The position numbers and the translations under genes are program-made. Of a DNA stretch of 64,000 nucleotides, positions 1 to 64,000 are shown piece after piece. The stretch spans positions 38,949 to 102,948 of the forward strand of contig JAOUMX010000001.1 of NCBI GenBank assembly GCA_029881275.1, given 5' to 3'. The stretch comes from Gammaproteobacteria bacterium. Its GTDB lineage: Bacteria > Pseudomonadota > Gammaproteobacteria > SZUA-229. The notes beneath the pieces were generated by a model that ran no database searches, was not told where the DNA came from, and worked only from the letters and a program-made list of their open reading frames with translations. Every line of letters starts with the position of its first letter. Position 1 is the stretch's first letter.

Positions 1-483
1 TGTATTACACCATTATCAGAGTTAAAAGAACCGGTTGAAGTTCGTCCCATGCCGCGATTACCTGTGATTCGTGATTTGATCGTGGATATGGATTCTTTCT
101 ATAAACAGTATCGGGATGTTAAGCCGTATCTTATTGTAAAAGATCCTTTACCAGAAGTTGAATTGCAACAGACACCTGAGCAAAGAGATAAACTTGATGG
201 TTTATATGAATGTATTTTATGTGGATGTTGTTCCACTGCCTGTCCTTCTTTCTGGTGGAACCCGGATAAATTTCTTGGTCCGGCAGCTTTGTTGCAGGCC
301 GCTCGCTTTATTGAAGACAGTCGTGACCAGGCAACAGAAGAGCGTCTTGACGCACTTGATGATCCATTTAAATTGTTTCGCTGCCATACCATTATGAATT
401 GTATTCAGGTCTGTCCTAAGGACTTGAATCCGACTAAAGCGATTGGCAACATAAAGAAAATTATGGTGAAAAAATCGTTATGA
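1..483 (+). CDS. sdhB: Succinate dehydrogenase iron-sulfur subunit SdhB, C-terminal part (5' end lies outside the window)
   Basis: Translation contains 'CILCGCCSTACPSFWWNPDKFLGPAALLQA' and 'CHTIMNCIQVCPKDLNP', typical SdhB/FrdB Fe-S cluster Cys motifs. The frame is open to the window edge. Confidence 0.9.
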   Translation, partial: CITPLSELKEPVEVRPMPRLPVIRDLIVDMDSFYKQYRDVKPYLIVKDPLPEVELQQTPEQRDKLDGLYECILCGCCSTACPSFWWNPDKFLGPAALLQAARFIEDSRDQATEERLDALDDPFKLFRCHTIMNCIQVCPKDLNPTKAIGNIKKIMVKKSL

Positions 484-749
484 ATTCGCTCTATCAGATG
501 CCTGAAAATGAAGCTGATTCGCGCTTACGCTGGCGTTGTCGTCGAGGTATGCTGGAGCTTGACCTGATACTGAATAATTTTATTGACAGGGAATATGTGC
601 ATCTTAATAATCAACAGAAACAGTTATTGGATCAGATGCTGGATTACCCTGATCAGTTATTATTTGATCTGTTTTTAGGATTTATGCAGTCAGCGGATAA
701 GGATATCGCCAGTCTTGTATCGTATATACGAAAATCAGTTACAACTTGA
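480..749 (+). CDS. sdhE: FAD assembly factor SdhE (YgfY/CptB family, DUF339)
   Basis: 89 aa with 'RLRWRCRRGMLELDLIL', the RGxxE motif region of SdhE. ATGA overlap with the sdhB stop codon. Confidence 0.85.
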   Translation: MNSLYQMPENEADSRLRWRCRRGMLELDLILNNFIDREYVHLNNQQKQLLDQMLDYPDQLLFDLFLGFMQSADKDIASLVSYIRKSVTT

Positions 750-1149
750 TTTATATAAATCAAGATGCTGTTACCTGTATTTACTGGTTACAGGTAGTTT
801 CGTTGTGGCAGCGCTCATTTTAATTTCTTTAACCATTTATCTTAAGTTATTGATTGTGGTTTTTGTCTCTATTCTCTTTGGTTATTATCTCCGGCATAGA
901 CATCAGGTTATTTCAATTAAATGGTATAAACAAAATCGCTGGGTTATTTTTTTGCGACAGGGGTTGGTTTACAAGGCAAGTTTACTCAATAACAGTTTTA
1001 TTACTCGTTTTATCTGTGTATTGAATTTTAAGCTGGAATCTGGGATGAAATTTTCATATGTGATTTTTCCTGATTCATTACATCACGAGCAAATGCGTCG
1101 TTTACTGGTCAGGATGAAAGTCGAACATAGCGACCTGTTCTCAAAATAG
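715..1149 (+). CDS. YgfX/CptA-like inner-membrane protein (DUF1434)
   Basis: 144 aa with two hydrophobic helices ('LYLLVTGSFVVAALILISLTIYL', 'LLIVVFVSILFGYYL') after an N-terminal 'LDLYKSRCCY' segment, as in E. coli YgfX. Sits directly after sdhE, overlapping it by 35 nt. Start is TTG at 715. Confidence 0.6.
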   Translation: MYRIYENQLQLDLYKSRCCYLYLLVTGSFVVAALILISLTIYLKLLIVVFVSILFGYYLRHRHQVISIKWYKQNRWVIFLRQGLVYKASLLNNSFITRFICVLNFKLESGMKFSYVIFPDSLHHEQMRRLLVRMKVEHSDLFSK

Positions 1150-1177
1150 ATTCCTCATATCATGCTATGCTTACGGT

Positions 1178-1681
1178 ATGCATAATATGTCCTTTTATGG
1201 TTGTGAAGATGTTACGCCCTATGGCTTTGTTAGCTTGATGGATTTGTATGAGAGTAATTACATTAAGCTAAAAAAACTGATTCCAGATATTAAATCCATA
1301 GAGTCACCCGTGATTTCCAGATCGCCGGGGCATCTTGATCTGTTTTTAACAGTTGTTGAAAAGAATAAATATACAACCACTTTTTACCTGTCATATTGTT
1401 TTGAAACAGATAGTGGTCTCCAGATGGAGCCTAATTTTAGAATTCGAGTGTACCATGATGCTCGATTGGCTGAAGTTATGGCCGGGCATTTACATCATGG
1501 TCGCTTAAAATATGATCACTTGCCCGCAGATGCGCTAAAAGAAAAATGGCGTCTTAATCGATTTCTTAATAAATGGTTAGGTTATTGTCTTCGTCAGGGG
1601 CATAGTTTTGCGCCTTTTGTGGTGTCATCCAGGGCTGCCATTGACGGTCAGATCAGGCGATTATTGCAGCAGCCAATTTAA
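1178..1681 (+). CDS. DUF1249-family protein (YqiB-like)
   Basis: 167-aa ORF with ATG start. Family assignment is from recall of YqiB-like sequences; no catalytic motif recognised. Confidence 0.5.
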   Translation: MHNMSFYGCEDVTPYGFVSLMDLYESNYIKLKKLIPDIKSIESPVISRSPGHLDLFLTVVEKNKYTTTFYLSYCFETDSGLQMEPNFRIRVYHDARLAEVMAGHLHHGRLKYDHLPADALKEKWRLNRFLNKWLGYCLRQGHSFAPFVVSSRAAIDGQIRRLLQQPI

Positions 1682-1834
1682 GATCAAAATATCTTTCCAC
1701 TTTAGCCTTTTTAGGGCTATTCCTTCAGTGCAGTCGGGTATCAAAATGTGGTAGAATTCTGGCTTTTATTCGAGCCAGTTTTTTATGGCTTCGGGCTTTG
1801 TTAATAGACTAATAAAACGGAAGAACACTCCCCA

Positions 1835-4381
1835 ATGGCCGAATTTGCCAAAGAAATATTTCCTGTCAATTTAGAAGATGAAATGCGCCAGTCCTACCTT
1901 GATTACGCCATGAGTGTAATCGTAGGCCGAGCATTGCCTGATGTGCGTGATGGCCTTAAACCGGTTCATCGTCGTGTGCTTTATGCCATGAGTGAGCTGG
2001 GTAATGACTGGAACAAGCCTTATAAAAAATCAGCTCGTGTGGTCGGTGATGTTATCGGTAAATATCACCCCCATGGTGATTCAGCTGTTTATGACACTAT
2101 TGTTCGCATGGCTCAGCCTTTCTCTATGCGTTATATGCTGGTTGATGGTCAGGGTAACTTTGGTTCGGTTGATGGTGACGCGCCTGCTGCAATGCGATAC
2201 ACCGAAGTTCGTATGGCTAAAATTGCCCATGAAATGCTGGCGGATATCGATAAGGAAACCGTTAACTTCGAATCCAATTATGATGGCTCAGAGTCTGAGC
2301 CTACGGTTTTTCCGGCGCGTGTTCCCAGTTTACTGGTTAATGGTTCTTCAGGTATTGCGGTGGGTATGGCAACCAATATCCCGCCTCACAATCTGACCGA
2401 GGTCATTAATGCCTGTATTGCGCTAATCGATGATCCTGCTATTTCCATTGAAGGCCTTATGGACCATCTGCCGGCACCGGATTTGCCCACAGCGGCGATT
2501 ATCAATGGTGTGTCAGGGATTAAAGAAGCCTATAGAACGGGGCGTGGACGCATGCATATGCGTGCTAAAGCAGAAGTTCTCGGTGAGGAAGGTGGCAAGC
2601 AAACCATTATTGTTCATGAATTGCCCTACCAGGTGAACAAGGCTCGATTGATTGAGCGTATTGCGGAACTGGTAAAAGACAAGAAAATTGAAGGTATCAC
2701 TGAAATAAGGGATGAATCAGACAAAGACGGTATGCGTATCGTCATTGAGCTGCGCCGTGGTGAAGTTGGTGAGGTTGTTCTTAATAATCTCTATAAACAA
2801 ACCCCTATGCAATGTGTGTTTGGCATAAACATGGTTGCCCTGGTTGATAATCAGCCGAGATTGCTGAACCTGAAGCAGATTCTGGATGCCTTTGTCCGCC
2901 ATCGTCGTGAAGTGGTTACCCGGCGTACCATATTTGAATTACGTAAGGCTCGTGACAGGGCTCATATCCTGGAAGGCCTGGCACTTGCATTGGCGAATAT
3001 TGATCTGGTTATCGAACTGATTAAGAAGTCGGCAAATCCTGCCGATGCCAAGGTGCAGTTAATTGAAACTTGCTGGCAGCCCGGTATGGTTGTCGATATG
3101 CTCAAACGTGCCGGTGCAGAGGCATCACGCCCCGAGTTTCTTGAATCCCGATTTGGTCTCAAGACAGAGGGTTACTATTTGTCAGACGTTCAGGCGCAGG
3201 CTATTCTGGATTTAAGACTGCATCGTTTAACAGGACTTGAACAGGACAAAATACTCAATGAATACAAAGAGATACTTGATATTGTTGAAAATTTGCTAGA
3301 TATTTTGTCAAATCCAGATCGTCTCTTACAGGTAATCAGAGATGAGTTGCTGGAAATCAGAGACAAATTCGGAGATGAGCGTCGTAGTGAAGTTATCGTC
3401 TCGCAGCTGGATTTGAGCATGGAAGATCTGATTACAGAGGAAGATGTACTGGTAACCTTTTCTCATGAAGGTTATGCCAAATCTCAGCCGTTAACCGATT
3501 ATGCAACGCAACGTCGTGGTGGTCGTGGTAAATCAGCGACACGCATGAAAGATGAAGATTTCATTGATAAACTTTTCGTGGCCAATACCCATGACACATT
3601 ATTGTGTTTCTCCAGCAGAGGTAAAGCTTACTGGATTAAGGTTTATCAATTGCCGCAGGCCAGTCGCGGTTCACGCGGCAAGCCGTTGGTTAACCTGTTA
3701 CCGCTGGAAGATGGTGAGCGCATTAATGCAGTTCTGCCGATTCGTGATTACGATGAAGATCATTTCATCTTTATGGCAACCAGCTCAGGCACAGTAAAGA
3801 AAACATCATTAATGAATTTCTCTCGCCAGCGAGCAGGTGGCATTATTGCTGTTGATTTGAGAGATGATGATACTCTGGTTGATGTGGCTTTGACGGATGG
3901 TTCAAAAGACATCATGCTGTTTGCCACAACAGGTAAAGCAATTCGATTCTCGGAAAAAGATGTGCGAGCGATGGGTCGTACTGCAGCAGGTGTTCGTGGT
4001 ATCAAGCTGGCTGAAGATCAGAAAGTTATGAGCCTGATAGTGGTTGATGATGAGGCAACGATTCTGACGACAACTGAAAATGGTTATGGCAAACGAACTG
4101 CGGCATCAGATTATCCCTGTAAAGGTCGTGGTGGTCAGGGCATTATTTCAATTCAGACATCAGATCGTAACGGTCCTGTTATTGGTGCTGTACAGGTGAA
4201 TGATGCTGATGAAATTATGCTCATTACCGATGGTGGTACGCTGGTTAGAACCTCTGTTGAAGAAGTTCGAGTCATGGGGCGTAATACACAGGGAGTCCGT
4301 TTGATTCGTTTGACTGAAGATGAAAAACTGGTTGAAATAGAACGGGTTGAATCACTTGAAGATGAAGATGAAAGTGATTAA
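1835..4381 (+). CDS. gyrA: DNA gyrase subunit A
   Basis: 848 aa. N-terminus '[19 protein letters not shown]', quinolone-resistance-determining region '[20 protein letters not shown]', acidic C-terminal tail 'EDEDESD'. Confidence 0.97.
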
Positions 4382-4433
4382 AAAACAATAACATAAACAA
4401 TATTATTAAAGTTACTACTTATTAAGGTGTTAC

Positions 4434-5513
4434 ATGAGTCGCGTATATAATTTCAGTGCAGGACCGGGCAGTTTACCAGAAGATGTTTTAAAACAGGCGC
4501 AGGCAGAGATGCTGGACTGGCAGGGTACAGGCATGTCAGTTATGGAAATGTCTCATCGTGGCAAAGCTTACATGTCAATTGCAGAAAAAGCGGAAGCTGA
4601 CCTGCGTGAGTTAATGGCGATACCGGCTAATTATAAAGTTCTGTTTTTACAGGGCGGTGCCAGTAGTCAGTTTTCTATGGTGCCGATTAATCTGTTAGCA
4701 GGTAAAACCAGTGCTGATTATGTATCAACCGGTCAGTGGTCAAAAAAAGCCATTGCTGAGGCGAAGCGGTATTGTGACGTTAATGTGGTTGCCTCTGCTG
4801 AAGAACAGAAATTTACCACTGTGCCTGATCAGGCCAGCTGGAAGTTGAATGCTGATGCGGCGTACCTGCATTACACCCCCAATGAAACCATTGTTGGTGT
4901 TGAATTTCCATTTCTACCTGAAACGAATGTGCCACTGGTGGCGGACATGTCTTCAACCATTCTTTCTCGCCCCATTGACGTCAGTAAGTTTGGTGTGATT
5001 TATGCGGGTGCACAAAAGAATATGGGTCCTGCAGGCTTAACGGTTGCCATTGTGCGTGATGATCTGATTGGCAAGGCGAATGACAAGATGCCTGTCATGC
5101 TCGACTACAAGACCCATGCCGATAACGATTCTATGTACAACACGCCACCAACCTTTAGTTGGTACATTGCCGGACTGGTATTTGCCTGGTTAAAAAGTAA
5201 AGGTGGTTTACAGGGCATGGCTGAGATTAACAAGCGTAAAGCTGACAAGCTTTATGCGGCAATCGATGCTTCTGCTTTCTATTCAAACCCGGTTGATGTG
5301 AATTGTCGTTCCTGGATGAATGTGCCTTTTATTCTGGCAAATGCTGATCTGGACAAACTGTTTCTTGAGGAAGCAGAGAAAGCGGGATTATCTACTTTGA
5401 AAGGTCATAGATCTGTCGGTGGAATGCGAGCGAGTATCTACAATGCTATGCCAGAAGCAGGTGTTGATGCATTAGTTGATTTCATGAAGGATTTCGAAAA
5501 ACGTAAGGCTTAA
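4434..5513 (+). CDS. serC: Phosphoserine aminotransferase
   Basis: 359 aa starting 'MSRVYNFSAGPGSLPEDVLKQAQ', length as for SerC. Confidence 0.93.
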   Translation: MSRVYNFSAGPGSLPEDVLKQAQAEMLDWQGTGMSVMEMSHRGKAYMSIAEKAEADLRELMAIPANYKVLFLQGGASSQFSMVPINLLAGKTSADYVSTGQWSKKAIAEAKRYCDVNVVASAEEQKFTTVPDQASWKLNADAAYLHYTPNETIVGVEFPFLPETNVPLVADMSSTILSRPIDVSKFGVIYAGAQKNMGPAGLTVAIVRDDLIGKANDKMPVMLDYKTHADNDSMYNTPPTFSWYIAGLVFAWLKSKGGLQGMAEINKRKADKLYAAIDASAFYSNPVDVNCRSWMNVPFILANADLDKLFLEEAEKAGLSTLKGHRSVGGMRASIYNAMPEAGVDALVDFMKDFEKRKA

Positions 5514-5578
5514 ATCAAAAAATATTATCACATCAAGATTTTAATTGATCAGGCCTGTGATAACCATAAGGTTGAACA

Positions 5579-6742
5579 ATGCTAATAATAAAAACGTATA
5601 ACGCGATTTCAGAAAAAGGGTTAAGTCGTTTATCGGCGGAAGACTATAAGATTGATCCAGAGGCCAGTAATCCAGATGCAATAATGTTGCGATCTTTCAA
5701 GATGCACAATGAGCCTGTTGCAGAGTCAGTTAAAGCCATAGGAAGAGCAGGTGCAGGGGTAAATAATATTCCAGTTGATGCAATGTCCAAGCGTGGTATT
5801 GTCGTTTTTAATGCACCTGGTGCCAATGCCAATGCAGTTAAAGAGCTGGTAATAGCCGGGATGTTAATGGCGTGCCGCAATTTGACGCAGGCCTGGCAGT
5901 ACACAACGACCCTGGAAGGAACGGACGAAGAAGTATTAAAAGCTGTAGAAGCGGGCAAGAAGAAATATGTTGGCTTTGAGTTACCAGGTAGAACGCTTGG
6001 TGTTATAGGTCTGGGTGCAATCGGCGTTGAAATTGCAAATGCAGCTTATGCATTAGGTATGCGAGTCATTGGTTTTGATCCGACTATTACAGTCAAAAGT
6101 GCCTGGAAATTGTCCGCGAATGTTGAGCAAATGGATAGTGCAGAAGAGCTATTCAAACAGGCTGATTTTGTTACTTTTCATGTGCCATTGATTGAGTCGA
6201 CAAAAAATTTATTAAACATGGAAAGTCTGGCAACCATGAAAGATGGTTCGGTCATTCTGAATTTTGCACGTGATGGTATTGTTGACGATGCTGCTGTTTT
6301 GTCCGCAATTGAATCAGGAAAGATTCATGCATATGTAACAGACTTTCCTTCAAATCAATTGAAAGATAATCCTAAAGTTATCACCTTGCCGCATCTTGGT
6401 GCGTCTACCGGTGAAGCTGAGGAAAATTGTGCCGTCATGATTGCGGACCAGTTAAACGCATTCCTTAAGCATGGCAATATTAAAAATTCTGTTAATTTTC
6501 CCAATATTAAACTGGCCAGGACCGGTGTTAAACGACTTGCTATTGCAAATTATAATCGCCCTGATATGTTAGCTCAGATTTCACATCAGCTTGGTCAGGC
6601 AGGATTGAATATTATGCACATGACTAATGAGTCTAAAGGTGATCTTGCTTATACATTAATTGATATTGATGCTGAGCCCTCAAATCAGGCTATCGATAAT
6701 ATACGCAAGATTGATGGTGTTTTAAGTGTTCGGGTAATATAG
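5579..6742 (+). CDS. serA: D-3-phosphoglycerate dehydrogenase (2-hydroxyacid dehydrogenase with C-terminal ACT domain)
   Basis: NAD-binding 'GVIGLGAIGVEIA', catalytic region 'LPHLGASTGEAEEN', C-terminal ACT-like domain. Confidence 0.85.
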   Translation: MLIIKTYNAISEKGLSRLSAEDYKIDPEASNPDAIMLRSFKMHNEPVAESVKAIGRAGAGVNNIPVDAMSKRGIVVFNAPGANANAVKELVIAGMLMACRNLTQAWQYTTTLEGTDEEVLKAVEAGKKKYVGFELPGRTLGVIGLGAIGVEIANAAYALGMRVIGFDPTITVKSAWKLSANVEQMDSAEELFKQADFVTFHVPLIESTKNLLNMESLATMKDGSVILNFARDGIVDDAAVLSAIESGKIHAYVTDFPSNQLKDNPKVITLPHLGASTGEAEENCAVMIADQLNAFLKHGNIKNSVNFPNIKLARTGVKRLAIANYNRPDMLAQISHQLGQAGLNIMHMTNESKGDLAYTLIDIDAEPSNQAIDNIRKIDGVLSVRVI

Positions 6743-6749
6743 CTCGTAT

Positions 6750-7835
6750 ATGAACGAAGATATAAATTTAAAAAATATACGAGATAAAATTGATCAACTG
6801 GATCTGCAGATTCAGTTATTAATTAATGAACGTGCAAAATGTGCCCAGGAAGTTGCAGAAATAAAATTGCAGTCGGGTGAAGTAGAGCACTTCTACAGGC
6901 CCGAACGCGAGGCGCAGGTTTTACGTGCCATTAAAGCCCGGAATGAAGGGCCTCTCGGCGATAAGCAAATGGCTCACCTGTTTCGTGAGATAATGTCTTC
7001 CTGTCTGGCGCTTGAAAAGCCTCTAAAAATTGCCTATCTCGGTCCGGCTGGAACATATAATCATGTCGCCGCAATAAAACATTTTGGTTCATCAATCGAA
7101 CAGCAGCCAGTCAATAATATTGAAGAGATTTTTCGTGTTGTTGAATCAGGTCTGGCTCAGTTTGGTGTTGTCCCCATTGAAAATTCAACAGAAGGTGTTA
7201 TTACGCATACTCTGGATTTGTTAATTAATTCATCACTGCTTATTAGCGGTGAGGTTGATTTGCGTATACAGCATAATCTAATTACTAATGAAACTCGGTT
7301 AAAAGATATTAAAAAGATTTTTTCGCACCAGCAAACATTGGCGCAATGTCGTCGCTGGCTTGATAAGAATCTACCTGGTGTTGAACAATATGCTGTTCGT
7401 AGCAATGCTGAAGCGGTTAGATTAAGTAAGGCTGAAAAAAATACGGCGGCTATTGCAGGTAAGCTGGCATCTGAAATTTATGAAGTACCAATTTTTAAAT
7501 CAGAAATTGAAGATGAGCCTGATAATACAACCCGATTTATTGTTATTGGTAGAAATGGTGTGCCTCCCAGTGGTGAGGATCGTACGTCGTTACTGGTCGC
7601 AACTAATAATAAGCCTGGCGCTTTATATGAGTTATTGAAGCCGTTGGCTTCACGTAAAATTGGTATGAGTAAAATTGAATCAAGACCTTCTCATCGTGGT
7701 GTATGGGAATATGTTTTCTTTATTGATATCGAAGGTCATAAAGATGAAAAAAACATAGCAGAAGCACTGGTTGAAATTGAACATGAATCGGCAATGGTTC
7801 GTATTCTTGGTTCATATCCACGAGCTGTACTTTAA
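6750..7835 (+). CDS. pheA: Bifunctional chorismate mutase / prephenate dehydratase (P-protein)
   Basis: N-terminal chorismate-mutase helix ('IRDKIDQLDLQIQLLINERAKCAQEV'), prephenate-dehydratase core ('IAYLGPAGTYNHVAA', 'TRFIVIG'), C-terminal ACT domain. Confidence 0.92.
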   Translation: MNEDINLKNIRDKIDQLDLQIQLLINERAKCAQEVAEIKLQSGEVEHFYRPEREAQVLRAIKARNEGPLGDKQMAHLFREIMSSCLALEKPLKIAYLGPAGTYNHVAAIKHFGSSIEQQPVNNIEEIFRVVESGLAQFGVVPIENSTEGVITHTLDLLINSSLLISGEVDLRIQHNLITNETRLKDIKKIFSHQQTLAQCRRWLDKNLPGVEQYAVRSNAEAVRLSKAEKNTAAIAGKLASEIYEVPIFKSEIEDEPDNTTRFIVIGRNGVPPSGEDRTSLLVATNNKPGALYELLKPLASRKIGMSKIESRPSHRGVWEYVFFIDIEGHKDEKNIAEALVEIEHESAMVRILGSYPRAVL

Positions 7836-8959
7836 TGATGAATCACTTTCTTAAGATAGCTGTACCTGGCGTTCAACAATTAAAACCTTATTTGCCAGGT
7901 AAGCCGGTAGAAGAGCTTGAGCGAGAACTCGGAATCTCAAATATTATAAAACTGGCTTCTAATGAAAATCCATTAGGTCCGAGTAAAAAAGCACTGGCAT
8001 CAGCACAGTCCGTGATTTCATCCGTTAATTTTTATCCAGATGGAAGTGGTTATAAGTTACGTGCAGCACTGGCTGAAATGCATGGTGTTGCCAATAGTTG
8101 TATTACCTTAGGTAATGGCTCAAATGATGTGTTAGAAATTATTGCCAGAGTATTTCTTGGGCCTGACTATTCGGCGGTTTTTTCTGAATATGCTTTTGCT
8201 GTTTATCCTATTGTGACTCAGGCTGTTGGTGCACAGGCCAGGATTGCCCGTGCATTTCCTGCCAATCACCCTGATATGCCTTATGGTCATGATCTGGAAT
8301 CAATTTCAAAACAGGTTAATAAAACTACTCGGGTTGTTTTTCTGGCTAATCCTAATAATCCGACAGGAACCTGGCTGGACAAAAGTCAATTAGAAATCTT
8401 TATTAGCTCGATTCCCTCTGATGTTATTGTGGTCCTGGATGAGGCCTATTATGAATATATGCCTGATGCAACTAAACCTGATACTGACTCATGGTTAGGT
8501 AAATACCCGAATTTAATAGTTACCCGAACATTTTCTAAAATTTTTGGGCTAGCAGGTTTAAGGGTGGGTTATGCCATCAGTCATCCGGATGTGGCTGATT
8601 TGTTAAATCGTATCCGTCAGCCATTTAATGTTAATCTGGTAGCACAGGCGGCAGCTCTGGAAGCGCTTAAGGATTATGAGCACATTACTAACAGTATCAA
8701 TCTTAATACGGCCGGACTTGAACAGCTGCGTACGGGTTTGCATGATCTTAAATTGAGTTTTATTCCTAGCATTGGAAATTTTCTGACAGTTGATATGGGG
8801 TGTGATGCGAGCATCATTTATAATAAATTGCTTCTGCAAGGTGTGATTGTTAGACCAGTTGCTAATTACAATCTTCCTAACCATCTTCGAATAACTGTGG
8901 GTACTGAAGACCAGAATAATCGTGTACTAAGTGCTTTAGAGAACTGTATGCATGATTAA
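7835..8959 (+). CDS. hisC: Histidinol-phosphate / aromatic aminotransferase
   Basis: 374-aa class-II aminotransferase with PLP-lysine region 'TRTFSKIFGLAGLRVGY'. Position between pheA and tyrA matches the Pseudomonas-type hisC2. Confidence 0.88.
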   Translation: MMNHFLKIAVPGVQQLKPYLPGKPVEELERELGISNIIKLASNENPLGPSKKALASAQSVISSVNFYPDGSGYKLRAALAEMHGVANSCITLGNGSNDVLEIIARVFLGPDYSAVFSEYAFAVYPIVTQAVGAQARIARAFPANHPDMPYGHDLESISKQVNKTTRVVFLANPNNPTGTWLDKSQLEIFISSIPSDVIVVLDEAYYEYMPDATKPDTDSWLGKYPNLIVTRTFSKIFGLAGLRVGYAISHPDVADLLNRIRQPFNVNLVAQAAALEALKDYEHITNSINLNTAGLEQLRTGLHDLKLSFIPSIGNFLTVDMGCDASIIYNKLLLQGVIVRPVANYNLPNHLRITVGTEDQNNRVLSALENCMHD

Positions 8960-9806
8960 TCGTTTATGTATTATAGGTACCGGCTTAATTGGTGGTTCAC
9001 TTGCGCTTGCTTTAAAGAAATCCGGCTATTGTTCTCATATAGTCGGGGCAGGTCGTAATGAAAAGCATTTAAAAAAAGCAGTACAACTCGGTGTAATTGA
9101 TTCTTATGAAACAGATTATGCAACGGCGGTACGTGATGCTGATATTGTTGTAGTTGCTGTACCACTTGGTTCCATGCAGGAAGTATTTGAGCAAATAAAA
9201 CCTTATTTATCGCCCCGTACATTGGTCACTGATGCGGGTAGTGCCAAAATCAGTGTAATTAATGCTGCGCGTCATGTTTTTACCGATGTTAACAAGTTTA
9301 TTCCCGGGCATCCTATCGCGGGTATTGAAAAATCTGGTGTCGAATCTGCATTTGATTCATTATTTCAAAATCGTAAAGTTATTCTGACTCCCTTAGAGGA
9401 GAATGAAGAGAATGATATAGAAATAATAAAAGCTATGTGGCAGGCAACGGGTGCCGAAGTTGATTTAATGGCTGCAGATCATCATGACCTTATCCTTGCA
9501 GGAACCAGCCATTTACCTCATGTGCTTGCCTTTGCGCTGGTCGACTGTTTGAATAATGTCGATGATGTTGATGAGATATTCCGTTTTGCCGCGGGTGGAT
9601 TCCGTGACTTTACGCGAATTGCTTCCAGTGATCCTGTTATGTGGCGTGATATTTGCCTTGGAAATAGTAGTGCTATTCTGACTATGATGGAAAAATATCA
9701 GGAAGAAATTTGTATTCTAAAGGATGCCATCAGATTAGAGGACTCTAATGCGCTGCTGGATATTTTTACACGTGCCAAACAGGCGCGTGACAGGTTTTCA
9801 ATGTAG
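8952..9806 (+). CDS. tyrA: Prephenate/arogenate dehydrogenase
   Basis: Rossmann motif 'IIGTGLIGGSLALAL', 284 aa. Stand-alone protein, not fused to AroA. Confidence 0.85.
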   Translation: MINRLCIIGTGLIGGSLALALKKSGYCSHIVGAGRNEKHLKKAVQLGVIDSYETDYATAVRDADIVVVAVPLGSMQEVFEQIKPYLSPRTLVTDAGSAKISVINAARHVFTDVNKFIPGHPIAGIEKSGVESAFDSLFQNRKVILTPLEENEENDIEIIKAMWQATGAEVDLMAADHHDLILAGTSHLPHVLAFALVDCLNNVDDVDEIFRFAAGGFRDFTRIASSDPVMWRDICLGNSSAILTMMEKYQEEICILKDAIRLEDSNALLDIFTRAKQARDRFSM

Positions 9807-9908
9807 CTTTCTATAATTGCTGTAAGAACTGCTTTTACTGTCTATAATGGTTTACATAAATTAAATCATTATAAATGATGATAGATGACTAGAAGAGTAA
9901 CTTAAAGC

Positions 9909-10910
9909 ATGACAACGTCTGTTCTTATCTGCGATGATTCAAGTCTGGCGCGAAAACAAATGGCACGTTCTTTACCTTCTGACTGGGATGTTGATGTCAG
10001 CTTTGCAGAAAATGGTTTGCTGGGGCTTAAGGCATTAAAAGAAGGTAAAGGTGAGATATTATTTCTTGATCTTAATATGCCGGAAATGGATGGCTATGAG
10101 GTTCTAAATGCTATCCGTGAAAATGAATTATCAACATTAGTGGTGGTTGTTTCAGGTGATATACAACCAGAAGCTTATCAACGTGTAATTTCAATGGGCG
10201 CACTGGATTTCGTAAAAAAACCGGTTGATGCCAGACAGATCCAGGATATCTTTCATAAATACGGAATATATGCTAAGCCGACAATAGATAATCCAGTTAA
10301 ATCTAGAGAAGCAGATTTTGAGGTTAAATATGAAGATGGCTATCAGGAAATTGCTAATGTCGCTATGGGGCGCGCAGCTGATCTATTGGCGCGCTTATTA
10401 AATGTTTTTGTTATCCTGCCAATACCAAATGTTAATATGTTTGAGAATAGCGAATTGCGTATGGCATTGCGTGATATTGCAGACAATGATTCTGTATCGG
10501 GTGTTTGTCAGGGTTTCATAGGGTCTGGTATTGCCGGGGAAGCATTATTGATTTTTAATGATTCCAGTTTTGAAGATATAGCGGAATTAATTAAATATGA
10601 CGGCAAAATTGATGACTCCGTACAACTTGAATTACTCATGGATATATCCAGTATTCTGATTGGTGCCTGTTTAAAGGGGATAGCTGACCAACTGGATGTT
10701 AATTTTAGTCAGGGGCATCCTGTTGTTATAGACAGGCATGTTAAAGTGAATGATCTTCTAAATCAGAATGTATCTCAGTGGAAACAAACATTAGCAATAG
10801 AAATAGCGTATAAAATAGAGAATAAACGTATTAATTGCGAGCTGCTGCTGTTGTTTACTGAGGATTCTATACCTTCTTTAAACCAGCGTATATCTTATAT
10901 AGTAGATTGA
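9909..10910 (+). CDS. Response regulator with N-terminal receiver (REC) domain fused to a CheC/CheX-like phosphatase-type domain
   Basis: REC: 'VLICDDSSLARK...ILFLDLNMPEMDGYEVL...VVVVSGD...GALDFVKKP'. C-terminal half carries the CheC signature 'DGYQEIANVAMGRAADLLARLL' (D-x3-E-I-x-N-[VI]-x2-G-x-AA-x2-L) and a degenerate second repeat 'ELLMDISSILIGAC'. Confidence 0.7.
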   Translation: MTTSVLICDDSSLARKQMARSLPSDWDVDVSFAENGLLGLKALKEGKGEILFLDLNMPEMDGYEVLNAIRENELSTLVVVVSGDIQPEAYQRVISMGALDFVKKPVDARQIQDIFHKYGIYAKPTIDNPVKSREADFEVKYEDGYQEIANVAMGRAADLLARLLNVFVILPIPNVNMFENSELRMALRDIADNDSVSGVCQGFIGSGIAGEALLIFNDSSFEDIAELIKYDGKIDDSVQLELLMDISSILIGACLKGIADQLDVNFSQGHPVVIDRHVKVNDLLNQNVSQWKQTLAIEIAYKIENKRINCELLLLFTEDSIPSLNQRISYIVD

Positions 10911-10914
10911 TAAG

Positions 10915-11889
10915 ATGTTAAAAATTGACATAAAAGAATTTCACTGGATGATGGATATGATTCAGCATCTTGATGTTGGCTTAATTGTTCTTGATAAAGA
11001 ATATAAAGTTAATGTCTGGAATTCTTTTATGGAGAATCACAGTGGTTATACGCCAAATGATGTAATTGGTAAGAATTTATTCGAGGTTTTTAAAAATATT
11101 CCTGAAAGCTGGTTTAAGCGTAAATCCGAATCAGTGTTTTTGCTGAATAATCGTGCATTTACTACCTGGGAGCAAAGGCCTTATTTATTTAAATTTAAAA
11201 ATTATAGACCAATAACAGGCTCAGCTGCTTTTATGTACCAGGATATTACGCTTATACCATTAACATCTGTTGACGGAACTGTGAATCATATTGGTGTTAT
11301 TATTTATGATGTGACAGATATTGCAGTCAATAAATTAGGGCTTAAAGTTGCAAATGAAGAATTAGGAATTCTTAGTCGTACGGATATGCTAACAAAGTTA
11401 TATAACCGTGGCTATTGGGAGGAGCGATTGTTACATGAGTTTTCTCTCCATAAACGAAACAAGCAGGCTGTTTCTCTGGTTATGTTTGATATTGATCACT
11501 TTAAGAAAGTTAATGATACCTATGGACACCAGGCGGGAGATGAGGTGATTAGAGTAACGTCTAAATTACTGATTGACTGTAAGCGCGAAACAGATATCGC
11601 CGGCCGTTATGGCGGGGAGGAATTTGCTGTTATTTTGCTGGATTCGACAGCACAAAACGCATTGCTCTTTACAGAACGTCTGCGTAAGCGAATAGAAGAA
11701 AGCCGTGTTTCAGTCGGCTCAGATTCAATTAAATTTACAGTCAGTCTTGGGATTTCAGATTTAACCGAGAAAACTCAGGATTATGAAGAATGGCTTAAGC
11801 AGTCAGATATGGCATTGTATAGAGCAAAAGAAAGTGGTAGAAATCAGTCGGTCATTTATGATGTAAACCTCAATGGAGCTATAAAATAA
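10915..11889 (+). CDS. PAS-domain diguanylate cyclase (GGDEF)
   Basis: N-terminal PAS-like region followed by 'LTKLYNRGYW', 'MFDIDHFKKVNDTYGHQAGDEV', and an intact active site 'RYGGEEF'. Lies 4 nt after the preceding gene. Confidence 0.85.
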   Translation: MLKIDIKEFHWMMDMIQHLDVGLIVLDKEYKVNVWNSFMENHSGYTPNDVIGKNLFEVFKNIPESWFKRKSESVFLLNNRAFTTWEQRPYLFKFKNYRPITGSAAFMYQDITLIPLTSVDGTVNHIGVIIYDVTDIAVNKLGLKVANEELGILSRTDMLTKLYNRGYWEERLLHEFSLHKRNKQAVSLVMFDIDHFKKVNDTYGHQAGDEVIRVTSKLLIDCKRETDIAGRYGGEEFAVILLDSTAQNALLFTERLRKRIEESRVSVGSDSIKFTVSLGISDLTEKTQDYEEWLKQSDMALYRAKESGRNQSVIYDVNLNGAIK

Positions 11890-12023
11890 AGTTTGTCAGT
11901 ATTCTGCTTACAGAATAAAAATATTTTCATGTTCCCGCTTTTACTGGATGTTATCTTCGCATCCGGCTAATATCCGTTTTTGTAGAATAGCAGCAATTTA
12001 TAGACGTTATTTCAGAGAAATTT

Positions 12024-13346
12024 ATGAGTCAGCTTGATTTTAAAGTTACGGCAGGCGGTGTGCTTAAAGGTAGTCTGCGTGTGCCTGGTGATAAATCTAT
12101 ATCACATCGTTCAATTATGTTTGGCGCCCTTGCCGATGGAACATCTCATGTTACCGGTTTTTTACAGGGTGAAGATAGTCTCAATACATTACGGGCCTTT
12201 AGAGCCATGGGTGTAACAATTGAAGGACCATCAAGTGACGGTAATGTGGTTATTCACGGTGTTGGTATTAATGGCCTGAAACAACCTGATAAGGCACTGG
12301 ATGTTGGCAATTCCGGCACCTCAATGCGATTGATGTCCGGCCTGTTGGCCGGGCAATCGTTTGATGTTGTCCTCTCTGGTGACCGTTCTTTATCTAAACG
12401 CCCGATGAAACGGGTAACGGATCCGCTGGCATTAATGGGCGCGAATGTTGAAACAGAAGACAATGGGCGTCCACCGCTTAAAATCAAAGGTGGCAGCTTA
12501 CTTAAGGGAATTCATTATGACATGCCTATGGCCAGTGCCCAGGTTAAATCATGCCTGTTGCTCGCGGGCATGTATGCACAGGGGCAAACCTGTGTAACAG
12601 AGCCTGCACCCACACGGGATCACACTGAACGTATGCTGACAGCTTTTGGTTATCCTGTTATTCGTAATGGTGACACGATTTGTATTCAGGGTGGTGGTCG
12701 CCTGACTGCCTGTGATATAGATGTGCCTGCAGATATCTCATCAGCCGCATTTTTTATTGTGGCTGCCAGTATTGCAAAAGGTTCTGATCTAACACTATTA
12801 CATGTTGGTATCAATCCAACCCGTACCGGCATTATTGATATTATGAAGCTCATGGGCGCAGATATTGAGTTGTTGAATATGCGTGAAGTGGGCGGTGAAC
12901 CGGTAGCTGATATACGAATTCGTAGTCGTCAGCTAAAAGGTGCCGAGATCCCGGAAAGTCTGGTACCACTGGCAATTGATGAGTTCCCGGTTATCTTTGT
13001 TGCTGCGGCCTGTGCTGAAGGTAAAACGATTATTAGTGGCGCGGAGGAATTGAGGGTTAAGGAATCAGACCGTATTCAGGTCATGGCCGATGGGTTACAG
13101 GCATTGGGTGTTGATGCGCAACCCACAGAAGATGGAATGATTATTCAGGGCGGTTTGATTCAGGGTGGCAAGGTCCATGCCCGTGATGATCACCGAATCG
13201 CCATGGCCTTCACCATGGCGGCTCTCCGGTCACAGGGGGATATTCATATCGAAGATTGCGTCAATGTAAACACCTCTTTCCCGGACTTTGTCGCACTGGC
13301 TAATAGTGTCGGCTTAAAAGTGACTGCAGAGGAGGCTAATTTTTGA
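12024..13346 (+). CDS. aroA: 3-phosphoshikimate 1-carboxyvinyltransferase (EPSP synthase)
   Basis: 440 aa with 'LRVPGDKSISHRSIMFGALA' and 'GNSGTSMRLMSGLLAGQ'. Confidence 0.95.
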   Translation: MSQLDFKVTAGGVLKGSLRVPGDKSISHRSIMFGALADGTSHVTGFLQGEDSLNTLRAFRAMGVTIEGPSSDGNVVIHGVGINGLKQPDKALDVGNSGTSMRLMSGLLAGQSFDVVLSGDRSLSKRPMKRVTDPLALMGANVETEDNGRPPLKIKGGSLLKGIHYDMPMASAQVKSCLLLAGMYAQGQTCVTEPAPTRDHTERMLTAFGYPVIRNGDTICIQGGGRLTACDIDVPADISSAAFFIVAASIAKGSDLTLLHVGINPTRTGIIDIMKLMGADIELLNMREVGGEPVADIRIRSRQLKGAEIPESLVPLAIDEFPVIFVAAACAEGKTIISGAEELRVKESDRIQVMADGLQALGVDAQPTEDGMIIQGGLIQGGKVHARDDHRIAMAFTMAALRSQGDIHIEDCVNVNTSFPDFVALANSVGLKVTAEEANF

Positions 13347-14014
13347 TGATTCCGGTGGTGACGATTGATGGCCCCAGTGGTGCGGGCAAAGGTACGATTG
13401 CTCAAAATGTAGCTCGAGAATTAGGTTGGGGGCTTCTAGATAGTGGTTCTCTTTATCGATTAACAGCACTGGCCTGTATTCAGCAAACAATTGATTTTGA
13501 GGATTTATCAGCCATTGAACTGATAGCCCGAAATTTGCCTGTCAGTTTTCAGTCAGTCCCAGATGGGTTAAAAATATTCCTTAATAATGAAGACGTTAGC
13601 GATGCCATACGGGAAGAAACTATCGGTATGGCCGCATCAAAAGTAGCGGCTATGGGTGGGGTCAGAGACGCTTTGCTTGAACGTCAAAGGGCTTTTGTTA
13701 GTGCTCCTGGATTAATTGCTGATGGGCGTGATATGGGTACCACGGTTTTTCCACAGGCACCCCTGAAAATCTTTATGACTGCGAGTTGTGAAGAAAGAGC
13801 TCAGAGACGCTATAAGCAGTTGAAAGAAAAGGGAATAAGTGTTAGTCTTGCCGCCCTCGTTGCTGACTTAAAAGCACGAGATGAACAGGATTCGAACAGG
13901 CCCATTTCTCCTCTCAGACCTGCTGATGACGCCATTATGATTGATACTTCGAATATGAGTATTGAACAGGTGACTCAGAAAGTACTTGAGCTGGTCAAGC
14001 AAACCTTTTCCTGA
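13346..14014 (+). CDS. cmk: Cytidylate kinase
   Basis: 'VVTIDGPSGAGKGTIAQ' P-loop. Start may be TTG 13343 or ATG 13346. Confidence 0.93.
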   Translation: MIPVVTIDGPSGAGKGTIAQNVARELGWGLLDSGSLYRLTALACIQQTIDFEDLSAIELIARNLPVSFQSVPDGLKIFLNNEDVSDAIREETIGMAASKVAAMGGVRDALLERQRAFVSAPGLIADGRDMGTTVFPQAPLKIFMTASCEERAQRRYKQLKEKGISVSLAALVADLKARDEQDSNRPISPLRPADDAIMIDTSNMSIEQVTQKVLELVKQTFS

Positions 14015-14142
14015 TCCTGTTCAACAGGTGCTCGTTTATAACAAACGGGTAGTGTTTAACATCAACCCCTGCAATATTTTGATCTTAATCTATACTTCAA
14101 TTAAATATTGTAGATGATTGTTTTTTCTGGAAATATTCTCTA

Positions 14143-15822
14143 ATGACTGAAAGTTTCGCACAACTTTTTGAAGAAAGTTTACAAGCTACTGAAATGAACG
14201 TCGGTTCCATCATGACCGGCACTGTAGTTGATATATCTGATGGTTATGTCACCGTCTCCGCCGGCCTGAAATCCGAGGGTGTAATCCCTGAATCTCAATT
14301 CATGAGTGAAGCAGGTGAGCTGGAAGTTGCTATTGGTGACTCTGTAGAAGTTGTATTGGAAGCGGTAGAAGATGGCTGGGGTGAAACTCGTCTGTCTCGT
14401 GATAAAGCCAAACGTGCCAAAGCCTGGACGCGTCTGGAAGCTGCACATGATGCAGAAGAAATTATTACCGGTGTTATTACCGGCAAGGTTAAAGGTGGTT
14501 TCACTGTTGAGCTGGGTGATATTCGTGCGTTCCTGCCCGGTTCACTGGTCGATGTACGTCCTGTTCGTGACACATCTTATCTTGAAGGCAAAGAGCTTGA
14601 ATTTAAAGTTATCAAGCTGGATCAAAAACGTAACAATGTGGTTGTTTCCCGTCGTGCGGTTGTTGAGTCGGAATACAGCGCTGAGCGTGAAGAGTTACTG
14701 GATACACTGGAAGAAGGTAAATCAGTTAAGGGTATTGTTAAGAACCTGACTGACTACGGTGCATTCCTTGATCTGGGCGGTATCGATGGTCTGTTACATA
14801 TCACTGACATGGCCTGGAAACGTGTTAAACATCCTTCTGAAATCGTTGAAGTGGGCAAAGAGATTGAAGTGGTTGTTCTTAAATTCGATAAAGAACGTAA
14901 CCGTGTATCTCTGGGTCTGAAACAGCTGGGCAGCGATCCATGGGCAGAAATTGCACGTCGTTATCCTGAAGGTTCACGTCTGAAAGGTAAAATCAGCAAT
15001 ATCACTGATTATGGCTGTTTCGTTGAGATCGAAGATGGCGTTGAAGGCCTGGTTCATGTATCTGAAATGGACTGGACTAACAAGAACGTTAATCCAGCCA
15101 AGGTTGTGACTCTGGGTGAAGAAGTTGAAGTCATGATTCTGGATATCGATCAGGAGCGTCGTCGTATTTCACTGGGTATGAAGCAGTGTACTGTTAATCC
15201 ATGGGATGAGTTTGGTGCTACCCACAATAAGAACGACAAAGTCAGCGGTAAGATCAAATCAATCACTGATTTCGGTATCTTTATCGGTCTTGACGGTGGT
15301 ATTGACGGTCTGGTTCATCTGTCTGACATCTCCTGGGATTCAACTGGTGAAGATCTGGTTCATAACTACAAGAAAGGCGATGAAATCGAAGCGGTTGTCC
15401 TGTCGATTGACCCTGAGCGTGAGCGTATTTCTCTGGGTATCAAGCAGATGGAGCAGGATCCTTTCTCTAACTTTGTTGCCGCTAACAGCAAGGGCAGCCT
15501 GGTAAAAGGCGTTGTTAAGGAAGTTGACGCTAAGGGTGCAATCATTGATCTGGGTGACGGCATTGAAGGTTCATTACGTGCATCTGAGCTGTCTCGTGAC
15601 CGTGTTGAGGACGCTCGTAGTCTTCTTAAGGAAGGTGAAGAGATTGAAGCCAAGTTCATCGGTGTTGACCGTAAGAGCCGTGCTATCAATCTTTCTATCA
15701 AAGCGAAGGACGTTGATGATGAGCAGCAGGCCATAAAAGACTACTCAAGTTCAACAAATGCACCTGCAGCAACCCTTGGAGACTTGCTGAAAGAGCAAAT
15801 GGATGCTAATAAAGATAGTTAA
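14143..15822 (+). CDS. rpsA: 30S ribosomal protein S1
   Basis: 559 aa with six S1 repeats and N-terminus '[13 protein letters not shown]'. Confidence 0.97.
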
Positions 15823-15887
15823 ATAGTTAATAAATAAGAAATAACTGGTCAGGGACGACCTCTAATAACAAATTGATACGGGGATTT

Positions 15888-16217
15888 ATGATGGCAGAAG
15901 ATTCAGCAATGAAATCCATGATGAAGTCTGAGCTTATCGAGCTTATGGCGCGTAAGCAAGGTCATCTGGCATATAAGGACGTAGAACTGGCTGTAAAGAG
16001 TCTTCTTGAGCAAATGAGTCATGCTCTGGCAGGCGGAGAACGTATTGAAATAAGGGGATTTGGTAGTTTTAGTCTTCATTTTCGACCACCACGCGCTGGT
16101 CGTAACCCTAAAACAGGCGATTCTGTATCTTTACCGGGCAAATTTGTTCCGCACTTCAAACCAGGTAAAGAGCTTAGAGAAAGGGTTAATGAATCCCTGA
16201 ATAAAACAGGCAGTTAA
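15888..16217 (+). CDS. ihfB: Integration host factor beta subunit
   Basis: '[15 protein letters not shown]...[33 protein letters not shown]'. ATG at 15888 or 15891 preceded by 'acgggga'; the track start 15873 is TTG. Confidence 0.9.
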
Positions 16218-16260
16218 ATAGTAAATATTAGCTGTTCTGCATGCCCGCAAGGGGGGCTTG

Positions 16261-16548
16261 ATGATTCGCATTGTCTCACTGCTGGTATCTATTCCAGTTG
16301 TCATAATTGTAGCGACATTTGCATATCGAAATGCACAATTAGTGACCATAGATTTTTTTACTTCCAAATTTGATTTTCCTTTAGCAGGTATTCTTCTGAT
16401 CTCCATATTGCTGGGTGTTCTACTTGGTTTTATTATCAATCTGACTGTTTTGTTAAAACAGAAAAATAAGATCAGACAATTAACTAAGCAAAGACATGAA
16501 ATGATCAGTTTGACTGAAGCTTTAAAGATGGATGATAAAAGGCTTTAA
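16261..16548 (+). CDS. lapA: Lipopolysaccharide assembly protein LapA (YciS, DUF1049)
   Basis: Small two-TM protein placed directly before lapB, as in E. coli yciS-yciM-pyrF. RBS 'aagggggg' precedes the ATG at 16261. Confidence 0.75.
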   Translation: MIRIVSLLVSIPVVIIVATFAYRNAQLVTIDFFTSKFDFPLAGILLISILLGVLLGFIINLTVLLKQKNKIRQLTKQRHEMISLTEALKMDDKRL

Positions 16549-17697
16549 ATGGAAAGCTTTATAGAATGGCGCTGGTATATATTATCGCTGATCGCATTTG
16601 TGCTCGGCTGGTTACTTGCAAAGCGTAAAAGTAAGAAAACACGCCGTCAATTACGTTTTTCGTCTGATTATTTTCAGGGGTTAAATTATCTGCTCAATGA
16701 TGAGCAGGATAAAGCGATCGAAATATTTTTACGCCTGGTCGAAAGTGACTGGCAAACCATTGATACACATTTGACATTGGGTAGTATATTTCGCCGTAAA
16801 GGTGAATTAGATAAAGCTATTAAATTACATCAGAGCTTATTAGCTCGACCATCGTTACCATCAGAATATAAAGTCAGAGTATTGCTTGAATTAGGTAGAG
16901 ATTATCAGCTTGCCGGCTGGCTGGATCGGGCGGAAGGTTTATTTAATGATGTGCTGAAAGACAGTGATTACACGGAAGAAGCACTCAGGCATTTGATGGA
17001 TATTTATCAACAGGAGCAGGAGTGGGGGTCGGCAATAACTGTTGCTAAACGTTATCAGCGAGCTGCAAATAATAGTTTAAAACCTGTAATTGCACAGTTT
17101 CATTGTGAATTAAGTGATAAGGAATTTTCCAGGGGGGATTTGAAAGAATCAGAAGCACTGGCTGTTCAAGGTCTGTCTATAGATGAAAATTGTGTGCGTG
17201 CCTCAATTATTTTAGGTAAGCTGGCTATACAAAGAGGTCGTTATAAACGAGCTATCCGTTTTTTCAAGCAAATAGAATTTCAAAATGTTGTTTATATGCC
17301 TCTGGTTATTTCTCATCTGACAGAATGTTACCGTAATCAGTCTAATCTTAAATCATTGATATCATATTTGCGCTCTCTTGATGAAAAGTATGAGTCTATT
17401 TCATTAATTCCTGTAATCGTAGATTTAATTACCGAGGTCTATGACCGGTCTTCTGCAATAGAGTATTTGTCAACACGCATGAAACTCAAGCCATCACTTG
17501 ATGGTGTGCAGAAAATGCTGGAAATTAATTTATCAAATGTAGATACCCAGGAAAGTTATATCAAGGAGGTGGTTGATCAGTTAATGCATGATCAATCGGG
17601 GTATCAGTGTTCACACTGTGGTTATTCAGCAAAATCATTGTACTGGTTATGCCCAAGTTGTCATACCTGGAGTGGTATGAAACCAAAACGTTTATAA
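16549..17697 (+). CDS. lapB: Lipopolysaccharide assembly protein LapB (YciM): N-terminal TM helix, TPR repeats, C-terminal rubredoxin-like Cys4
   Basis: C-terminus '[21 protein letters not shown]', TPR body, conserved synteny with pyrF. Confidence 0.88.
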
Positions 17698-17713
17698 GAT
17701 TACGAGATATTTA

Positions 17714-18406
17714 ATGAGTGATTCAAAAATTATTGTGGCCCTGGACTTTTCTGATAAAGCACAGGCTCTGGAGTTGATTTCAAAAATTGATCCTGCACTG
17801 TGTCGACTCAAAGTGGGTAAAGAAATGTTTACTCATTATGGACCTGCTTTTGTTGAGGAAATACAGTATAAAGGATTTGAGGTATTTCTAGACCTTAAAT
17901 ATCATGATATCCCCAATACGGTTGCTCGTGCCTGTGACACAGCAGCAGATCTTGGTGTCTGGATGTTAAATGTGCATGCACTTGGTGGTCGTCGCATGAT
18001 GGAGGCGGCATCTGAAGCACTGATAAAAAGAAATAACAGACCAAAATTAATAGCTGTTACAGTGTTAACCAGTATGTCAGCAGATGATCTTAATTCTATT
18101 GGCATTTCTTTGTCACCGGCAGATTATGCTTTGCAGCTGGCAAATCTGGCAAAAGATTCGGGCCTTGATGGCATAGTTTGTTCTGCGCAGGAATCTGCAT
18201 CAATGAAACGTGCACTGGGTAGTGATTTTATTCTTGTCACGCCCGGTATCCGGCCATCGGGGAGCGCCAATGATGATCAAAGGCGAATAATGACACCTGC
18301 AGATGCTATATCAGCGGGTTCTGATTATCTGGTGATAGGTCGTCCAATCACTCAAAGTGAAGACCCGATTGGTATTTTACGTACAATAAATTCAGAAATT
18401 TCCTAA
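17714..18406 (+). CDS. pyrF: Orotidine 5'-phosphate decarboxylase
   Basis: 'IVALDF', 'LKVGKEMF', '[12 protein letters not shown]'. Confidence 0.93.
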
Positions 18407-18469
18407 TTGTAAAATCGTTTGTTGATTATTATCTTATGATCTCTTTCTAACCAAGGAAAAGGTGGAGAC

Positions 18470-18742
18470 ATGAAAATGATAAAATCAATCATAGTTAGTT
18501 TAATGTTGTTACTGTCAATATCAGCTTATGCAGGTTCTATTGATATCAATAAAGCAGATGCCAGGACACTGTCATCAGAATTATCGGGTATAGGTGAAAA
18601 GAAAGCCCAGGCGATAGTGGATTATCGAAATGCCAATGGGAAGTTCACTACTGTTGACGATTTATCTAAAGTCAAAGGTATTAATAGTAAAACAATTGAA
18701 AAGAATCGAGACCGGCTAATGGTAAGTAATAGCAAGCAGTAA
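18470..18742 (+). CDS. comEA: ComEA-like periplasmic DNA-binding competence protein (helix-hairpin-helix)
   Basis: Signal peptide followed by 'IDINKADARTLSSELSGIGEKKAQAIVDYRNANGKFTTVDDLSKVKGI'. Confidence 0.85.
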   Translation: MKMIKSIIVSLMLLLSISAYAGSIDINKADARTLSSELSGIGEKKAQAIVDYRNANGKFTTVDDLSKVKGINSKTIEKNRDRLMVSNSKQ

Positions 18743-18770
18743 TTTTATAATGCTCATAAACTGTCTCGTA

Positions 18771-18797
18771 AGCCTCGCATTTTGCGAGGCTTTTTTA
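18771..18797 (+). terminator. Rho-independent terminator after comEA
   Basis: Stem agcctcgca / tgcgaggct with loop ttt, followed by a T5 run. Confidence 0.8.
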
Positions 18798-18807
18798 TGT
18801 ATAATGA

Positions 18808-19488
18808 TTGCTGAAAATTATTCTGGGATATAATGTGAATATTGATTTCTGGAAACAACGGTGGTTAGATGGTCAAACAGGCTTTCATCTGGATAGTGTA
18901 AACACTTACCTTATACATTACTGGGATTTGCTTTGCGCAAATAATGAAACAGTTGTTTTTGTGCCCTTGTGTGGGAAGTCACTTGATATGATCTGGTTGG
19001 CGCATCAGGGTTGCCATGTAATTGGTGTCGAGTGTAGTGACAAGGCCATAGCTGAATTTTCCAGTGATAATAATCTTATGCTTCAACAAAAAATTACTAA
19101 TGGATTTGATGTCCATGAGAATAAAAATATATGTTTGATTCATTGTGATTATTTTGAATTGACTGCTGATATGATGAGGTCGGTATCTGTAGTTTATGAT
19201 CGTGCTTCGCTAGTAGCGCTTCCTCCTGAGATGCGTGAAAAATATGTAAAGAAACAATGTGAAGTTCTTCCTGAAAATATAAAGATTCTACTGATAACAC
19301 TTGAATATGATCAAGATCGTATGAGTGGCCCGCCATTCTCAGTAAGTCAGGATGAGATAACTAAACTGTACGGCTGCATGTTTAATATTCGCGAGCTATC
19401 AACAAATAATATTCTGGCGTCAGAGTCTCGATTTCAACAGCGTGGTCTCGATTATCTTATCGAGTCGGTATATTTGCTTGAACGTTAA
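18808..19488 (+). CDS. tpm: Thiopurine S-methyltransferase (tellurite/selenium-methylating Tpm family)
   Basis: 'DFWKQRW...GFH...VPLCGKSLDMIWLAHQGCHVIGVE...DRASLVALPPEMREKYV...LEYDQDRMSGPPFSVS' is nearly collinear with bacterial Tpm. Start is non-ATG: TTG 18808 or GTG 18835. Confidence 0.9.
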   Translation: MLKIILGYNVNIDFWKQRWLDGQTGFHLDSVNTYLIHYWDLLCANNETVVFVPLCGKSLDMIWLAHQGCHVIGVECSDKAIAEFSSDNNLMLQQKITNGFDVHENKNICLIHCDYFELTADMMRSVSVVYDRASLVALPPEMREKYVKKQCEVLPENIKILLITLEYDQDRMSGPPFSVSQDEITKLYGCMFNIRELSTNNILASESRFQQRGLDYLIESVYLLER

Positions 19489-19569
19489 TCGTGGCGTTGC
19501 TGTTAAAGTGTATATATCAAAATATATATTAATGATTTAATCTGTCATAGTAATTATGTATTATGATAT

Positions 19570-21960
19570 TTAACTTTTAGACAATAATATTGTTTCATTG
19601 GTTTTACGCATTTTTGCGTAGGCGCATAATTTCCTCATTATCCGATCATTGAGGCTGTCTTTTACAAAGTTACCATCAGCCAGTTCTTCTCCAGCGGTGA
19701 ATCCTGTCAGGATTTCCAGCGCCTGTTCGTAGTGATTAACAGGGTAGATATGAAATTTTTTATTTTCTATGGCATCAATTACTTCTTTCTTTAATAGAAG
19801 ATTCATAACATTGATTTTCGGAATAATGCAGCCCTGGTCGCCGGTTAGGCCGCGTTGTTTGCAGATATCAAAAAAACCTTCAATCTTTTCGTTAACACCA
19901 CCAATTGCCTGTACATAACCCTGTTGATTGAGTGAGCCGGTCACTGCATATGACTGTTTTAAAGGAATATTGGTTAATGCTGAAATAAGGACGCAAAGTT
20001 CGGCTAATGAAGCGCTGTCGCCATCAATGCGGCCATATGATTGTTCGAAGGCAATACTGGCGGAAAAGGCTAATGGCGTATCTCTTGTATAGCGATTTGC
20101 CAGTAGCGCTGAAAGTATTAAAACACCCTTATCGTGTATTGAGCCACTTAAGTCAACTTCACGTTCTATATTAATGATAGAACCATCACCCAGGTGTACA
20201 GAGGCGGTTATTCTTGATGGTTGTCCAAAACTAAATTTACCAACTTCATATACTGAAAGGCCATTTATTTGTCCAATAGCACTACCATCTGTGTCAATCA
20301 GTAAGATGCCTCTTTGTATGTCTTTTTGAATTAATTTCTGTATTCTTTCTGTACGCTGAATCTGGGCATCAATTGCATGTTGAACGTCATCATAGGTTAT
20401 ATACTGATGATCTGATTGCATTGCCCAGTATTGGGTTTCAATAAGTAAATCATCAATCGTTCTCAGACGTGTTGACAATGTTTCCGTATTATTTGCAATG
20501 CGGGAACTAAATTCTATTAATCTGGCAACAGCACCTGCTTCAAGATCTCTTAAGTTATGCTTTCTGGCTCTTGATGCAATCAGTCTTGCATAGAGTAGTG
20601 TGTTGTCTTCGTCTCTATCCATTTCTTCATCAAAATCTGCTTCAACTTTAAAGAGTTCAGCAAAGTCTGGATCCATATCATGTAATATGTAATAGGTGAG
20701 TCGGTTACCCAGTAAAATAACTTTAATTCTGAGAGGGATGGGTTCTGGTTCCAGTGTTATGGTGGTGTCGTTATTGAGCACCTGATCCAGTGACTCTATT
20801 TTAACTTTTTTGGCATAGAGTGATCTTTTTAATGCCTCCCACGCATGAGGCATGCTGAGTATTTTGTGTGCGTCGATAACAATGTATCCACCATTTGCAT
20901 CAAGTAATGCACCTGATTTAATCAGCATGAAATTTGTGGAAGAGCCAGATGATCGATTTTCGTATTCAATTCTACCGATCAAATTGTGGTATGTTGGGTT
21001 GTCCAGGTAAATGACGGGTGCGCCATTCTTCTTGCTGCTATCAACAATCAGATTTACCTGGTAACGTATTAACGCGTTATCTTTTTTATTTGAATCGGAT
21101 GATTCTTCATCTTCTCCTTCGAGAAAGAACTCAAGATGATCAAGGACGTCTTCCTGTACAGATTTTAAATAGTTTGCAATATGACGGAATGCTTTATAAC
21201 GACGTTTTACATCTTTAATTAAATTACTTGTCGCAAAAAGGGCAACTTTACGATTTAATTTATTTAGTTTGATATTGTTTTCACGTCTTTGTCTTGATAT
21301 TTCCGGAATTAGATAATCGAGTTCGTTTTGAAAGTTTTCGATTTTGCTGTCAATAACTTCTTTCTCATCCTCTGGTAGAGCCTCGTACTCTTGTTCGGAT
21401 AATTCAACTCCATTTTTCATCGGCATCAACATAAAGCCAGAGGAAGTCTGGCTGAGCATAATATTTTGACTTTGTGCTCTTTCGACATGTTTATCAATTA
21501 AGGACGACTGTTTTTTAGTAAATATCTTCTCAATCTGTTGTACCTGATCCTGGTACTCAGTTGCTTCAAAGGCTGCGTTAATGGCTTTGCTCAGATCTTC
21601 GACCAGGTTTTTCATGTCTTTTTGGAATAGCTTTCCCTGACCGGCAGGTAATTTCAGGGCGTAAGGTTTGTAATCCTGCTCGAAATTACGTACATAGCAC
21701 CAGTCAGAGGGGACTTCTTCATCGGCGGCTTTACGCGTCAGATATTTACGGATAATTCCATGTTTACCCAGTCCTGATGGTCCCATAACATACAGGTTAT
21801 AACCTCTATGATGGACACCTATCCCGAACTCAACGGCCTTAAGTGCGCGATCCTGTCCAACTATACCGACAGGATCTTCCAGTTCCGCTGTTGTTTTGAA
21901 AGGTAATGATTCGGCGGTACATGCAGGCCGTAGCTGTTTGGCTGTTAGTGACTTAATCAT
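19570..21960 (-). CDS. Lon-like (LonB/LonC-type, COG1067) protease: N-terminal AAA+-like module with non-canonical Walker motifs plus C-terminal S16 Lon protease domain
   Basis: 796 aa. P-loop-like 'GPSGLGKH' has His where Ser/Thr is expected. Walker-B-like 'GGYIVIDAHKI' has DA where DE is expected. Lon catalytic dyad context 'RIDGDSASLAELCVLISAL' (Ser) and 'GGVNEKIEGF' (Lys). Confidence 0.8.
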   Translation of the reverse strand: MIKSLTAKQLRPACTAESLPFKTTAELEDPVGIVGQDRALKAVEFGIGVHHRGYNLYVMGPSGLGKHGIIRKYLTRKAADEEVPSDWCYVRNFEQDYKPYALKLPAGQGKLFQKDMKNLVEDLSKAINAAFEATEYQDQVQQIEKIFTKKQSSLIDKHVERAQSQNIMLSQTSSGFMLMPMKNGVELSEQEYEALPEDEKEVIDSKIENFQNELDYLIPEISRQRRENNIKLNKLNRKVALFATSNLIKDVKRRYKAFRHIANYLKSVQEDVLDHLEFFLEGEDEESSDSNKKDNALIRYQVNLIVDSSKKNGAPVIYLDNPTYHNLIGRIEYENRSSGSSTNFMLIKSGALLDANGGYIVIDAHKILSMPHAWEALKRSLYAKKVKIESLDQVLNNDTTITLEPEPIPLRIKVILLGNRLTYYILHDMDPDFAELFKVEADFDEEMDRDEDNTLLYARLIASRARKHNLRDLEAGAVARLIEFSSRIANNTETLSTRLRTIDDLLIETQYWAMQSDHQYITYDDVQHAIDAQIQRTERIQKLIQKDIQRGILLIDTDGSAIGQINGLSVYEVGKFSFGQPSRITASVHLGDGSIINIEREVDLSGSIHDKGVLILSALLANRYTRDTPLAFSASIAFEQSYGRIDGDSASLAELCVLISALTNIPLKQSYAVTGSLNQQGYVQAIGGVNEKIEGFFDICKQRGLTGDQGCIIPKINVMNLLLKKEVIDAIENKKFHIYPVNHYEQALEILTGFTAGEELADGNFVKDSLNDRIMRKLCAYAKMRKTNETILLSKS

Positions 21961-22061
21961 TGTAATTTATAATTTTAATATTCTATTCAATGGTGTTATT
22001 TTGGCACAAAATACCTGTCTCAAGTACAATTGAGGCAAAATAATTACAATTGGATCAGTAT

Positions 22062-24995
22062 ATGACCGTAGTGGCTTTAAAACCCGAAAAAATACACCCG
22101 TCATTTGAATGGCTTCGTAGTGAGCCAGTTGAATCTTTAAACCTTGTTGTCGAGGAATACCGGCACATTAAAACCGGGGCCTTGTATTATCATCTTTCTG
22201 CGGATAATACGGAAAATGTTTTTCTTGTTGCCTTACGAACAGTGCCTTTTGATTCTACGGGTGTTGCTCATATTCTTGAGCATACAGTTTTGTGTGGTAG
22301 TGAGCATTATCCTGTTCGTGATCCGTTTTTTATGATGATCCGCCGCTCATTGAATACCTTTATGAATGCCTTCACCAGTAGTGACTGGACGGCTTACCCG
22401 TTTGCCAGCCAGAATTTTAAGGATTTTAATAATCTTCTGGATGTTTATCTTGATGCGGTATTTTTTTCCAGGCTGGATAAACTCGATTTTGCTCAGGAAG
22501 GGCATAGATACGAATTTGAAAAAGCAGATGACCCTTCTTCTAATCTGACTTATAAAGGTGTCGTTTTTAATGAAATGAAAGGCGCTATGAGTTCTGCTGT
22601 CAGTACATTATGGCAAACCTTAACGGAACATCTCTATCCAACAACCACCTATCACTATAATAGCGGTGGTGAACCGGTCAATATTCCGGATCTGAGTTAT
22701 GATGAGCTGATTGCCTTTTATAAAAAACATTATCATCCATCAAATGCAGTTTTTATGACATTTGGAAATATTCCCGCCTATGAGCATCAGCAAAAGTTTG
22801 AAGACCGCGCACTATCCAGTTTCGATCGCCTGAATGAGGAGATAAGTGTTGCCAAAGAAAAGCGCTATACAAACCCCGTCTCTGTGGCAGATACCTATGC
22901 GTCTGATGAAGAAGATATCAATCATAAAACCCATATTGTTATAGGTTGGTTGCTGGGCGAAAGTACTTCATTGCTGGATATGTTACGAGCTCATCTTATG
23001 TCCAGTGTTCTACTTGAAAATAGTGCATCACCATTACGTTACGCACTTGAACGAACAGATCTTGGTACGGCGCCTTCACCATTATGTGGCCTCGAAGACT
23101 CTAATCGTGAAATGTGTTTTATGTGTGGCGTAGAAGGATCGAATCCGGAACATAATCTTGCTGTTGAGGAACTGGTTTTATCCACATTACGTGAAGTGGC
23201 CGAAAAAGGGGTTCCTCTTGATCGTTTAGAGGCCGTATTGCATCAACTTGAATTGGGGCAAAGAGAAGTGGGTGGCGATGGTTACCCTTATGGTTTGCAG
23301 CTAATTCTAAATGGACTCTCCGCCGCCATTCATCGTGGTGACCCTGTGGCTGTATTAAACCTGGATCCGGTACTTGAACAACTCAGGCTGGATATTCAGG
23401 ATCCGAATTTCATCAGAAATCTGGTTAAGGATAGTCTGCTTGATAATCCCCATCGGGTTACTCTGACTATGAAACCCGATCCTGAACTGAGTCAAAAGCA
23501 GGATAAGGATGAAGCAGAAAAACTGGCATCAATTAAGGAACAGCTGTCAGCGGATGATATCGATAATATTGTCACTACTGCGGCAAAACTGGTAGAGAGA
23601 CAGAATTCAGAAGATGATCCTGATGTACTGCCAAAAGTGGGATTGCAGGATATCCCTGCTGAACTTTATGTGCCAGAAGGATCAACTGAAGACATTAACA
23701 ATACACCTGTTAATTATTACCAGCAGGGTACTAATGGCCTTGTCTATCAGCAGGTTATTATCAATCTGCCTGCGCTGGATCATGATTTACTCGATGTGCT
23801 GCCATACTATACTTTTTGTCTGACAGAGCTGGGCTGTGCAAATCAGGATTATCTGGCGGTTCAGGACTGGCAATCAAGGGTTAGCGGCGGTGTAAATGCT
23901 TATACGGGTATGCGTGGCAAAATTGATAATGTGCAGTCTGTTAAAGGGCATTTTGTATTATCTGCAAAAGCGCTGGCTAGAAATCATACCGAATTAAACA
24001 AATTGATGCAGCAAACACTGGAGCAGGTTCGGTTTGATGAATATGAGCGTATTCGAGAACTGATTTCACAGAAAAGGGCTCGACAGGAACAAAGCATCAC
24101 GGGTAATGGTCATGGTCTGGCAATGCTGGCAGCCAGCAGTGGTATGAGTCCTGTTTCGGCGCTGACCCACAGACTTGACGGTCTGGCAGGTATTAAATTT
24201 ATTAAACAGCTGGATGATGATTTAGATGATCGGTCTAATCTGGTTAATCTGGCGGAGAAGTTTCAGCGCATACATAACAAGGTTCTCGCTTCATCACGGC
24301 AATTTTTAGTAATCGCAGAAGACGATATGAAAACACCTTTGGTAAATGACATTGCCACTATATGGCCGTCGGTCGAGCAAAACAGGATTGATCAGTTTGT
24401 ATTACCAGAAGTTAGTGAGCAGGTTAAACAGGCATGGATTACCAGTACACAGGTTAATTTTTGTGCAAAAGCATACCAGACGGTACCTGTAGAACACGAT
24501 GATGCGCCCGCGTTAGCCGTGCTGGGTGGTTTTTTGCGTAATGGCTTTTTACATCGAGCTGTCCGTGAGCAGGGTGGAGCCTATGGCGGCGGTGCCAGTC
24601 ATGATTCGGCAAATGCCTGTTTTAGATTTTATTCTTATCGTGATCCACGTTTAACGCAGACCTTCAGTGATTTTGATCAATCTGTAGACTGGTTATTAAG
24701 CCATAATCATGAGTATCGTCAATTGGAGGAAGCCATACTTGGTGTTATTAGTAACATGGATAAACCAGGATCACCTGCAGGTGAGGCAAAGCAGGCTTTT
24801 CATAATGATTTGTATGGTCGTAGTAAAGAACAGAGACAGCGATTCAGGCAAAAAGTCATAAAGGTCACTGTTGAGGATCTTAAGCGTGTGGGGCAAACCT
24901 ATTTAAAATCAAGTAATGCGAGCATCGCTGTGGTGACAAATAAAACACACGAAAATGAAATAAAAGATCTGGGTATGGAGATTATTAAACTTTAA
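22062..24995 (+). CDS. M16C-family zinc metallopeptidase (presequence protease PreP-like, insulinase superfamily)
   Basis: About 977 aa. Inverted zinc motif 'HILEHTVLCGSEHYPVRDPFFMMIRRSLNTFMNAFTSSDWTAYPF' closely parallels PreP. No signal peptide. Start ATG 22062 (the track start 22050 is TTG). Confidence 0.85.
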   Translation: MTVVALKPEKIHPSFEWLRSEPVESLNLVVEEYRHIKTGALYYHLSADNTENVFLVALRTVPFDSTGVAHILEHTVLCGSEHYPVRDPFFMMIRRSLNTFMNAFTSSDWTAYPFASQNFKDFNNLLDVYLDAVFFSRLDKLDFAQEGHRYEFEKADDPSSNLTYKGVVFNEMKGAMSSAVSTLWQTLTEHLYPTTTYHYNSGGEPVNIPDLSYDELIAFYKKHYHPSNAVFMTFGNIPAYEHQQKFEDRALSSFDRLNEEISVAKEKRYTNPVSVADTYASDEEDINHKTHIVIGWLLGESTSLLDMLRAHLMSSVLLENSASPLRYALERTDLGTAPSPLCGLEDSNREMCFMCGVEGSNPEHNLAVEELVLSTLREVAEKGVPLDRLEAVLHQLELGQREVGGDGYPYGLQLILNGLSAAIHRGDPVAVLNLDPVLEQLRLDIQDPNFIRNLVKDSLLDNPHRVTLTMKPDPELSQKQDKDEAEKLASIKEQLSADDIDNIVTTAAKLVERQNSEDDPDVLPKVGLQDIPAELYVPEGSTEDINNTPVNYYQQGTNGLVYQQVIINLPALDHDLLDVLPYYTFCLTELGCANQDYLAVQDWQSRVSGGVNAYTGMRGKIDNVQSVKGHFVLSAKALARNHTELNKLMQQTLEQVRFDEYERIRELISQKRARQEQSITGNGHGLAMLAASSGMSPVSALTHRLDGLAGIKFIKQLDDDLDDRSNLVNLAEKFQRIHNKVLASSRQFLVIAEDDMKTPLVNDIATIWPSVEQNRIDQFVLPEVSEQVKQAWITSTQVNFCAKAYQTVPVEHDDAPALAVLGGFLRNGFLHRAVREQGGAYGGGASHDSANACFRFYSYRDPRLTQTFSDFDQSVDWLLSHNHEYRQLEEAILGVISNMDKPGSPAGEAKQAFHNDLYGRSKEQRQRFRQKVIKVTVEDLKRVGQTYLKSSNASIAVVTNKTHENEIKDLGMEIIKL

Positions 24996-25065
24996 TTATT
25001 CTATTTTGCTTTCAGGGATGAAAGCGGGTGGGGTGTCTCTGCATTTTTTTATATCTTATCTATAA

Positions 25066-25096
25066 TGATTGATAAATGTAAAAAATCTATCAATCA
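25066..25096. promoter_or_regulatory. Perfect 9-bp inverted repeat tgattgata-N13-tatcaatca in the M16 / DUF503 intergenic region
   Basis: Read directly from the sequence. The A/T-rich spacer is 'aatgtaaaaaatc'. Confidence 0.35.
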
Positions 25097-25268
25097 ATAT
25101 GTCGAAAGACTTTACAGTAATAGTCGAAAAGTCTTCTGTGTAAATGCCGGATAATCTGTAACTTGCTGATTAATAAGCTTAAAATAATTATTGGTATGGA
25201 TTGTGCCTTGTTTAATATTAGTGATTCCTGTTACTTGTTAGTGTAAAAATTGTTAAGACATTTTACAA

Positions 25269-25565
25269 ATGGTTAATGCAGGTGCTCACGTTATATTAAT
25301 GTTATTCGAATTGCGTATTAGCTATGTGCAATCTCTCAAGGATAAGAGACGGGTTATAAAAGGATTGAAGGATCGTTTATCCAGTCGATTTAATATTTCA
25401 ATTGCTGAACTGGGTGAACTTGATAACTGGAATATGGCCATTCTTGGTGTAGCGATGATTGGTAATGACAGAAAATATCTTCAAACGCAGGCCAGCTATA
25501 TTGAAACATTAATACTGGAAGTAAAAGATATTGAGTTAATAGCAGTTTCAAAGGAGTGGTTGTAA
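25269..25565 (+). CDS. DUF503 (YlxP-like) small protein
   Basis: 98 aa with 'LMLFELRISYVQSLKDKRRVIKGLKDRLSSRFNISIAEL', matching the DUF503 core. Confidence 0.6.
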   Translation: MVNAGAHVILMLFELRISYVQSLKDKRRVIKGLKDRLSSRFNISIAELGELDNWNMAILGVAMIGNDRKYLQTQASYIETLILEVKDIELIAVSKEWL

Positions 25566-25612
25566 TAATCGGATAATAATAGCAATAAAAATTATTATAA
25601 GGCTTTATATAA

Positions 25613-26122
25613 ATGATTAAAAAACTACTACTCGTCAGGCATGCATCGTCAGATTATGCAGGACTAGGTGTTAAGGATATTGACCGAGTGTTGAATGAAA
25701 CAGGTATTCAACAGGCCCATGCTATGGCAGCATACGTAAAAGATAAAGGTATATGTCCTGATCTACTGATTACCAGTCCTTCTGCGCGCACTCGTAAAAC
25801 GGCATTGTTTTTTGTTGATTCTTTCGGAATCGGTGAAAATAAGATCAAACTGGTTGACGATATTTACGAAGCGGAGCCGGAAACACTTCTGGAAATTATT
25901 CGTAATGTATCAAATTCCATAGATACCCTGATGCTGGTAGGTCACAATCCCTCTATTGCATTATTATCAAGCTATCTGTCTGATCAGATTATTGATCAGG
26001 TGCCAACCTGCGGTGTTGTTGATTTAATATTTGATATTGATGACTGGGCGTCTGTTAGTGAAGGTGGTGGCCAGCTTATTAGTCTTGAATCACCGGCACA
26101 ATTATTACATAACCAGGCTTAA
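25613..26122 (+). CDS. sixA: Phosphohistidine phosphatase SixA (histidine phosphatase superfamily)
   Basis: 169 aa with 'LLLVRHASSDY' (RHG-type catalytic motif) and 'LVGHNP'. Confidence 0.75.
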   Translation: MIKKLLLVRHASSDYAGLGVKDIDRVLNETGIQQAHAMAAYVKDKGICPDLLITSPSARTRKTALFFVDSFGIGENKIKLVDDIYEAEPETLLEIIRNVSNSIDTLMLVGHNPSIALLSSYLSDQIIDQVPTCGVVDLIFDIDDWASVSEGGGQLISLESPAQLLHNQA

Positions 26123-26128
26123 TAAGAA

Positions 26129-26320
26129 CTATTTGCGTTTCTCATAAACAGCCATAATAGCTTTTAATTCTTTTAGTAATGCCATCAGTTCATCATAAGA
26201 GAGATGTACTGTGTGTTCTGTTGTTTCTCCATTCTCCAATGCATTAATGATTCCGGATACAGAAGTACAACCCTGTAAACATATGGTTTCAACAGCTTTT
26301 GATATATTATCTGTGTTCAT
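26129..26320 (-). CDS. Hypothetical small Cys-containing protein
   Basis: ATG at 26320 gives a 63-aa protein 'MNTDNISKAVETICLQGCTSV...'. It overlaps the upstream thioredoxin-like gene stop by 14 nt. No family recognised. Confidence 0.3.
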   Translation of the reverse strand: MNTDNISKAVETICLQGCTSVSGIINALENGETTEHTVHLSYDELMALLKELKAIMAVYEKRK

Positions 26321-27338
26321 GAGTTTTTCTATCACGCCAGAGCTGGAATGTGGGATAGGATTTATATCCCTCATCCAGAACATATTCTAAAATATTCTTT
26401 AAACGATTAAATTTTACTACAGATTCAATGCGAATTATCTCTTTTCCGTTATTGTCAAAAAATATGATGCTAGGTGCAAAGCTAAGTTGTAGTGTTTCAG
26501 CCCATGATTTATTGGTGGTTTTGATGCCCAGGGGTGTAATGACGTTAGCGCTTGATGTGGTATCAATCTGTATGACCCTCATTTTCATTAATCTATCAAT
26601 GATTTCTGATTCATTCATGGGGCCGGCATGTAAAACATCACAGGCATGACATTTAGGGTGTTCAAAGAAAACCGCTAATGGTTTATTCGCGGGCTGTTGT
26701 TGTCTATTTAGATCGGTAATCGACTGTTTTAATTCAAAAACATCATTATCATTCAATTCATCCTGGCCAAAACTCATGGCTTCTTCTGCCCGTGCCAGAT
26801 ATTGTCTGAAATTTTCCTTCTTGTAATGTCCATCACTGACGTACTCAAGTGCTGCTCTGAACTGATAGGGTGGGCGATAACCATAAAGTTGTAGAGCTGG
26901 CTGTCCTTGTTTATCAAAGAATAAAAATGAAGGGGTAAAATTCGTTTTCATTTTAGCAGCGTATTCATCTTCACTGTATGTATCACCATTGAAATCAGTT
27001 ACTGTTCTTTGCCCCCTGACATCAATGGCTATTACATCAAAATGTTGTTTTGTGTAATCAACAATATCTGCCATGCCCCAGTTGATTGTGAGCTGAGCTT
27101 TGCAATATGCGCAATTTTTACGTTCAAAGTAAATGATTAATCCATGATTATTTGATTTTGCTTCATCAATGCTGTCCTGTAAGTCGAGGAAACTTAATTT
27201 GAACCAGTCAGGTAAAATTAAATGATGTTGTAAAGAGGCGTCATCAAAGTCCAGAGAGCTGTCATTTGTTGATGCATACAAATCATGTGAAAAAAATGAA
27301 ATGAATATGACAAAATATGTGATTACGTGCCTGAACAT
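26307..27338 (-). CDS. Secreted protein with two thioredoxin-like domains (CxxC 'CAYC' and 'CHAC')
   Basis: Signal peptide 'MFRHVITYFVIFISFFSHDLYAS'. Two repeats each carrying a CxxC motif in thioredoxin-like context ('IYFERKNCAYCKAQ' and 'VFFEHPKCHACDVL'). Confidence 0.7.
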   Translation of the reverse strand: MFRHVITYFVIFISFFSHDLYASTNDSSLDFDDASLQHHLILPDWFKLSFLDLQDSIDEAKSNNHGLIIYFERKNCAYCKAQLTINWGMADIVDYTKQHFDVIAIDVRGQRTVTDFNGDTYSEDEYAAKMKTNFTPSFLFFDKQGQPALQLYGYRPPYQFRAALEYVSDGHYKKENFRQYLARAEEAMSFGQDELNDNDVFELKQSITDLNRQQQPANKPLAVFFEHPKCHACDVLHAGPMNESEIIDRLMKMRVIQIDTTSSANVITPLGIKTTNKSWAETLQLSFAPSIIFFDNNGKEIIRIESVVKFNRLKNILEYVLDEGYKSYPTFQLWRDRKTHEHR

Positions 27339-27373
27339 TTGTTTAATAATGCATCTATAAATGGGCTATTTAA

Positions 27374-28465
27374 TTATGGTTTGTGTGCCTTGCTGAGATA
27401 ATTGTGTGATCTCATTTCCTCTAAACGACTGCTTGTTCTTAGAAATTCGAATTCCAGTTGTGAACCACTGTATAATATGGCGGGGTCCACTTCTGAGCTG
27501 ACTATCAGTTTAACATTTCTATCATAGAACTCGTCAATCATATTAATAAAACGTCTGGCTTTGTCATCCTGTGATTCATTCATTTGTGGAATATCAGATA
27601 TAAACACCGTATGGAAGCATTTGGCTATTTCTATGTAATCTGAGGTGGCTCTTGGGCTTGAGCAGAGCATCTCAAATTCAAACCAGATAACATCGTCAGC
27701 AATCATTTTGCTCTGCAGAGTCCTGTGATTGATCTGTACGGACTGATTTAATTCGCCATTGCTGGGTGCCAGTTGGTTAAAGCGTCTGGTTAGCCGATGA
27801 TTGTTATCATCTGACAGAGGCGTATACCAGACGTCTGCTTTTTCAAGAAGTCTTAATCTGTGATCTGTTTTTCCATCAATATTTATAAGGCGAGTATTAT
27901 GCTTGATAAAGTCAATCGCAGGTAAAAAACGATCCCTTTGCAGACCATTCTTATACAAGTCATCAGGGTGCTGATTGGATGTCAGTACTAGCGTTATTCC
28001 GCATTTGAACAGTTCATCTAGTAGTCCATAGAGCAGCATGGCGTCGGTAATATCGGATACGTGGAATTCATCAAGACAAAGCACTGAGTTGTTCTTGGCA
28101 AAATTACGGGCAACCAGAATCAGGGGGTTGGTATGGCCTTTTAGTAAACCCAGTTCGTCATGGACGGCCTGCATAAAGTGATGAAAATGCAGACGGCGTT
28201 TGCCATCAAAGGGCAGGGCCATATAAAACATATCCATTAACCAGGTTTTGCCTCTGCCAACGCCACCCCAGAGATATATTCCTTTTACAGGTTTATTAAA
28301 GCCTGTCGCTTTTTTAAATTTGTATTTTAAACTTGATTTAGCTGTATGCTGTGAGGTTAATTCTTGAATTAAATGATTAAGATCCTGGACCACAGCTTCC
28401 TGTGCTGGATCAGCATCAAAATGTTCTGATTCTATTTTTGATTTATAAACAGATGCTAGCGTCAT
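27374..28465 (-). CDS. zapE: Cell division protein ZapE (AFG1-like ATPase)
   Basis: 363 aa with P-loop 'GGVGRGKTWLMD' and Walker B 'LCLDEFHVSD', matching the YhcM/ZapE family layout. Confidence 0.85.
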   Translation of the reverse strand: MTLASVYKSKIESEHFDADPAQEAVVQDLNHLIQELTSQHTAKSSLKYKFKKATGFNKPVKGIYLWGGVGRGKTWLMDMFYMALPFDGKRRLHFHHFMQAVHDELGLLKGHTNPLILVARNFAKNNSVLCLDEFHVSDITDAMLLYGLLDELFKCGITLVLTSNQHPDDLYKNGLQRDRFLPAIDFIKHNTRLINIDGKTDHRLRLLEKADVWYTPLSDDNNHRLTRRFNQLAPSNGELNQSVQINHRTLQSKMIADDVIWFEFEMLCSSPRATSDYIEIAKCFHTVFISDIPQMNESQDDKARRFINMIDEFYDRNVKLIVSSEVDPAILYSGSQLEFEFLRTSSRLEEMRSHNYLSKAHKP

Positions 28466-28633
28466 AAATTATTTATATGGTTTAAATTATAATAAAAACA
28501 GTTTGTTATAATATTTTTCTAATGTAAAATATTAGATGTTTCACGATCTTGGTGTGTTGAGTCTGATGACAGAATTTTATAATAGCTACAGAGTCAGGAT
28601 TATATAAATTCAATTTTATAGTATCTCAATTGA

Positions 28634-30357
<1,724 letters not shown>

Positions 30358-30358
<1 letters not shown>

Positions 30359-31191
30359 TGGATTTATGTGGTTATCAGGTCGGTCTTGATCAGCCTTTTT
30401 TCCTGTTAGCCGGACCTTGTGTTATTGAAAGTGAAGCACTGGCGCTTGAAACGGCAGCGGCATTAAAGGGGATTGCCGAAAGGTTGAATATTCCTTTTAT
30501 CTACAAATCATCGTTTGATAAGGCAAATCGTTCTTCCATGGACAGTTTTCGTGGTCTTGGCATGGAGCAGGGGCTTCGCATACTGGAAAAAGTAAAAACT
30601 GAACTGGGTGTGCCTGTTATTACAGATGTACATGAAGATACACCTATGAATGAAGTGGCGGATGTTGTTGATATTCTTCAAACGCCGGCTTTTTTATGCA
30701 GACAAACAAATTTTATTCTCAAGGTCGCATCTGCTGGTAAACCTGTCAATATCAAAAAAGGGCAATTTATGGCGCCCTGGGATATGAAAAATGTTGTTGA
30801 TAAAGCGCGTTCAACGGGTAATCAGCAAATAATGGTCTGTGATCGTGGCGTTTCTTTTGGCTATAACAATCTGGTATCTGATATGCGCGGTCTGGCTGTC
30901 ATGCGTGATACAGGTTGCCCTGTTGTATTTGATGCTACCCATTCTGTTCAGTTGCCGGGTGGTCAGGGTACATCATCCGGTGGCCAAAGAGAGCACGTGC
31001 CGGTACTGGCAAGGGCTGCTGTGGCAGCAGGAATTTCTGGACTGTTTATGGAAACGCATCCGAATCCTGATAAGGCATTAAGTGATGGTCCTAATGCCTG
31101 GCCGCTGGCGAAAATGGAATCCCTGTTATCGACACTGAAGGATATTGACCAGCTGGTAAAGCAACGTCCTTTTGAAGAATTAAATATTTAA
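30358..31191 (+). CDS. kdsA: 2-dehydro-3-deoxyphosphooctonate aldolase (KDO8P synthase)
   Basis: 277 aa with '[12 protein letters not shown]' and '[13 protein letters not shown]'. Overlaps the pyrG stop. Confidence 0.94.
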
Positions 31192-31247
31192 AATAGCAAG
31201 ATTATTTAATCTTGTATTTACATGAACACTGATAAGTAAGTTATTGA

Positions 31248-32543
<1,296 letters not shown>

Positions 32544-32546
32544 CTG

Positions 32547-32840
32547 GTGAAATGGCTTATTGCTTTACTCATTGGTCTGTTACTGCTGTTGCAGTACAGG
32601 CTATGGGTAGGAGACGGTGGCCTACCTGAGGTTTTGCATCTTAAAAGTGAAGTTGAGTACGCAAAACAGCAGAAAATAGAATTACAGGAACGCAACAATA
32701 GTCTTGATGCGGAAGTTACTGATCTTAAAAAAGGCCTCGAAGCAATAGAAGAAAGAGCCAGAAGTGAGATGGGTATGATTGGTAAGGATGAAATTTTTTA
32801 TCAGATTATTACAACACCGGAAGATGATACTTCAGAATGA
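32547..32840 (+). CDS. ftsB: Cell division protein FtsB
   Basis: 97 aa: TM helix plus coiled coil, placed between eno and ispD. GTG start. Confidence 0.8.
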   Translation: MKWLIALLIGLLLLLQYRLWVGDGGLPEVLHLKSEVEYAKQQKIELQERNNSLDAEVTDLKKGLEAIEERARSEMGMIGKDEIFYQIITTPEDDTSE

Positions 32841-33556
32841 AAAACAATAAATCCTTCTGGGCGGTAATCCCCGCAGCGGGAATTGGCAAACGCATGGCAG
32901 CAGATAAGCCAAAACAGTATCTTGAGTTACAAAATAAAACTGTTATAGAACATTGTCTGCAAAAATTACTCGATCACCCGGATATTACAGGCGCGATTGT
33001 CTCCCTCGATGAAAACGATAGTTACTGGCCGGTGATCAATTTTTCACATCAAAAACCTGTTCTGACTTCAGTCGGTGGCAGTGAACGATATGATTCGGTC
33101 ATTAATGCATTAATCGCATTAGAAAAATATTTAGCCAGGGAAGATTTAGATCAAGTCTGGGTGCTGGTGCACGATGCTGCACGTCCCTGTGTTCGTCCTC
33201 AGGATATAAGCAAACTCATTGAAATGGCCAGTTTTGATGATAATGGCGGTCTTCTGGCATGTCCGGTACGTGATACCATGAAGCGTCAGCAGGAAAATCA
33301 TCGTGTACAGACCACTATAGACAGGACCGGTCTCTGGCATGCATTAACACCGCAGATGTTCAAGTTAAAGTTGTTAATCAAGGCACTGATTAATGCCCGA
33401 GAAAAAGGACTGCAGGTGACTGATGATGCATCCGCCATGGAGCTTGATGGTTATATGCCATTATTGGTTGAAGGTCATGAAGATAATATAAAAATCACTC
33501 GTCCATTTGATCTGTCATTAGCGAATTTATATTTAAGAGAACAGTTAATTGGCTAA
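32837..33556 (+). CDS. ispD: 2-C-methyl-D-erythritol 4-phosphate cytidylyltransferase
   Basis: '[12 protein letters not shown]' and '[11 protein letters not shown]'. ATGA overlap with ftsB. Confidence 0.93.
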
Positions 33557-34040
33557 TATTCGCATAGGTCATGGATATGATGTTCATGCTTTTGAAAAGG
33601 GTGATAGCATTATTCTGGGTGGTGTCAGAATACCCCATCATAGCGCTTTCAAAGCACACTCTGATGGTGATGTATTAATTCATGCATTATGTGATGCTTT
33701 ACTGGGTTCATTAGCCTTAGGTGATATAGGTAGGCATTTTCCTGATACAGATGATCAGTATAAAAATGCCAATAGCCGAAATTTACTAAGGCATGTTATG
33801 GGGCTGGTGCAGGACAAGGGTTTCATGATTGTGAATATCGATACAACGATTATTGCCCAGTCACCAAAATTGCAGCCTCATATCGATAAAATGAAAGCTA
33901 ATTTATGTCAGGATCTGATGATTACTGAGCAGCAACTGAATATCAAGGCAACCACTACAGAGTCGCTTGGATTTACAGGCAGGGAAGAGGGTATTTCCGT
34001 ACACGCAGTGGTGTTGATACAAGACAATAAACAAAATTGA
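33549..34040 (+). CDS. ispF: 2-C-methyl-D-erythritol 2,4-cyclodiphosphate synthase
   Basis: '[12 protein letters not shown]' and '[11 protein letters not shown]'. TTG start overlapping ispD. Confidence 0.93.
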
Positions 34041-34091
34041 AATAATCACATATAATCATTTGTTAATGATAATTATTTAATAAATGACTGA

Positions 34092-34700
34092 ATGTTGATT
34101 TATATACATGGTTTTAATAGTTCTCCAGCTTCGTTCAAGGCAAAGCTGCTTAAATCCTATATGACCTCATTAGGTCTAGAGCAACGTTTGCTAATACCTG
34201 AGCTTTCGGCCGTACCCAGCAAAGCAATTTCACAACTAGAAAAACTGATTCGTAACCCAAAGTTAACAAATAAATTCGGAGCAAATTGCCCATTGAGCTT
34301 AATTGGTAGTTCGCTGGGTGGTTTTTATGCTACCTGGTTAGCCGAGAAATACGATACTCGAGCCGTACTGATTAATCCTGCTGTTAATGCATATGAATTG
34401 CTGGATGACTATCTGGGTGAGAATATCAATTACTATACCAATGAGAAATATGAGTTGACCGAAGAACACGTCGAGCAATTGCGTCGTCTGGAGGTTGATA
34501 ATATTACAAATCCAGATCGCTATTTATTGATGTTACAAACCGGTGATGAAGTGCTTGATTATAAACTGGCAATGGAAAAATATTCAGCTGTACCTTCCAT
34601 CGTTGAAGAGGGGGGTGGTCATGAATTTATGGGGTTTGATCGTCATTTAAAAACAGTCCTTGCATTTTGTGGTATAAATTGTCTAAAAACTTATAACTGA
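34092..34700 (+). CDS. yqiA: Esterase YqiA (alpha/beta hydrolase, UPF0227)
   Basis: 'MLIYIHGFNSSP' and nucleophile elbow 'GSSLGG'. Confidence 0.8.
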   Translation: MLIYIHGFNSSPASFKAKLLKSYMTSLGLEQRLLIPELSAVPSKAISQLEKLIRNPKLTNKFGANCPLSLIGSSLGGFYATWLAEKYDTRAVLINPAVNAYELLDDYLGENINYYTNEKYELTEEHVEQLRRLEVDNITNPDRYLLMLQTGDEVLDYKLAMEKYSAVPSIVEEGGGHEFMGFDRHLKTVLAFCGINCLKTYN

Positions 34701-34710
34701 AGGAAACAAA

Positions 34711-35757
34711 ATGTCACTAGGCCCTGTCATGTTAGACCTGGTGGGTACTGGTATAAATCCAGATGAGAGAGAAATGATGCTGCATCCGCAAACAGGCGGT
34801 GTCATCCTATTTACCCGAAATTATGAATCCCCGGAACAGATTGCAGATTTAGTTAAAGAAATTCATTCTTTAAGATCACCCCATTTGATTGTGGCCGTAG
34901 ATCATGAAGGTGGACGTGTACAGCGGTTCCGTGAAGGCTTTACACGGATTCCTCCAGCGGCAATTTATGGCGAGATTTATAAAAATAATCCAAAAGAGGC
35001 AAGAAATCTGGCTGAGAAATTTGGCTGGTTGATGGCTATCGAATGTCGAGCCGTCGGTATCGATATTAGTTTTGCACCCGTACTGGATCTTGGGCTGGGT
35101 ATCAGTGGTGTTATTGGTGATCGGGCTTTTAGTTCCAGTCCAGATCTGGTGGCCGAATTGGCTGGATCATTTATGCGTGGCATGCAAACTGCTGGCATGG
35201 CAGCCACAGGAAAACATTTTCCCGGGCATGGTTCAATAAAAGAAGATACTCATGTGGCTCATCCTGTTGATCATCGGCCATTAAATGAAATCATGATGGA
35301 AGATGTCCGGCCATTTGAACGTATGATTCGTTATGGCATGGCAGCAATTATGCCGGCACATGTTGTTTATTCGCAGGTAGATGATAAACCCGCAGGGTAT
35401 TCTTCTATCTGGTTACAGGACATTCTAAGACATCAGCTCGGTTTTCAGGGTGTTATTTTTAGTGATGATCTTTCTATGGAAGCGGCTGGTATTGTTGGTA
35501 ATTTTGCTGATAGAGCCAAAACAGCATTATCTGCAGGTTGTGATATGGTACTTGTTTGTAATCATCCTGAAGCTGCAGCTCAGGTTCTTGAAAGTCTGGA
35601 AGATTATTCTAATCCTGCTTCACAAACAAGATTAATTAGAATGCATGGGCGCCATTTGGTAGATCGTATGCAATTACAGGCTTCAACAGAATGGCAACAA
35701 ACGGTTCAGTTAATTGAGAAAATTGATGAAAATCCCTGGCTTGAAATGGATGTCTGA
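34711..35757 (+). CDS. nagZ: Beta-N-acetylhexosaminidase (glycoside hydrolase family 3)
   Basis: 'MLDLVGTGINPDEREMMLHPQTGGVILFTRNY' and 'KHFPGHG'. Confidence 0.92.
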   Translation: MSLGPVMLDLVGTGINPDEREMMLHPQTGGVILFTRNYESPEQIADLVKEIHSLRSPHLIVAVDHEGGRVQRFREGFTRIPPAAIYGEIYKNNPKEARNLAEKFGWLMAIECRAVGIDISFAPVLDLGLGISGVIGDRAFSSSPDLVAELAGSFMRGMQTAGMAATGKHFPGHGSIKEDTHVAHPVDHRPLNEIMMEDVRPFERMIRYGMAAIMPAHVVYSQVDDKPAGYSSIWLQDILRHQLGFQGVIFSDDLSMEAAGIVGNFADRAKTALSAGCDMVLVCNHPEAAAQVLESLEDYSNPASQTRLIRMHGRHLVDRMQLQASTEWQQTVQLIEKIDENPWLEMDV

Positions 35758-35777
35758 TAATTTTTCTGGAAAATGAA

Positions 35778-36887
35778 ATGAGTTTTGATGAGCTGATTAA
35801 TAAATTAAATTTCTTTGATAGTGAGCATGCCTGGATTTCACAGGTATTTATTGTTGTACTGGTATCACTAATTTTAGATTTTGTACAAAAAATTATTTTA
35901 AATAAACTGCATATAAAACTGGAGTCAACAAAAAATCGCTGGGATGACATATTCATTGTTTCTGCGAAAAAGCCACTGAGTTACCTTATCTGGTTAATTG
36001 GTATTACATTAGCGGCTGAAATAGTCCAGCACCAAAGTGATGCTGCCATATTTTCAATTATTACACCCATTCGAGAAATTGGTGTGATTTTGATTATTAT
36101 GCTGTTTCTTCTTAAGCTTGTGCAAGGTGCTCAGGATATTTTTATTGAAAGCGAGACTAAAACAGGTGAAAAGGATTTTGATAGGCACACAGTAGAAGCT
36201 ATAGCTAAATTGTTTCGCGCTTCGATACTTATCACCGGTGCATTAGTGATGTTACAGACATTGGGATACAGTATTTCTGGCGTGTTGGCATTTGGTGGTA
36301 TTGGTGGTGTTGCTGTTGGTTTTGCCGCCAAAGATATGTTGGCTAACTTTTTTGGTGGACTAATGATTTACCTGGAGAGGCCATTTAAAATTGGAGACTG
36401 GATTCGCTCAAATGACAGAGATATAGAGGGTACGGTTGAACATATTGGTTGGCGGCTTACGCGTATTCGGACTTTTGATAAACGTCCTCTGTATGTGCCA
36501 AATTCCGTGTTCTCAAATATAGCGGTTGAAAATCCTTCGAGAATGACTAATCGACGTATATATGAAACCATTGGTATTCGATATGGCGATGCACATAAAA
36601 TGGAAAATATAGTTTCACAAGTAAAACAGATGTTACTTAGTCACCCAGAAATAGATACTCAACAAACATTAATTGTTAATTTTAATAAGTTTGCTTCTTC
36701 ATCTGTTGATTTCTTTATTTACACTTTTACCAAAACTACTGACTGGATAGCGTTTCATGAAATTAAACAGGATGTTTTGCTTAAAATTATGAGTATAATT
36801 GAGTCTAATAATGCGGAAATAGCATTTCCGACCTCGACACTGCATGTGCAGACTATGCCTAAAGTTACTGATCCGGAGATACATTAA
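35778..36887 (+). CDS. Mechanosensitive channel, MscS family
   Basis: TM helices followed by a beta-domain region ('FKIGDWIRSNDRDIEGTVEHIGWRLTRIRTFDKRPLYVPNS'). Confidence 0.85.
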   Translation: MSFDELINKLNFFDSEHAWISQVFIVVLVSLILDFVQKIILNKLHIKLESTKNRWDDIFIVSAKKPLSYLIWLIGITLAAEIVQHQSDAAIFSIITPIREIGVILIIMLFLLKLVQGAQDIFIESETKTGEKDFDRHTVEAIAKLFRASILITGALVMLQTLGYSISGVLAFGGIGGVAVGFAAKDMLANFFGGLMIYLERPFKIGDWIRSNDRDIEGTVEHIGWRLTRIRTFDKRPLYVPNSVFSNIAVENPSRMTNRRIYETIGIRYGDAHKMENIVSQVKQMLLSHPEIDTQQTLIVNFNKFASSSVDFFIYTFTKTTDWIAFHEIKQDVLLKIMSIIESNNAEIAFPTSTLHVQTMPKVTDPEIH

Positions 36888-37255
36888 TGGCAGATAAATT
36901 GCTTGTGGTTATGGCAAATACAGATTTATCCAATGCGGCTGAACTTGTGCCTCCTTTACTACAGGCAACTGTCGCTGCGGCTATGGAGTATGAGGTCGAA
37001 ATATTGCTAACAGGAAAGGCAGGGCGCCTGGCTATGAAAGGTGTTGCTGAAGAACTGGTTTTTATGGAGTCAGATAAAAAAACTGTATACGATCATATTA
37101 AACAGGCTAAAGCAGCTGGTGTTGTATTTAAAGTTTGTACGCCTGCCTTAAAGTTATGGGGTGATGATTTGATACCAGAAATTAACGAAACTGTGGGTGG
37201 TGCCTATATCATCAGTGAAGCGATGAATGATGGTGTTGTTACCTTTACATATTAA
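36887..37255 (+). CDS. DsrE/DsrF/TusD-like (YchN-fold) small protein
   Basis: 122-aa soluble protein with the 'LLVVMANTD' start typical of the DsrE-like fold and a single Cys in 'VFKVCTPAL'. ATGA overlap with the mscS stop. Confidence 0.5.
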   Translation: MADKLLVVMANTDLSNAAELVPPLLQATVAAAMEYEVEILLTGKAGRLAMKGVAEELVFMESDKKTVYDHIKQAKAAGVVFKVCTPALKLWGDDLIPEINETVGGAYIISEAMNDGVVTFTY

Positions 37256-37261
37256 ATTACT

Positions 37262-37825
37262 ATGATTACTTTAAAAAAAGCTCAGTCTGTTCTTGATAAT
37301 GCTTCTTTAATATATGATGCAACGAGTATATCAAACGCTATCGATAAAATGGCCAGTGACATAGAGGCCGAAGTTTTAAAAACTAATGATGATCCTTTGC
37401 CGGTTATTGTTATCAGTGTAATGAATGGTGGCCTAATTCTGGCAGGTCATTTATTAACCCGGTTAAATATTCCTGTGCATGTCGATTTTATTCATGCCAC
37501 GCGTTATAGAAATCAGACCAGTGGTGGTGATCTTGAATGGAAGGTTGAACCTCATCAATCGATTAATAACCGGCGTGTACTGATTGTCGATGATATTCTT
37601 GATGAAGGATTTACACTTGATGAAATCGTAAACTATTGCAGATCTCAGGGAGTCAGAAAAGTCTGGACAGCTGTTCTGGTGAAAAAAAATCATCCTCGTT
37701 TAAAAGCAGACATTAACAGTGACTTTGTTGGTTTAATGGTTGAAGATCGATATGTTTTTGGATTTGGCATGGATTATAAAGGTTATCATAGAAATCTTAA
37801 TGCAATTTATGCAGCGAATGACTAA
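37262..37825 (+). CDS. hpt: Hypoxanthine-guanine phosphoribosyltransferase (type I PRTase)
   Basis: PRPP-binding motif 'VLIVDDILDEGFTL'. Confidence 0.85.
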   Translation: MITLKKAQSVLDNASLIYDATSISNAIDKMASDIEAEVLKTNDDPLPVIVISVMNGGLILAGHLLTRLNIPVHVDFIHATRYRNQTSGGDLEWKVEPHQSINNRRVLIVDDILDEGFTLDEIVNYCRSQGVRKVWTAVLVKKNHPRLKADINSDFVGLMVEDRYVFGFGMDYKGYHRNLNAIYAAND

Positions 37826-37852
37826 CAAATTTACCTGATTGAGAAATACAGA

Positions 37853-38605
37853 ATGTCTTTAATAGCAATTATTGGTGGAACGGGTTTAACACAATTAGTA
37901 AACCTGGAGATTACCCACAAAGAAATGGTTAATACACCCTATGGAGCACCCTCTGGGCCACTGACGTTTGGCAAAATTTGTGGTCTGGACGTGGTCTTTC
38001 TTGCCCGCCATGGTTACCGACATACAATTCCGCCACACATGGTTAACTACCGTGCTAATTTATGGGCATTAAAAGAGGCAGGGGCAAATAAAATTATTGC
38101 AGTCGCCGCTGTCGGTGGTATTACGCCTGAAATGAAACCGGAGGCCATAGTTATTCCGGACCAGATAATTGATTATACTCATAGTCGTGCACAAACCTTC
38201 TTTGAGAGCGATCTCAGCTTTGTCACTCATATTGATTTTAGTTACCCCTATAACGATGAATTAAGGCAGATTTTGCTAAAAAGTGCTGATCAGCTTGATA
38301 TTGCGGCGGTTGATGGAGGGGTATATGCCGCTACGCAGGGTCCCAGACTGGAAACCTCAGCCGAAATAAATAAACTTGAGCGTGATGGTTGTGACATTGT
38401 GGGTATGACCGGAATGCCTGAAGCAGCGCTGGCCAGAGAGCTGGAGCTTGACTATGCGGCCTGTGCACTGGTTGTTAACTGGGCGGCAGGGCGTAATAAT
38501 GGCCATGAAATCAGCTTGACTGAGATGGAAAAATGCCTGGAAGCCGGAATGGCACGTGTTCGGCATCTGCTGGAACTGGCATTACCGATGATCTGTAACC
38601 AGTGA
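37853..38605 (+). CDS. mtnP: 5'-methylthioadenosine / 5'-methylthioinosine phosphorylase (PNP/MTAP family)
   Basis: 'IAIIGGTGL', 'VVFLARHGYRHTIPPHMVNYRANLWALK', 'VGMTGMPEAALARE'. Confidence 0.85.
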   Translation: MSLIAIIGGTGLTQLVNLEITHKEMVNTPYGAPSGPLTFGKICGLDVVFLARHGYRHTIPPHMVNYRANLWALKEAGANKIIAVAAVGGITPEMKPEAIVIPDQIIDYTHSRAQTFFESDLSFVTHIDFSYPYNDELRQILLKSADQLDIAAVDGGVYAATQGPRLETSAEINKLERDGCDIVGMTGMPEAALARELELDYAACALVVNWAAGRNNGHEISLTEMEKCLEAGMARVRHLLELALPMICNQ

Positions 38606-38692
38606 TGCACCTCAAACATTGTTAATTTTTTCTGCAAGATTGATGGCGATGTTATAAAATACCGCCGCATTTTCAATTATTTAGGTTCATTT

Positions 38693-39274
38693 ATGTCACG
38701 TACAGATTCCATGCCGGAAGTTCAGGGTTTTCAGAAGATTATTCGGGCATTACGCTACCATGAAGCTTCACGCCAGTGGTTTGCTATCATATTCGTTTTG
38801 CTGGTCAGTTATTTTGGAAGTACCTCAGAAATATTGTTTCTCACTGGCTCCATTATCGCAGTAATCGGCATTATCATTCGTCTATGGGCTTCCGGTTATG
38901 TAATGAAAAATAAAGTGTTATCGACCACAGGTCCTTATGCCTATGTTAGGCATCCTTTGTATGTCGGTAATATTCTTTTATTAGCTGGTTTCTCGATAGC
39001 ATCAGGTTTGTGGTGGTCATATCTGCTTATGGCTGGGTTGCTATGGTTTTATTATCCGCCTACCATCTCATATGAAGATAATAAATTACACGGTTTATTT
39101 GGTGAAGAATGGGAAAACTGGAGTAAAGATGTAAAAGCACTAATCCCAACATTTCCAGGTAAAGCCGGTAGTCTCAAAAGTGAATGGTCACTGAAGAAAA
39201 GCTTCATTCAGAATGGTGAGCCAGTAATCGTAGCTTATCTGATCTGGTGTTTATATCTGTTATATACAAATTAA
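38693..39274 (+). CDS. Isoprenylcysteine carboxyl methyltransferase (ICMT/PEMT) family membrane methyltransferase
   Basis: Multi-TM protein with 'VRHPLYVGN' and C-terminal 'EDNKLHGLFGEEWENW' (EE-x-L-x3-FG-x2-Y/W signature). Confidence 0.75.
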   Translation: MSRTDSMPEVQGFQKIIRALRYHEASRQWFAIIFVLLVSYFGSTSEILFLTGSIIAVIGIIIRLWASGYVMKNKVLSTTGPYAYVRHPLYVGNILLLAGFSIASGLWWSYLLMAGLLWFYYPPTISYEDNKLHGLFGEEWENWSKDVKALIPTFPGKAGSLKSEWSLKKSFIQNGEPVIVAYLIWCLYLLYTN

Positions 39275-39285
39275 TATTTTACTAG

Positions 39286-39987
39286 ATGGCTCAACAACTG
39301 CCAGAAGGTATTAACGAAAATGAACTTGCTCAATGGATTGAGTCAAGTCTCGCTGAAAGCAAAAATTTCCTTTCCAGTGGTTTACAGGGTCAGACCCTGA
39401 TCTATAAAAAAATGCATCCTGCGCTGGTAATTAAAGTTCCTCACGGTAAGGGGCTAATGTACTTGCTTAATAAACGTATGCTTAAACACGAGCATGATGT
39501 TTATCTTAAGTTAAACGGCTTTGCAGGTTCACCTAAATGTTACGGTATGGTTGCTAATAAATATCTTGCGCTTGAATATATTGAGGGTAAGCCCATTAGA
39601 AATCTTCGTCCAGTAGATGAAGATAATTATTTTAAATCGTTACTTGAATATATTAAACAGTTGCATACTTATGATGTAGCGCATATGGATTTAAAGAAAA
39701 GAGATAATCTCCTCGTTAGCAGTAATGATCAACCCCGTATAATAGATTTTGGTGCAGCTGTTATATATAAGCGCGGATTTCATCCATTCAATCATTTTTG
39801 GTATGGTCTGGCCAGGCAATTTGACTATAATGCCTGGTTTGTTCATAAATATCGTGATAAACCGGAAAATACTATAGAAGAGGGTGACAGGCAGTATTAT
39901 AGTTATACGCTTGTTGAGCGTGTATCACGTAAAATAAAACGATTTTATAAAGATCGATTACGTTACGTCTTTAAATCAAGGCGTTAA
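39286..39987 (+). CDS. Small protein-kinase-fold protein (LPS/Kdo-kinase or RIO-like family)
   Basis: Invariant-Lys region 'ALVIKV', catalytic loop 'AHMDLKKRDNLLV', metal-binding 'IIDFGAA'. 233 aa. Sits 12 nt after the methyltransferase. Confidence 0.6.
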   Translation: MAQQLPEGINENELAQWIESSLAESKNFLSSGLQGQTLIYKKMHPALVIKVPHGKGLMYLLNKRMLKHEHDVYLKLNGFAGSPKCYGMVANKYLALEYIEGKPIRNLRPVDEDNYFKSLLEYIKQLHTYDVAHMDLKKRDNLLVSSNDQPRIIDFGAAVIYKRGFHPFNHFWYGLARQFDYNAWFVHKYRDKPENTIEEGDRQYYSYTLVERVSRKIKRFYKDRLRYVFKSRR

Positions 39988-40136
39988 TATTATTGGTGTT
40001 AATTGTATGCTTATGAAAATAAGCAATTTACTAACATGCGTCATAGTATTTTCTTATATTAATATTTATTATCGGTTGTTTGTAGGATTTTCTTCTTATT
40101 TAAAAAATAAGGTATAAATACAGACTAGATAATTAT

Positions 40137-41321
40137 ATGAAGACATTTAAAACACTAATTCCTGTTTTGTTTCTGATAGCATTGTCATTTTATGGTTATT
40201 ATAAATATGTTCAATTCCCTTCAGTTATTATAAACGGGATTGTTTTCTTACCTGTTTTTCTAGCTGTACTTGTTGTTGGTCTGGCTATTCATTTTAATCG
40301 TAGTTCGGTTTTCTTTTATGCAGTGACTATCATAATAGCTAACCTCGTGCTTGGGCTGAGCCTGGCCAGTACCGAATTAAGCTATGCATTATTGTCTATT
40401 TTTCTGCCATTATTAATTCCTGTTATAACAATGTTGCCTGAAAGAGGAATAATAAGTGCCAGGGCTATACCCGCATATACAGTATTTTTAATCGCTATTC
40501 TATTTTCTGTTGTAGTGATAATGACTTCAGCAGAATGGGCTAATTATATTTTTCTGACGAACTGGTTACCACCTCGTTATTTTGACTGGACACATCAATC
40601 ACAAACTGTTCTGATCATTTCATTTTTAGCCACTATTTATATGATTGTGCTTTATTTTCTCAGGCCTTCTCCTCATGTTGCTTCTGGATTAGGAATTATG
40701 ATCATGCTGATTGTTCAGTTACATTCTGGTCATGTTAGTAGAAGTCTTAATATATTTAGCAGTATCGCATTTTTCATGTGCCTTTATGCTGTTATGCAGG
40801 AGTCCTGGCGTATGGCATATCTTGATGAGTTAACTGAGTTACCATCAAGAAGAGCTTTGCGTGAAAAGTTTCAAAAAATAAGTGGTTTATATGCTGTTGC
40901 TATGCTGGATGTGGATCATTTTAAGAAATTCAATGATACATATGGTCATGATACTGGTGATGCGGTATTGCGTATGATCGCCACCAAATTGAAGAAGGTT
41001 ACCGGTGGTGGTTCGTATTATCGATATGGTGGCGAAGAATTTACTATCGTCTTTAACGGAAAAAGTACCAATGAAGCAAGGCTCCATCTTGAAAATCTGC
41101 GTGAATTAATTGCAACTACACCTTTTGTTATTAATCGTGCCAGTAGACGAATAAATGATAGAAAAGAAAAAAACAAAAAAAATAAATCCGTGGTGGTTAC
41201 TGTTTCAATTGGCATGGCAGATTCAACTAAAGGCTCTTCATCTCCATGGGATGTAATGAAGTCCGCGGATAAAGCATTGTATCGTGCAAAAGAAAAAGGT
41301 CGAAATTGCCTTTCCGAATGA
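40137..41321 (+). CDS. Integral-membrane diguanylate cyclase (polytopic N-terminal sensor + GGDEF)
   Basis: About 6 TM helices, then 'LDVDHFKKFNDTYGHDTGD' and an intact 'RYGGEEF'. Confidence 0.85.
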   Translation: MKTFKTLIPVLFLIALSFYGYYKYVQFPSVIINGIVFLPVFLAVLVVGLAIHFNRSSVFFYAVTIIIANLVLGLSLASTELSYALLSIFLPLLIPVITMLPERGIISARAIPAYTVFLIAILFSVVVIMTSAEWANYIFLTNWLPPRYFDWTHQSQTVLIISFLATIYMIVLYFLRPSPHVASGLGIMIMLIVQLHSGHVSRSLNIFSSIAFFMCLYAVMQESWRMAYLDELTELPSRRALREKFQKISGLYAVAMLDVDHFKKFNDTYGHDTGDAVLRMIATKLKKVTGGGSYYRYGGEEFTIVFNGKSTNEARLHLENLRELIATTPFVINRASRRINDRKEKNKKNKSVVVTVSIGMADSTKGSSSPWDVMKSADKALYRAKEKGRNCLSE

Positions 41322-41531
41322 ATTCTTCAAAGTCCCTACTACTCTGAATTTTTTAATTCACTGTGTCTAGATCGATTTAACCTTATTTTTTATCTTACTA
41401 TTCAAGCGACGTCAGCGTGAAGTAAGAATATTGTTATTAATAATTAGTATTATTTATGTGGATATAAAAATATACTTGTATTTTGAGTTTTTGACTATAA
41501 TATTTATGTCGGTGAAAGCTGAATTGTTTGT

Positions 41532-41567
41532 AGATTAATTACATATTTTACGTAAGGTAATTAATCT
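41532..41567. promoter_or_regulatory. 36-bp palindrome (11-bp perfect arms agattaattac / gtaattaatct around a TACGTA core), putative operator upstream of the dsrC/tusE-like gene
   Basis: Read directly from the sequence. Lies about 40 bp upstream of the ATG and is followed by a C7 tract at 41578-41584. Confidence 0.45.
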
Positions 41568-41607
41568 GTGTGCTACGCCCCCCCATGCATGAATAGGAGA
41601 AATGTTT

Positions 41608-41949
41608 ATGATGCTTGAAATTAGTGGCAGGAAAGTTGAGACCAATACACAGGGTTTCTTGTGTAATATTGATGAATGGAGTGAATCTTATACTGAAAAA
41701 ATGGCGGAACAGGATGGTATAAAATTATACAATGACCATTGGGAATTGATTTTGTATTTCAGGGAGTATTACTATGAAACACAAAAGATACCGACAATGC
41801 ATAAGGTAGTACGCGAATTAGGTAAAAAAAATGTGCATTTTCATGATCAAAAGGAATATGAAAAACACATTTATAAACTTTTTCCAAGAGACGCTGCACA
41901 TGAAGTATGTAAACTGGCCGGTCTTCCTATGCCACAACCTGACGATTAA
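41608..41949 (+). CDS. DsrC/TusE-family protein lacking the C-terminal penultimate cysteine
   Basis: Nearly collinear with E. coli TusE ('GRKVETNTQGFL', 'LYRLFP' counterpart 'IYKLFP', 'KLAGLPMP'), but ends '...CKLAGLPMPQPDD' where TusE and DsrC end 'KIAGLPKPVKCI' / 'LPKPTGCV'. RBS 'aggaga' 7 nt upstream. Confidence 0.75.
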   Translation: MMLEISGRKVETNTQGFLCNIDEWSESYTEKMAEQDGIKLYNDHWELILYFREYYYETQKIPTMHKVVRELGKKNVHFHDQKEYEKHIYKLFPRDAAHEVCKLAGLPMPQPDD

Positions 41950-41970
41950 TTAACAGGGCTAATACAATTA

Positions 41971-42004
41971 AAAAAACCCGGCTTGTTCTATGCCGGGTTT
42001 TTTT
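41971..42004. terminator. Bidirectional rho-independent terminator between convergent genes
   Basis: A6-cccggc-loop-gccggg-T8. Confidence 0.8.
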
Positions 42005-42013
42005 TAGTATTAT

Positions 42014-42979
42014 TTAAGGGATTGGTTTTAATTCTTTTTCTTGAGCAGTTGCTTTAACAAAACCATATTTTTCATAAATGTTTTGCGCCTGGTCAGATAC
42101 CAGGTATGAAAGGTAGCTTTGAGCATTGGATTGATTACGGCCGGTTTTTAATATGCCTATTGCATAGCCAACTTTATCAGACATATTGTAAGGTGCTTCG
42201 ATAGCAACACCTTCAATAGCTCGATTCTCTGATTGCGCATGTTTAACTTCGGTTGTCCAGACAATGCCTACATCTGCAAGATTATTTTCTATACGATGTG
42301 GTGTTTCTCTATGATGGCGAGCGGTAAACCAGGTCTTATCTTTAATTGCCCAGCAACTTTTGCATTTTTGGTCATTAGTAACTTTTTCATATAGGCCGAG
42401 CTGTTTCAGCATTTCCATGCCATAAAATTTGAATATGCCTTCTGTTAATGGGTTTGGGTGCGATTGCACAAGATCATCACGACCTAGATCCATAGCGCCT
42501 TTAATATTTTTAGGGTTTCCTTTTGCAACCATCAATTCCAGTTTGTTGTGAATATAGATAAGATAATCATCCATTTGATTTTTAGATTTCAATGTTTTTA
42601 AATGACCTAGATTAACACTGGCAAATAGATCAGGGTTTTGAGCTGTTTTCTGACCATTAATTTCACCTTGTTTGAGGATCTGACCTTTTAGAATTTGGCC
42701 TGGAGGAATAGTTTCAACATAGACTGTTTTGATATGTTTGTTATTGATCAGGAAATCCTTAATTAATTCTTCCATCACCATAAACTGATTACCAGCCAGG
42801 TACATGACCAGGTCTGCCGTGTAAGAATCGCCTATTTTCCCATAATCAATTTCACCATTACTATGAAAAGTCCGGTAATCATGTCCTTGACCGGCGTCAT
42901 TATCAGCCGCGTACAGCTGTGTTTGAGTCATAGCAAGAAAGAATGTAACCAGAAGGATTTGACGAATTGATTTAATCAT
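42014..42979 (-). CDS. Orphan periplasmic binding protein of the ModA (molybdate/tungstate/oxyanion, type II PBP) family
   Basis: Signal peptide 'MIKSIRQILLVTFFLAMTQTQLYA' with RBS GGAGG. ModA-like blocks 'NPDLFASVN', 'LADVGIVWTTEV' and C-terminal 'AQNIYEKYGF'. No ABC permease or ATPase genes nearby. Confidence 0.65.
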   Translation of the reverse strand: MIKSIRQILLVTFFLAMTQTQLYAADNDAGQGHDYRTFHSNGEIDYGKIGDSYTADLVMYLAGNQFMVMEELIKDFLINNKHIKTVYVETIPPGQILKGQILKQGEINGQKTAQNPDLFASVNLGHLKTLKSKNQMDDYLIYIHNKLELMVAKGNPKNIKGAMDLGRDDLVQSHPNPLTEGIFKFYGMEMLKQLGLYEKVTNDQKCKSCWAIKDKTWFTARHHRETPHRIENNLADVGIVWTTEVKHAQSENRAIEGVAIEAPYNMSDKVGYAIGILKTGRNQSNAQSYLSYLVSDQAQNIYEKYGFVKATAQEKELKPIP

Positions 42980-43149
42980 TTTTTGGCCTCCATGAACCAT
43001 TAAATTAGTTTTCTGGTTTAATGCCAGAAAATTTAGCAGATACTCCAGATATAGATGCACTAACAGTGCTATTTATTCCATTAAACTAATTTTATTTGTG
43101 TAATGATATGTGGCTTGATATGTAAAAAACGGTATATGGAGCCGGGTGT

Positions 43150-44661
43150 TTATGCAAGAGGGAGTTCGAACCAGAAAATACTGCCAGATGCCGGTTCGCT
43201 TTCGACGCCAATAGAACCATTCATTGCTTCAATTAACTGTTTGCTTATATGCAAACCAACGCCGATTCCTGAAATAGTGCCCTGTTTCTGATCTAGTCGT
43301 TCAAAAGGGGTGAACATGAGTGATAGATTCTCTTTGGATATACCAAGACCAGTATCTTTAATTTCGATTCGTAATTTATTATCTGATTTGATAAAACAGC
43401 TAACTATAACACGTCCATGTTCTCTGTTGAATTTTACAGCATTGGTTATAAGATTAATTAAAACCTGACGAAAACATTGTTCATCAGCTTTTACCATCAA
43501 TGTTGTGTCTGTAATTGTGTTATCTATGGTTATCTGATTTATATTGACCATGGTGGTTAGAATTCGAGTAATGCATTCTCGACTTATATTGGCTACGCAA
43601 AGTGATTGAGTATTTATATTTTGTATTTTGCTTTCAATATGTGAAAGGCTGAGAGCTTGATTAATTATATCCAGTAAATGGTTGCCGGCATCAAGAATAT
43701 ATCCTGACCACTCCTGTCGTTCAGATGAATTTGGTGTAACTTGCATTTCCATTAACTGGGAAAATCCAAGGATGGCATTCAGTGGGGTGCGCAATTCGTG
43801 ACTCATGATTTCCAGAAACTGGCTTTTTGCCTGATTTGCATTTTCTGCTTTTATGGTAGCTTTTAAAAGGTTTTGCTGTGACTCTTTTAGTTGTTTTGCC
43901 ATTCTGTTAAACGCAATTGCTAATAGTCCAAGTTCGTCTTCTATTTTCACATCAATTGATGTATCAAAGTTGCCTTTTCCAATTTCGATTGATGTTTTCT
44001 TTAGATTATTTATAGGAATAGAGATACTGCGTACGATTAGAAATGATAGTAGTGCTATTAATATTAATGATATAGCTATTGCTAAAATAGTCGCATTATT
44101 GGCATTCGAAATAATCTGATTAACGGAATTTTTCTTTTCTTCCACTTCTTCTTCTTCTATTTCAATTAATTCACTAAACAGGAGAAATGCCTGGTTCTGA
44201 AATTCGTTTATTTCCTGGAGGATTTCATTCTTATTATTTGAGTCGGTGGTTTCGGTGGTGAGTATTTTATTTACAAAAGCGTTTTGATTGTTAAAGATGC
44301 TGTATTTAGTTATCCATTTTTCCATATTAGGTGCGCAAGGTTCATCTGCGGCTTTTGCTGTATTATAAGCGTCTTTATAGTTGGCTAGTTCAGCGTCAAT
44401 TTTTGTAAGTAGAGTCTGAATTTCATTTTTACTAACACTTTCTTGTGATCTTATGTAATTGGTTAGTTTAGATGATAGATAGGCATGATATGATGACATT
44501 TTTTCACCTGCTCTAAGTGCTAGCAGGGGGTCTTTGTGTAAATAATTAAAGGCATGACCAATACTGTTTAGATTGTTGACGCCAATATAGCCGATAATTG
44601 TCATAGCTATACCGAATATCATGCATAAAATTAATAATTTATGACTGATTTTAATATTCAT
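43150..44661 (-). CDS. Sensor histidine kinase: TM, about 160-aa periplasmic helical sensor, TM, HAMP, HisKA, HATPase; no receiver
   Basis: H-box 'MSHELRTPLNAILGFSQLM', N-box 'LINLITNAVKF', G-boxes 'DTGLGI' and 'GSIGVESEPASGS'. Two hydrophobic helices flank the sensor region. Confidence 0.85.
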   Translation of the reverse strand: MNIKISHKLLILCMIFGIAMTIIGYIGVNNLNSIGHAFNYLHKDPLLALRAGEKMSSYHAYLSSKLTNYIRSQESVSKNEIQTLLTKIDAELANYKDAYNTAKAADEPCAPNMEKWITKYSIFNNQNAFVNKILTTETTDSNNKNEILQEINEFQNQAFLLFSELIEIEEEEVEEKKNSVNQIISNANNATILAIAISLILIALLSFLIVRSISIPINNLKKTSIEIGKGNFDTSIDVKIEDELGLLAIAFNRMAKQLKESQQNLLKATIKAENANQAKSQFLEIMSHELRTPLNAILGFSQLMEMQVTPNSSERQEWSGYILDAGNHLLDIINQALSLSHIESKIQNINTQSLCVANISRECITRILTTMVNINQITIDNTITDTTLMVKADEQCFRQVLINLITNAVKFNREHGRVIVSCFIKSDNKLRIEIKDTGLGISKENLSLMFTPFERLDQKQGTISGIGVGLHISKQLIEAMNGSIGVESEPASGSIFWFELPLA

Positions 44662-44817
44662 AAAATTAACATGGTAAGGTGTTCACCTGGTAACCATTAG
44701 CATTGCCCGATTGTTATTGTGGTTTATAATTGAATCATGTTCAGGTCATTTTTAGAGTATAGTGCTGGATGCTTTATACGGCAAATGAAGTCACTATTGG
44801 TTATTTTTTTATAAAGC

Positions 44818-45441
44818 CTATAGTGTTTTGAGAATACTACTCGCTACTTCTAGATAACCTTTTCTGGCAAATAAAAATTGTAATCGATTGCCACCACATT
44901 GCCTCCAGAGGACTGCTGAACGGATTCCTGAGAGTAATAAGGCACGTATTTTATTGGCATTACTGGTTTGATTTAAATATCCTTGTTCTCCATCAACCAG
45001 GATGCGAGGAGTTAAGGTGCTTATTGTCTCCTGATAAAGTCCGGCCAGGCTGGCAATGATGTTTTCATGGGTTAAACTGAAAAAATCCATTTTATCCTGT
45101 GTTGTTTTAAGGCTGTCAGCAATCTTATTAAGCATGGTTTTATTTTTGCTTAATTTTCTTTCCAGATGGATCATGCCTAGAACATAGCGGGTTATTTCCA
45201 TGTCTTCTTTAGTATTACTACCGGATAGTTGTTTTTTTAATGATCTGAGACCGATAGATATATCTGCAGGGCTACCGTAGATGTCAAGTACATTATTGCT
45301 ATCAAATTTAAACAGAGTCTCCAGGCTGATTTCCATAGCTGCGCTTGAAGCAGAACCTGTTCGGGCAATCTGCTGTACCATGCTGGCAACCTGAAAAATG
45401 CCTGCGAGGGCAAGGGTTCTATCTTGTTTTGAGTATTTCAT
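44818..45441 (-). CDS. hflD: High-frequency-lysogenization protein HflD homologue (UPF0274)
   Basis: 207 aa with 'DRTLALAGIFQVASMVQQIARTG'. Immediately downstream of mnmA, as in E. coli. Confidence 0.75.
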   Translation of the reverse strand: MKYSKQDRTLALAGIFQVASMVQQIARTGSASSAAMEISLETLFKFDSNNVLDIYGSPADISIGLRSLKKQLSGSNTKEDMEITRYVLGMIHLERKLSKNKTMLNKIADSLKTTQDKMDFFSLTHENIIASLAGLYQETISTLTPRILVDGEQGYLNQTSNANKIRALLLSGIRSAVLWRQCGGNRLQFLFARKGYLEVASSILKTL

Positions 45442-45443
45442 AT

Positions 45444-46538
45444 TTAGTCGTTGTACATTTTGTCAATGACTCCACCACCAAGACAAATGTCATTATCATA
45501 AAAAACAATGGATTGTCCGGGTGTGATAGCTCTTTGTGGTTGCTCGAATTTAACTTTAACTGTTCTGTTATCAAGTTCCAATATTTCGCAGGCCTGATCC
45601 GGCTGGCGATAGCGTACTTTTGCTGCGTATTTAAAAGATGGCTCTGGCGGTTTCCCGCTGACCCAGTCTAACTGACTGGCGTTAAGGTATTGATGAAATA
45701 GCTGTGGGTGATTCTCACCCTGACCAACAATTAAAATATTATTTTCAAGATCTTTGGCAAGGCTGTACCAGGCTTCTTCGTCTGTTCCTTTTACTCCACC
45801 TATGCCAAGTCCTTTTCTTTGGCCTAGTGTGTAGTACATTAAACCATGGTGTTTACCAATGACTTTTCCATCAGTGGTCTGTATTTCTCCAGGTTGAGCA
45901 GGAAGATATTGCTGGAGAAAATCCTTGAATTTTCTTTCCCCTATAAAACAGATTCCTGTACTGTCTTTTTTGGCATGGTTGACAAAATTAGCCTGTTCAG
46001 CCAGTAATCGAACCTCTTCTTTTTCAAGTAGACCGACTGGAAAAAGACTGTGTTTTAATTGATGTTGACCAAGCGTATATAAAAAATAACTCTGATCTTT
46101 ATTGCTGTCAGTGCCTTTTAATAAATAATAATGATCATTAATATTTTCTACACGTACATAATGACCGGTTGCAATATAATCCGCCCCCATTTGCAGTGCA
46201 TAATCGAGGAAAGCCTTAAATTTTATTTCTTTATTACAAAGAATATCAGGGTTTGGCGTTCTTCCCGCACTATATTCATCAAGAAAGTGTTTAAATACAC
46301 GATCCCAGTATTGGTCTGAAAAATTTACGCTATGTAATTTTATGTTTAATTGATCGCATACTTTCCTGGCATCATCCAGATCTATCGCGGCTGCACAATA
46401 ATCATCGTCGTCATCCTGTTCCCAGTTTTTCATGAACAGGCCTTCAACCTGGTAACCCAGTTCAATGAGTTTTAATGCAGCTACTGATGAGTCAACACCA
46501 CCTGACATGCCAACAATGACGCGTTTATTTGAAATCAT
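45444..46538 (-). CDS. mnmA: tRNA-specific 2-thiouridylase
   Basis: PP-loop '[15 protein letters not shown]', 364 aa. Confidence 0.93.
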
Positions 46539-46547
46539 ATTTTTCAG

Positions 46548-47141
46548 TTACTGTGTGCCAAATATTGGCAGGAGTTTATTAATTTCATCGCCAATGCGTT
46601 TCATGGATTTTTCATTTTTCCACTGTTTATAGGGAGAGACTTTCGGTGGTGAACCAAACTCGGTACTGGTTGGGTCGATAATATAGATTTCGCCTGTTTT
46701 CTCTGATTGTAGTGCAATAGCTGATTCATTATTGATTAGCCAGACTGTCCGTTTCTGGCTGTTACGTAATAGATGTCTATGTATGAAACCATTGTCAAGA
46801 AAGAGTATTAATGCTTTTCTTGCGTTAAATGTTTCATCTTTATTTGTGAAGGTTATGTCAATATTCTGGTTGCTTTCAGTATTAGAGTTTTGATCTGTTT
46901 TAGGTGTTAGCTGGTTAATAATGTCTTTTTCAATAAATACGAGCGCACTGGCTATATTGTTGAGTTCATGTTGATCAGTTTCTGCTTTTTCTCTAAATAT
47001 TGCAATTACTTCGTTCCATGCCTGATCAGAAATTTGTATCATTTGTTGTTTATCACAGTTAGACATGCAGATCATAATCTGTGGACTCGCAAAGATTATA
47101 TTGCTTGTAAGAATTAGACATAAACTCATTAAAGTTCGCAT
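46548..47141 (-). CDS. Hypothetical secreted protein inserted between nudJ-like and mnmA
   Basis: 197 aa with signal-peptide-like N-terminus 'MRTLMSLCLILTSNIIFASP'. No recognised family. Tightly packed: 3-nt and 9-nt gaps to its neighbours. Confidence 0.5.
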   Translation of the reverse strand: MRTLMSLCLILTSNIIFASPQIMICMSNCDKQQMIQISDQAWNEVIAIFREKAETDQHELNNIASALVFIEKDIINQLTPKTDQNSNTESNQNIDITFTNKDETFNARKALILFLDNGFIHRHLLRNSQKRTVWLINNESAIALQSEKTGEIYIIDPTSTEFGSPPKVSPYKQWKNEKSMKRIGDEINKLLPIFGTQ

Positions 47142-47144
47142 GTT

Positions 47145-47588
47145 CTATATATCAACCAGTAAGTCAATTGGGTAGCGCTTTCCTGATAAATAATCATCTA
47201 TACAACGTATCACCATTGGACTGCGTAATTTATCCGGTTGTGCGATTAGCTCATCTCGGGTCATCCATACGGCGCGAAGAATGCCTTTGTCCAGTTTCTG
47301 ATCTGGTCTATGGTCATCACAATGTCCGCAGAATGCGACACGAACAAATGTCCTATTCGTCTCAGGTTGTTTCCAGCGATACAAGCCAGTGATAGCTTCG
47401 GGATGTAATCGCCAGGCGGTTTCTTCTCGGGTTTCCCGAATTACTGCATCTAAAAAGCTTTCATCAGGGTCCAGATGTCCTGCCGGTTGATTAAAAACAA
47501 TTTGTCCATCGCTTTTTTCTTCGACTACTAAAAAATGATTATCACGTTCAATAATAGCGGCAACGGTTGCGTGAGGTTTCCAGATCAT
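47145..47588 (-). CDS. Nudix hydrolase (NudJ-like)
   Basis: Nudix box 'GHLDPDESFLDAVIRETREETAW'. Confidence 0.85.
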   Translation of the reverse strand: MIWKPHATVAAIIERDNHFLVVEEKSDGQIVFNQPAGHLDPDESFLDAVIRETREETAWRLHPEAITGLYRWKQPETNRTFVRVAFCGHCDDHRPDQKLDKGILRAVWMTRDELIAQPDKLRSPMVIRCIDDYLSGKRYPIDLLVDI

Positions 47589-47594
47589 AGAAAA

Positions 47595-48122
47595 TTAATC
47601 TTTCTTAAGTTTCTGTCTAAGTTTTTTATTTTCTAAATAGCGGATGATTGATAGACGCCATAGTAATCGTACACCAATAAATCCCAGAAATGAGCTGATA
47701 ATCGCTAACGAGAAGCATCCGGTTAAAAATGGTTTCCAGATGGCAAGCATCTCAGTTTTGAGCCATTCCACTGAAAGTTCGATCTGAATATCCATCTCGG
47801 GCACGCCAATTATCCAGACCCCCAGTTTATAGGCAAAATAAAACATCGGAGGCATTGTCAATGGATTAGTAATCCAGACCAGAGTAACGGAAATCGGTAA
47901 ATTACTGCGGACAATAATTGCCATTCCGGCAGCCAGACCCATTTGAAAAGGAACCGGTACCCACATAAAAAAACAGCCAACAGCAAACGCGCTGGCTATT
48001 GAGCGTCTATTTAGATGCCAAAGGTTTGGTTCATGTAATAATGTACCAAATATTTTTATTGATTTATGATCACGGATCTTATGCGGATCGGGTAAGAATT
48101 TGCGAATAAATTTTTTAGGCAT
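47595..48122 (-). CDS. DUF2062-family membrane protein
   Basis: 175 aa with basic N-terminus 'MPKKFIRKFLPDPHKIRDHK' and three TM helices. Divergent from comEC. Confidence 0.6.
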   Translation of the reverse strand: MPKKFIRKFLPDPHKIRDHKSIKIFGTLLHEPNLWHLNRRSIASAFAVGCFFMWVPVPFQMGLAAGMAIIVRSNLPISVTLVWITNPLTMPPMFYFAYKLGVWIIGVPEMDIQIELSVEWLKTEMLAIWKPFLTGCFSLAIISSFLGFIGVRLLWRLSIIRYLENKKLRQKLKKD

Positions 48123-48218
48123 AATTCTGAGGTAAATGAATCTACATTCCTGATACTGTTGTAACTATTTAAAGTATAGCCAAGTTCTAATTATCTATGT
48201 TTAAGCTTCGCTATACAA

Positions 48219-50528
48219 ATGAAAAGGACTTTTCATATGAGAATAGGGATATCCAGTTATGCACTGGCCTTACTCACAGGCATCTGCATGATGCAGTTTT
48301 TAACCAGCTTGCCCGATATCCGCTGGATTACGCTATTTCCGCTCTGCCTGTTATTACTTATGTCCCGCTTACCCGTTAAATGGGTTGCCATCTCTCTGGC
48401 CGGTTTCTTATGGGCCTTGCTACAGGCACATCTGTATTTTAATGCCGTTTTAGCAGAATCCATAGCAGGTGATGACTTCTGGATCGATGGCATCATTACC
48501 GATATTCCAGAACGACAGGGTCGTGTCCAGCGGTTTAATTTCCGTATTGCCCAAGGATCGCTATCAGGTAGTCCTAACACAAAAAATCTCCGTTTGAGTT
48601 GGTACGACAGTGAGCATTTACTTAAAGCTGGCGAGAAGTGGCATCTACGGGTCAGGCTAAAGCCACCCCATGGATTTATGAATCCGGGTGGTTTTGATTA
48701 CGAGCGCTGGCTCTATCAGCAGGGAATTCATGCAACCGGTTATGTCCGAGTGCACGTCAATAATAAAAAACATGCCACAGCATCACCCCTGGATATAAAT
48801 GTTTATCGTCAATATCTGGCTGATCTGTTATCAGAAAATAACGATCGAGGATTTAATGACCTGATGGCTGCATTATCTGTTGGTGATAAATCGACCTTTT
48901 CAGATCAGCACTGGCAGGTACTGAAACTGACCGGTACCAGTCATTTAATGGCCATTTCCGGGTTACATATCGGTCTGGTCGCCGGCCTGGTCTTCTGGGT
49001 GACCAGACGAATATGCGCTCTGGGCTTGATTACCAGAGTGTCCTGTATTCATTGGGCTGCCATTGTTTCGCTGCTGGCCGCCTTTGCCTATGCGCTGTTT
49101 GCCGGATTTGCGATTCCAACCCAACGAGCCCTGATTATGTTATCAGTGGTCATGGGTGGCGTCTTCTTTAAACGACAGATAAGGCCTGCCAGTGGTCTGT
49201 CTCTGGCGTTGATTGCTGTTATATTGTTTGATCCTGTATCGGTTTTATCCGTTGGTTTCTGGTTCTCATTCCTGGCGGTGGCGGTTATTGCCTATAGTTT
49301 TTCAGGACGCATAAGCCTGCCGGGTATCCTGGTTCAGTGGGGGCGTTTACAGTGGGTACTGGCCGTTGCTCTATTGCCACTGAGCCTGTTGGCCTTTCAG
49401 CAAGGATCAATCATAGCGCCAGTGGCCAATTTTCTTCTCGTCCCCTGGGTGAGTTTTCTGGTAGTGCCGCTGGTGCTCATGGCGGCTCTGGTCACGCCTG
49501 TGTCTTTGTCACTGGCCAATGGATTATTTGATCTTGCTGATGGGGCCTTATCACTGGTCTGGCCTGTCATCGAATACCTGTCTGAATTACCCATTGCCAG
49601 CTGGCAAACCTCTCAGCCTGAGGGATTGCCCGTCATTCTGTCCCTGTTTGGCATAATTCTGATGCTGGCACCGAAAGGCCTGCCATTCAGGCTGCTGGGT
49701 CTCATTATGTTGATTCCTGTTCTTGGCCCGAATCAGAATAGAATAGATCAGGGGGATTTTGAATTGACCCTGCTGGACGTTGGCCAGGGTTTATCTGTTT
49801 ATATACAGACTCATCAGCACAACCTGGTGTTTGATGCCGGGGCCCGGTTCAGCCCAGGTTTTGATATCGGTGATAAAGTTGTGGTGCCATTTTTAAAGGC
49901 AATGGGTATGTCTAAGCTGGACAGGCTGGTAATCAGTCATGGGGATAATGATCACATTGGCGGGGCAGAGTCCATTCTCCGGCAAATTACTGTACATCAG
50001 CTGACAGGGCAGGATATTGAGGATCTTGATCATGACACTAAAAACAACTGTCAACAGGGAGATAGCTGGCAATGGGACGGGGTTGAATTCGAGTTTCTTC
50101 ATCCTGATCTGTTGAGTAACCATCAGCGACGCAATAATAAAGCCTGTGTGTTGCGAATCAGCTCAAGGGCTGGCAGCTTGTTGATTACCTCAGACATAGA
50201 AAAAGTAGCTGAACAGAGGCTGGTGAGAGATTTTTCGATGAAACTGAAGTCGGACGTATTAATCGTGCCCCATCACGGCAGTAAAACCTCGTCAACGGAT
50301 CAGTTTATTAGCTCAGTTGCGCCTCGTTATGCACTGGTATCAGCCGGCTACAGAAATCGTTTTAAACATCCAAAGCAGGCCATAATTGAGCGTTATCATC
50401 GTAATAATCTCAGTTTGCTGAATACCGCAGATCTGGGAGCCATTAAAATAGACTTTAATTATGCAAATGGACTCTCATTTCCGCAATCATATCGAAAACA
50501 GTCAGGTTTCTACTGGAATCAGCATTGA
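48219..50528 (+). CDS. comEC: DNA internalization competence protein ComEC/Rec2 (DUF4131 + competence domain + metallo-beta-lactamase domain)
   Basis: 769 aa. Polytopic N-terminal half. C-terminal 'LDVGQGLSVYIQT...VISHGDNDHIGG...VPHHGSKTS' metallo-beta-lactamase motifs. Confidence 0.9.
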   Translation: MKRTFHMRIGISSYALALLTGICMMQFLTSLPDIRWITLFPLCLLLLMSRLPVKWVAISLAGFLWALLQAHLYFNAVLAESIAGDDFWIDGIITDIPERQGRVQRFNFRIAQGSLSGSPNTKNLRLSWYDSEHLLKAGEKWHLRVRLKPPHGFMNPGGFDYERWLYQQGIHATGYVRVHVNNKKHATASPLDINVYRQYLADLLSENNDRGFNDLMAALSVGDKSTFSDQHWQVLKLTGTSHLMAISGLHIGLVAGLVFWVTRRICALGLITRVSCIHWAAIVSLLAAFAYALFAGFAIPTQRALIMLSVVMGGVFFKRQIRPASGLSLALIAVILFDPVSVLSVGFWFSFLAVAVIAYSFSGRISLPGILVQWGRLQWVLAVALLPLSLLAFQQGSIIAPVANFLLVPWVSFLVVPLVLMAALVTPVSLSLANGLFDLADGALSLVWPVIEYLSELPIASWQTSQPEGLPVILSLFGIILMLAPKGLPFRLLGLIMLIPVLGPNQNRIDQGDFELTLLDVGQGLSVYIQTHQHNLVFDAGARFSPGFDIGDKVVVPFLKAMGMSKLDRLVISHGDNDHIGGAESILRQITVHQLTGQDIEDLDHDTKNNCQQGDSWQWDGVEFEFLHPDLLSNHQRRNNKACVLRISSRAGSLLITSDIEKVAEQRLVRDFSMKLKSDVLIVPHHGSKTSSTDQFISSVAPRYALVSAGYRNRFKHPKQAIIERYHRNNLSLLNTADLGAIKIDFNYANGLSFPQSYRKQSGFYWNQH

Positions 50529-50635
50529 TTTTGCTGAAAATTTGAACACCTAAACTGTTAAATTCATGGCTTCGATAAAGTGCGGAAATACAGTATCATG
50601 TGTGCCATTACTAAATCACCAAAGGGCTGACAACA

Positions 50636-51280
50636 GTGTTTGAAATGGTAAAAGCAGGGGGATGGTTAATGTTCCCCATTATTGCCTGTTCGATTATCGC
50701 ATTTGGCATCATTCTCGAACGTTTCTGGAGTTTACAGAATAAAAAAGTGATTCCAAAACATCTTGTGGCCACGATTTGGCACTGGGTTAAGGAAGGTCAG
50801 CTTGAGCATTCGAAAATTGAAGCTTTAAGTAAGCAATCAGCATTGGGTAAAATTTTAGCCACAGGATTAAATAATCGTCATCTGGAAAGAGAACGCATTA
50901 AAGAAAGTATTGAAGAAACTGGCCGCCAGGTCGTTCACGAGCTGGAACGTTTTTTAAATACCCTGGGAACCATTGCATCTATTTCACCTTTATTAGGATT
51001 GCTAGGTACGGTTATCGGTATGATTAAGGTCTTTAATGCCATTACCAGTTCAGGTGTTGGTGATGCTGCGCCACTTGCAGGTGGCATCTCACAGGCGTTG
51101 ATTACCACGGCTGCAGGGTTATCTGTTGCTATTATTGCGCTTATGTTTCATCGCTATTTTCGAGGTCGAGTGGATGAAATAGTCGTTAAGATGGAAGAAG
51201 AGGCTATCAAGATGGTTGATGTGTTACACAATAATCGTCAAGCAAATGCCTCAGCGAGCAAAGCGGAGAAAGCAGCTTGA
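50636..51280 (+). CDS. exbB: MotA/TolQ/ExbB-family proton channel
   Basis: Three TM helices and 'LGTIASISPLLGLLGTVIGMI'. Confidence 0.85.
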   Translation: MFEMVKAGGWLMFPIIACSIIAFGIILERFWSLQNKKVIPKHLVATIWHWVKEGQLEHSKIEALSKQSALGKILATGLNNRHLERERIKESIEETGRQVVHELERFLNTLGTIASISPLLGLLGTVIGMIKVFNAITSSGVGDAAPLAGGISQALITTAAGLSVAIIALMFHRYFRGRVDEIVVKMEEEAIKMVDVLHNNRQANASASKAEKAA

Positions 51281-51696
51281 ATTTAAAACCTGATCGCCGT
51301 GACGATATCGATCTTAATTTAACACCATTGATTGATGTTGTTTTTCTATTGCTTATTTTCTTTATGGTATCGACCACATTTGAAAAACAGTCAAAGCTCA
51401 AAATAATGTTACCTGAGGCAACTGCTGCCGCTGAAGAAAGAACAGATAATCCGATTACTATTGGTATCGATGCCAGTGGCCGATACTTTATTAATGATCG
51501 CCAGCTGGTCAATACACAGGCAAAAACACTGAAGCTGGCGCTGATGAAAATCGTTGCGGATAAAAAAGATGTTTCGTTAGTCATTAGAGCGGACGCTAAA
51601 ACACCTCATGAATCTGTCGTAAAAGCAATGGATGTTGCTGCCCAACTAAATCTTACTCAGATGTCAATTGCAACACTGGATAATCAGTCTGAATAA
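51277..51696 (+). CDS. exbD: ExbD/TolR-family biopolymer transport protein
   Basis: 'DLNLTPLIDVVFLLLIFFMVSTTF'. TTG start overlapping the exbB stop. Confidence 0.85.
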   Translation: MNLKPDRRDDIDLNLTPLIDVVFLLLIFFMVSTTFEKQSKLKIMLPEATAAAEERTDNPITIGIDASGRYFINDRQLVNTQAKTLKLALMKIVADKKDVSLVIRADAKTPHESVVKAMDVAAQLNLTQMSIATLDNQSE

Positions 51697-51703
51697 TCAA
51701 TCA

Positions 51704-53458
51704 ATGAAAGAGTCACCATCACATTTAAAAGTAACCTATCGTCGCCTGGTTTCTTATACATTTAATTACTGGAAAGTTTTTCTATTAGCTATCGGTGGCA
51801 TGATTCTGGTGGCATTGTCTCAACCGGGATTTGCGGCTTTGATGGAGCCAATGCTTGATGGCAGTTTTGTTAATAAAGATCCTGTTGCTATTAAATGGAT
51901 TCCAGTTGCTATTATCGGGGTGTTTTTTGTTCGTGCTATTGGTGGATTCGCTTCTGATTATGGTATGGCCTGGGTGGGCCGTATGGTAATAAGAGATTTG
52001 CGTGAGGCCATGTTCCAGAAACTCATGTCATTACCAGGCAACTATTATGATAGTAGTTCAACCGGTAATACAATTTCAAAATTTACCTATGATGTTGAAC
52101 AGGTTTCTCAGGCGGCAACCAATGCCATTACTATTTTAATTCGCGATGTGATAATGGTTGTCAGCTTACTTGCCTATATGTTTTATTTAATTCCGGTTTT
52201 AGCTGCCGTGTTTCTTTTAATTGGGCCATTTATTGCACTTTTAATAGCGCTGGTTTCAAAACGTTTTCGAAAAGTCAGTCAACGTATACAGCAATCCATG
52301 GGTAAGGTAACTCATGTGGTTGAAGAAGCGATTCAGGCGCAGCGAGTGGTTAAAATATTTGGCGGCCAACAATATGAAACCGTTCAGTTCAATGCATCCA
52401 ATGAAATTAATTGTAGACAACAGATGAGGCTTGTCGCTACCACTAGCATTAGCACGCCTGTGATTCAGATCATCGTTGCGTTTGCGCTGGCGGGTATTAT
52501 TTATATGGCTACCATGGAAGGAATGCGAGATGAAATTACAGTGGGTGTCTTTATGGCATTTATGTCATCTATGATGATGTTATTTGCGCCTGTAAAACGA
52601 TTAACCAATGTAAATGCAATCTTACAAAAAGGTATTGCAGCTGCTGAAAGTATTTTCATTTTTCTTGATGCCGAGAATGAACATGATAATGGGGAGTATG
52701 AAGTTAATCGTGTTACAGGCAATATTGTTTTTAATGATATCAATTTCAGGTATGCATCTAATCCTGATCGATTTGTTCTGAAATCAATTAATCTGAATAT
52801 ACAGGCAGGAAAAACTATTGCTTTTGTTGGTCGTTCGGGTAGTGGAAAGTCAACATTAGTTAATCTGCTGCCGCGATTATATGATTCATATGAAGGTGAA
52901 ATTCGGATAGATGATCATGATATTCGTGATTATAAACTGAAGTCATTACGTAATCAGATTGCCTATGTGGGACAGGAAATTGTCCTTTTTAATGATACAG
53001 TAGAACATAATATCGCTTATGGCAGTTTACATAATTATTCGGAACAGGATGTCATAAAGGCGGCGCAATCTGCACATGCTTATGAATTTATAAAACAGAT
53101 GGCCAATGGATTGCAGACCATCGTAGGAGAAAAAGGTGTTTTATTATCAGGTGGTCAGCGGCAACGCATAGCAATTGCCCGTGCACTGCTAAAAGATTCA
53201 CCCATTCTGATACTTGATGAGGCAACCTCGGCTTTAGACACAGAATCTGAACGTCATATACAGGCAGCACTCGAAGAGTTAATTAAAAATCGTACAACCC
53301 TTGTTATTGCGCATCGCTTATCTACCATTGAAAATGCTGATCTTATTGTGGTTATGGATGAAGGTAGAATTGTTGAAACAGGTACGCATAAGGAATTACT
53401 GGCTCAGGGCGGTCATTACTCTTCATTACATCAAATGCAATTTGCAGAAGCCGGTTAG
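51704..53458 (+). CDS. msbA: Lipid A export ABC transporter (permease + ATPase)
   Basis: Six TM helices, then Walker A 'GRSGSGKST', signature 'LSGGQRQRIAIARAL', Walker B 'ILILDEATSALD'. Confidence 0.92.
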   Translation: MKESPSHLKVTYRRLVSYTFNYWKVFLLAIGGMILVALSQPGFAALMEPMLDGSFVNKDPVAIKWIPVAIIGVFFVRAIGGFASDYGMAWVGRMVIRDLREAMFQKLMSLPGNYYDSSSTGNTISKFTYDVEQVSQAATNAITILIRDVIMVVSLLAYMFYLIPVLAAVFLLIGPFIALLIALVSKRFRKVSQRIQQSMGKVTHVVEEAIQAQRVVKIFGGQQYETVQFNASNEINCRQQMRLVATTSISTPVIQIIVAFALAGIIYMATMEGMRDEITVGVFMAFMSSMMMLFAPVKRLTNVNAILQKGIAAAESIFIFLDAENEHDNGEYEVNRVTGNIVFNDINFRYASNPDRFVLKSINLNIQAGKTIAFVGRSGSGKSTLVNLLPRLYDSYEGEIRIDDHDIRDYKLKSLRNQIAYVGQEIVLFNDTVEHNIAYGSLHNYSEQDVIKAAQSAHAYEFIKQMANGLQTIVGEKGVLLSGGQRQRIAIARALLKDSPILILDEATSALDTESERHIQAALEELIKNRTTLVIAHRLSTIENADLIVVMDEGRIVETGTHKELLAQGGHYSSLHQMQFAEAG

Positions 53459-53472
53459 AATGCGAATAGAAA

Positions 53473-54453
53473 ATGAAACGTCTCGATGATTATTGGTATA
53501 ACCAGAATCCTGTTGCCTGGATTTTGTATCCTGTATCAGTCATCTTTTGCTTAATCGCCACCTTAAGAAAATTTCTTTATAAGATTCATTTTTTCAAATC
53601 ACCCGATATTCCAGTACCTGTTGTTATTGTCGGTAATATTTCAATAGGTGGTACAGGTAAAACCCCTTTATTAATAGCTTTATGTAAACAGCTGCAGGAG
53701 TTGGGATTTAAACCGGGTATTATCAGTCGGGGCTATGGCGGTCAGGCCAGATCATGGCCGCAAAAAGTGAGCATCGATAGTCCGGCACTAGAGGTGGGTG
53801 ATGAGCCTGTGCTGATCGTACGAAATACACATTGCCCTGTGGTGGTGGGGCCTGACAGAGTCAAAGATATTGAGTTATTACTGGCCGATAATGACTGTAA
53901 TATTATTCTGGCCGATGATGGTCTGCAGCATTATCGTTTACACCGTGACATTGAAATTGCCGTTATTGATGCCAGTCGCCTGACAGGTAATGGTTTTTGT
54001 TTACCGGCGGGGCCTTTGCGCGAACCCCGAAGCCGTCTTAGTGGTGTTGACATGGTGATTTATAATGGTGGCAAGACTGAGGCGTTATCTTTTAGTCTGC
54101 AACATGCTCAACTTATTGCCGTTTGCGATCAGCAGGATAACCTTGTGCTTGAGTCATTAAAACATAAGCAGGCTCATGCAGTTGCGGGTATCGGTAATCC
54201 AGAACGATTTTTTGACCTGCTAAAAAGTTATGATATTGATATTATTAAGCATAACTTTCCTGATCATCACATCTATACAGCAGACGAACTTCAATTTAAT
54301 GATGAATTACCCGTATTAATGACAGAGAAAGATGCGGTAAAATGTACGCAACTCGGTCTTGCAAACAGCTGGTATCTACCTGTCACTGCGGTGTTATCAG
54401 AGGCTGCCAGTTCACAATTCAATAAGTTAATCAAGCAGGTCTGTGATGGATAA
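53473..54453 (+). CDS. lpxK: Tetraacyldisaccharide 4'-kinase
   Basis: '[17 protein letters not shown]'. Confidence 0.92.
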
Positions 54454-54625
54454 GAAATTACTCGAAATACTCGTTTGTCCTATATGTAAAGGCAAGTTGG
54501 CTCATGATAAAAAAGCCAGTGAATTAATCTGCGAAACAGATGCACTGGCATTTCCTGTGCGTGATGGCATTCCTGTCATGTTAGAAGATGAAGCTCGTAA
54601 AATAGATTCGACTACTCAAAAATAG
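54446..54625 (+). CDS. ycaR: Trm112-like protein (UPF0434, YcaR)
   Basis: '[14 protein letters not shown]' and 'DGIPVML'. Confidence 0.85.
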
Positions 54626-54630
54626 AACTT

Positions 54631-55392
54631 ATGTCACTTGAATTTAAAGTAGTAATACCGGCGCGTTATGCTTCGACACGATTCGAAGGTAAACCCCTGG
54701 CTGATATTTGTGGTAAGCCTATGCTGCAATATGTCTATGCATGTGCTATCAAGGCTGGTGCCGAGCAGGTGATCATCGCGACTGATGATGAACGTATAAA
54801 AAGTGTTGCCGAATCATTTGGGGCGGATGTTTGCATGACATCATCTGATCATGCCTCAGGTACTGATCGACTGGCAGAGGTCAGTTTACAATATCAATGG
54901 GATACTAATGATATAGTCGTTAATCTTCAGGGTGATGAACCTTTAACGCCGCCTTCAATATTAAGACAGGTTGCATTAAACCTGGCTGATCATCCAAAAG
55001 CGGGTATCGCAACATTATCGACACCGATTCAATCTGCACAGGATGTGCATGACCCTAATATTGTAAAAGTCATTACAGATGCTGAAGGATATGCGCTGTA
55101 TTTTAGTCGTTCAGTTATTCCTTATAATCGTGATCTGGCTAACCAGTTAACGGATGAGCAGGCAGCCTATTATCAACGACATCTTGGTATTTATGCTTAT
55201 CGGGTTAGTTTTCTACATGCGTATACAAATATGCAGTCATGCAGTCTTGAAAGGACTGAAAAACTTGAACAACTGCGTGCTTTGTATAGTGGTATTGCGA
55301 TACATGTTGATGAAGCAATTGATCTTCCAGGTCCCGGTGTCGATACACCTGAAGATCTGATTGCTGTTAAAAACCTGCTAACTAATATTTAA
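54631..55392 (+). CDS. kdsB: 3-deoxy-manno-octulosonate cytidylyltransferase (CMP-Kdo synthetase)
   Basis: 'VVIPARYASTRFEGKPL'. Confidence 0.93.
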   Translation: MSLEFKVVIPARYASTRFEGKPLADICGKPMLQYVYACAIKAGAEQVIIATDDERIKSVAESFGADVCMTSSDHASGTDRLAEVSLQYQWDTNDIVVNLQGDEPLTPPSILRQVALNLADHPKAGIATLSTPIQSAQDVHDPNIVKVITDAEGYALYFSRSVIPYNRDLANQLTDEQAAYYQRHLGIYAYRVSFLHAYTNMQSCSLERTEKLEQLRALYSGIAIHVDEAIDLPGPGVDTPEDLIAVKNLLTNI

Positions 55393-55396
55393 ATCG

Positions 55397-57538
55397 ATGT
55401 CTGAACTTCAACAATTTTTTGCCAGCTGTCCTAAAGGGATAGAAGACCTGCTTTTAAATGAATTGCAATCACTTGGTGTACAGAATTCAGTTTCTGCATC
55501 CGCTGGTGTCAGTTTTCAGGGTGATCTGACCATTGCCTATAAAGTATGTTTGTGGTCACGACTAGCAAGCCGTGTGCTTCTACTGATTAAAACATTTGCG
55601 GCTAAGGATGATGATGAATTATATCGTCAGATTCAAACCGTTAAATGGTCTGATCATGTCAATATGGCAGGTACACTGGCTGTTAATTGTCATGTCAGTC
55701 ATTCTGCCATAACTAACAGCCATTATGCGGCACTTAAAGTTAAAGATGCGATTGTAGATCAGTTTGTAGAACTCTTTGAACAGCGTCCATCTGTAGATCG
55801 TGACAACCCTGATATCAGAATTAATTTATATATACACCGCGACCAGGCATCTTTAAGTATCGATCTATCCGGTGAGTCCTTACATAAACGTGGCTTTAGA
55901 AAATCAAGTGTTACAGCGCCCATGAAAGAGAATCTGGCAGCCGCTGTATTAATGCGTTCAGGCTGGCCAAATGAATCTATGACGCTGGTTGATTTGATGT
56001 GTGGTTCAGGCACTATTCTGATTGAAGCCGCATTGATGGCATTAAATATTGCACCAGGTGTAGAAAGACAGCAATTCGGATTCACAACGTGGAAAGGACA
56101 TGATCATGCTGCATGGCAAAGTTTACTTAGCCAGGCACAGCAACAGAAGAAACAAAGCCTTAAAACTGAAAATTTGATTATCAGGGGTTATGATCAGGAT
56201 GCGTCAGCAGTTAAAGCCGCACGGCAGAATATTCAGGCAGCAGGTCTGGATAAGTATATAAAAGTTGAAATCAGAAGCATTGATGATTGTGTAAGCAACA
56301 ATGATTTAAAACCAGGTCTTGTTATTGTGAATCCACCTTACGGTGAAAGACTTGGTGAAGAAAAAGAACTGGCATATTTATATGCTGAAATAGGTAATTG
56401 CTGGAAACGTTATTTTGGTGAATGGTGCGCAGCTTTATTTACTGGGAATATCAACCTGGCTACTCATGTCGGCCTGCGTTCACATAAAGACAATACACTT
56501 TATAATGGCGCTATTAAATGTAAACTTTTTCAGTATAAGTTGAGGCCGGCAAAACCAGATCATCTGATAGAAAAGGAAGAGCAGGCTGAGATACAGGCAA
56601 AACAGATGTTTGCAAACCGGCTGACGAAAAACTACAAACATTTGTCAAAATGGGCGAAAAGAAATAATATAGAGTGTTATCGTGTTTATGATGCGGATCT
56701 GCCTGAGTTTTCTGCAGCTATTGATATTTATGTTGACTGGGTACATGTGCAGGAATATGAAGCACCCGCTACAATTGATATCCGTAAAGCCAGGCAGCGT
56801 CTTAATAACATAATGTCTGTTATACCTGATGTACTTAAGATTAATGAATCACATATTATTCTTAAAACAAGGCGTCAACAAAAAGGTATAAAGCAATATG
56901 AAAAGCAGTCAGATCAGAAACATTTTCATGTGATACATGAGAATGAGCTTGAATTCTATATCAATCTTGAAGATTATCTGGATACCGGTTTATTTCTGGA
57001 TCACCGCCTTACCCGTGAGATGATCAGAACCATGTCGAAAGATAAGGATGTTCTTAATTTATTTGCCTATACAGGTTCAGTATCCATTTATGCAGCAGCC
57101 GGAGGTGCTCGTTCTGTTACTACCGTGGATATGTCAAATACGTATCTGGATTGGGCCAGGAGAAACTTTAAACTAAATAGACTAAATGGTGATCACTACC
57201 ATTTTATTAAAGCAGACTGTATTAAATGGTTAATCGACGAGAAAAACAGTGCTAATAAATATGATTTAATTTTTCTTGATCCACCCACATTTTCTAACTC
57301 AAAAAGCATGGAAAATAATTTTGATGTTCAAAAAGATCATGTTTTTCTGATATATTCCGCTATGAAATTATTGAATAGAAACGGTTCACTTATATTTTCT
57401 AATAATTTTAGAAAGTTCAGGCTGGATCAATCGCTTCTAAATGAGTTTGATGTTGAAGATATCAGTTTGAAAACGATTCCAGAAGATTTTAAACGCAATC
57501 AGAAAATTCATAATTGCTGGAAAATTAGTCATAAATAA
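55397..57538 (+). CDS. rlmL: 23S rRNA m2G2445 / m7G2069 bifunctional methyltransferase
   Basis: 713 aa with THUMP domain plus two methyltransferase domains ('DLMCGSGTILIEAA', 'VIVNPPYGERLG'). Confidence 0.9.
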   Translation: MSELQQFFASCPKGIEDLLLNELQSLGVQNSVSASAGVSFQGDLTIAYKVCLWSRLASRVLLLIKTFAAKDDDELYRQIQTVKWSDHVNMAGTLAVNCHVSHSAITNSHYAALKVKDAIVDQFVELFEQRPSVDRDNPDIRINLYIHRDQASLSIDLSGESLHKRGFRKSSVTAPMKENLAAAVLMRSGWPNESMTLVDLMCGSGTILIEAALMALNIAPGVERQQFGFTTWKGHDHAAWQSLLSQAQQQKKQSLKTENLIIRGYDQDASAVKAARQNIQAAGLDKYIKVEIRSIDDCVSNNDLKPGLVIVNPPYGERLGEEKELAYLYAEIGNCWKRYFGEWCAALFTGNINLATHVGLRSHKDNTLYNGAIKCKLFQYKLRPAKPDHLIEKEEQAEIQAKQMFANRLTKNYKHLSKWAKRNNIECYRVYDADLPEFSAAIDIYVDWVHVQEYEAPATIDIRKARQRLNNIMSVIPDVLKINESHIILKTRRQQKGIKQYEKQSDQKHFHVIHENELEFYINLEDYLDTGLFLDHRLTREMIRTMSKDKDVLNLFAYTGSVSIYAAAGGARSVTTVDMSNTYLDWARRNFKLNRLNGDHYHFIKADCIKWLIDEKNSANKYDLIFLDPPTFSNSKSMENNFDVQKDHVFLIYSAMKLLNRNGSLIFSNNFRKFRLDQSLLNEFDVEDISLKTIPEDFKRNQKIHNCWKISHK

Positions 57539-57592
57539 TTGATTGTGGCCTGATTAAATTCAGTCAGATCTCCATTGTAATTCCTGAATAAA

Positions 57593-57620
57593 AAAGCCAC
57601 TTCTTCAGTGGCTTTTTTAT
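57593..57620. terminator. Bidirectional rho-independent terminator (rlmL on plus strand, rsd on minus)
   Basis: aaaaagccact-tcttc-agtggcttttttt. Confidence 0.8.
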
Positions 57621-57655
57621 TCACAGTATTATAATACCAGCAAGTCGATTGATAT

Positions 57656-58153
57656 TTACTGCATTACCTCGGCATTTTCATTTGATTTGGCTGTTAAAAG
57701 GGTATTGATCAACTGGTCTTCGAGTTCTATGCGAGTAGCCAGTTCTTCACCCAGTTTAGACAGGTGATGAGTGAGTTGATCTTTTGAAATATCACTTAAA
57801 TCGTTGCCACTATCGTATTTGTCATTAAATTCAACGGCAATTTGTGTGGTTTTCTCTATACGAGGATAGATAGAGTCTGCCAGCTTAACAATTTCATGGC
57901 GTCTTTCAACACCTTCAGAGATTCGCTGGTAAAGTTCAAAATGACCAATCGCAATATAATCGATTAGTAGCTGGCAGAATTCCTGTATCTGTTCGGGTTC
58001 AATTTCATCTGTATTTACGCTGGTCCCATCGCAACCTGCAAGATTACAGTACATTGACAGTACTTCATTGCGTTCTGCGATAAGCTGTTTGATTTCACGA
58101 CGAGTTCGCGAGCGTCTGTCGTTAGAAGGTTGACGATCCGTATAATCGTTCAT
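57656..58153 (-). CDS. rsd: Rsd/AlgQ-family regulator of sigma-70 (anti-sigma-D)
   Basis: 'IKQLIAERNEVLSMYCNLAG' and 'DYIAIGHFELYQRI'. ATG at 58153 preceded by AAGGTG. Confidence 0.8.
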   Translation of the reverse strand: MNDYTDRQPSNDRRSRTRREIKQLIAERNEVLSMYCNLAGCDGTSVNTDEIEPEQIQEFCQLLIDYIAIGHFELYQRISEGVERRHEIVKLADSIYPRIEKTTQIAVEFNDKYDSGNDLSDISKDQLTHHLSKLGEELATRIELEDQLINTLLTAKSNENAEVMQ

Positions 58154-58435
58154 CAGAAACACCTTTGATCTTTATTAATTTATATTAAGGTCTTAATTTT
58201 TATAACAAAATGAGACCCTTGTTTTTATTGAATATAAATTGCCTTAATTAGGGAAATAAATCAAGAAAAAGTGACATAATCCTATTTAATTAATTGATAA
58301 GGTAATTTTAGAGATTACTCATATATCTTGCAGGATGATAAAACCTTACTCTAAGTGTTTGATATTATGACTTTTATTAACATAAGATAATCATCTTCCT
58401 GTTAATTAAAAATGTGTGCCGGGTGCTCATTCATT

Positions 58436-59059
58436 ATGAAAAACATAAATATGCCAACTGCAGAGCAGGCAATAGCAGGCCGTAATCAGGCAATACAGAT
58501 ATCCGGTACCCATTTTGTTAGTGGGCACTCATTTAATCAAAATATTCCAGACATAATGGAAAAAGCCGTTTTTGGACTGGGCTGTTTCTGGGGAGCTGAA
58601 CGTTTATTCTGGCTTATTGAAGGTGTTTACGCGACAGCGGTCGGTTATTCTGCGGGTTTTACAGTTAACCCTAATTATCAGGAGGTTTGTACTGGAATGA
58701 CCGGACATAATGAAGTTGTGCTGGTTATTTTTGACCCTGCTATAGTCAGTTATGAGGCTCTACTTGCCGCATTCTGGGAAGCACATGATCCGACACAGGG
58801 TATGCGTCAGGGTAATGATATTGGAACCCAGTATCGATCAGGTATATATACATTCAGTAATAGACAAATGTCTCAGGCTGAAACATCTCGTGAACTATTT
58901 CAGCAGTTATTAACAGAACAGGGGATGGGGTTAATTACAACTGAAATTATGCCTGTATCTGCGTTTTATTTCGCAGAGGAATATCATCAGCAATATCTGG
59001 CAAAGAATCCAAATGGATATTGTGGTTTACGGGGTACAGGGCTTAGGTTAAACCAGTAA
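58436..59059 (+). CDS. msrA: Peptide methionine sulfoxide reductase A
   Basis: Active site '[12 protein letters not shown]'. Confidence 0.93.
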
Positions 59060-59091
59060 AATATTGACTCAATTATTAGAATAAAACACAT

Positions 59092-61509
59092 ATGAGCAAA
59101 TCAATTCAGCAACTTGAATATGAATTAAAAAATGCAAAAGCCCGTATCGAGGAACTGGAATTACGGGAACAATCTCAATTAGTTGAACTAACTCTACATA
59201 GCCAGATTTTACAAAATATGTCAGAAGGCGTGTATATGGTCAGTGCTGACGATTCTGCTATTGTTTATGCCAATCCGGTGTTTGAAAAAATGTTTGGTTA
59301 TGAACATGGCGAACTGGTCGGGAAACATGTCAGTATAGTTAATGCACCTGATACGCATCCGGAGAAAACAGCCAGTGATATTATAGGCTATCTTGAAAAA
59401 ACAGGTCGCTGGCAGGGCGAGATCAAGAATATTAAAAAAGATGGGACTGTATTCTGGTGTCTTGCTAATGTTTCATTGTATAAAAGTTCACAATATGGAT
59501 CTGTTTATATTTCGGTTCACCAGGATATAACTCAACAAAAAAAGATAGAAGGTGAATTAGCTAAGAAAAGCGAGTTCGAAAATCGGTTATTTGAAACGGC
59601 ACAAGTTATTATTCTTGTGCTTGATACAGAAGGTCGGATTGTGAATATTAATCCTTACATGGAGTCAAAAACCGGCTATAAACTTGATGAGATTGTTGGA
59701 AAAGACTGGTTTGATACTTTTATTCCTGGCCCAGATCAGAAAGCCATTAGAGAATTATTTAGAACCTGTATTCATGATATTAAAACAAATGGCAATATTA
59801 ACCCAATACTAACGAAAAATGGCGAGCTAATAGATGTTGAATGGTACGATTCTACATTGAAAGATTCTAAAGGTAGTGTTATTGGGTTGCTTGCGATTGG
59901 TCAGGACGTTACTGAAAAACGAAAATCCCAGATTGAACATCAGAAAACCTTGGGTAGCTTAATTGAAATTCAAAATGCCATGGATCTCATTGGTCTGGGT
60001 ATTCACATGGTGACAATGGATGGTGAATTTCTTTATGTTAATGATGCAGCTGCAAATATGCTGGGTTATTCGAAACAGGAATTACTAGGTAAGGGCATAG
60101 AAGGTATAGATCCTAATTATACAAAAGAAAGCTTTTCCAGGGTCACATCTTCTTTGCGGTGTAATAATCCCGGTAAAATTGAAACCACTCAACTTTCAAA
60201 AAACGGGGTTCTAATACCTGTTGAAGTTGCATTTCATTATTTTCCAGAAACGACTAATAGACCAGAACATTTTATTTCTTTTCTAACTGATTTGACAGAG
60301 CGTAAAGCTGTTGACGCTGAAAATAAAAAATTACAACAGCAATTGTTGCAGTCACAGAAAATGGAAGCGATTGGTCATTTAACCGGTGGTATTGCACATG
60401 ATTTCAATAATATGCTTGCTGCAATACTGGGATATGCTGGGTTAATAGAAAATGACCTGATGGATGAATTAAAGACCAGGAACAAGTCAAAAGATTATCT
60501 TGATCAAATAATGTTGGCAGCTAACAGGGCAAGAGAACTTATTGGTCAAATGTTGATCTTTAGTCGACAATCATCAGATGATGTTGCTGATGTGCCTGTG
60601 ATTGAACTTCAACCTGTTGTTAAAGAAGTTGTTAACTTATTGAAATCATCTATTCCTGCCACAATTAATATAAGCCTTAATGTGATAAATGATGATTTGC
60701 ATGCTCAGATTAATTCTGTTCAATTGCACCAGGTTATTCTCAATTTAGGTATAAATGCACGTGATGCTATAGATAATTATGGTCATATTAATATTAGTTT
60801 ACAAAAACAAAATATACATGATGTGTGTATGTCCTGTCATAATGAATTTAATGGTGATTATGCAGAAATTATAATTTCTGACACGGGTAGTGGTATACCT
60901 GTGGATAAATTAGCCAGAATTTTTGAGCCTTTTTATACGACTAAAGAGATAGGCAAAGGAACAGGAATGGGATTATCTGTTGTGCATGGTGTTATTCATG
61001 CAAATGGTGGTCACATTCTAGTGTCAAATAATACAAATAAGGGATTAACAGTTCGTATTTTATTGCCTTTAATTGAGATTAGTGAGGTTAAAGATAATAA
61101 AGACGAGGTGCTTTCTGATATAGATAACCAATTGTCCGGTTTACGTATTATGATTGTTGATGATGAGAGGCAAATTGCATCAATGATGGGTGAGATATTT
61201 GAAATGCACGGTGCAGAAGCAATTGTCTATAATCGATCTGCTGATGCGCTTGATTATTTTAAGGGACATCCCTATGAAGTGGATTTGATATTGACAGATG
61301 AAACCATGCCAGGGTTAAGTGGTCTGGATATGTCAAAGTCTATGCTCGCTATTCGATCAAATCTACCCATTATTATCAGTACGGGTTATAGTGAGCATGT
61401 TAATCCCAAAATTGCACGTCAGCATGGGATATCCGGGTTTATGATGAAGCCTGTAAAGATAGAAAATTTGCTTGCAATGATTAGTGATTTAACACTATCA
61501 AAAAACTAA
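59092..61509 (+). CDS. Cytoplasmic hybrid sensor histidine kinase (coiled coil, about 3 PAS, HisKA, HATPase, REC)
   Basis: No TM helix. PAS repeats ('VYMVSADDSAIVYANPVFEKMFGY...'), H-box 'IGHLTGGIAHDFNNML', G-box 'DTGSGIPV', receiver 'LRIMIVDDE...LILTDETMPGLSG'. Confidence 0.85.
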   Translation: MSKSIQQLEYELKNAKARIEELELREQSQLVELTLHSQILQNMSEGVYMVSADDSAIVYANPVFEKMFGYEHGELVGKHVSIVNAPDTHPEKTASDIIGYLEKTGRWQGEIKNIKKDGTVFWCLANVSLYKSSQYGSVYISVHQDITQQKKIEGELAKKSEFENRLFETAQVIILVLDTEGRIVNINPYMESKTGYKLDEIVGKDWFDTFIPGPDQKAIRELFRTCIHDIKTNGNINPILTKNGELIDVEWYDSTLKDSKGSVIGLLAIGQDVTEKRKSQIEHQKTLGSLIEIQNAMDLIGLGIHMVTMDGEFLYVNDAAANMLGYSKQELLGKGIEGIDPNYTKESFSRVTSSLRCNNPGKIETTQLSKNGVLIPVEVAFHYFPETTNRPEHFISFLTDLTERKAVDAENKKLQQQLLQSQKMEAIGHLTGGIAHDFNNMLAAILGYAGLIENDLMDELKTRNKSKDYLDQIMLAANRARELIGQMLIFSRQSSDDVADVPVIELQPVVKEVVNLLKSSIPATINISLNVINDDLHAQINSVQLHQVILNLGINARDAIDNYGHINISLQKQNIHDVCMSCHNEFNGDYAEIIISDTGSGIPVDKLARIFEPFYTTKEIGKGTGMGLSVVHGVIHANGGHILVSNNTNKGLTVRILLPLIEISEVKDNKDEVLSDIDNQLSGLRIMIVDDERQIASMMGEIFEMHGAEAIVYNRSADALDYFKGHPYEVDLILTDETMPGLSGLDMSKSMLAIRSNLPIIISTGYSEHVNPKIARQHGISGFMMKPVKIENLLAMISDLTLSKN

Positions 61510-61612
61510 TACTTATTTCTGGCTGGTATATAAGCTGATGATAATAGCAATTAACACTGACAGAAAATATAATTCTGAAAGGCCGTATAAGAACTCCTGG
61601 TCATTCACTTCC

Positions 61613-62476
61613 ATGGCCTCGTTGCTTATGTTTCTTATATTCTCGACAACAATATCTGCAGATACAATTTCACAGGTCATGGACAGTAAGCTTGTTGGTC
61701 TTGCTGATTATAGGCCTGGTGATGCTGATAAGCCTGCACTGCTGATTTTGCACGGGTTCTTACAGACGCATAATTTCGGTATTATTAAATCTTTGACAGA
61801 TGAACTTGCAGACAATGGTTATACTGTTCTTGCGCCAACCTTAACTTTAGGCATTGACAAGAGAGCAAGAAGTTTTACTTGCGATATGATTCAATCGCAC
61901 AAGTTTGATGATCAATATGCAGAACTGGATAGCTGGATAAATTGGCTAAAAAATAATGGTCACAGTGAGATTATTTTAATAGGTCACAGTACTGGCGGTC
62001 TCGGTGTCCTGGCTTATAGCGCTTTACGCAATACATTATCTGTATCCATTATGGGTCTGATTGTTATCAATCCAACCATTCTAGTGACTAAAAGTGAGCG
62101 GGACAAAATCAATAAAAATCTAGTCGTAGCGCGTGAATTGCTTGCTAAAAATAAAAATGAACTTGGCGAGTTCACACTTGCTTATTGTGTCGATAATTAT
62201 ATTTCATCACCAGGATCCTATATTAGTTATGCATCAATAACTGAAAATGATTTATTTTCTTATTTTTCGAATGCTAACCATCCTGTTATTAATATCGTGG
62301 CTAGCGACGATAAGCTCATTCCGGAAAACATGGGTAATAAACTAAGAAAAAAAGGTGGTAATGTTATTGATATAGATGGGGCTAATCATTTTTTTACCAA
62401 TGGTCATGAATTTGAACTTTTTGATGCTGTTAATAAAGCTATTTTAATTCTTAATAAAAAACAAAGTGATGTATGA
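61613..62476 (+). CDS. Secreted alpha/beta-hydrolase-fold protein
   Basis: Signal peptide 'MASLLMFLIFSTTISA' and nucleophile elbow 'GHSTGG'. ATG at 61613 (track start 61538 lies upstream in-frame). Confidence 0.7.
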   Translation: MASLLMFLIFSTTISADTISQVMDSKLVGLADYRPGDADKPALLILHGFLQTHNFGIIKSLTDELADNGYTVLAPTLTLGIDKRARSFTCDMIQSHKFDDQYAELDSWINWLKNNGHSEIILIGHSTGGLGVLAYSALRNTLSVSIMGLIVINPTILVTKSERDKINKNLVVARELLAKNKNELGEFTLAYCVDNYISSPGSYISYASITENDLFSYFSNANHPVINIVASDDKLIPENMGNKLRKKGGNVIDIDGANHFFTNGHEFELFDAVNKAILILNKKQSDV

Positions 62477-64000
62477 ACAGGAAATCGCTCCTAATTCCTG
62501 GTAATTTACTTCTGATTACATATTTATTTATTTCTATTTCACTTGTTGGGATTGTTAGTTACTGGATGCTGGACAATATGGATACAATACACCAGGCTGC
62601 AGATAAAAGTAGTCAGGAAGCAGCCTCTCAGGAAATCCAGCAGGCAATCAATAAAACGGTTCTATCTATTAAAGAACAAATGTTTAAGCTGAAAAACTGG
62701 AATGAAGTATATCAGCAGTTAAGTGATCCAGTTTATTATGATTATTGGCGATCTAATCGTTCCGTTGCTACTGATATACTAAGTAATTATGTAAAAGCAA
62801 TTGAACTATATGATCTGGATGGTTCATCTCTCAATCAAGATGATAGTAATAACGAGTTTCCTGATCAAATATCATCAGAAACAGATGTTCTTAGAGTGCT
62901 TAACAATAGATTATTCTATTTTCAGTTTATGCCACTGCATGATTTGCAGAAAAACGAGCTAAAAGGTTATGCTGGCATGCGTATTGATTTCGCAGAAGCG
63001 TTTATGGCACTTAATAGTTTCCGCTATGTAGATGCTGGATCTGTTGAGTTCCATATAAATAGCAATCTCAAAACAATTGAAGCGCAACTCATGAATGGGG
63101 TTCAGTATAATTTTATTCCTGTACCGATGGCGAATGAGCTGGAACAGGTGATGCTGGCGACATTGTTTCGTATTGTACTTTTACTGATAGTTCTTGGTGT
63201 TATAGCGTATTTAATTGTTTTTTACCTTTTTCAGAAGCCATTGTACAGACTAACAAGGTATATCGATAATTTTAGTACCAGTAATGATTCTAATATTCAG
63301 ATTGATATTAATACATTAGGTTCTGTATTTGTCAAAGAAATGGATATTTTATTTAACTCATTTAAAAACTATCAATATGATCTTGAGAATATGTATTCGA
63401 ACCTGAATAAGAAGAACATAGAATTATGGCGTCTCACACACTATGATTCTCTGACAAGTGTACCTAATCGTAGAGCATATGAAGAAGAATGGAAGCAATT
63501 GATTGGTCTTGTGCAGGGTCAATCGATCAGTTTGTCCGTAATGTTATTTGATTGTGATCATTTTAAAGCTATTAATGATACTTATGGTCATGCTACAGGT
63601 GATAGTGTGATTCGTGCTGTTTCCTCTTGTTTGCAGTCCTGCTTGCGTAAAAATGACCGGCTTTATCGTCTTGGTGGTAATGAATTTGCCATACACATGA
63701 TTAATACAGAACCTGATGAAGCTTTAAAAATTGCTAAAGCCTGTCAACAATGTATTAATGAATATCCATTTAAGAGTTTTAAAATAAAAGAACCCATTAG
63801 ATTTAGTATTGGCCTGGCACATGCGCTAGGTACACAGTTTGAATTGCTGACTAATTTGCATAAGCTCGCCGATATTGCTATGTATCATGCCAAAGGTCCC
63901 GGTTCTGACAAAATTATCTTCTACAAGGCTGGTATGGAAACTGGTGCAGGTTCAATTATATCAAGTCGTTACCTACATGCCGTTTATGATGCTATAGAGA
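62473..64000 (+). CDS. Membrane-anchored sensor with degenerate GGDEF domain (GGNEF); 3' end outside the window
   Basis: Own translation from ATG 62473 (ATGA overlap with the hydrolase stop). TM helix, about 200-aa periplasmic region, second TM, then 'LFDCDHFKAINDTYGHATGD' and 'RLGGNEFAIH'. Frame is open to the window end. Confidence 0.7.
   Translation, partial: MNRKSLLIPGNLLLITYLFISISLVGIVSYWMLDNMDTIHQAADKSSQEAASQEIQQAINKTVLSIKEQMFKLKNWNEVYQQLSDPVYYDYWRSNRSVATDILSNYVKAIELYDLDGSSLNQDDSNNEFPDQISSETDVLRVLNNRLFYFQFMPLHDLQKNELKGYAGMRIDFAEAFMALNSFRYVDAGSVEFHINSNLKTIEAQLMNGVQYNFIPVPMANELEQVMLATLFRIVLLLIVLGVIAYLIVFYLFQKPLYRLTRYIDNFSTSNDSNIQIDINTLGSVFVKEMDILFNSFKNYQYDLENMYSNLNKKNIELWRLTHYDSLTSVPNRRAYEEEWKQLIGLVQGQSISLSVMLFDCDHFKAINDTYGHATGDSVIRAVSSCLQSCLRKNDRLYRLGGNEFAIHMINTEPDEALKIAKACQQCINEYPFKSFKIKEPIRFSIGLAHALGTQFELLTNLHKLADIAMYHAKGPGSDKIIFYKAGMETGAGSIISSRYLHAVYDAIE

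Follow-up and report, generated by a model that had tools for sequence, protein, structure and literature searches.

The control of a diguanylate cyclase by receiver phosphorylation is known from PleD and WspR, in which a receiver is fused to the GGDEF domain. In the HsbR-HsbA-HsbD system of Pseudomonas aeruginosa, a regulator with a phosphatase-type output acts on the cyclase by way of a partner protein. In the DifG/DifD system of Myxococcus xanthus, a CheC homologue tunes surface and exopolysaccharide output by acting on a CheY-like protein, in a setting other than flagellar chemotaxis. CheX, another protein of the CheC superfamily, can be found in Gammaproteobacteria that also possess CheZ (PMC12887009). 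'CheC-like' response regulators, combining a receiver (REC) with a CheC-type domain, form the REC-CheC class of Galperin's classification, to which the orphan regulators PSPTO1039/PSYR0886 of Pseudomonas syringae belong (PMC2222644). In the literature found on this class, members are catalogued only, with mention of neither a functional study nor an obligatory PAS-GGDEF partner, and literature searches returned no functional study of a pair made of a REC-CheC regulator and a PAS-GGDEF cyclase. On the cyclase side, the structure 3IGN is that of a GGDEF dimer from Marinobacter aquaeolei (nauticus) VT8 bridged by c-di-GMP, and this cyclase is called catalytically active in the title of its paper (Vorobiev et al., 2012, as cited in PMC4215984).

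Such a pair is found in the window, i.e., the whole stretch of 64,000 nucleotides analyzed here, where Pfam and NCBIfam assignments give the flanking array as gyrA-serC-serA-pheA-hisC-tyrA, the cassette, then aroA-cmk-rpsA-ihfB-lapB-pyrF. Two signalling genes had been placed between tyrA and aroA in the original prediction, and all the features named there are present at their positions. The first open reading frame (9909..10910, on the + strand like every feature described below) encodes an orphan response regulator of 333 aa with a receiver and a CheC-type domain. Its stop codon lies 4 nt before the ATG of the second (10915..11889), which encodes a cytoplasmic PAS-GGDEF diguanylate cyclase of 324 aa, assigned with Pfam and NCBIfam. 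Purifying selection is strong on both genes, as seen from dN/dS values versus relatives of 0.04-0.06 for the regulator gene and 0.07-0.10 for the cyclase gene. A search for mobile-element signatures at the cassette yielded no meaningful flanking direct or inverted repeats, only short chance matches, and an Rfam scan of positions 9000-13000 gave no credible match. The preferred reading, with a probability of roughly 0.6, is that an orphan, self-dephosphorylating regulator controls its partner cyclase, the two forming an autonomous cassette that occupies a permissive site between tyrA and aroA.

The receiver domain (aa 5-114; 9921..10250) is recognized by Pfam (PF00072, E=8e-23), and its acidic pocket (D9, D10), phospho-acceptor Asp (D54) and switch Ser/Thr and Lys (S82, K104) are all present, these five residues showing little or no variation among 170 fused homologues. 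It is followed by a flexible, poorly conserved interdomain linker of about 15-20 residues (about aa 123-136; 10275..10316), whose pLDDT stays under 50 when the full-length regulator is modelled with AlphaFold. In that model (pTM 0.64), the linker is disordered and no confident packing between the REC and CheC-type domains was obtained.

The CheC-type domain (aa 139-333; 10323..10907) is delimited by a family profile, an AF2 model and Foldseek. Profile and fold searches were needed because direct scans of the single sequence gave only sub-threshold scores, namely 17.5 bits for CheX against a Pfam cut-off of 27 and 13.7 bits for CheC against a cut-off of 22; NCBIfam likewise gave no above-threshold CheC or CheX match for the C-terminal half. 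A profile built from 28 family sequences matches CheC of T. maritima (1XKR/2F9Z) at E=6e-15 across both halves, and also FliY 4HYN at 3.4e-14 and 3QTA at 2e-7. The AF2 model of the domain (pLDDT 84.7, pTM 0.83) has the CheC-type alpha/beta fold with internal pseudo-twofold symmetry; its best Foldseek match is CheC 2F9Z (E=1.3e-13, TM 0.68), and all 36 PDB matches at E<=0.001 are CheC, CheC-like, FliY, CheX or FliM chains. Stand-alone homologues (~205 aa, E~1e-25) exceed the Pfam CheC/CheX cut-offs. The check proposed in the original prediction, a CheC or CheX HMM hit in this region, thus came out negative in its formal sense, as Pfam stayed below threshold. The profile and fold searches outweigh this outcome, and on their strength membership of the C-terminal domain in the CheC/CheX/FliY family may be regarded as established. 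The first protein is, as had been proposed, an N-terminal receiver followed by a CheC-type domain, on the combined basis of the Pfam receiver, the family profile and the fold match.

The two pseudo-repeats of this domain differ in the state of their active-site motifs. Motif 1 (10335..10427), D143-x3-E147-x2-N150-x22-P173 (DGYQEIAN...P), is intact and fits the family consensus D/S-x3-E-x2-N-x22-P; its E, N and P are each kept in 169/170 fused homologues, and among 66 stand-alone ones they are kept in 56-63. Motif 2 (10629..10721), E241-x3-D245-x2-S248-x22-P271 (ELLMDISS...P), bears out the degenerate second repeat that had been predicted: where the catalytic Glu would be expected, 153 of the 170 homologues have Asp; the Asn of the consensus is retained in 99 and replaced by Ser in 53, and P is conserved. 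A second intact D/S-x3-E-x2-N-x22-P site, as in CheC proper, is absent from the second pseudo-repeat. From its motifs, the regulator is predicted to have a single canonical site, as in CheX, yet on a scaffold of CheC length. Some homologues have a precomputed PF13690 match, and one annotation source labels homologues 'CheY-P-specific phosphatase CheC'.

The second gene had been described as a PAS-GGDEF cyclase with an intact RYGGEEF located 4 nt downstream, a description that holds and to which an RxxD site can be added. Its PAS domain (aa 12-135; 10948..11319), of a distinctive subfamily with the motif FTTWEQRPYLFKFKNYRPITG, scores 33.5 bits with Pfam PAS PF00989 (cut-off 22.6) and 26.5 with PAS_4 (cut-off 23.1), and matches the V. 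cholerae 'Sensor protein' 3MXQ at E=3.5e-22. The GGDEF catalytic domain (aa 156-311; 11380..11847) is found by Pfam at E=2.7e-46 and by TIGR00254 at E=1e-53, and matches PDB 3IGN over aa 148-314 at E=3.9e-52. The A-site GGEEF (aa 233-237; 11611-11625) stands within RYGGEEF (aa 231-237), and the I-site RETD (R224-D227; 11584-11595) lies five residues upstream of GGEEF, with IAGRY in between. The second gene thus encodes what is apparently an active PAS-GGDEF cyclase.

The functional link proposed between regulator and cyclase is supported by their conserved adjacency: of 90 loci across Gammaproteobacteria, 78 have the cyclase gene immediately after the regulator gene and in the same orientation, and more than 1000 such gene pairs are available in all. 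The locus scan behind these numbers used patterns from six closer sequences, the 28-sequence alignment being too diverse. The pair can be found in Thiogranum, Thioalkalispiraceae, Colwellia, Thalassotalea, Agarivorans, Hahella, Oleiphilaceae, Kangiellaceae and others. A homologous PAS module lies downstream of the regulator in nearly all of the 90 loci. In loci that lack the GGDEF domain, a PAS-only protein still occupies this position, 51-64% identical to the PAS domain of the window. Over 78 cassettes, median identity is 64.6% for the CheC-type domain, 63.7% for PAS, 62.7% for REC and 54.7% for GGDEF; conservation and constraint in the cassette are thus highest in the CheC-type and PAS domains. 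Judging from these sequence comparisons, the pair is a putative self-contained, conserved two-gene c-di-GMP signalling cassette, widespread in Gammaproteobacteria.

In the mechanism proposed for this cassette, a histidine kinase would phosphorylate D54. This kinase may be the adjacent Tll0287-like one in sister lineages and would be encoded elsewhere in the genome of the window; an orphan 4HB-HAMP kinase (43150-44661) is among the candidates. Clustering of neighbour proteins within 5-6 kb of the 90 loci revealed no histidine kinase as a conserved neighbour, and the Tll0287-like kinase, confined to the sister clade, was ruled out as a conserved cassette partner. The phosphorylation state could then be passed to the cyclase by contact of the regulator with the PAS domain, a contact suggested by the CheC-type and PAS domains being the best conserved. 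CheC site 1 (E147/N150) would hydrolyze the acyl-phosphate of the protein's own receiver, either in cis or across a dimer, so that the signal would be short-lived and self-resetting, while c-di-GMP would feed back through the RxxD I-site by product inhibition. If the regulator does dephosphorylate itself and gate the cyclase, the cassette would be a simple built-in timer in two-component control of c-di-GMP. A bolder version, put forward tentatively, is that the REC-CheC protein and the PAS module constitute a previously undescribed two-component output, namely a self-resetting timer gating the cyclase via a PAS/CheC-type interface, with another target in the sub-clade that has PAS-only partners and sigma-28-type motifs. 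If true, this would amount to a widespread c-di-GMP pulse generator in marine and sulfur-oxidizing Gammaproteobacteria.

The chemistry assigned to site 1 has a rival in which the CheC-type domain is a non-catalytic adaptor, similar to the FliM middle domain or to the CheD-binding face of CheC, and the receiver gates binding to the PAS-GGDEF protein with no phosphatase chemistry. The degenerate site 2, the occurrence of FliM, of the same fold, among the structural matches, the sub-threshold Pfam CheC/CheX scores and the conservation of the CheC-type and PAS domains, as for an interface, are in keeping with such an adaptor. It is nevertheless unlikely, and catalysis is favored, because the exact site 1 signature D/E-x3-E-x2-N-x22-P, found in 169/170 fused and most stand-alone homologues, is hard to explain otherwise. 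Moreover, in one relative (L095) the REC and CheC-like parts are encoded by separate, overlapping genes, an arrangement that suits an enzyme-substrate pair and, as far as gene organization can tell, supports the receiver being the CheC domain's own partner. The fused receiver and the split REC/CheC genes both lend indirect support to the putative aspartyl-phosphate phosphatase activity.

If catalysis is accepted, the substrate may still be sought elsewhere: the regulator could be an auxiliary chemotaxis phosphatase acting in trans on free CheY-P, its own receiver serving as a regulator or phosphate sink, and adjacency to the cyclase linking swimming to c-di-GMP. The annotation label mentioned above agrees with this, as do the receiver, whose closest sequence similarity is to CheB and CheY receivers, and the finding that CheX works beside CheZ in Vibrio (PMC12887009). 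In the sub-clade with PAS-only partners, a sigma-28-type motif, TAAA-N15-GCCGATA, lies 50-80 nt upstream of the cassette; it has 9 matches in 2.57 Mb, 5 of them upstream of cassettes of this sub-clade. This motif is, however, absent from the clade of the window, no chemotaxis gene is among the conserved neighbours in the protein clustering (5-6 kb, 90 loci), and the universal conserved partner is the PAS module, not a Che protein, which makes action in trans improbable.

The tyrA-cassette-aroA arrangement is restricted to the window and its closest clade (L007/L008, L089, L090), and neither tyrA nor aroA was found within 8 kb of the cassette in any of 80 species-representative genomes. In the sister clade, the cassette is accompanied by the additional, convergent gene for the Tll0287-like histidine kinase, between the cyclase gene and aroA, and in L005 a cassette copy 83% identical to that of the window lies inside a gsp (type II secretion) cluster. 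The comparison of tyrA/aroA junctions suggested in the original prediction shows the insertion confined to the clade of the window, and other cargo or nothing elsewhere: L092 and L107 carry no insert there, L091 has a TonB receptor, and unrelated genes follow in L098-L105, L108 and L109. The boundary gathers different cargo in different lineages, and the placement inside the operon is not conserved among relatives; a cassette that is ubiquitous at this locus and already characterized, the outcome that would have spoken against the original prediction, is not what was found.

Whether the cassette has its own promoter bears on the same point. The spacer upstream of the regulator gene (9807-9908; 102 nt, 26% G+C) contains an exact TATAAT at 9812 and another at 9843. 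In a generic scan, promoter-like sites were not enriched, 11 being found against 11.0 expected from shuffles. The second TATAAT (9843-9848) falls in a promoter-like block, GCTTTTACTGTCTATAAT (9831..9848), about 60 nt upstream of the regulator start codon, which aligns with L090, L089 and L005/L006 with the consensus GCTTT(T/A)A(C/T)(T)GTCTATA(A/C)T. Examined by eye, this block lacks a GG/GC pair at the spacing required for a sigma-54 reading, and its TAAA-to-GTCTATA spacing varies among relatives, so that a sigma-28 reading was also rejected. As the block also precedes the cassette in L005/L006, where the surroundings differ and are those of a type II secretion cluster, a promoter belonging to the pair itself is probable, the function of the block being predicted from this conservation. 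Of the earlier suggestion of a promoter for the pair, the exact hexamers and a conserved block stand, while the number of hexamers is at shuffle level. The weak hairpin noted downstream does exist (11900..11917; 7-bp A/T-rich stem, -5.7 kcal/mol) but is no better than chance (z=-1.18), as 21 of 200 shuffles fold equally well; it fails the terminator scan and is probably non-functional. Further downstream, a block conserved between the window and L007 (11939..11976) contains a hairpin, CTGGATG-N9-CATCCGG (11944-11966), of -10.1 kcal/mol (z=-2.4) in the window and -12.6 (z=-3.15) in L007, and this block belongs to the aroA upstream region, not to the cassette.

The promoter/terminator scan found no terminator-like site between tyrA and the cassette or between the cassette and aroA, so that read-through co-transcription with the array may occur. 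The original prediction went further in proposing co-transcription of the cassette with the serC-...-tyrA-aroA-cmk-rpsA array, tying c-di-GMP to aromatic amino-acid or ribosome-synthesis status, and it is true that the cassette is on the strand of the array, that the insertion has persisted in the clade of the window and that cassette divergence resembles that of tyrA and aroA. This is the least probable of the explanations and is not supported, in view of the cassette being elsewhere in 80/80 species-representative genomes and in the gsp cluster, the variable junction, the convergent kinase gene that breaks a simple operon in the sister clade, the promoter-like block travelling with the cassette and the separate conserved block upstream of aroA. 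The preferred reading takes the tyrA-aroA boundary as one that tolerates insertions and has often been rearranged in this lineage, which would account for the position of the cassette, rather than co-regulation with aromatic amino-acid synthesis. A useful caution is that genes placed within a housekeeping array need not be co-regulated with it.

Compared with the systems described so far, the CheC-type domain of the window shares fold, family and site 1 signature with CheC of T. maritima (1XKR/2F9Z) and Bacillus subtilis. Unlike CheC, it is fused to a receiver, its second site is degenerate (E-x3-D-x2-N/S), and neither a CheD partner nor a che-operon context surrounds the cassette in the 90 loci; in addition, G210-E211 is invariant in the family of this regulator where T. 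maritima CheC has G-S. CheX from Borrelia burgdorferi, Vibrio vulnificus (6VPW) and T. maritima (1XKO) also belongs to the CheC superfamily and has a single working E-x2-N site, as predicted for the domain of the window, but it is a stand-alone dimer of ~150 aa, whereas the domain of the window has full CheC length with both pseudo-repeats, and in Foldseek the TM scores of CheX to the AF2 model (0.5-0.6) are lower than that of CheC.

Unlike PleD and WspR, the cassette has its receiver and its cyclase on separate polypeptides, the cyclase having a PAS domain and no receiver. The output of the Hsb regulator is a PP2C Ser/Thr phosphatase, where the regulator of the window has a putative aspartyl-phosphate phosphatase of CheC type, and unlike the cassette, DifG and DifD are separate proteins in a che-like cluster without a cyclase partner. 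The REC-CheC class (PMC2222644) has the same architecture and is listed among orphan regulators whose output domain is enzymatic; PSPTO1039/PSYR0886 of P. syringae are likened to the regulator of the window by domain architecture. As to the cyclase, the work on 3IGN, as far as it is reported in PMC4215984, concerns the isolated GGDEF domain, without the PAS domain or a partner regulator, while in a Marinobacter-like contig a REC-CheC gene lies directly upstream of the gene for a cyclase closely related to 3IGN, with 91% identity in the part that matches. Since its individual parts are already known, REC-CheC regulators having been catalogued and a homologous GGDEF crystal structure (3IGN) being available, the locus is one more representative of a known kind. 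Beyond this, the comparison reveals an obligate and strongly conserved pairing of the two genes, with the tightest constraint on the PAS and CheC-type domains.

Between gyrA (1835-4381) and tyrA (8952-9806) lie serC, serA, pheA and hisC, in this order, and tyrA is directly followed by two genes which share the same strand and are separated by 4 nt. Gene 1 (9909-10910, 333 aa) encodes a regulator composed of a receiver (REC) and a CheC-type domain, and gene 2 (10915-11889, 324 aa) a PAS-GGDEF cyclase. Then come aroA (12024-13346) and, further downstream, cmk, rpsA, ihfB, lapB and pyrF. The cassette formed by the two genes is somewhat more A/T-rich (36-38% G+C) than tyrA (41%) and aroA (48%), and falls inside the window's own span of 34-47%.

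The receiver occupies residues 5-114 of gene 1 (Pfam E=8e-23) and, since D9, D10, D54, S82 and K104 hardly vary, if at all, among the 170 fused REC-CheC homologues, it should be able to be phosphorylated. The CheC-like domain of the original prediction scores below the Pfam cut-offs when the C-terminal half is scanned alone (CheX, 17.5 bits against 27; CheC, 13.7 against 22), but its relatives, its profile and its modeled fold assign it to the CheC type, which we regard as settled on these grounds. Among 1.8 billion cluster representatives searched, 1063 relatives were found, including stand-alone proteins of ~205 aa (E~1e-25), several of which exceed the Pfam CheC and/or CheX cut-offs. A profile built from 28 sequences matches CheC from T. 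maritima (1XKR/2F9Z) over both pseudo-repeats (E=6e-15), FliY (4HYN; E=3.4e-14) and a haloarchaeal CheC-like protein (3QTA; E=2e-7). The AlphaFold model of the domain (pLDDT 84.7, pTM 0.83) resembles CheC, FliY, CheX and FliM, from which all 36 significant PDB matches originate.

That one CheC repeat is good and the other degenerate was correctly read at the outset. The first repeat has an intact D/S-x3-E-x2-N-x22-P signature (D143, E147, N150, P173), its E, N and P each being retained in 169 of the 170 fused homologues. The second reads E241-x3-D245-x2-S248-x22-P271 in the window protein and mostly E-x3-D-x2-N/S family-wide, so that the acidic residues have traded places and the Asn position varies. 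Because the linker (aa 123-136) is disordered and the pTM is only 0.64, the full-length AlphaFold model is uninformative on the packing of the REC and CheC-type domains. A split form of the fusion is found in L095, where a receiver gene (L095:575-949) precedes and overlaps a gene (L095:927-1577) for a stand-alone CheC-like protein of 216 aa exceeding the Pfam CheC cut-off, suggesting that the CheC-type domain has the receiver as its own partner.

Gene 2 matches the Pfam GGDEF (E=2.7e-46) and PAS (33.5 bits) families, with GGEEF at aa 233-237 and a RETD I-site five residues upstream. Its PAS domain is of a distinctive subfamily common to the V. cholerae sensor protein 3MXQ (E=3.5e-22). A close homologue of the cyclase, from Marinobacter aquaeolei, has had its catalytic domain solved with c-di-GMP bound (3IGN; E=3.9e-52 for the GGDEF domain), and this domain is reported to have catalytic activity (Vorobiev et al. 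2012, cited in PMC4215984). In the Marinobacter-like contig L093, a REC-CheC gene is found immediately upstream of a cyclase that shares 91% identity with 3IGN over the part matched; the crystallized enzyme thus seems to be a member of this cassette family. The REC-CheC gene of this contig (L093:3161-3997, 278 aa) is without the equivalent of window residues ~166-214, either by a true internal deletion or by an assembly artefact.

A word-indexed search returned 5601 homologues of the CheC-type half, many of them named 'CheY-P-specific phosphatase CheC' by one source. Ninety loci were examined, from 80 species-representative genomes and from metagenomic contigs, and in 78 of them an orthologous PAS-GGDEF gene immediately follows the regulator on the same strand. 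The genomes with the cassette include Thiogranum, Thioalkalispiraceae, Colwellia, Thalassotalea, Agarivorans, Hahella, Oleiphilaceae, Kangiellaceae, Zooshikella and others. Of the 12 exceptions, five lie at contig ends or match only in part (L017, L032, L036, L051, L082); the other seven (L002, L013, L015, L016, L019, L021, L079) have a PAS-only protein of ~150 aa that shares 51-64% identity with the window's PAS domain. Across the 90 loci there is no further conserved neighbor, a histidine kinase included. Over the 78 complete cassettes, median identities to the window are 64.6% (CheC-type), 63.7% (PAS), 62.7% (REC) and 54.7% (GGDEF), so that constraint is strongest on the CheC-type and PAS modules. 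The dN/dS of the cassette, measured against the closest relatives, is 0.04-0.10, like that of tyrA and aroA.

Identification of the parts is firm, and from them we infer the following mechanism. The regulator would hydrolyze its own aspartyl-phosphate, a reading suggested by its invariant catalytic motif, by the fusion to a receiver (a separate gene in L095) and by the flexibility of the linker, the alternatives being that the CheC-type domain is a non-catalytic adaptor or that the regulator is a trans-acting chemotaxis phosphatase. Since the PAS partner is universal and the CheC-type and PAS modules are highly conserved, the self-dephosphorylating regulator would control the cyclase via a CheC/PAS interface, and the RxxD site of the cyclase would add product inhibition.

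The coupling to the aromatic operon put forward in the original prediction is the least supported reading: the tyrA-cassette-aroA order is present in the window, but tyrA or aroA lies within 8 kb of the cassette in none of the 80 species-representative loci, and the cargo of the junction varies. Comparison of tyrA-aroA junctions in relatives limits this order to the window and to the clade whose TyrA is closest (75-78% identity; L007/L008, L089 and L090). In L005 (7400-14200), a copy with 83% and 79% identity to the window's two proteins is located between gspF and gspG of a gsp (type II secretion) cluster, accompanied by PIN-domain and rhomboid genes. Within the next TyrA clade (61-69% identity), aroA comes directly after tyrA in L092, as also in L107 (45%), and a TonB-dependent receptor gene (L091:6861-8891) separates them in L091. 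No aroA is found in the available sequence, up to 6 kb, downstream of tyrA in L098-L105, L108 and L109, of which the two annotated ones (L099 and L103) have porins and ABC permeases after tyrA, downstream of 6858. Synteny therefore breaks at the tyrA/aroA boundary, whose contents vary by lineage.

The sister clade has, between the cyclase and aroA, the gene of a convergent Tll0287-like/HisKA/HATPase histidine kinase (L007:6422-7872, L008:6138-7589, L089:4188-5590 and L090:3125-4579, all minus strand), a candidate input kinase there; in L007 and L089 two ORFs are called for it, through either decay or assembly error. The window is without it (absent at 11890-12023), and its 134-nt pre-aroA spacer (33% G+C) aligns with the L007 kinase-aroA intergenic region. 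Within the window, the kinase core most similar to that of the sister-clade kinase (43% over 234 aa) belongs to an orphan 4HB_MCP-HAMP-HisKA-HATPase kinase (43150-44661, minus strand), a weak lead to the input of the window's regulator. A solute-binding protein gene lies alongside (42014-43060, minus strand), and a second GGDEF protein (394 aa; 40137-41321, plus strand) is encoded 2 kb away.

Regarding transcription, the pair had been proposed to have its own promoter. The 102-nt tyrA-gene 1 spacer (26% G+C) contains the exact hexamer TATAAT twice, at 9812 and at 9843, and generic promoter-like and terminator-like sites occur at shuffle level, but L090 and L089 share the block GCTTTTACTGTCTATAAT (9831-9848) upstream of their cassettes, as do L005/L006 in a different genomic context (the gsp cluster in L005), which points to a promoter or operator of the cassette's own. 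The weak hairpin proposed at 11900-11917 folds no better than chance. A different one upstream of aroA (11944-11966, CTGGATG-N9-CATCCGG) beats shuffles in the window (-10.1 kcal/mol, z=-2.4) and in L007 (-12.6, z=-3.15); it lies inside a block (11939-11976) conserved with L007 and absent from the 41-nt spacer of L092, where tyrA and aroA are adjacent. An Rfam search of 9000-13000 gave no credible hit. In a sub-clade with a PAS-only partner, a sigma-28-type TAAA-N15-GCCGATA motif is located 50-80 nt upstream of the regulator gene (L002:5923, L013:7484, L015:4025, L016:222, L019:7482), accounting for five of its nine matches in 2.57 Mb of fetched loci, which hints at a flagellar-regulon link.

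Literature searches found no study of the REC-CheC and PAS-GGDEF pair, and the comparative findings, namely that the pair is obligate, PAS its constant partner and the insertion site variable, are of modest interest. REC-CheC is a catalogued response-regulator class (PMC2222644), and the CheY-P phosphatases CheC, CheX and FliY have been studied extensively (PMC12887009). G210-E211 (window 10536-10541) is a conserved residue pair specific to gene 1's CheC-type family, retained in 168 and 169 of the 170 fused and in 66 and 61 of the 66 stand-alone homologues, whereas CheC from T. maritima has G-S at this position.

Follow-up and report, generated by a model that had tools for sequence, protein, structure and literature searches.

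The closest described relatives of the Lon-like protein considered here are the LonC-type proteases MtaLonC from Meiothermus taiwanensis and TTC1975 from Thermus thermophilus (PDB 4fw9, 4fwd, 7euy, 8k8v). The motifs GPPSLGKHE and GYLILDA of MtaLonC, together with the absence of ATPase activity, were published in 2012 as the hallmark of LonC, in a study in which LonB was the sister group and the physiological role of LonC was still unknown (PMC3391209). A dual role as protease and chaperone has since been described for a LonC-type enzyme (PMC13069640). LonB, exemplified by the archaeal protein of Thermococcus onnurineus (PDB 3k1j), has canonical Walker A and B motifs, an active ATPase and a membrane anchor.

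Enzymes of the PreP family act on peptides of 10-65 residues, and in PreP structures Arg and Tyr residues of the C-terminal half complete the active site. Structures are available for the human and Arabidopsis proteins (PDB 6xos, 4l3t, 2fge). PreP is present in 854 of 6,820 bacterial proteomes, where it is essentially uncharacterised (PMC9291397).

We analysed a window of 64,000 nucleotides in which genes for an enzyme of each kind are divergently arranged (Table 1). Both kinds, the LonC-type protease and the PreP-type metallopeptidase, are thus already described. The window belongs to a mesophilic marine or vent-type gammaproteobacterial MAG, whereas the hosts of MtaLonC and TTC1975 are thermophilic.

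Table 1. Predicted features of the LonC-PreP region, in window positions; the MtaLonC residue numbers S582 and K625 are those of PMC3391209.
Feature	Position	Strand	Remarks
LonC-subfamily Lon-like serine protease	19570-21960	-	796 aa, soluble, degenerate AAA-like module
LonC-specific insertion CKQRGLTG, residues 700-707	19840-19863	-	consensus CX3GLX[G/E] (PMC3391209)
GVNEKIEG with catalytic Lys692	19876-19899	-	aligns with MtaLonC AINAKVEG, K625
DGDSAS with catalytic Ser649	20008-20025	-	aligns with MtaLonC EGDSAG, catalytic S582
Walker B-like GGYIVIDA, residues 357-364	20869-20892	-	aligns with MtaLonC GGYLILDA
Long helical insertion, residues ~105-300	21061-21648	-	between Walker A-like and Walker B-like motifs
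Walker A-like P-loop GPSGLGKH, residues 60-67	21760-21783	-	His at canonical Ser/Thr position; aligns with MtaLonC GPPSLGKH
Divergent LonC/PreP spacer	21961-22061	.	101 bp up to ATG 22062; back-to-back promoter candidates
Candidate sigma-70-like PreP promoter TTGGCA-18-TACAAT	22001-22030	+	10/12 match
Bacterial PreP (M16C peptidasome)	22062-24995	+	977 aa, cytoplasmic; Pfam and human/Arabidopsis PreP matches
Inverted zinc motif HILEH (H70, E73, H74)	22269-22283	+	aligned with hPreP HILEH
FNEMKG with distal zinc-ligand Glu171	22566-22583	+	aligned with hPreP VVFNEMKGA
REQGGAYGGGA, C-terminal-half Arg/Tyr motif	24564-24596	+	aligned with hPreP REKGGAYGGGA
DUF503 gene	25269-25565	+	third member of the block DUF503-PreP<>LonC; Pfam DUF503

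The Lon-like protein and its motifs

The minus-strand protein matches the Pfam families LonC_helical, AAA_32, LonB_AAA-LID and Lon_C, and its closest solved structure is that of MtaLonC (4fwd, E 4e-89), in an alignment that pairs GPPSLGKH, GGYLILDA, GDSAG and NAKVEG with motifs of the window protein. This combination identifies it, at the level of sequence, as a member of the LonC subfamily, in agreement with the LonB/LonC-type layout noted in the original prediction, and the extent of the reading frame was confirmed. It has the same domain order as MtaLonC and TTC1975 and shares with them the patterns GP(P/S)xLGKH and GGY(L/I)(I/V)(L/I)DA, the dyad context GDSA / N(E/A)K(I/V)EG and the CX3GLXG insertion; the alpha5 region (LLLKKEVIDAI, against LTLRAEVLEAV in MtaLonC) aligns without gaps. 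All are soluble proteins with a helical insertion. Neither a transmembrane segment nor a signal peptide was detected in the window protein (best Kyte-Doolittle 19-residue window 1.49). The AAA_32, LID and Lon_C core is also common to the archaeal LonB, which differs in its canonical motifs and membrane anchor.

One difference from MtaLonC lies in the helical insertion, where window residues 173-298 are left unmatched by the alignment and where the segment from the Walker A-like to the Walker B-like motif spans about 290 residues, as compared to about 245 in MtaLonC (counted by alignment positions). The distance of 290 residues falls within the range of 285-315 in the 93 sequences of our LonC family set, which were drawn from the Chloroflexota, Pseudomonadota, Chlorobiota, Planctomycetota and other phyla. 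The Pfam LonC_helical match covers residues 86-119, and an AlphaFold model predicts long helices at residues 109-164 and 197-277 (pLDDT about 80). This model was built from an alignment of eight sequences and is poor overall (pLDDT 53.6); in a Foldseek search with it, the top ten PDB matches were all to MtaLonC, with E-values down to 1.5e-28 but TM scores of only about 0.2. The order of the matches is in line with LonC, whereas no weight can be given to these TM scores, and the model is of too low quality to test the fold.

The motifs GPSGLGKH, GGYIVIDA, DGDSAS and GVNEKIEG, as well as HILEH in the neighbouring protein, had been singled out from the sequence before, and all were mapped by translation. 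It had also been envisaged that the degenerate motifs were artefacts of mis-alignment, but they are kept among the orthologues. The position that follows the P-loop Lys is taken by H, R, Y, Q or F in 76 of the 93 sequences (46, 9, 8, 7 and 6, respectively), so that His is the commonest residue at this position and occurs in about half of the family. The Walker B-like pair is more uniform: Asp is found in 81 and the following Ala in 82 of the 93 sequences, with V, I, M and T as the next most common residues after Ala. The window protein has Asp followed by Ala, where an active ATPase has Glu. At the protease site, the residues G, D, S, A and S of DGDSAS and the catalytic Lys are unchanged in all 93 sequences, and the LonC-specific insertion is nearly so (C in 93, G in 91, L in 90 and G in 90). 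The degenerate motifs agree with the LonC signature already in the literature, are kept throughout the family and are therefore not new.

Could the protein nevertheless be a still-active ATPase of the LonB or LonA type, the true Walker motifs of which have been overlooked? Binding of about one nucleotide per subunit persists in MtaLonC (PMC3391209), and Ser or Thr occupies the second position after the P-loop Lys in 54 of the 93 family members, although the window protein has Gly there. We nevertheless consider this reading very improbable, given the Ala of the Walker B-like motif, the lack of ATPase activity in the characterised LonC members (PMC3391209), the absence of a LonB-like transmembrane anchor and the fact that no LonA N-terminal domain was reported by Pfam. 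Membership in the canonical LonA, LonB and spore-Lon families was rejected on the basis of NCBIfam equivalog scores far below the cut-offs (for LonB, 151.7 as compared to 516.6 bits).

The PreP-type neighbour

The plus-strand protein yielded Pfam matches to Peptidase_M16, Peptidase_M16_C (two stretches), M16C_assoc and PreP_C and aligned to human PreP (6xos, E 4e-161) and Arabidopsis PreP (2fge, E 2.5e-147, spanning residues 20-957). It has the same full-length M16C architecture as these proteins, with four M16-type domains and the M16C_assoc hinge in one chain of about 1000 aa, and shares with them the HxxEH motif, the distal Glu located 101 residues beyond the first zinc-motif His and the C-terminal REK/QGGAYGGGA motif. 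By these criteria the predicted protein is a true bacterial PreP. No signal peptide or transmembrane segment was found (best Kyte-Doolittle 19-residue window 1.19), in agreement with the earlier description of a PreP-type enzyme that lacks an export signal. Unlike the human and Arabidopsis enzymes, it is bacterial, cytoplasmic and without an organellar targeting peptide, and its substrates can therefore not be presequences.

The open reading frame was called at 22050-24995 with a TTG start at 22050. Since the PreP homologues are 977-978 aa long, the true start is most likely the ATG at 22062. The divergent orientation of the two genes stands as first described, whereas the length of about 980 aa and the intergenic distance of 90 bp then given should probably be revised to 977 aa and 101 bp (89 bp if measured to the TTG).

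Gene neighbourhood and the divergent spacer

The original prediction had gone further and suggested a two-step cytoplasmic module, in which the Lon-like enzyme makes fragments that PreP clears under shared divergent control. There is some evidence in line with a dedicated, co-regulated module of this kind. The divergent pair was found in the window and in all six fetched loci with a LonC that is at least 67% identical (L001, L081, L082, L085, L096 and L097; 67-85% identity), that is in 7 of 7 loci of the clade despite differing outer flanks. The DUF503 gene also follows PreP in L081, L082, L096 and L097; in the window it is preceded by a terminator-like hairpin (25028-25042). Both the genes past DUF503 and those past LonC vary around the intact block, the latter being TPMT, a histone-deacetylase-family gene or an RND pump. 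An indirect count gave a similar picture: 32 of 49 clade LonC matches on contigs of at least 20 kb share the contig size with one of the top 120 PreP matches, and two cases unmatched in this count turned out to be linked on direct look-up. A metagenome scan with a single LonC query added little, since L085 alone among the six recovered loci was closely related and could be read on the PreP side. With regard to the products, MtaLonC yields 8-9-mers and an intermediate-size product from casein (PMC3391209), and larger fragments could suit PreP.

Beyond the clade the pairing is lost, from whichever side it is viewed. PreP was adjacent to LonC in none of the 79 loci with 41-49% identity, 62 of which had an upstream flank of at least 3.2 kb, and in none of the three loci with 57% identity (L083, L084 and L098). 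Conversely, LonC was not adjacent to PreP in any of five PreP loci with 63-65% identity (L091-L095). The PreP orthologues are of near-equal divergence with and without LonC (65-67% and 63-65% identity, respectively), which speaks against a dedicated module. We also clustered all open reading frames of 98 loci, disregarding shadow reading frames that overlap LonC, and found no conserved partner gene for LonC in the 79 diverse loci; the largest cluster was a generic ABC ATPase in 14 of the 79. The recurrent clusters were all generic (ABC ATPase, acyl-CoA synthetase, response regulator, TPR). The proposed linkage thus holds for the near relatives and fails outside them, and the adjacency of LonC and PreP with DUF503 downstream looks like lineage-specific synteny in one gammaproteobacterial clade rather than an operon-like module of wide occurrence. 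Within this clade, DUF503-PreP<>LonC outlasts the neighbouring junctions, which could reflect selection for co-regulation.

The spacer provides little support for shared control. Across the related loci it is between 90 and 356 bp long, and the sole conserved element in the alignment of six spacers is the invariant ATTGTA, the reverse complement of the -10 hexamer TACAAT of the candidate PreP promoter. Because of this variation in length and the conservation of the PreP -10 box only, the data argue for separate promoters of the two genes rather than one shared control element, and the notion of a shared divergent promoter was not borne out. Nor did heat-shock promoters of the sigma-32 type rise above shuffled controls in the spacers of seven loci, and neither gene encodes a regulator. 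No structured RNA in the region matched Rfam at the gathering score, and no tRNA was found in the whole window. Taken together, a dedicated LonC-PreP proteolytic module is weakly supported at best, and we regard the two-step reading as unlikely.

Another potential context is anti-phage defence, since BrxL of the BREX system also has a Lon-like domain. The resemblance of BrxL to LonC would concern the Lon-like protease-fold region only. Neither protein matched a PADLOC model, at E-values up to 0.01, and brx, pgl and other defence-type domains were absent from the ten neighbouring genes scanned, consistent with what had been noted from the sequence alone. The neighbours in the window have housekeeping functions (rpsA, lapB, pyrF, TPMT, AFG1 and pyrG), and the protein is orthologous to the widespread stand-alone LonC. 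That it serves as a BrxL-like defence component is therefore extremely improbable.

Interpretation and annotation

We consider it likely that the locus contains two independent, well-known housekeeping proteostasis genes in lineage-specific synteny. LonC combines a Lon S16 protease domain, with its Ser-Lys dyad, and a degenerate AAA-like module into which a large helical segment is inserted. If it behaves like the characterised Meiothermus and Thermus enzymes, it should form rings (hexamers or heptamers) that possibly bind nucleotide without hydrolysing ATP, should cut only unfolded or damaged polypeptides able to thread into the chamber and may, at high temperature, serve as a holdase as well. 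PreP, a putative clam-shell M16C zinc peptidase, would enclose and destroy oligopeptides in the cytoplasm, and the two genes would be transcribed from separate back-to-back promoters. PreP may well remove the products of LonC, though no more specifically than any cytoplasmic oligopeptidase removes those of any chambered protease. Our data show to which families the proteins belong, that the motifs are conserved and how far the linkage extends, whereas the ATP independence of LonC, its substrate class and any hand-over of peptides to PreP are inferred.

A more far-reaching hypothesis is that selection has kept the block DUF503-PreP<>LonC in one clade of marine, vent and symbiont-related Gammaproteobacteria, with LonC as an energy-free shredder of unfolded proteins and PreP as its dedicated peptide-clearing partner. 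We find this unlikely; if true, it would for the first time place bacterial PreP and the LonC subfamily, a functional orphan, in a physiological setting. As the association does not extend beyond a single lineage, it allows no general functional prediction, and the clade-restricted linkage represents a small lead on the physiological roles of the two enzymes. The main use of our findings is in annotation, for which ATP-independent LonC-type protease, by analogy, and bacterial PreP appear to be better names. In current databases, the LonC protein is named “AAA family ATPase” (NCBI) and its close relatives “lon-related putative ATP-dependent protease” (JGI).

Identity of the two divergent proteins

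The two long divergent open reading frames were found at exactly the coordinates claimed in the original prediction, and all of the motifs quoted there were recovered from the window proteins, their coordinates being assigned through translation. Judged by its sequence, the minus-strand protein is a member of the LonC subfamily. It contains the Pfam domains LonC_helical, AAA_32 (LonB-like AAA), LonB_AAA-LID and Lon_C, and its closest solved structure is LonC from Meiothermus taiwanensis (MtaLonC) or Thermus thermophilus (TTC1975) (4fwd, 7euy, 8k8v and others; E 4e-89), the archaeal LonB (3k1j) being a much weaker match (E 1e-23). Membership in the LonB, LonA and sporulation Lon families was rejected because the NCBIfam equivalog scores were far below the cut-offs. 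The assignment relies on sequence, as the fold comparison gave no clear answer: the AlphaFold model, built with eight close homologues as input, was poor overall (pLDDT 53.6), with confident long helices and a small beta-hairpin in the helical insert, and the top ten Foldseek matches in the PDB were all MtaLonC, yet with TM-scores of about 0.2. An NCBI entry 100% identical to the protein ("MAG: Gammaproteobacteria bacterium") is named AAA family ATPase; relatives were recovered from hydrothermal-vent metagenomes and from a siboglinid endosymbiont.

Features of the LonC/PreP locus and of related loci (L-numbers)
Feature	Position	Strand	Remark
LonC ORF	19570-21960	-	796 aa, ATG start
GPSGLGKH, Walker A-like	LonC residues 60-67	-	pairs with MtaLonC GPPSLGKH
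GGYIVIDA, Walker B-like	LonC residues 357-364	-	pairs with MtaLonC GGYLILDA
DGDSAS, Ser649	LonC residues 646-651	-	GDSAS pairs with MtaLonC GDSAG
GVNEKIEG, Lys692	LonC residues 688-695	-	GVNEKIEGFF pairs with MtaLonC AINAKVEGFF
CKQRGLTG, LonC-specific insertion	LonC residues 700-707	-	consensus CX3GLX(G/E)
Sigma-70-like PreP promoter candidate	22001-22030	+	TTGGCA-18-TACAAT
PreP ORF	22050-24995 as first read	+	TTG 22050 or ATG 22062 start
HILEH, zinc site (H70, E73, H74)	PreP residues 70-74	+	kept relative to human PreP
FNEMKG, distal Glu171	PreP	+	101 residues past first His, as in human PreP
REQGGAYGGGA, C-terminal motif	PreP	+	conserved relative to human PreP
DUF503 gene	25269-25565	+	next after PreP
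DUF503 after PreP	L081 4406-4696; L082 4524-4805		linked clade
DUF503 after PreP	L096 2273-2554; L097 2089-2274		linked clade

LonC was defined by Liao et al. (2012; PMC3391209) as having degenerate Walker A-like (GPPSLGKHE) and Walker B-like (GYLILDA) motifs, two LonC-specific insertions, one with the consensus in the table, and no ATPase activity; degradation is ATP- and Mg-independent, and unfolded substrates are cut while folded ones are not. A cryo-EM study of 2024 then described dual protease and chaperone function, with rings of six or seven subunits (PMC13069640). The Walker A-like, Walker B-like, Ser and Lys contexts all align between MtaLonC and the window protein. In an alignment of 93 sequences (92 loci and the window protein) from Chloroflexota, Alpha-, Beta- and Gammaproteobacteria, Chlorobiota, Planctomycetota, Acidobacteriota and others, the P-loop glycines are almost invariant, the Lys position holds K in 70 sequences and R in 21, and the canonical Ser/Thr position is occupied by H (46), R (9), Y (8), Q (7) or F (6). 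The Walker B-like Asp is kept in 81 sequences and followed by Ala in 82, and Ser649, Lys692 and Cys700 are invariant (93/93). The segment between the Walker-like motifs is a large helical insertion of 285-315 residues across the family (290 in the window). The motifs had thus been aligned correctly in the original prediction, and their degeneracy, kept across the family, is a standard hallmark of an already published subfamily rather than a novel variation. In 54/93 sequences a Thr or Ser stands two positions past the P-loop Lys ("GK-x-[ST]" register), where the window protein carries Gly (residue 68; 21757-21759) and MtaLonC Glu. Such a shifted hydroxyl might contribute to nucleotide or phosphate binding of the kind reported for MtaLonC.

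The plus-strand protein is a PreP, as its domains (Peptidase_M16, Peptidase_M16_C, M16C_assoc, PreP_C), its matches to human PreP (E 4e-161) and Arabidopsis PreP (E 2.5e-147 over residues 20-957) and its intact catalytic motifs indicate, in agreement with the M16C identity first proposed. Signal peptides and membrane segments are absent from LonC and PreP (maximum Kyte-Doolittle 19-residue windows of 1.49 and 1.19, respectively). Bacterial PreP homologues occur in 854 of 6,820 bacterial proteomes, those of Proteobacteria being sister to the mitochondrial clade (PMC9291397).

Spacer and predicted promoters

Close homologues of PreP are 977-978 aa long, which makes ATG 22062 rather than TTG 22050 the most likely start, and the LonC/PreP spacer is therefore 101 bp. 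Across the clade, defined as gammaproteobacterial loci with LonC at least 67% identical to the window protein, the spacer measures 90-356 bp. In an alignment of six spacers ATTGTA is the sole invariant element; its reverse complement, TACAAT, is the -10 hexamer of the predicted PreP promoter. Because the spacer varies in length, the PreP -10 box alone is invariant, the LonC-proximal part is not conserved, and the spacers yielded no sigma-32-type promoter over shuffled controls and no Rfam match, the region agrees better with one promoter per gene, arranged back to back, than with a shared operator.

Distribution of the pairing

The original prediction made conservation of the neighbour its own test, and the outcome was divided. 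PreP adjoins LonC divergently in six close-clade loci: L001 (LonC 69-70% identical), L081 (76%), L082 (70%), L085 (85%), L096 (70%) and L097 (67%). By an indirect count, 32/49 clade LonC matches from contigs 20 kb or longer have a same-sized contig among the best 120 PreP matches, as against 0/19 for LonC at 55-58% identity; two unmatched clade cases proved to be linked on direct look-up. However, where LonC is 41-49% identical (79 species-level genome loci, 62 of them with 3.2 kb or more of upstream sequence, median 7.9 kb), the fetched flanks contained no PreP relative, three loci with LonC at 57% carry a SAM-methyltransferase gene where PreP would be, and LonC is absent beside PreP in all five loci with PreP at 63-65% identity (L091-L095). 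PreP identity is almost equal with and without LonC (65-67% linked, 63-65% unlinked), and clustering of all flanking ORFs revealed no gene type that consistently adjoins LonC.

The genomic evidence thus favors no special partnership outside one lineage, and we consider genuine co-selection an improbable explanation for the clade-restricted block. The presence of a double Thioredoxin_2 protein near LonC both in the window and in the 57% loci suggests residual synteny and a local rearrangement that placed PreP beside LonC. The window copy (26307-27338, minus strand) lies 1.3 kb past PreP; in L083 (2663-7875), L084 (1903-7115) and L098 (3209-5886) it is found with an FKBP gene a few kb from LonC, whose divergent neighbour is a class-I SAM methyltransferase. 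The only close-range recurrent LonC neighbour seen outside the PreP clade is a phosphoribosyltransferase-like ORF directly upstream in 7/79 diverse loci (L026 7097-7957 and six others).

By analogy with their families, LonC would form a chambered ring in which the degenerate AAA-like tier could not drive unfolding, so that unfolded or damaged chains alone would enter the chamber and be cut at Ser649/Lys692, and PreP would enclose oligopeptides and degrade them at its HxxEH zinc site. PreP may also clear the peptides that LonC releases: MtaLonC cuts casein into 8-9-mers and an intermediate-size fragment (PMC3391209). Such clearance is the generic relation of any oligopeptidase to any chambered protease. 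Of the earlier interpretation, the family assignment and motif degeneracy stand, both already published, whereas the two-step "module" is weak.

Neighbouring genes

The pair is surrounded by core genes: rpsA, lapB, pyrF, a ComEA-like HhH protein and TPMT on the LonC side, and DUF503, a SixA-like histidine phosphatase, the double thioredoxin-like protein, AFG1/ZapE and pyrG on the PreP side. Neither protein matched a defence model, and the whole 64-kb window holds no tRNA genes and no Rfam families at gathering score. A terminator-like hairpin (25028-25042) lies between PreP and DUF503, and DUF503 does not follow PreP in L091-L095. The gene past LonC varies within the clade: the window has TPMT, L081 has a histone-deacetylase-family gene, and L082, L096 and L097 carry an RND efflux pump. 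The genes past DUF503 vary too.

Downstream of LonC in L081 (11801-18403) is a mobile/toxin island, absent from the window, with a Y1 transposase, an Xre/ParS-type antitoxin-like gene, a trypsin-like protease and an RHS/YD-shell toxin with a Sel1 protein. In L093 (2389-5542) and L094 (26-3179), the LonC-less PreP orthologue has a tandem pair of reverse-transcriptase (RVT_1) genes immediately upstream.

Follow-up and report, generated by a model that had tools for sequence, protein, structure and literature searches.

What might a small membrane methyltransferase and a small kinase, encoded by two adjacent genes, do together? This is the question raised by one locus in the 64,000-nucleotide stretch of DNA that we analysed as a whole (the window). 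Both open reading frames were found on the plus strand at the positions given for them in an earlier note made from the letters of the window (Table 1), and every motif that the note had quoted was present in the translations. In the methyltransferase (MT), VRHPLYVGN occupies residues 85-93 and EDNKLHGLFGEEWENW residues 128-143; in the kinase, ALVIKV occupies residues 46-51, HMDLKKRDNLLV residues 133-144 and IIDFGAA residues 152-158. The kinase gene had been described as lying twelve nucleotides downstream; the closeness of the two genes was confirmed, and the spacer itself is 11 nt, twelve being the count to the A of the ATG (39286). A promoter scan of the plus strand from 38605 to 38693 revealed no convincing promoter, and an Rfam scan of the window for riboswitches and leaders returned no family at its gathering score. 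The terminator scan yielded a single weak terminator-like hairpin (39965-39984), with counts close to the shuffle expectation.

Table 1. Positions of the two genes and their junction in the window.
Feature	Position	Strand	Description	Source
MT gene	38693-39274	+	193 aa; ATG start; TAA stop at 39272-39274	ORF call
Junction	39275-39285	+	11 nt, TATTTTACTAG, from MT stop codon to kinase ATG	sequence
Kinase gene	39286-39987	+	233 aa; ATG start	ORF call

The methyltransferase and the kinase

Judged by its sequence, the first gene product is an integral-membrane, SAM-dependent methyltransferase of the ICMT/PEMT superfamily, with about five transmembrane helices and a predicted activity. Profile searches agreed with the earlier assignment to this type, as both Pfam gathering thresholds were passed: PEMT (PF04191) was the best Pfam match (35.7 bits, cut-off 25, E = 1.3e-8), and ICMT (PF04140) scored 26.9 bits (cut-off 24). 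The region matched by PF04191, a broad family, is also the one that the ICMT and LmtA models match. The polytopic character proposed for the protein was borne out by hydrophobic segments at about residues 29-47, 50-68, 88-120 (a hairpin) and 176-192, with which the helices of the AF2 model coincide (pLDDT 74.7, moderate confidence only). Across 100 non-redundant sequences, RHPLYVGN and YEDNKL..FGEEWE were invariant or nearly so, and both have aligned counterparts in ICMT and AtTam46; the cofactor-site motifs RHPLYVGN and YYPPTISYEDNKL...FGEEWE are predicted to face the cytoplasm. Conserved features particular to the subfamily are an N-terminal segment and the C-terminal motif WSxxxSxxQNGEP. 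The MT is unusually conserved, with about 70% identity across orders, suggesting that its substrate is important and invariant.

All 33 MT family members that were tested had LmtA (TIGR04571) as their top NCBIfam match, with ICMT and MddA behind it (best E across the family 1.1e-14). The window MT scored 43.2 bits against TIGR04571, below the cut-off of 325, and nothing beyond the generic cofactor-binding core, at profile positions 76-171 of 252, was matched. Scores were likewise below the cut-offs for the MddA methanethiol S-methyltransferase (NF045656; 26.6 bits, cut-off 270) and the protein-S-isoprenylcysteine O-methyltransferase equivalog (NF040696; 26.4 bits, cut-off 160).

The second gene product has the minimal protein-kinase fold that had been suggested, and its catalytic residues are intact. 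It matched Pkinase (PF00069) at 38.4 bits (cut-off 31.7) over residues 91-164 only, and K50, E69, D135, N141 and D154 (the DFG Asp) were invariant in 34 and in 100 sequences; H133 was also invariant. The AF2 model (pLDDT 93.2) displays a bilobal kinase fold. Neither hydrophobic nor transmembrane segments occur in the protein, whose highest 19-residue Kyte-Doolittle mean is 0.75; its pI is 9.5, and its C-terminal end (residues ~205-232) is a basic amphipathic helix. Both the MT and the kinase thus look catalytically competent. The kinase model lacks the canonical Hanks-type features, namely an activation segment, an APE motif, a P+1 loop and the protein-substrate subdomains: after the DFG motif, about 10 residues (GFHPFNH) lead to the next helix, about 78 residues follow in total, and PDB profile matches end at about residue 160. 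The architecture is compact and RIO-like, with an N-terminal helix and a kinase core devoid of an activation loop. Membership of the RIO family, which the earlier note had considered, was not borne out by Pfam, as the window kinase had no match to PF01163 and only 4 of the 34 family members matched it (best 9.5e-7). Against ABC1/UbiB (PF03109), the window kinase scored 20.1 bits (E = 3.9e-4), below the cut-off of 22.9, and 22 of the 34 family members matched this model at E<=0.01.

The further label of an LPS/Kdo-kinase-like enzyme was not supported in the form given. The window kinase had no PF06293 match at E<=0.1, and at E<=0.01 the model was matched by only 6 of the 34 family members (best 5.5e-4). 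The window kinase scored 19.7 bits against KdkA (NF002475; cut-off 142, E = 3.3e-4) and 22.2 bits against RfaY (NF007684; cut-off 248, E = 9.4e-5). In hhalign comparisons, the alignment of the kinase family (A1) reached a probability of 1.9% with E. coli WaaP and of 68.9% with E. coli WaaY, the latter over only 60 catalytic-core columns. No LPS gene was conserved beside the pair in 67 loci. Of the more distant kinase relatives, some touch the PF06293 and PF06176 models, and one, P0354, carries a fused GT9 LPS heptosyltransferase. This fusion and the rank of LmtA as the top MT match leave a weak link to LPS standing.

Pairing of the two genes across genomes

The MT gene lay directly upstream of the kinase gene in 65/65 kinase-seeded loci (the loci having upstream DNA), and the kinase gene lay directly downstream of the MT gene in 71 of the 72 MT-seeded loci; the loci are phylogenetically related, so that these counts, and p-values with them, overstate independence. 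Because the arrangement recurs in both sets of independently retrieved loci, it is far beyond chance. The pairing is obligate both ways, and absence of the pair from other genomes, which the earlier note had named as grounds for abandoning its proposal, was not observed: the two genes form a conserved module. The pairing persisted amid different flanking genes, with an MTAP/HGPRT/DsrE set in some loci and gyrA/DUF1249/GalT in others, and down to about 40% identity. Clustering of all ORFs of 69 loci revealed no conserved third gene; no third gene occurred in more than 23 of 67 loci, and the next commonest families reflected lineage-specific synteny. The pair resides among housekeeping genes with long-range synteny, not in variable islands, and no LPS, capsule or lipid gene cluster was found around it in about 140 loci. 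Distances among the MTs correlated with those among the kinases (r = 0.74), which we read as co-evolution.

The hosts are uncultured sulfur-cycle bacteria, all represented by MAGs (Thiotrichales, Acidiferrobacterales and some Desulfobacterales), and the approximately 140 loci span two phyla-level groups. Neither the 65 GTDB species representatives nor the named protein clusters included a cultured host. The pair was also found in a Galathealinum endosymbiont genome (GCA_003349885.1) and on a 2.5-Mb contig. A literature search returned no published account of the MT-kinase pair. Two candidates were set aside. P0351 (376 aa), with PEMT and kinase-like segments, was rejected as a natural MT-kinase fusion because its sequence has frameshifted, out-of-frame stretches on a high-GC contig, and it was retained as adjacency only; P0285 was an artefactual extended ORF.

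The junction was compared across 106 complete pairs, in which the gap between the two genes ranged from -1 to 37 nt. A Shine-Dalgarno-like motif was present at 2 of the 106 kinase starts versus 43 of the 106 MT starts (background windows: 12%), and the 11-nt junction of the window has none. The rarity of such motifs at kinase starts, together with the short gaps, fits translational coupling. These statistics render plausible the translational linkage that had been claimed for the two genes, and they make positions 39275-39285 a probable site of coupling.

The pairing appears to be limited to one clade. Bacterial small kinases of ~205-260 aa (alignment A3) were clearly homologous to the paired kinases from end to end (hhalign probability 100%, E = 1e-53, 196 columns) and share with them the C-terminal motif D-x-N-A-[WY]-x-K-x-K. 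They weakly match the NCBIfam 'serine/threonine protein kinase' models PRK12274 / PRK09188, none at the cut-offs. In the five contexts examined (P0380, P0405, P0456, P0404 and P0261), no PEMT/ICMT neighbour was found; pairing is absent from these remoter small kinases of the superfamily. The gene downstream of P0261 encodes a GDT1 cation transporter.

Possible functions of the pair

The near-universal co-occurrence of the MT and the kinase points to an uncharacterised two-enzyme system, the target of which is probably a membrane lipid or glycolipid. We tentatively favour a shared-substrate module, in which the kinase acts first and the resulting phosphate on an envelope lipid or glycolipid is then methylated. 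The module would be self-contained and co-translated, so that the kinase would be made in step with the MT. The MT would be a five-helix, ICMT-fold enzyme of the inner membrane whose SAM site faces the cytoplasm, and the soluble kinase would be held against the cytoplasmic surface of that membrane by its basic amphipathic C-terminal helix, by the MT itself or by both. Both enzymes would modify one membrane-embedded substrate: the kinase would use ATP to phosphorylate a hydroxyl on lipid A/core, a polyprenol-linked glycan or another glycolipid, and the MT would use SAM to O-methylate that phosphate, giving a charge-neutralising methyl-phosphate cap. We infer that the two proteins associate physically and share a substrate, and we likewise infer what that substrate is and which reaction comes first.

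For phosphate methylation, the lead is LmtA as the top NCBIfam match of the MT, and for phosphorylation followed by methylation the precedent is WbdD. The weak LPS link of distant kinase relatives also speaks for this reading. Against the lipid-phosphate reading stand the core-only LmtA match, the lack of specific WaaP/KdkA similarity and the absence of any LPS, capsule or lipid cluster in the ~140 loci. Further points against it are the lysine of HMDLKK, which is protein-kinase-like (a lysine at this place in the catalytic loop is typical of protein Ser/Thr kinases), and the closest structures of the kinase, which are of the RIO type; RIO-type kinases are mainly ATPase switches, not metabolic kinases. 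If the pair does install a methyl-phosphate or a similar group on an envelope lipid, abundant sulfur bacteria of sediments and symbioses would possess a new pathway for remodelling the envelope.

A possible, though doubtful, alternative is that the kinase does not modify the substrate of the MT and instead controls the MT as a regulatory or chaperone-like partner in a stoichiometric complex. It might do so by phosphorylating part of the MT on the cytoplasmic side, or it might serve as an ATP-driven switch or a lipid-handling ATPase. This is how RIO and Bud32 operate within their complexes, and how UbiB/COQ8 operates alongside the quinone methyltransferases. Regulation of the MT by the kinase, like a lipid-modifying pair, was among the mechanisms offered in the earlier note. 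However, the cytoplasmic N-terminus of the MT contained no invariant Ser/Thr across 100 non-redundant pairs (S26 was below 90%), and the invariant S166 and S170 are shared with the MT of L140, which has no kinase. In addition, both ABC1 and RIO1 were below their Pfam cut-offs for the window kinase, and the correlation with the N-terminus was one case only. If the kinase does regulate or chaperone the MT, it would represent, in bacteria, an ATPase partner of the RIO/UbiB style serving a membrane enzyme.

It is quite unlikely that the pair belongs to a phospholipid head-group pathway, with the MT acting as a true PEMT (forming MMPE, DMPE or PC) and the kinase supplying or regulating the head-group step. 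The rank of PF04191 as the best Pfam match of the MT, above its cut-off, is consistent with such a pathway; so are the 15 of 34 kinase family members that touch APH, which shares a fold superfamily with choline/ethanolamine kinases, and the methylated PE lipids common in marine-sediment bacteria. However, PF04191 is broad and covers a region that the ICMT and LmtA models match as well, Choline_kinase (PF01633) matched no member of the A1 family and 1/31 distant relatives (at 0.0064), and bacterial PE methylation, to our knowledge, needs no kinase.

We also consider it improbable that the pair is directed at proteins, the MT methyl-esterifying a protein carboxyl (in the manner of ICMT, on a lipidated or C-terminal residue) and the kinase phosphorylating the same or a related protein in a small signalling or maturation system. 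No conserved third gene that might encode a protein or peptide substrate emerged from the 69 loci, neither the activation segment nor the C-lobe elements for binding protein substrates are present in the kinase, and we know of no CaaX-type prenylation in these host bacteria.

An anti-phage defence or toxin-antitoxin-like cassette is so improbable that we ruled the defence-system reading out: the weak PADLOC matches of the kinase to PD-T4-6, MkoA and mad6 kinase models (best 6.1e-9) covered the generic catalytic core only (residues ~84-161), the MT had no PADLOC match, so that only one of the two components was matched, the pair lies in housekeeping surroundings with long-range synteny, and the MT, at about 70% identity between orders, does not show the fast evolution of defence genes.

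Hardly any of the many bacterial ICMT/PEMT-family proteins, or of the many small RIO-like or 'PRK12274-like' kinases, have been characterised, and a clade that locks one MT and one kinase together offers a handle on function for both families. Either outcome, a shared substrate or a regulatory partnership, is testable by heterologous expression because the module needs two genes only.

Comparison with known systems

On the kinase side, WaaP, WaaY and KdkA are likewise small protein-kinase-fold enzymes of similar length, and they act on an envelope glycolipid at the cytoplasmic membrane face; weak catalytic-core similarity to the kinase was seen for WaaY (RfaY) and KdkA. The closest structures are the RIO kinases (Rio1, Rio2 and RIOK3), at 17-20% identity. 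The kinase differs from these in carrying a canonical DFG metal-binding motif and an HMDLKK[KR]DN catalytic loop instead of the RIO-type motifs as generally known, and in having a bacterial host and a membrane-bound partner, in contrast to a role in ribosome biogenesis.

On the methyltransferase side, Ma-ICMT and eukaryotic ICMT (PDB 4a2n, 5v7p) and AtTam46 (8xku/8xkv) share only 14-19% identity with the MT, for which, unlike ICMT, no prenyl-protein pathway is evident. LmtA, for which we know of no partner kinase, resembles the MT as a small polytopic, ICMT/Ste14-like, SAM-dependent membrane methyltransferase; the MT is not an LmtA orthologue, because it reaches 43 bits against a cut-off of 325. 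In Leptospira interrogans, LmtA is the lipid A 1-phosphate O-methyltransferase and thus acts on an anionic oxygen of a membrane lipid (PMC4402001). It is the sole characterised ICMT-family enzyme that methylates a phosphate (PMC4402001; PMC10248169), and outside Leptospira no methylated lipid A phosphate has yet been described (PMC10248169).

WbdD, the chain terminator of the E. coli O9a O-antigen, adds a phosphate to a membrane-linked glycan and in a second step methylates this phosphate (PMC3482155). Like the pair, it unites a kinase of the eukaryotic type and a SAM methyltransferase at the cytoplasmic membrane. WbdD is a single polypeptide (soluble methyltransferase, kinase and coiled coil) encoded in an O-antigen cluster, whereas the pair consists of two genes and a membrane MT; the methyltransferase domain of WbdD is a soluble Rossmann-type domain. 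WbdD was absent from the best 60 PDB sequence or structure matches of the kinase, and no O-antigen cluster context was seen for the pair. By analogy, the pair could be a split, membrane-embedded counterpart of WbdD, in which the RIO-like kinase would phosphorylate an envelope glycolipid (lipid A/core or some other conserved glycolipid of the membrane) and the MT would convert the phosphate to a methyl-phosphate ester, a proposal that we regard as rather unlikely. If it were true, methyl-phosphate capping would be a widespread means of envelope charge neutralisation in marine sulfur-cycle bacteria, and the clade of bacterial RIO-like kinases would gain its first function.

Pairing and junction of the two genes

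We located the methyltransferase and kinase genes exactly where the earlier note had placed them, and every motif that it quoted was present in the two translations. The kinase was 100% identical to 'MAG: hypothetical protein OEY87_05920 [Gammaproteobacteria bacterium]', which matches the window to a MAG from the Gammaproteobacteria. On long contigs, each of four divergent kinase homologues (4/4) had a 193-196-aa PEMT/ICMT gene directly upstream, and the pair of homologue P0084 (49% identity) lay in a wholly different neighbourhood (gyrA/DUF1249/GalT). Scanning one genome per GTDB species with the kinase as seed yielded 64 kinase loci, all from MAGs (64/64), labelled Gammaproteobacteria, Thiotrichales/Thiotrichaceae, Acidiferrobacterales and, in a few cases, Desulfobacterales. 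With the earlier loci included, tblastn placed the methyltransferase directly upstream of the kinase at every locus having upstream DNA, over identities of 43-88% (methyltransferase) and 39-71% (kinase). An MT-seeded metagenome scan gave 80 loci, 72 of them with at least 400 nt downstream. Only one methyltransferase of the subfamily was seen with no kinase downstream (L140:228-800): it was divergent, lay on a high-GC contig and had an N-terminus without the LRYHExSRQWF motif conserved in kinase-paired methyltransferases. The pair also occurred in a Galathealinum endosymbiont genome and on a 2.5-Mb contig. Clustering of ORFs showed that only the methyltransferase and the kinase were universal (67 and 64 loci; next family, 23), and their pairwise distances were correlated (r = 0.74), with the kinase evolving about 1.5 times faster. 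The two-gene module proposed earlier is borne out by the methyltransferase upstream at 65/65 loci and the kinase downstream at 71/72, counts that are not fully independent because some loci are the same contig twice and all are related, and by the lack of any other universal gene. These results indicate that the pairing is obligate and that there is no dedicated partner beyond the two genes.

The pair was also observed in MAGs labelled Desulfobacteraceae, Desulfobacterales, Deltaproteobacteria (L055, L056) and Thermodesulfobacteriota (loci L046, L047, L052, L054-L057 and L060; identity to the window 45-52% for the methyltransferase and 44-48% for the kinase), reflecting either inter-phylum transfer or binning error.

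Between the methyltransferase TAA (ending at 39274) and the kinase ATG (from 39286) lay 11 nt, TATTTTACTAG, in which no purine-rich ribosome-binding motif was present. Among 106 complete pairs the stop-to-start gap ranged from -1 to 37 nt. SD-like motifs at -20 to -4 preceded 2/106 kinase starts, compared with 43/106 methyltransferase starts (nominal p = 4e-13) and 12% of random windows (nominal p = 3e-4). This count must be read with the caveat that the scored positions reach into the conserved 3' end of the methyltransferase gene, which constrains the sequence too. The short gaps and the scarcity of SD-like motifs fit termination-reinitiation, by which the kinase would be made in step with the methyltransferase; the two are probably co-translated. 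A weak terminator-like hairpin (39965-39984; 7 pairs, 3 G-C) overlapped the kinase gene end, and with 3 such sites in the region, near the shuffle expectation of 1.4 +/- 1.2, it is unreliable as evidence of an operon end.

The block at 36887-38605 was syntenic in only 16-19/67 loci and is therefore lineage synteny outside the module. A 149-nt AT-rich spacer separated the pair from the GGDEF gene, which was not conserved beside the pair at the other loci. The sulfur-relay genes of the window fit a sulfur-oxidising host, and no Rfam family, tRNAs included, reached gathering score anywhere in the 64 kb.

Features of the methyltransferase-kinase region
Coordinates	Strand	Feature	Remark
36887-37255		DsrE-like protein	upstream of pair
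37262-37825		phosphoribosyltransferase	upstream of pair
37853-38605		MTA/purine nucleoside phosphorylase-family gene	upstream of pair
38693-39274	+	methyltransferase ORF	193 aa
39286-39987	+	kinase ORF	233 aa
40137-41321		polytopic membrane domain at the N-terminus, GGDEF diguanylate cyclase domain at the C-terminus	394 aa
41602-41949	+	DsrC/TusE-like gene	
42014-43060	-	SBP_bac_11 periplasmic binding protein	
43150-44661	-	4HB_MCP/HAMP/HisKA histidine kinase	

Assignment of the two enzymes

The methyltransferase exceeded the Pfam gathering thresholds of both PEMT (PF04191; 35.7 bits, threshold 25) and ICMT (PF04140; 26.9 bits, threshold 24), and by sequence it is a member of the ICMT/PEMT superfamily. 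Its best curated NCBIfam match was LmtA, the Leptospira lipid A 1-phosphate methyltransferase (3.8e-11; 43 bits, cut-off 325), followed by MddA (27 bits, cut-off 270) and the isoprenylcysteine methyltransferase equivalog (26 bits, cut-off 160), a ranking that held for 33/33 family members tested. Assignment as LmtA, MddA or protein ICMT was rejected, every score lying far below its curated threshold. The family profile found only four PDB sequences, AtTam46 (E-value 3e-7), two ICMT entries (about 5.5e-5) and Ma-ICMT (2.4e-3), all aligned across the RHPxYxG...E..FG cofactor region. Hydropathy and the structure model agreed on about five membrane helices, and at 193 aa the protein is close in size to the 194-aa Ma-ICMT; judging from basic-residue distribution and family knowledge, its N-terminus and cofactor site would face the cytoplasm. 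Conservation was strikingly high: mean column identity in the family was 82% (33 sequences), and identity to the window methyltransferase was about 70% across most of the clade.

The only Pfam family above cut-off for the kinase was Pkinase (38.4 vs 31.7 bits), restricted to the catalytic core (residues 91-164); ABC1 was sub-threshold. Weak NCBIfam matches, every one far under its cut-off, were to PRK09188, PRK12274 ('serine/threonine protein kinase'), Bud32, lanthionine-synthetase kinase domains, RfaY (9.4e-5) and KdkA (3.3e-4). Across the kinase family, Pfam matches were to Pkinase (34/34), ABC1 (22/34), APH (15/34), Kdo (6/34) and RIO1 (4/34). Residues K50, E69, H133, D135, N141, D154 and G156 were invariant, so the kinase should, on prediction, bind ATP and transfer phosphate; its catalytic loop, HMDLKK[KR]DN, exceeds the canonical HRDLKPEN by one residue. 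In the confident AF2 model (pLDDT 93.2) the chain opens with a helix and continues into an N-lobe of five strands plus the alpha-C helix; the C-lobe is short, only about 10 residues separating its DFG motif from the helix that follows, and the chain ends in a long helix. The protein had no membrane segment and was basic (pI 9.5). Helical hydrophobic moment peaked in its last 34 residues (pI 10.7), and the C-terminal helix may therefore bind the membrane or a partner.

The kinase belongs to the protein-kinase-like superfamily, and its architecture is RIO-like; assignment as a RIO, Kdo/WaaP, ABC1 or canonical Hanks member was rejected on thresholds or defining features. The earlier description of it as LPS/Kdo-kinase-like is not supported for this clade: PF06293 (Kdo/WaaP) gave no match at E<=0.1, direct comparison of the kinase profile with E. 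coli WaaP was negative (probability 1.9%), and KdkA and RfaY stayed far from their cut-offs. E. coli WaaY was marginal (69% over 60 catalytic-core columns). The clade is better described as RIO-like.

Limits of the paired clade

Searching 1.84 billion representatives with the kinase profile returned 75 clusters at E<1e-30, along with weaker matches in the thousands. By hhalign (probability 100%, E 1e-53) the paired kinases belong to a large bacterial kinase family whose members span 205-260 aa; the best matches of these were PRK12274 and PRK09188, with cut-offs never reached. None of the five members examined in context (0/5) had a methyltransferase neighbour, so the pairing defines a specific clade within this family. 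Some wider-family kinases touched Pfam Kdo and WaaY, and P0354, a 589-aa protein from outside the window, joins a GT9 LPS heptosyltransferase domain (PF01075, residues 76-296) to a distant relative of the kinase family (residues about 400-571), a fusion suggesting that some small-kinase clades act on the LPS inner core. For the kinase, these matches and this fusion are the only concrete connection to LPS.

A candidate methyltransferase-kinase fusion, P0351, was rejected as a frameshifted read-through. Three high-GC relatives from outside the window (P0243, P0246 and P0256; 409-427 aa) extend about 200 aa beyond a kinase of this family; the added C-terminal part repeats 'RFGD..LR'-type motifs and matched no Pfam family. 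Unpaired Xanthomonadales-type small kinases of the wider family (L152, L153, L156) were each divergent from a Zn_ribbon_8 gene (3/3); at L152 and L153 an aspartyl-tRNA synthetase gene followed Zn_ribbon_8 and an NAD-dependent sugar epimerase was convergent with the kinase, neighbours that the 2-kb L156 contig is too short to show.

Proposed function and comparison with known systems

The pair comprises two enzymes predicted to be catalytically intact, one membrane-embedded, the other soluble and basic, always encoded together. The kinase would lie at the cytoplasmic membrane face beside the methyltransferase, and both would act on one shared membrane substrate, a joint action that we consider possible, somewhat short of probable. 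The main rival, that the kinase would be a regulatory or ATPase partner of the methyltransferase, as RIO, Bud32 and UbiB are in their systems, draws on its RIO-like structure and ABC1 similarity, on coupling without SD-like motifs and on conservation of the methyltransferase's cytoplasmic N-terminus; however, no invariant phospho-acceptor was found in that N-terminus, and we judge it rather unlikely. That the methyltransferase performs PEMT-type phospholipid N-methylation is quite improbable, a protein-directed role of the pair equally so, and a defence role very unlikely.

Our literature search, limited in reach, found no published description of the pairing, which is absence of evidence only; the pair is an obligate, previously undescribed combination of two known enzyme superfamilies, and its function is readily testable. 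If both enzymes act on a shared membrane substrate, the simplest chemistry would be phosphorylation followed by O-methylation of that phosphate, a specific version that we regard as unlikely. It is proposed because LmtA, the best curated match of the methyltransferase, is an ICMT-fold enzyme able to methylate a lipid phosphate (PMC4402001), and because WbdD of E. coli O9a follows a kinase-then-methyltransferase logic on a membrane-linked glycan (PMC3482155).

Follow-up and report, generated by a model that had tools for sequence, protein, structure and literature searches.

The 64-kb window (the whole stretch of DNA that was analysed, 64,000 nt) harbors a short gene of the DsrC/TusE/DsvC family, preceded by a leader with an inverted repeat and a run of seven cytosines and followed by an intrinsic terminator (Table 1). 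The open reading frame as listed extends from 41602 to 41949 (+) and encodes 115 aa. The true start is taken to be the second ATG, at 41608, because the homologues begin with MMLE, MVLE or MTLN and because the Shine-Dalgarno sequence AGGAG is found 8 nt upstream of this codon; GGAG is invariant among the aligned leaders. With this start the product is 113 aa long, and its C-terminus reads ...HEVCKLAGLPMPQPDD.

In dissimilatory sulfur metabolism, DsrC occupies the central position as carrier of sulfur. Survey and annotation tools (DiSCo, METABOLIC) must tell true DsrC from look-alikes, and recognition of a lineage in which the loss of CysA, the penultimate cysteine, is fixed avoids over-calling the capacity for sulfur relay or tRNA thiolation.

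The product matches the Pfam DsrC profile PF04358 over residues 4–110 (E = 1.1e-29; 103.5 bits against a cut-off of 24.9) as well as TIGR03342 (95.4 bits against a cut-off of 53.5). Both scores lie above the curated cut-offs and, together with the DsrC fold of the structure model, place the protein in the DsrC/TusE/DsvC superfamily. This model, an AlphaFold2 prediction from 116 sequences with a pLDDT of 88, has A. vinosum DsrC (1yx3) as its best PDB match (TM 0.83, 34% identity), and the top eight Foldseek matches in the PDB are all DsrC-family chains. The same structure is also the best sequence match among solved structures (E = 1.3e-20). An identical protein is already on record (P0001), and three further independent contigs encode a protein that is 100% identical.

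Table 1. Features of the CysA-less dsrC-like locus and its surroundings (positions are those of the window)
Feature	Position	Strand	Remarks
DsrE-like ORF	36887..37255		4 kb upstream of the gene
Putative -10 box, TATAAT	41496..41501	+	CTATA[AC]T conserved upstream of orthologues
Inverted repeat AGATTAATTAC-N14-GTAATTAATCT, read as 5′-UTR stem-loop	41532..41567	+	Perfect arms
C7 tract in leader	41578..41584	+	Only C run of at least 6 in 64 kb
Shine-Dalgarno, AGGAG	41595..41599	+	8 nt before ATG 41608
CDS, DsrC/TusE/DsvC family, CysA-less (RspA-type) clade, 113 aa	41608..41949	+	PF04358, TIGR03342
Cys101 codon, CysB-equivalent	41908..41910	+	Cys in 231/232 clade sequences
Asp112 codon at CysA position	41941..41943	+	Asp in 232/232 clade sequences; aligned to DsrC/TusE CysA
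Stop, TAA	41947..41949	+	
Bidirectional intrinsic terminator AAAAAAACCCGGC-N9-GCCGGGTTTTTTT	41970..42004	.	13-nt perfect arms between A run and T run
mnmA	45444..46538	-	3.5 kb from the gene

The C-terminal arm and the CysA position

The arm of the protein keeps one of the two cysteines of DsrC. The spacing from Cys101, the CysB-equivalent, to Asp112 is 11 residues, which puts Asp112 at the exact place of CysA in the CysB-X10-CysA motif. An earlier note on this DNA had described a DsrC/TusE-family protein with only the CysB-equivalent and with Asp where the Cys that carries the persulfide would stand, collinear with TusE. The profile matches, the alignment and the tails of the relatives bear out this description, and residues 2–109 align with positions 1–105 of the 109 in the TusE model.

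The relatives, counted as distinct proteins and loci pooled, number 234, and 232 of them have readable tails. Asp occupies the CysA position in every one of these tails, which end in D, T or S. The CysB position is Cys in 231 tails and Ser in one clade member, and none of the 234 relatives has a Cys within its last eight residues. The same type of terminus is found at all 83 loci examined (80 of them from genomes), while among the best 120 database homologues (59–100% identity) the tail is of the type CKL[AS]GLP.P.PD[DT], with CysA lost in 120 of 120. Mean column identity is 73%, and the 19 invariant columns include Pro111 and Asp112. The terminus of the clade is fixed as LP[ML]P[QPT]PD[DTS]; the length of the arm is the same as in DsrC, and the AGLP hinge is preserved. 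As judged from these sequences, the absence of CysA is an old, fixed character of the clade, and the gene is a strongly conserved, selectively maintained paralogue of dsrC.

The chance that this terminus is a sequencing or assembly error, or that the gene is a degenerating tusE/dsrC pseudogene, is practically negligible. The identical protein recurs on the three further independent contigs, the terminus is common to the 234 distinct relatives, and the conserved and invariant columns as well as the confident structure model speak against decay. A frameshift hiding a ...GCx end, the caveat attached to the earlier description, is ruled out by the PD[D/T/S] terminus in all 232 readable tails.

With CysA replaced by Asp, the canonical CysA relay and the associated trisulfide chemistry would be impossible according to the established chemistry of DsrC and TusE. 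The protein should consequently be unable to take sulfur from DsrEFH or TusBCD at CysA, and formation of CysA-S-CysB, the trisulfide that DsrAB uses, would be closed to it. An alternative is that sulfur is carried via Cys101 (CysB) alone, in a relay distinct from both TusBCD-TusE-MnmA and DsrEFH-DsrC-DsrAB. The retention of Cys101 in 231 of 232 tails and the preservation of arm length and hinge are consistent with such a carrier, and a precedent for one-cysteine DsrC variants that can work exists in Desulfurella (DiSCo; PMC8477390). However, Stockdreher et al. 2012 (PMC3397948) found the penultimate Cys to be the only site at which DsrC is persulfurated, and DsrEFH depended on the same residue, Cys111, for its interaction with DsrC; the same study reports that CysB is essentially confined to organisms with DsrAB. 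CysB is also located at the base of the arm, away from its tip, and one clade member has replaced it with Ser. We regard a carrier of this kind as unlikely.

Place of the clade in the family and its gene neighborhoods

An exhaustive HMMER search of cluster representatives recovers 994 relatives at E ≤0.001 and just three at E ≤1e-30, which indicates that the clade is compact and well separated. In a neighbor-joining tree of single-domain representatives, the clade groups with CysA-less proteins, nesting in a wider CysA-less set that is characterized by [CA]K[LI]AGLPKP and acidic tails. This wider set lies apart from the TusE group, which has Thr, Ala or Ser at the CysB position and retains CysA, and from the DsrC groups, which have both cysteines.

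The sequence-based definitions of DsrC and TusE do not describe the protein. DsrC sensu stricto has the CysB-X10-CysA motif; here Cys101 is present and position 112 is Asp. The DsrC motif of DiSCo, AGLPKPTG(not N)CA with at most one mismatch (PMC8477390), is replaced by AGLPMPQPDD, which has several mismatches. The TusE equivalog NF008562 is reached with only 80.5 bits of the 191 required, and Asp stands where TusE has its penultimate Cys (E. coli Cys108, the sulfur acceptor from TusD). The criterion for RspA used in PMC9371685, a DsrC-family protein without CysA, does describe it.

CysA-less DsrC paralogues of sulfur oxidizers are already recognized and named RspA. In Methylovirgula thiovorans, Gwak et al. 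2022 (PMC9371685) described two CysA-less DsrC-like proteins close to the dsr cluster and, with reference to Venceslau et al. 2014, classed the pair as RspA (“regulatory sulfur-related proteins”), and DiSCo (PMC8477390) treats DsrC, TusE and RspA as three classes of one family. We found no experimental test of RspA function in the literature searched, in which the RspA label itself was reached through a secondary citation. Since CysA-less paralogues in sulfur oxidizers are on record, the result is incremental for the wider field. The small new details are the signature of the clade (CysB kept, with a Pro-Asp-[D/T/S] end), the pairing with an oxygenase gene in Betaproteobacteria and the C-rich leader element.

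Like RspA, the protein has a DsrC fold without the penultimate Cys, and the gene is an extra paralogue beside genuine dsrC in sulfur oxidizers. RspA genes are near dsrAB in some genomes, as is MHY1_00075 of M. thiovorans (PMC9371685), and the same is true of the present clade in Burkholderiales metagenome-assembled genomes (MAGs). The clade differs in keeping CysB almost always and in having a fixed terminus of its own; the sister CysA-less groups end otherwise. A. vinosum DsrC (Alvin_1256, 1yx3) shares the CysB, the AGLP hinge and the arm length, whereas in the clade CysA is replaced by Asp, the preceding Gly by Pro and the Lys of LPKP by Met or Leu; in addition, the gene in the 64-kb window lies outside any dsr operon. 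TusE (E. coli YccK) is collinear over its whole length, and mnmA happens to be nearby in the window. However, the cysteine pattern of TusE is the opposite one (CysA without CysB), TusE falls in another group of the tree, and no tusBCD is found near the gene here. None of the A. vinosum paralogues Alvin_0028, 0345, 0732 and 1508 could be identified from the literature searched as the counterpart of the clade.

On several contigs a canonical DsrC (...CKYAGLPKPTGCV) and a second CysA-less paralogue are found beside the gene. The presence of the canonical protein on the same contigs indicates that the gene is an additional paralogue and not a replacement. The second CysA-less clade (...C[RI][LI]AGL..PAG..D..FGSV; about 10 loci) has likewise retained CysB in most cases and occurs in the same sulfur-oxidizer genomes. 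It differs in having only 27–39% identity, a C-terminus about nine residues longer and a separate branch near the root of the tree.

A scan of 185,579 species-representative genomes confirmed the clade at 173 places. The hosts are Gamma- and Betaproteobacteria of the sulfur-oxidizer type, including Thiogranum, Thiohalobacter, Thiohalophilus, Thiotrichaceae, Ectothiorhodospiraceae, Acidiferrobacterales, Arenicellales, Candidatus Muproteobacteria and Burkholderiales, lineages that we take to be sulfur oxidizers. Thiogranum longum is a cultured carrier. A scan of metagenomes added relatives from marine sediment and the water column, and no relative was found on the viral contigs scanned.

In the window, a GGDEF gene is found upstream of the gene, and genes for a ModA-like binding protein and a histidine kinase, followed by hflD and mnmA, are found downstream on the other strand; the rest of the window encodes core metabolism. 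No tusBCD or dsrEFH set, in agreement with the earlier note, and no other dsr genes are found among the ORFs annotated across the 64 kb, and the Dsr-type metabolism of the host organism would follow by analogy with its relatives. The DsrE-like gene to which the same note pointed, 4 kb upstream, finds no firm support. Its Pfam scores are borderline (DsrE, 23.6 bits against a cut-off of 22.7; DrsE_2, 26.1 against 25), it has no NCBIfam match, and it is not a conserved neighbor. The proximity of mnmA could be taken as a point in favor of a carrier working through Cys101; however, mnmA is near the gene at no other locus. In view of the clustering described next, the proximity of the GGDEF gene and of mnmA in the window was treated as coincidental.

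All-against-all clustering of the ORFs from 80 genome loci revealed no neighbor common to more than 19 loci. The contexts are specific to lineages and of a housekeeping nature (holB-pilZ-tatD, recA-recX-alaS/mutS, esterase D/ruvA), and the gammaproteobacterial loci have the gene by itself amid housekeeping genes, unlinked to dsr. In the window, the terminator is common to the gene and to the convergent solute-binding-protein gene; against Rfam it gives only generic terminator-like matches below threshold. This terminator, together with neighbors that differ between lineages, indicates that the gene is a stand-alone unit.

The betaproteobacterial loci have a context of their own. A gene for a prolyl-hydroxylase-like 2OG-Fe(II) oxygenase is found directly before the gene in nine of nine of these loci. 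In the Burkholderiales MAGs the order is a gene of the DUF6866/Sfum_1244 family, the PF13640 2OG-Fe(II) oxygenase gene and then the gene itself, which follows the end of the oxygenase gene by 10–15 nt. In the three Burkholderiales loci with enough flank, dsrABEFHC is located 3.3–3.8 kb downstream.

The leader, its inverted repeat and its C-rich tract

The motif CTATA[AC]T is the sole conserved intergenic block across the orthologous loci. It precedes the ATG by 83–92 nt in the main subclade, which has the holB context, and by 112 nt in the window, where TATAAT is a putative -10 element. No good -35 accompanies this box, and a consensus promoter scan made no call on the + strand.

The inverted repeat lies 30–66 nt downstream of the box, which would correspond to roughly +23 to +58 of the transcript, the start site being deduced from the box. 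Its arms (41532–41542 and 41557–41567) are 11 nt long, 100% complementary and 14 nt apart. The earlier note had described a near-perfect palindrome with a TACGTA core. The arms are indeed perfect, but TACGTA (41549–41554) sits 2 nt away from the center of symmetry, and apart from it the 14-nt spacer is not palindromic. Only three perfect inverted repeats with arms of at least 11 nt and a loop of at most 30 nt exist in the 64 kb, the other two being terminator-type hairpins, and first-order Markov shuffles of the window give an expectation of about 0.5 per 64 kb.

It had been proposed that the palindrome is the DNA operator of a tight repressor and that the C7 tract modulates expression by slipped-strand mispairing. 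The excess of perfect arms over expectation is compatible with an operator, as is the finding that the arms are invariant in four near-identical assemblies, which have one SNP in the spacer; in support of slippage, the length of the tract differs between species, from C4 to C10. The remaining evidence points the other way. A search for perfect inverted repeats of at least 8 nt within 260 nt upstream of each homologue recovered the same repeat only in near-identical strains, with unrelated repeats at similar offsets in two loci (L063 and L067), and no second copy exists in the 64-kb window; neither conservation upstream of orthologues nor repetition across a regulon, as looked for in an operator, was thus found. 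The half-sites are 25 bp apart, center to center. Such a spacing is off helical phase and atypical for a dimeric repressor. Taken together with the evidence on the tract given below, the combination of operator and slippage is very unlikely, while an operator located downstream of the start site and acting as a roadblock is possible.

The position of the repeat downstream of the only conserved promoter-like box argues that the palindrome is probably a hairpin of the leader RNA. As RNA the repeat is predicted to form a stable hairpin, the dominant one in the predicted fold of the leader; the fold of the whole leader of the window, with z = -1.36, shows no significant gain in stability over shuffled sequences. 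In the nearest relatives (L004 and L005), other, unrelated long hairpins take this place before the C tract (fold z of -2.5 and -3.1).

The C7 tract is present as the earlier note had stated and, like the inverted repeat, is statistically unusual for the window. It is located between the putative promoter and the Shine-Dalgarno sequence, outside the ORF and outside any -35/-10 spacer. Its length is C7 in four of four near-identical, independent assemblies (the window, L001, L002 and L003, each a consensus sequence), which differ by five SNPs within the same 321 nt. Neither mark of a phase-variable homopolymer, that is, length differences between strains or a location in the ORF or the -35/-10 region, was therefore found, and the suggested slip-strand modulation finds no support. 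Of 27 distinct related leaders, 25 have a C-rich tract (C4–C10, often CUCCCC) at the equivalent position. The recurrence of such tracts at one position indicates a conserved element of the leader and not a slip-strand switch, and we infer that palindrome and C tract act at the RNA level.

The predicted structure of this element varies between leaders. Tracts that begin with CUCC are predicted to pair with the Shine-Dalgarno sequence, with probabilities of 0.6–0.99 in seven leaders. In the leader of the window the C7 tract is predicted to be unpaired and the Shine-Dalgarno sequence exposed, with a pairing probability of about 0. An anti-Shine-Dalgarno model was rejected for the C tract of the window on these grounds, strong pairing being predicted only in the CUCC leaders. 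Directly behind the tract, the main subclade has a well-supported hairpin (mean z -1.8, 18 leaders) that is absent from the window. The best-supported hairpin, P2, is not part of the leader of the window. RNAalifold found no consensus structure in 19 aligned leaders, which had been aligned with MAFFT and were not in structural register. A search of positions 41300–42050 against Rfam 15 at a permissive E-value returned no leader match above E = 8, and all matches were below the gathering score.

Possible roles of the clade

The reading that we favor, with a probability of roughly 0.55, is that the gene encodes a CysA-less (RspA-type) DsrC paralogue that would serve sulfur oxidizers of the reverse-Dsr type as a regulator or adaptor without catalytic function, palindrome and C tract being features of its leader RNA. 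Docking, on DNA or on a partner of the Dsr type, could take place through the conserved DsrC surface and the arm, and the nearly invariant Cys101 could report thiol or persulfide status. The transcription unit would consist, in order, of the -10 box, a leader of about 100 nt with the stem-loop and the single-stranded C tract, the Shine-Dalgarno sequence, the coding sequence and the bidirectional terminator. The acidic character of the clade (median pI 5.1) disfavors DNA binding. In Foldseek, the helical core of the model matches the LexA DNA-binding domain only weakly and without significance (E about 2). The earlier note had suggested that homologues of this kind have a non-relay, possibly regulatory role, and such a role would agree with the literature label RspA (PMC9371685).

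It is also conceivable that the protein acts as a docking decoy, with the arm filling the site of DsrC on DsrAB, DsrMK or DsrEFH and thus throttling flux without binding DNA. The clade has a carboxylate at the CysA position behind a rigid P-x-P-x-P stretch, with Pro111-Asp112 invariant, and fold and arm length are those of DsrC. The gene coexists with canonical DsrC and adjoins dsr clusters in Burkholderiales, and an acidic pI suits contacts with proteins better than contacts with DNA. However, the Lys of LPKP and the Thr-Gly before CysA, which are conserved in DsrC, are replaced in the clade, so that the fit to the DsrAB channel is uncertain, and the gene has no dsr linkage in Gammaproteobacteria. 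We consider a decoy quite improbable.

Similarly improbable is a further step, in which the clade would be a distinct functional type, more than one further RspA, with the Pro-x-Pro-x-Pro-Asp tail as a recognition or modification module and with its expression set by an undescribed leader RNA. The tail might then gate DsrAB or DsrMK as a carboxylate mimic of the oxidized DsrC arm, or it might be a substrate of the adjoining prolyl-hydroxylase-like 2OG-Fe(II) oxygenase of the betaproteobacterial loci. The leader RNA would consist of a hairpin, a single-stranded C-rich tract, in some cases another hairpin, and the Shine-Dalgarno sequence, and would be conserved within one gammaproteobacterial subclade.

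For work on what proteins of the RspA type do, the clade offers a well-delimited target, with CysB as the only cysteine of the pair, an invariant Asp and a host in culture, Thiogranum longum. The near-invariant residues H44, H65, H79 and H87 suggest, together with C101 and D112, a candidate metal site.

Leader architecture of the DsrC-like genes

In one gammaproteobacterial subclade, the leaders of the DsrC-like genes follow a common order, in which a CTATA[AC]T box is succeeded first by a variable hairpin, then by a C-rich, single-stranded tract and finally by the Shine-Dalgarno sequence (SD); most of these leaders contain a second hairpin between the C-rich tract and the SD. The C-rich tract ranges in length from C4 to C10 and frequently reads CUCCCC, and pairing of the SD is predicted for some members only. 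This conserved architecture has no match in Rfam and may represent an undescribed cis-regulatory leader. The leader in the window also contains two tiny ORFs (Table), both of which are probably due to chance because neither has its own SD.

A subgroup from pelagic marine, water-column metagenomes (TARA and others) comprises L113–L140, loci whose DsrC-like proteins are 55–60% identical and end in ...PMPQADS. Their upstream regions are very AT-rich, lack the C tract and carry a conserved block of their own, cttgttataaagattaattatgataat.

Genes adjacent to the DsrC-like gene

In all nine betaproteobacterial loci, an ORF for a PF13640 (prolyl-hydroxylase-like) 2OG-Fe(II) oxygenase stops 10–15 nt 5′ of the DsrC-like gene, and a DUF6866/Sfum_1244-family gene is found farther upstream. 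The dsrABEFHC genes lie 3.3–3.8 kb downstream of the DsrC-like gene in each of the three betaproteobacterial loci with sufficient flanking sequence. The oxygenase pairing raises the idea that the Pro/Asp-rich tail of the DsrC-like protein could be a substrate for hydroxylation by this enzyme.

The recA-recX-alaS context subclade has a different neighbor. In 17 of its loci, a conserved protein of ~128 aa (family F4), with no Pfam or NCBIfam match, is encoded directly 3′ of the DsrC-like gene and is possibly a co-transcribed partner.

Other genes in the window

The "DsrE-like" gene to which the earlier note had drawn attention upstream proved to be a borderline DsrE/DrsE_2 match only, with no match in NCBIfam, and is not a conserved neighbor of the DsrC-like gene. 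The ORF starts where the MscS-type channel gene before it stops. True TusE has MnmA as its partner, and an mnmA-hflD pair is present in the window; mnmA is close to the DsrC-like gene in no other locus, and its proximity here is probably coincidental.

Many signaling genes also occur in the window. When these families are pooled, a GGDEF/kinase-type cluster is found in 19 loci, with varying positions and strands and no fixed partner.

Coordinates of features in the window and in loci (L) carrying homologues of its DsrC-like gene
Feature	Location	Strand	Remarks
Leader architecture	window 41496-41599; L004-L010, L013-L017, L085-L096		~50-130 nt 5′ of homologous start codons
ORF MSVKAELFVD	41506-41538	+	10 codons; inferred transcript start to within palindrome's left arm
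ORF ATG CAT GAA TAG	41585-41596	+	directly 3′ of C tract; stop overlaps SD
"DsrE-like" ORF	36887-37255	+	DsrE 23.6 bits, DrsE_2 26.1 bits, both barely above cut-offs
mnmA (tRNA 2-thiouridylase) + hflD (DUF489)	44818-46538	-	2.9-4.6 kb downstream of DsrC-like gene, opposite strand
Response regulator with PAS-GGDEF protein	9909-11889	+	
Membrane GGDEF protein	40137-41321	+	immediately 5′ of DsrC-like gene region
4HB_MCP-HAMP histidine kinase	43150-44661	-	
Triple-PAS hybrid kinase	59092-61509	+	
PF13640 oxygenase + DsrC-like gene	L078 9394-9987 and 10001-10345		also L040, L051, L057 (partial), L059, L066, L071, L073, L081
F4 gene	L021, L025, L028, L030, L031, L034, L045-L047, L052-L054, L063, L068, L069	same as DsrC-like gene	~100 nt downstream of DsrC-like gene
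Second CysA-less paralogue	L042 3575-3910	-	
Second CysA-less paralogue	L043 1064-1429	-	
Second CysA-less paralogue	L048 1264-1713	-	
Second CysA-less paralogue	L051 5388-6143	-	
Second CysA-less paralogue	L067 4326-4766	-	
Second CysA-less paralogue	L077 8958-9323	-	
Second CysA-less paralogue	L082 10506-10874	+	
Second CysA-less paralogue	L083 6589-6954	-	

A second CysA-less paralogue

About 10 loci harbor, within a few kb of the DsrC-like gene, a second DsrC-family paralogue that is only 27–39% identical and also lacks CysA, the penultimate, sulfur-carrying Cys. This paralogue passes TIGR03342 (57.7 bits) and has an extended tail, ...C[RI][LI]AGL..PAG..D..FGSV; in the family tree, it branches off close to the root.
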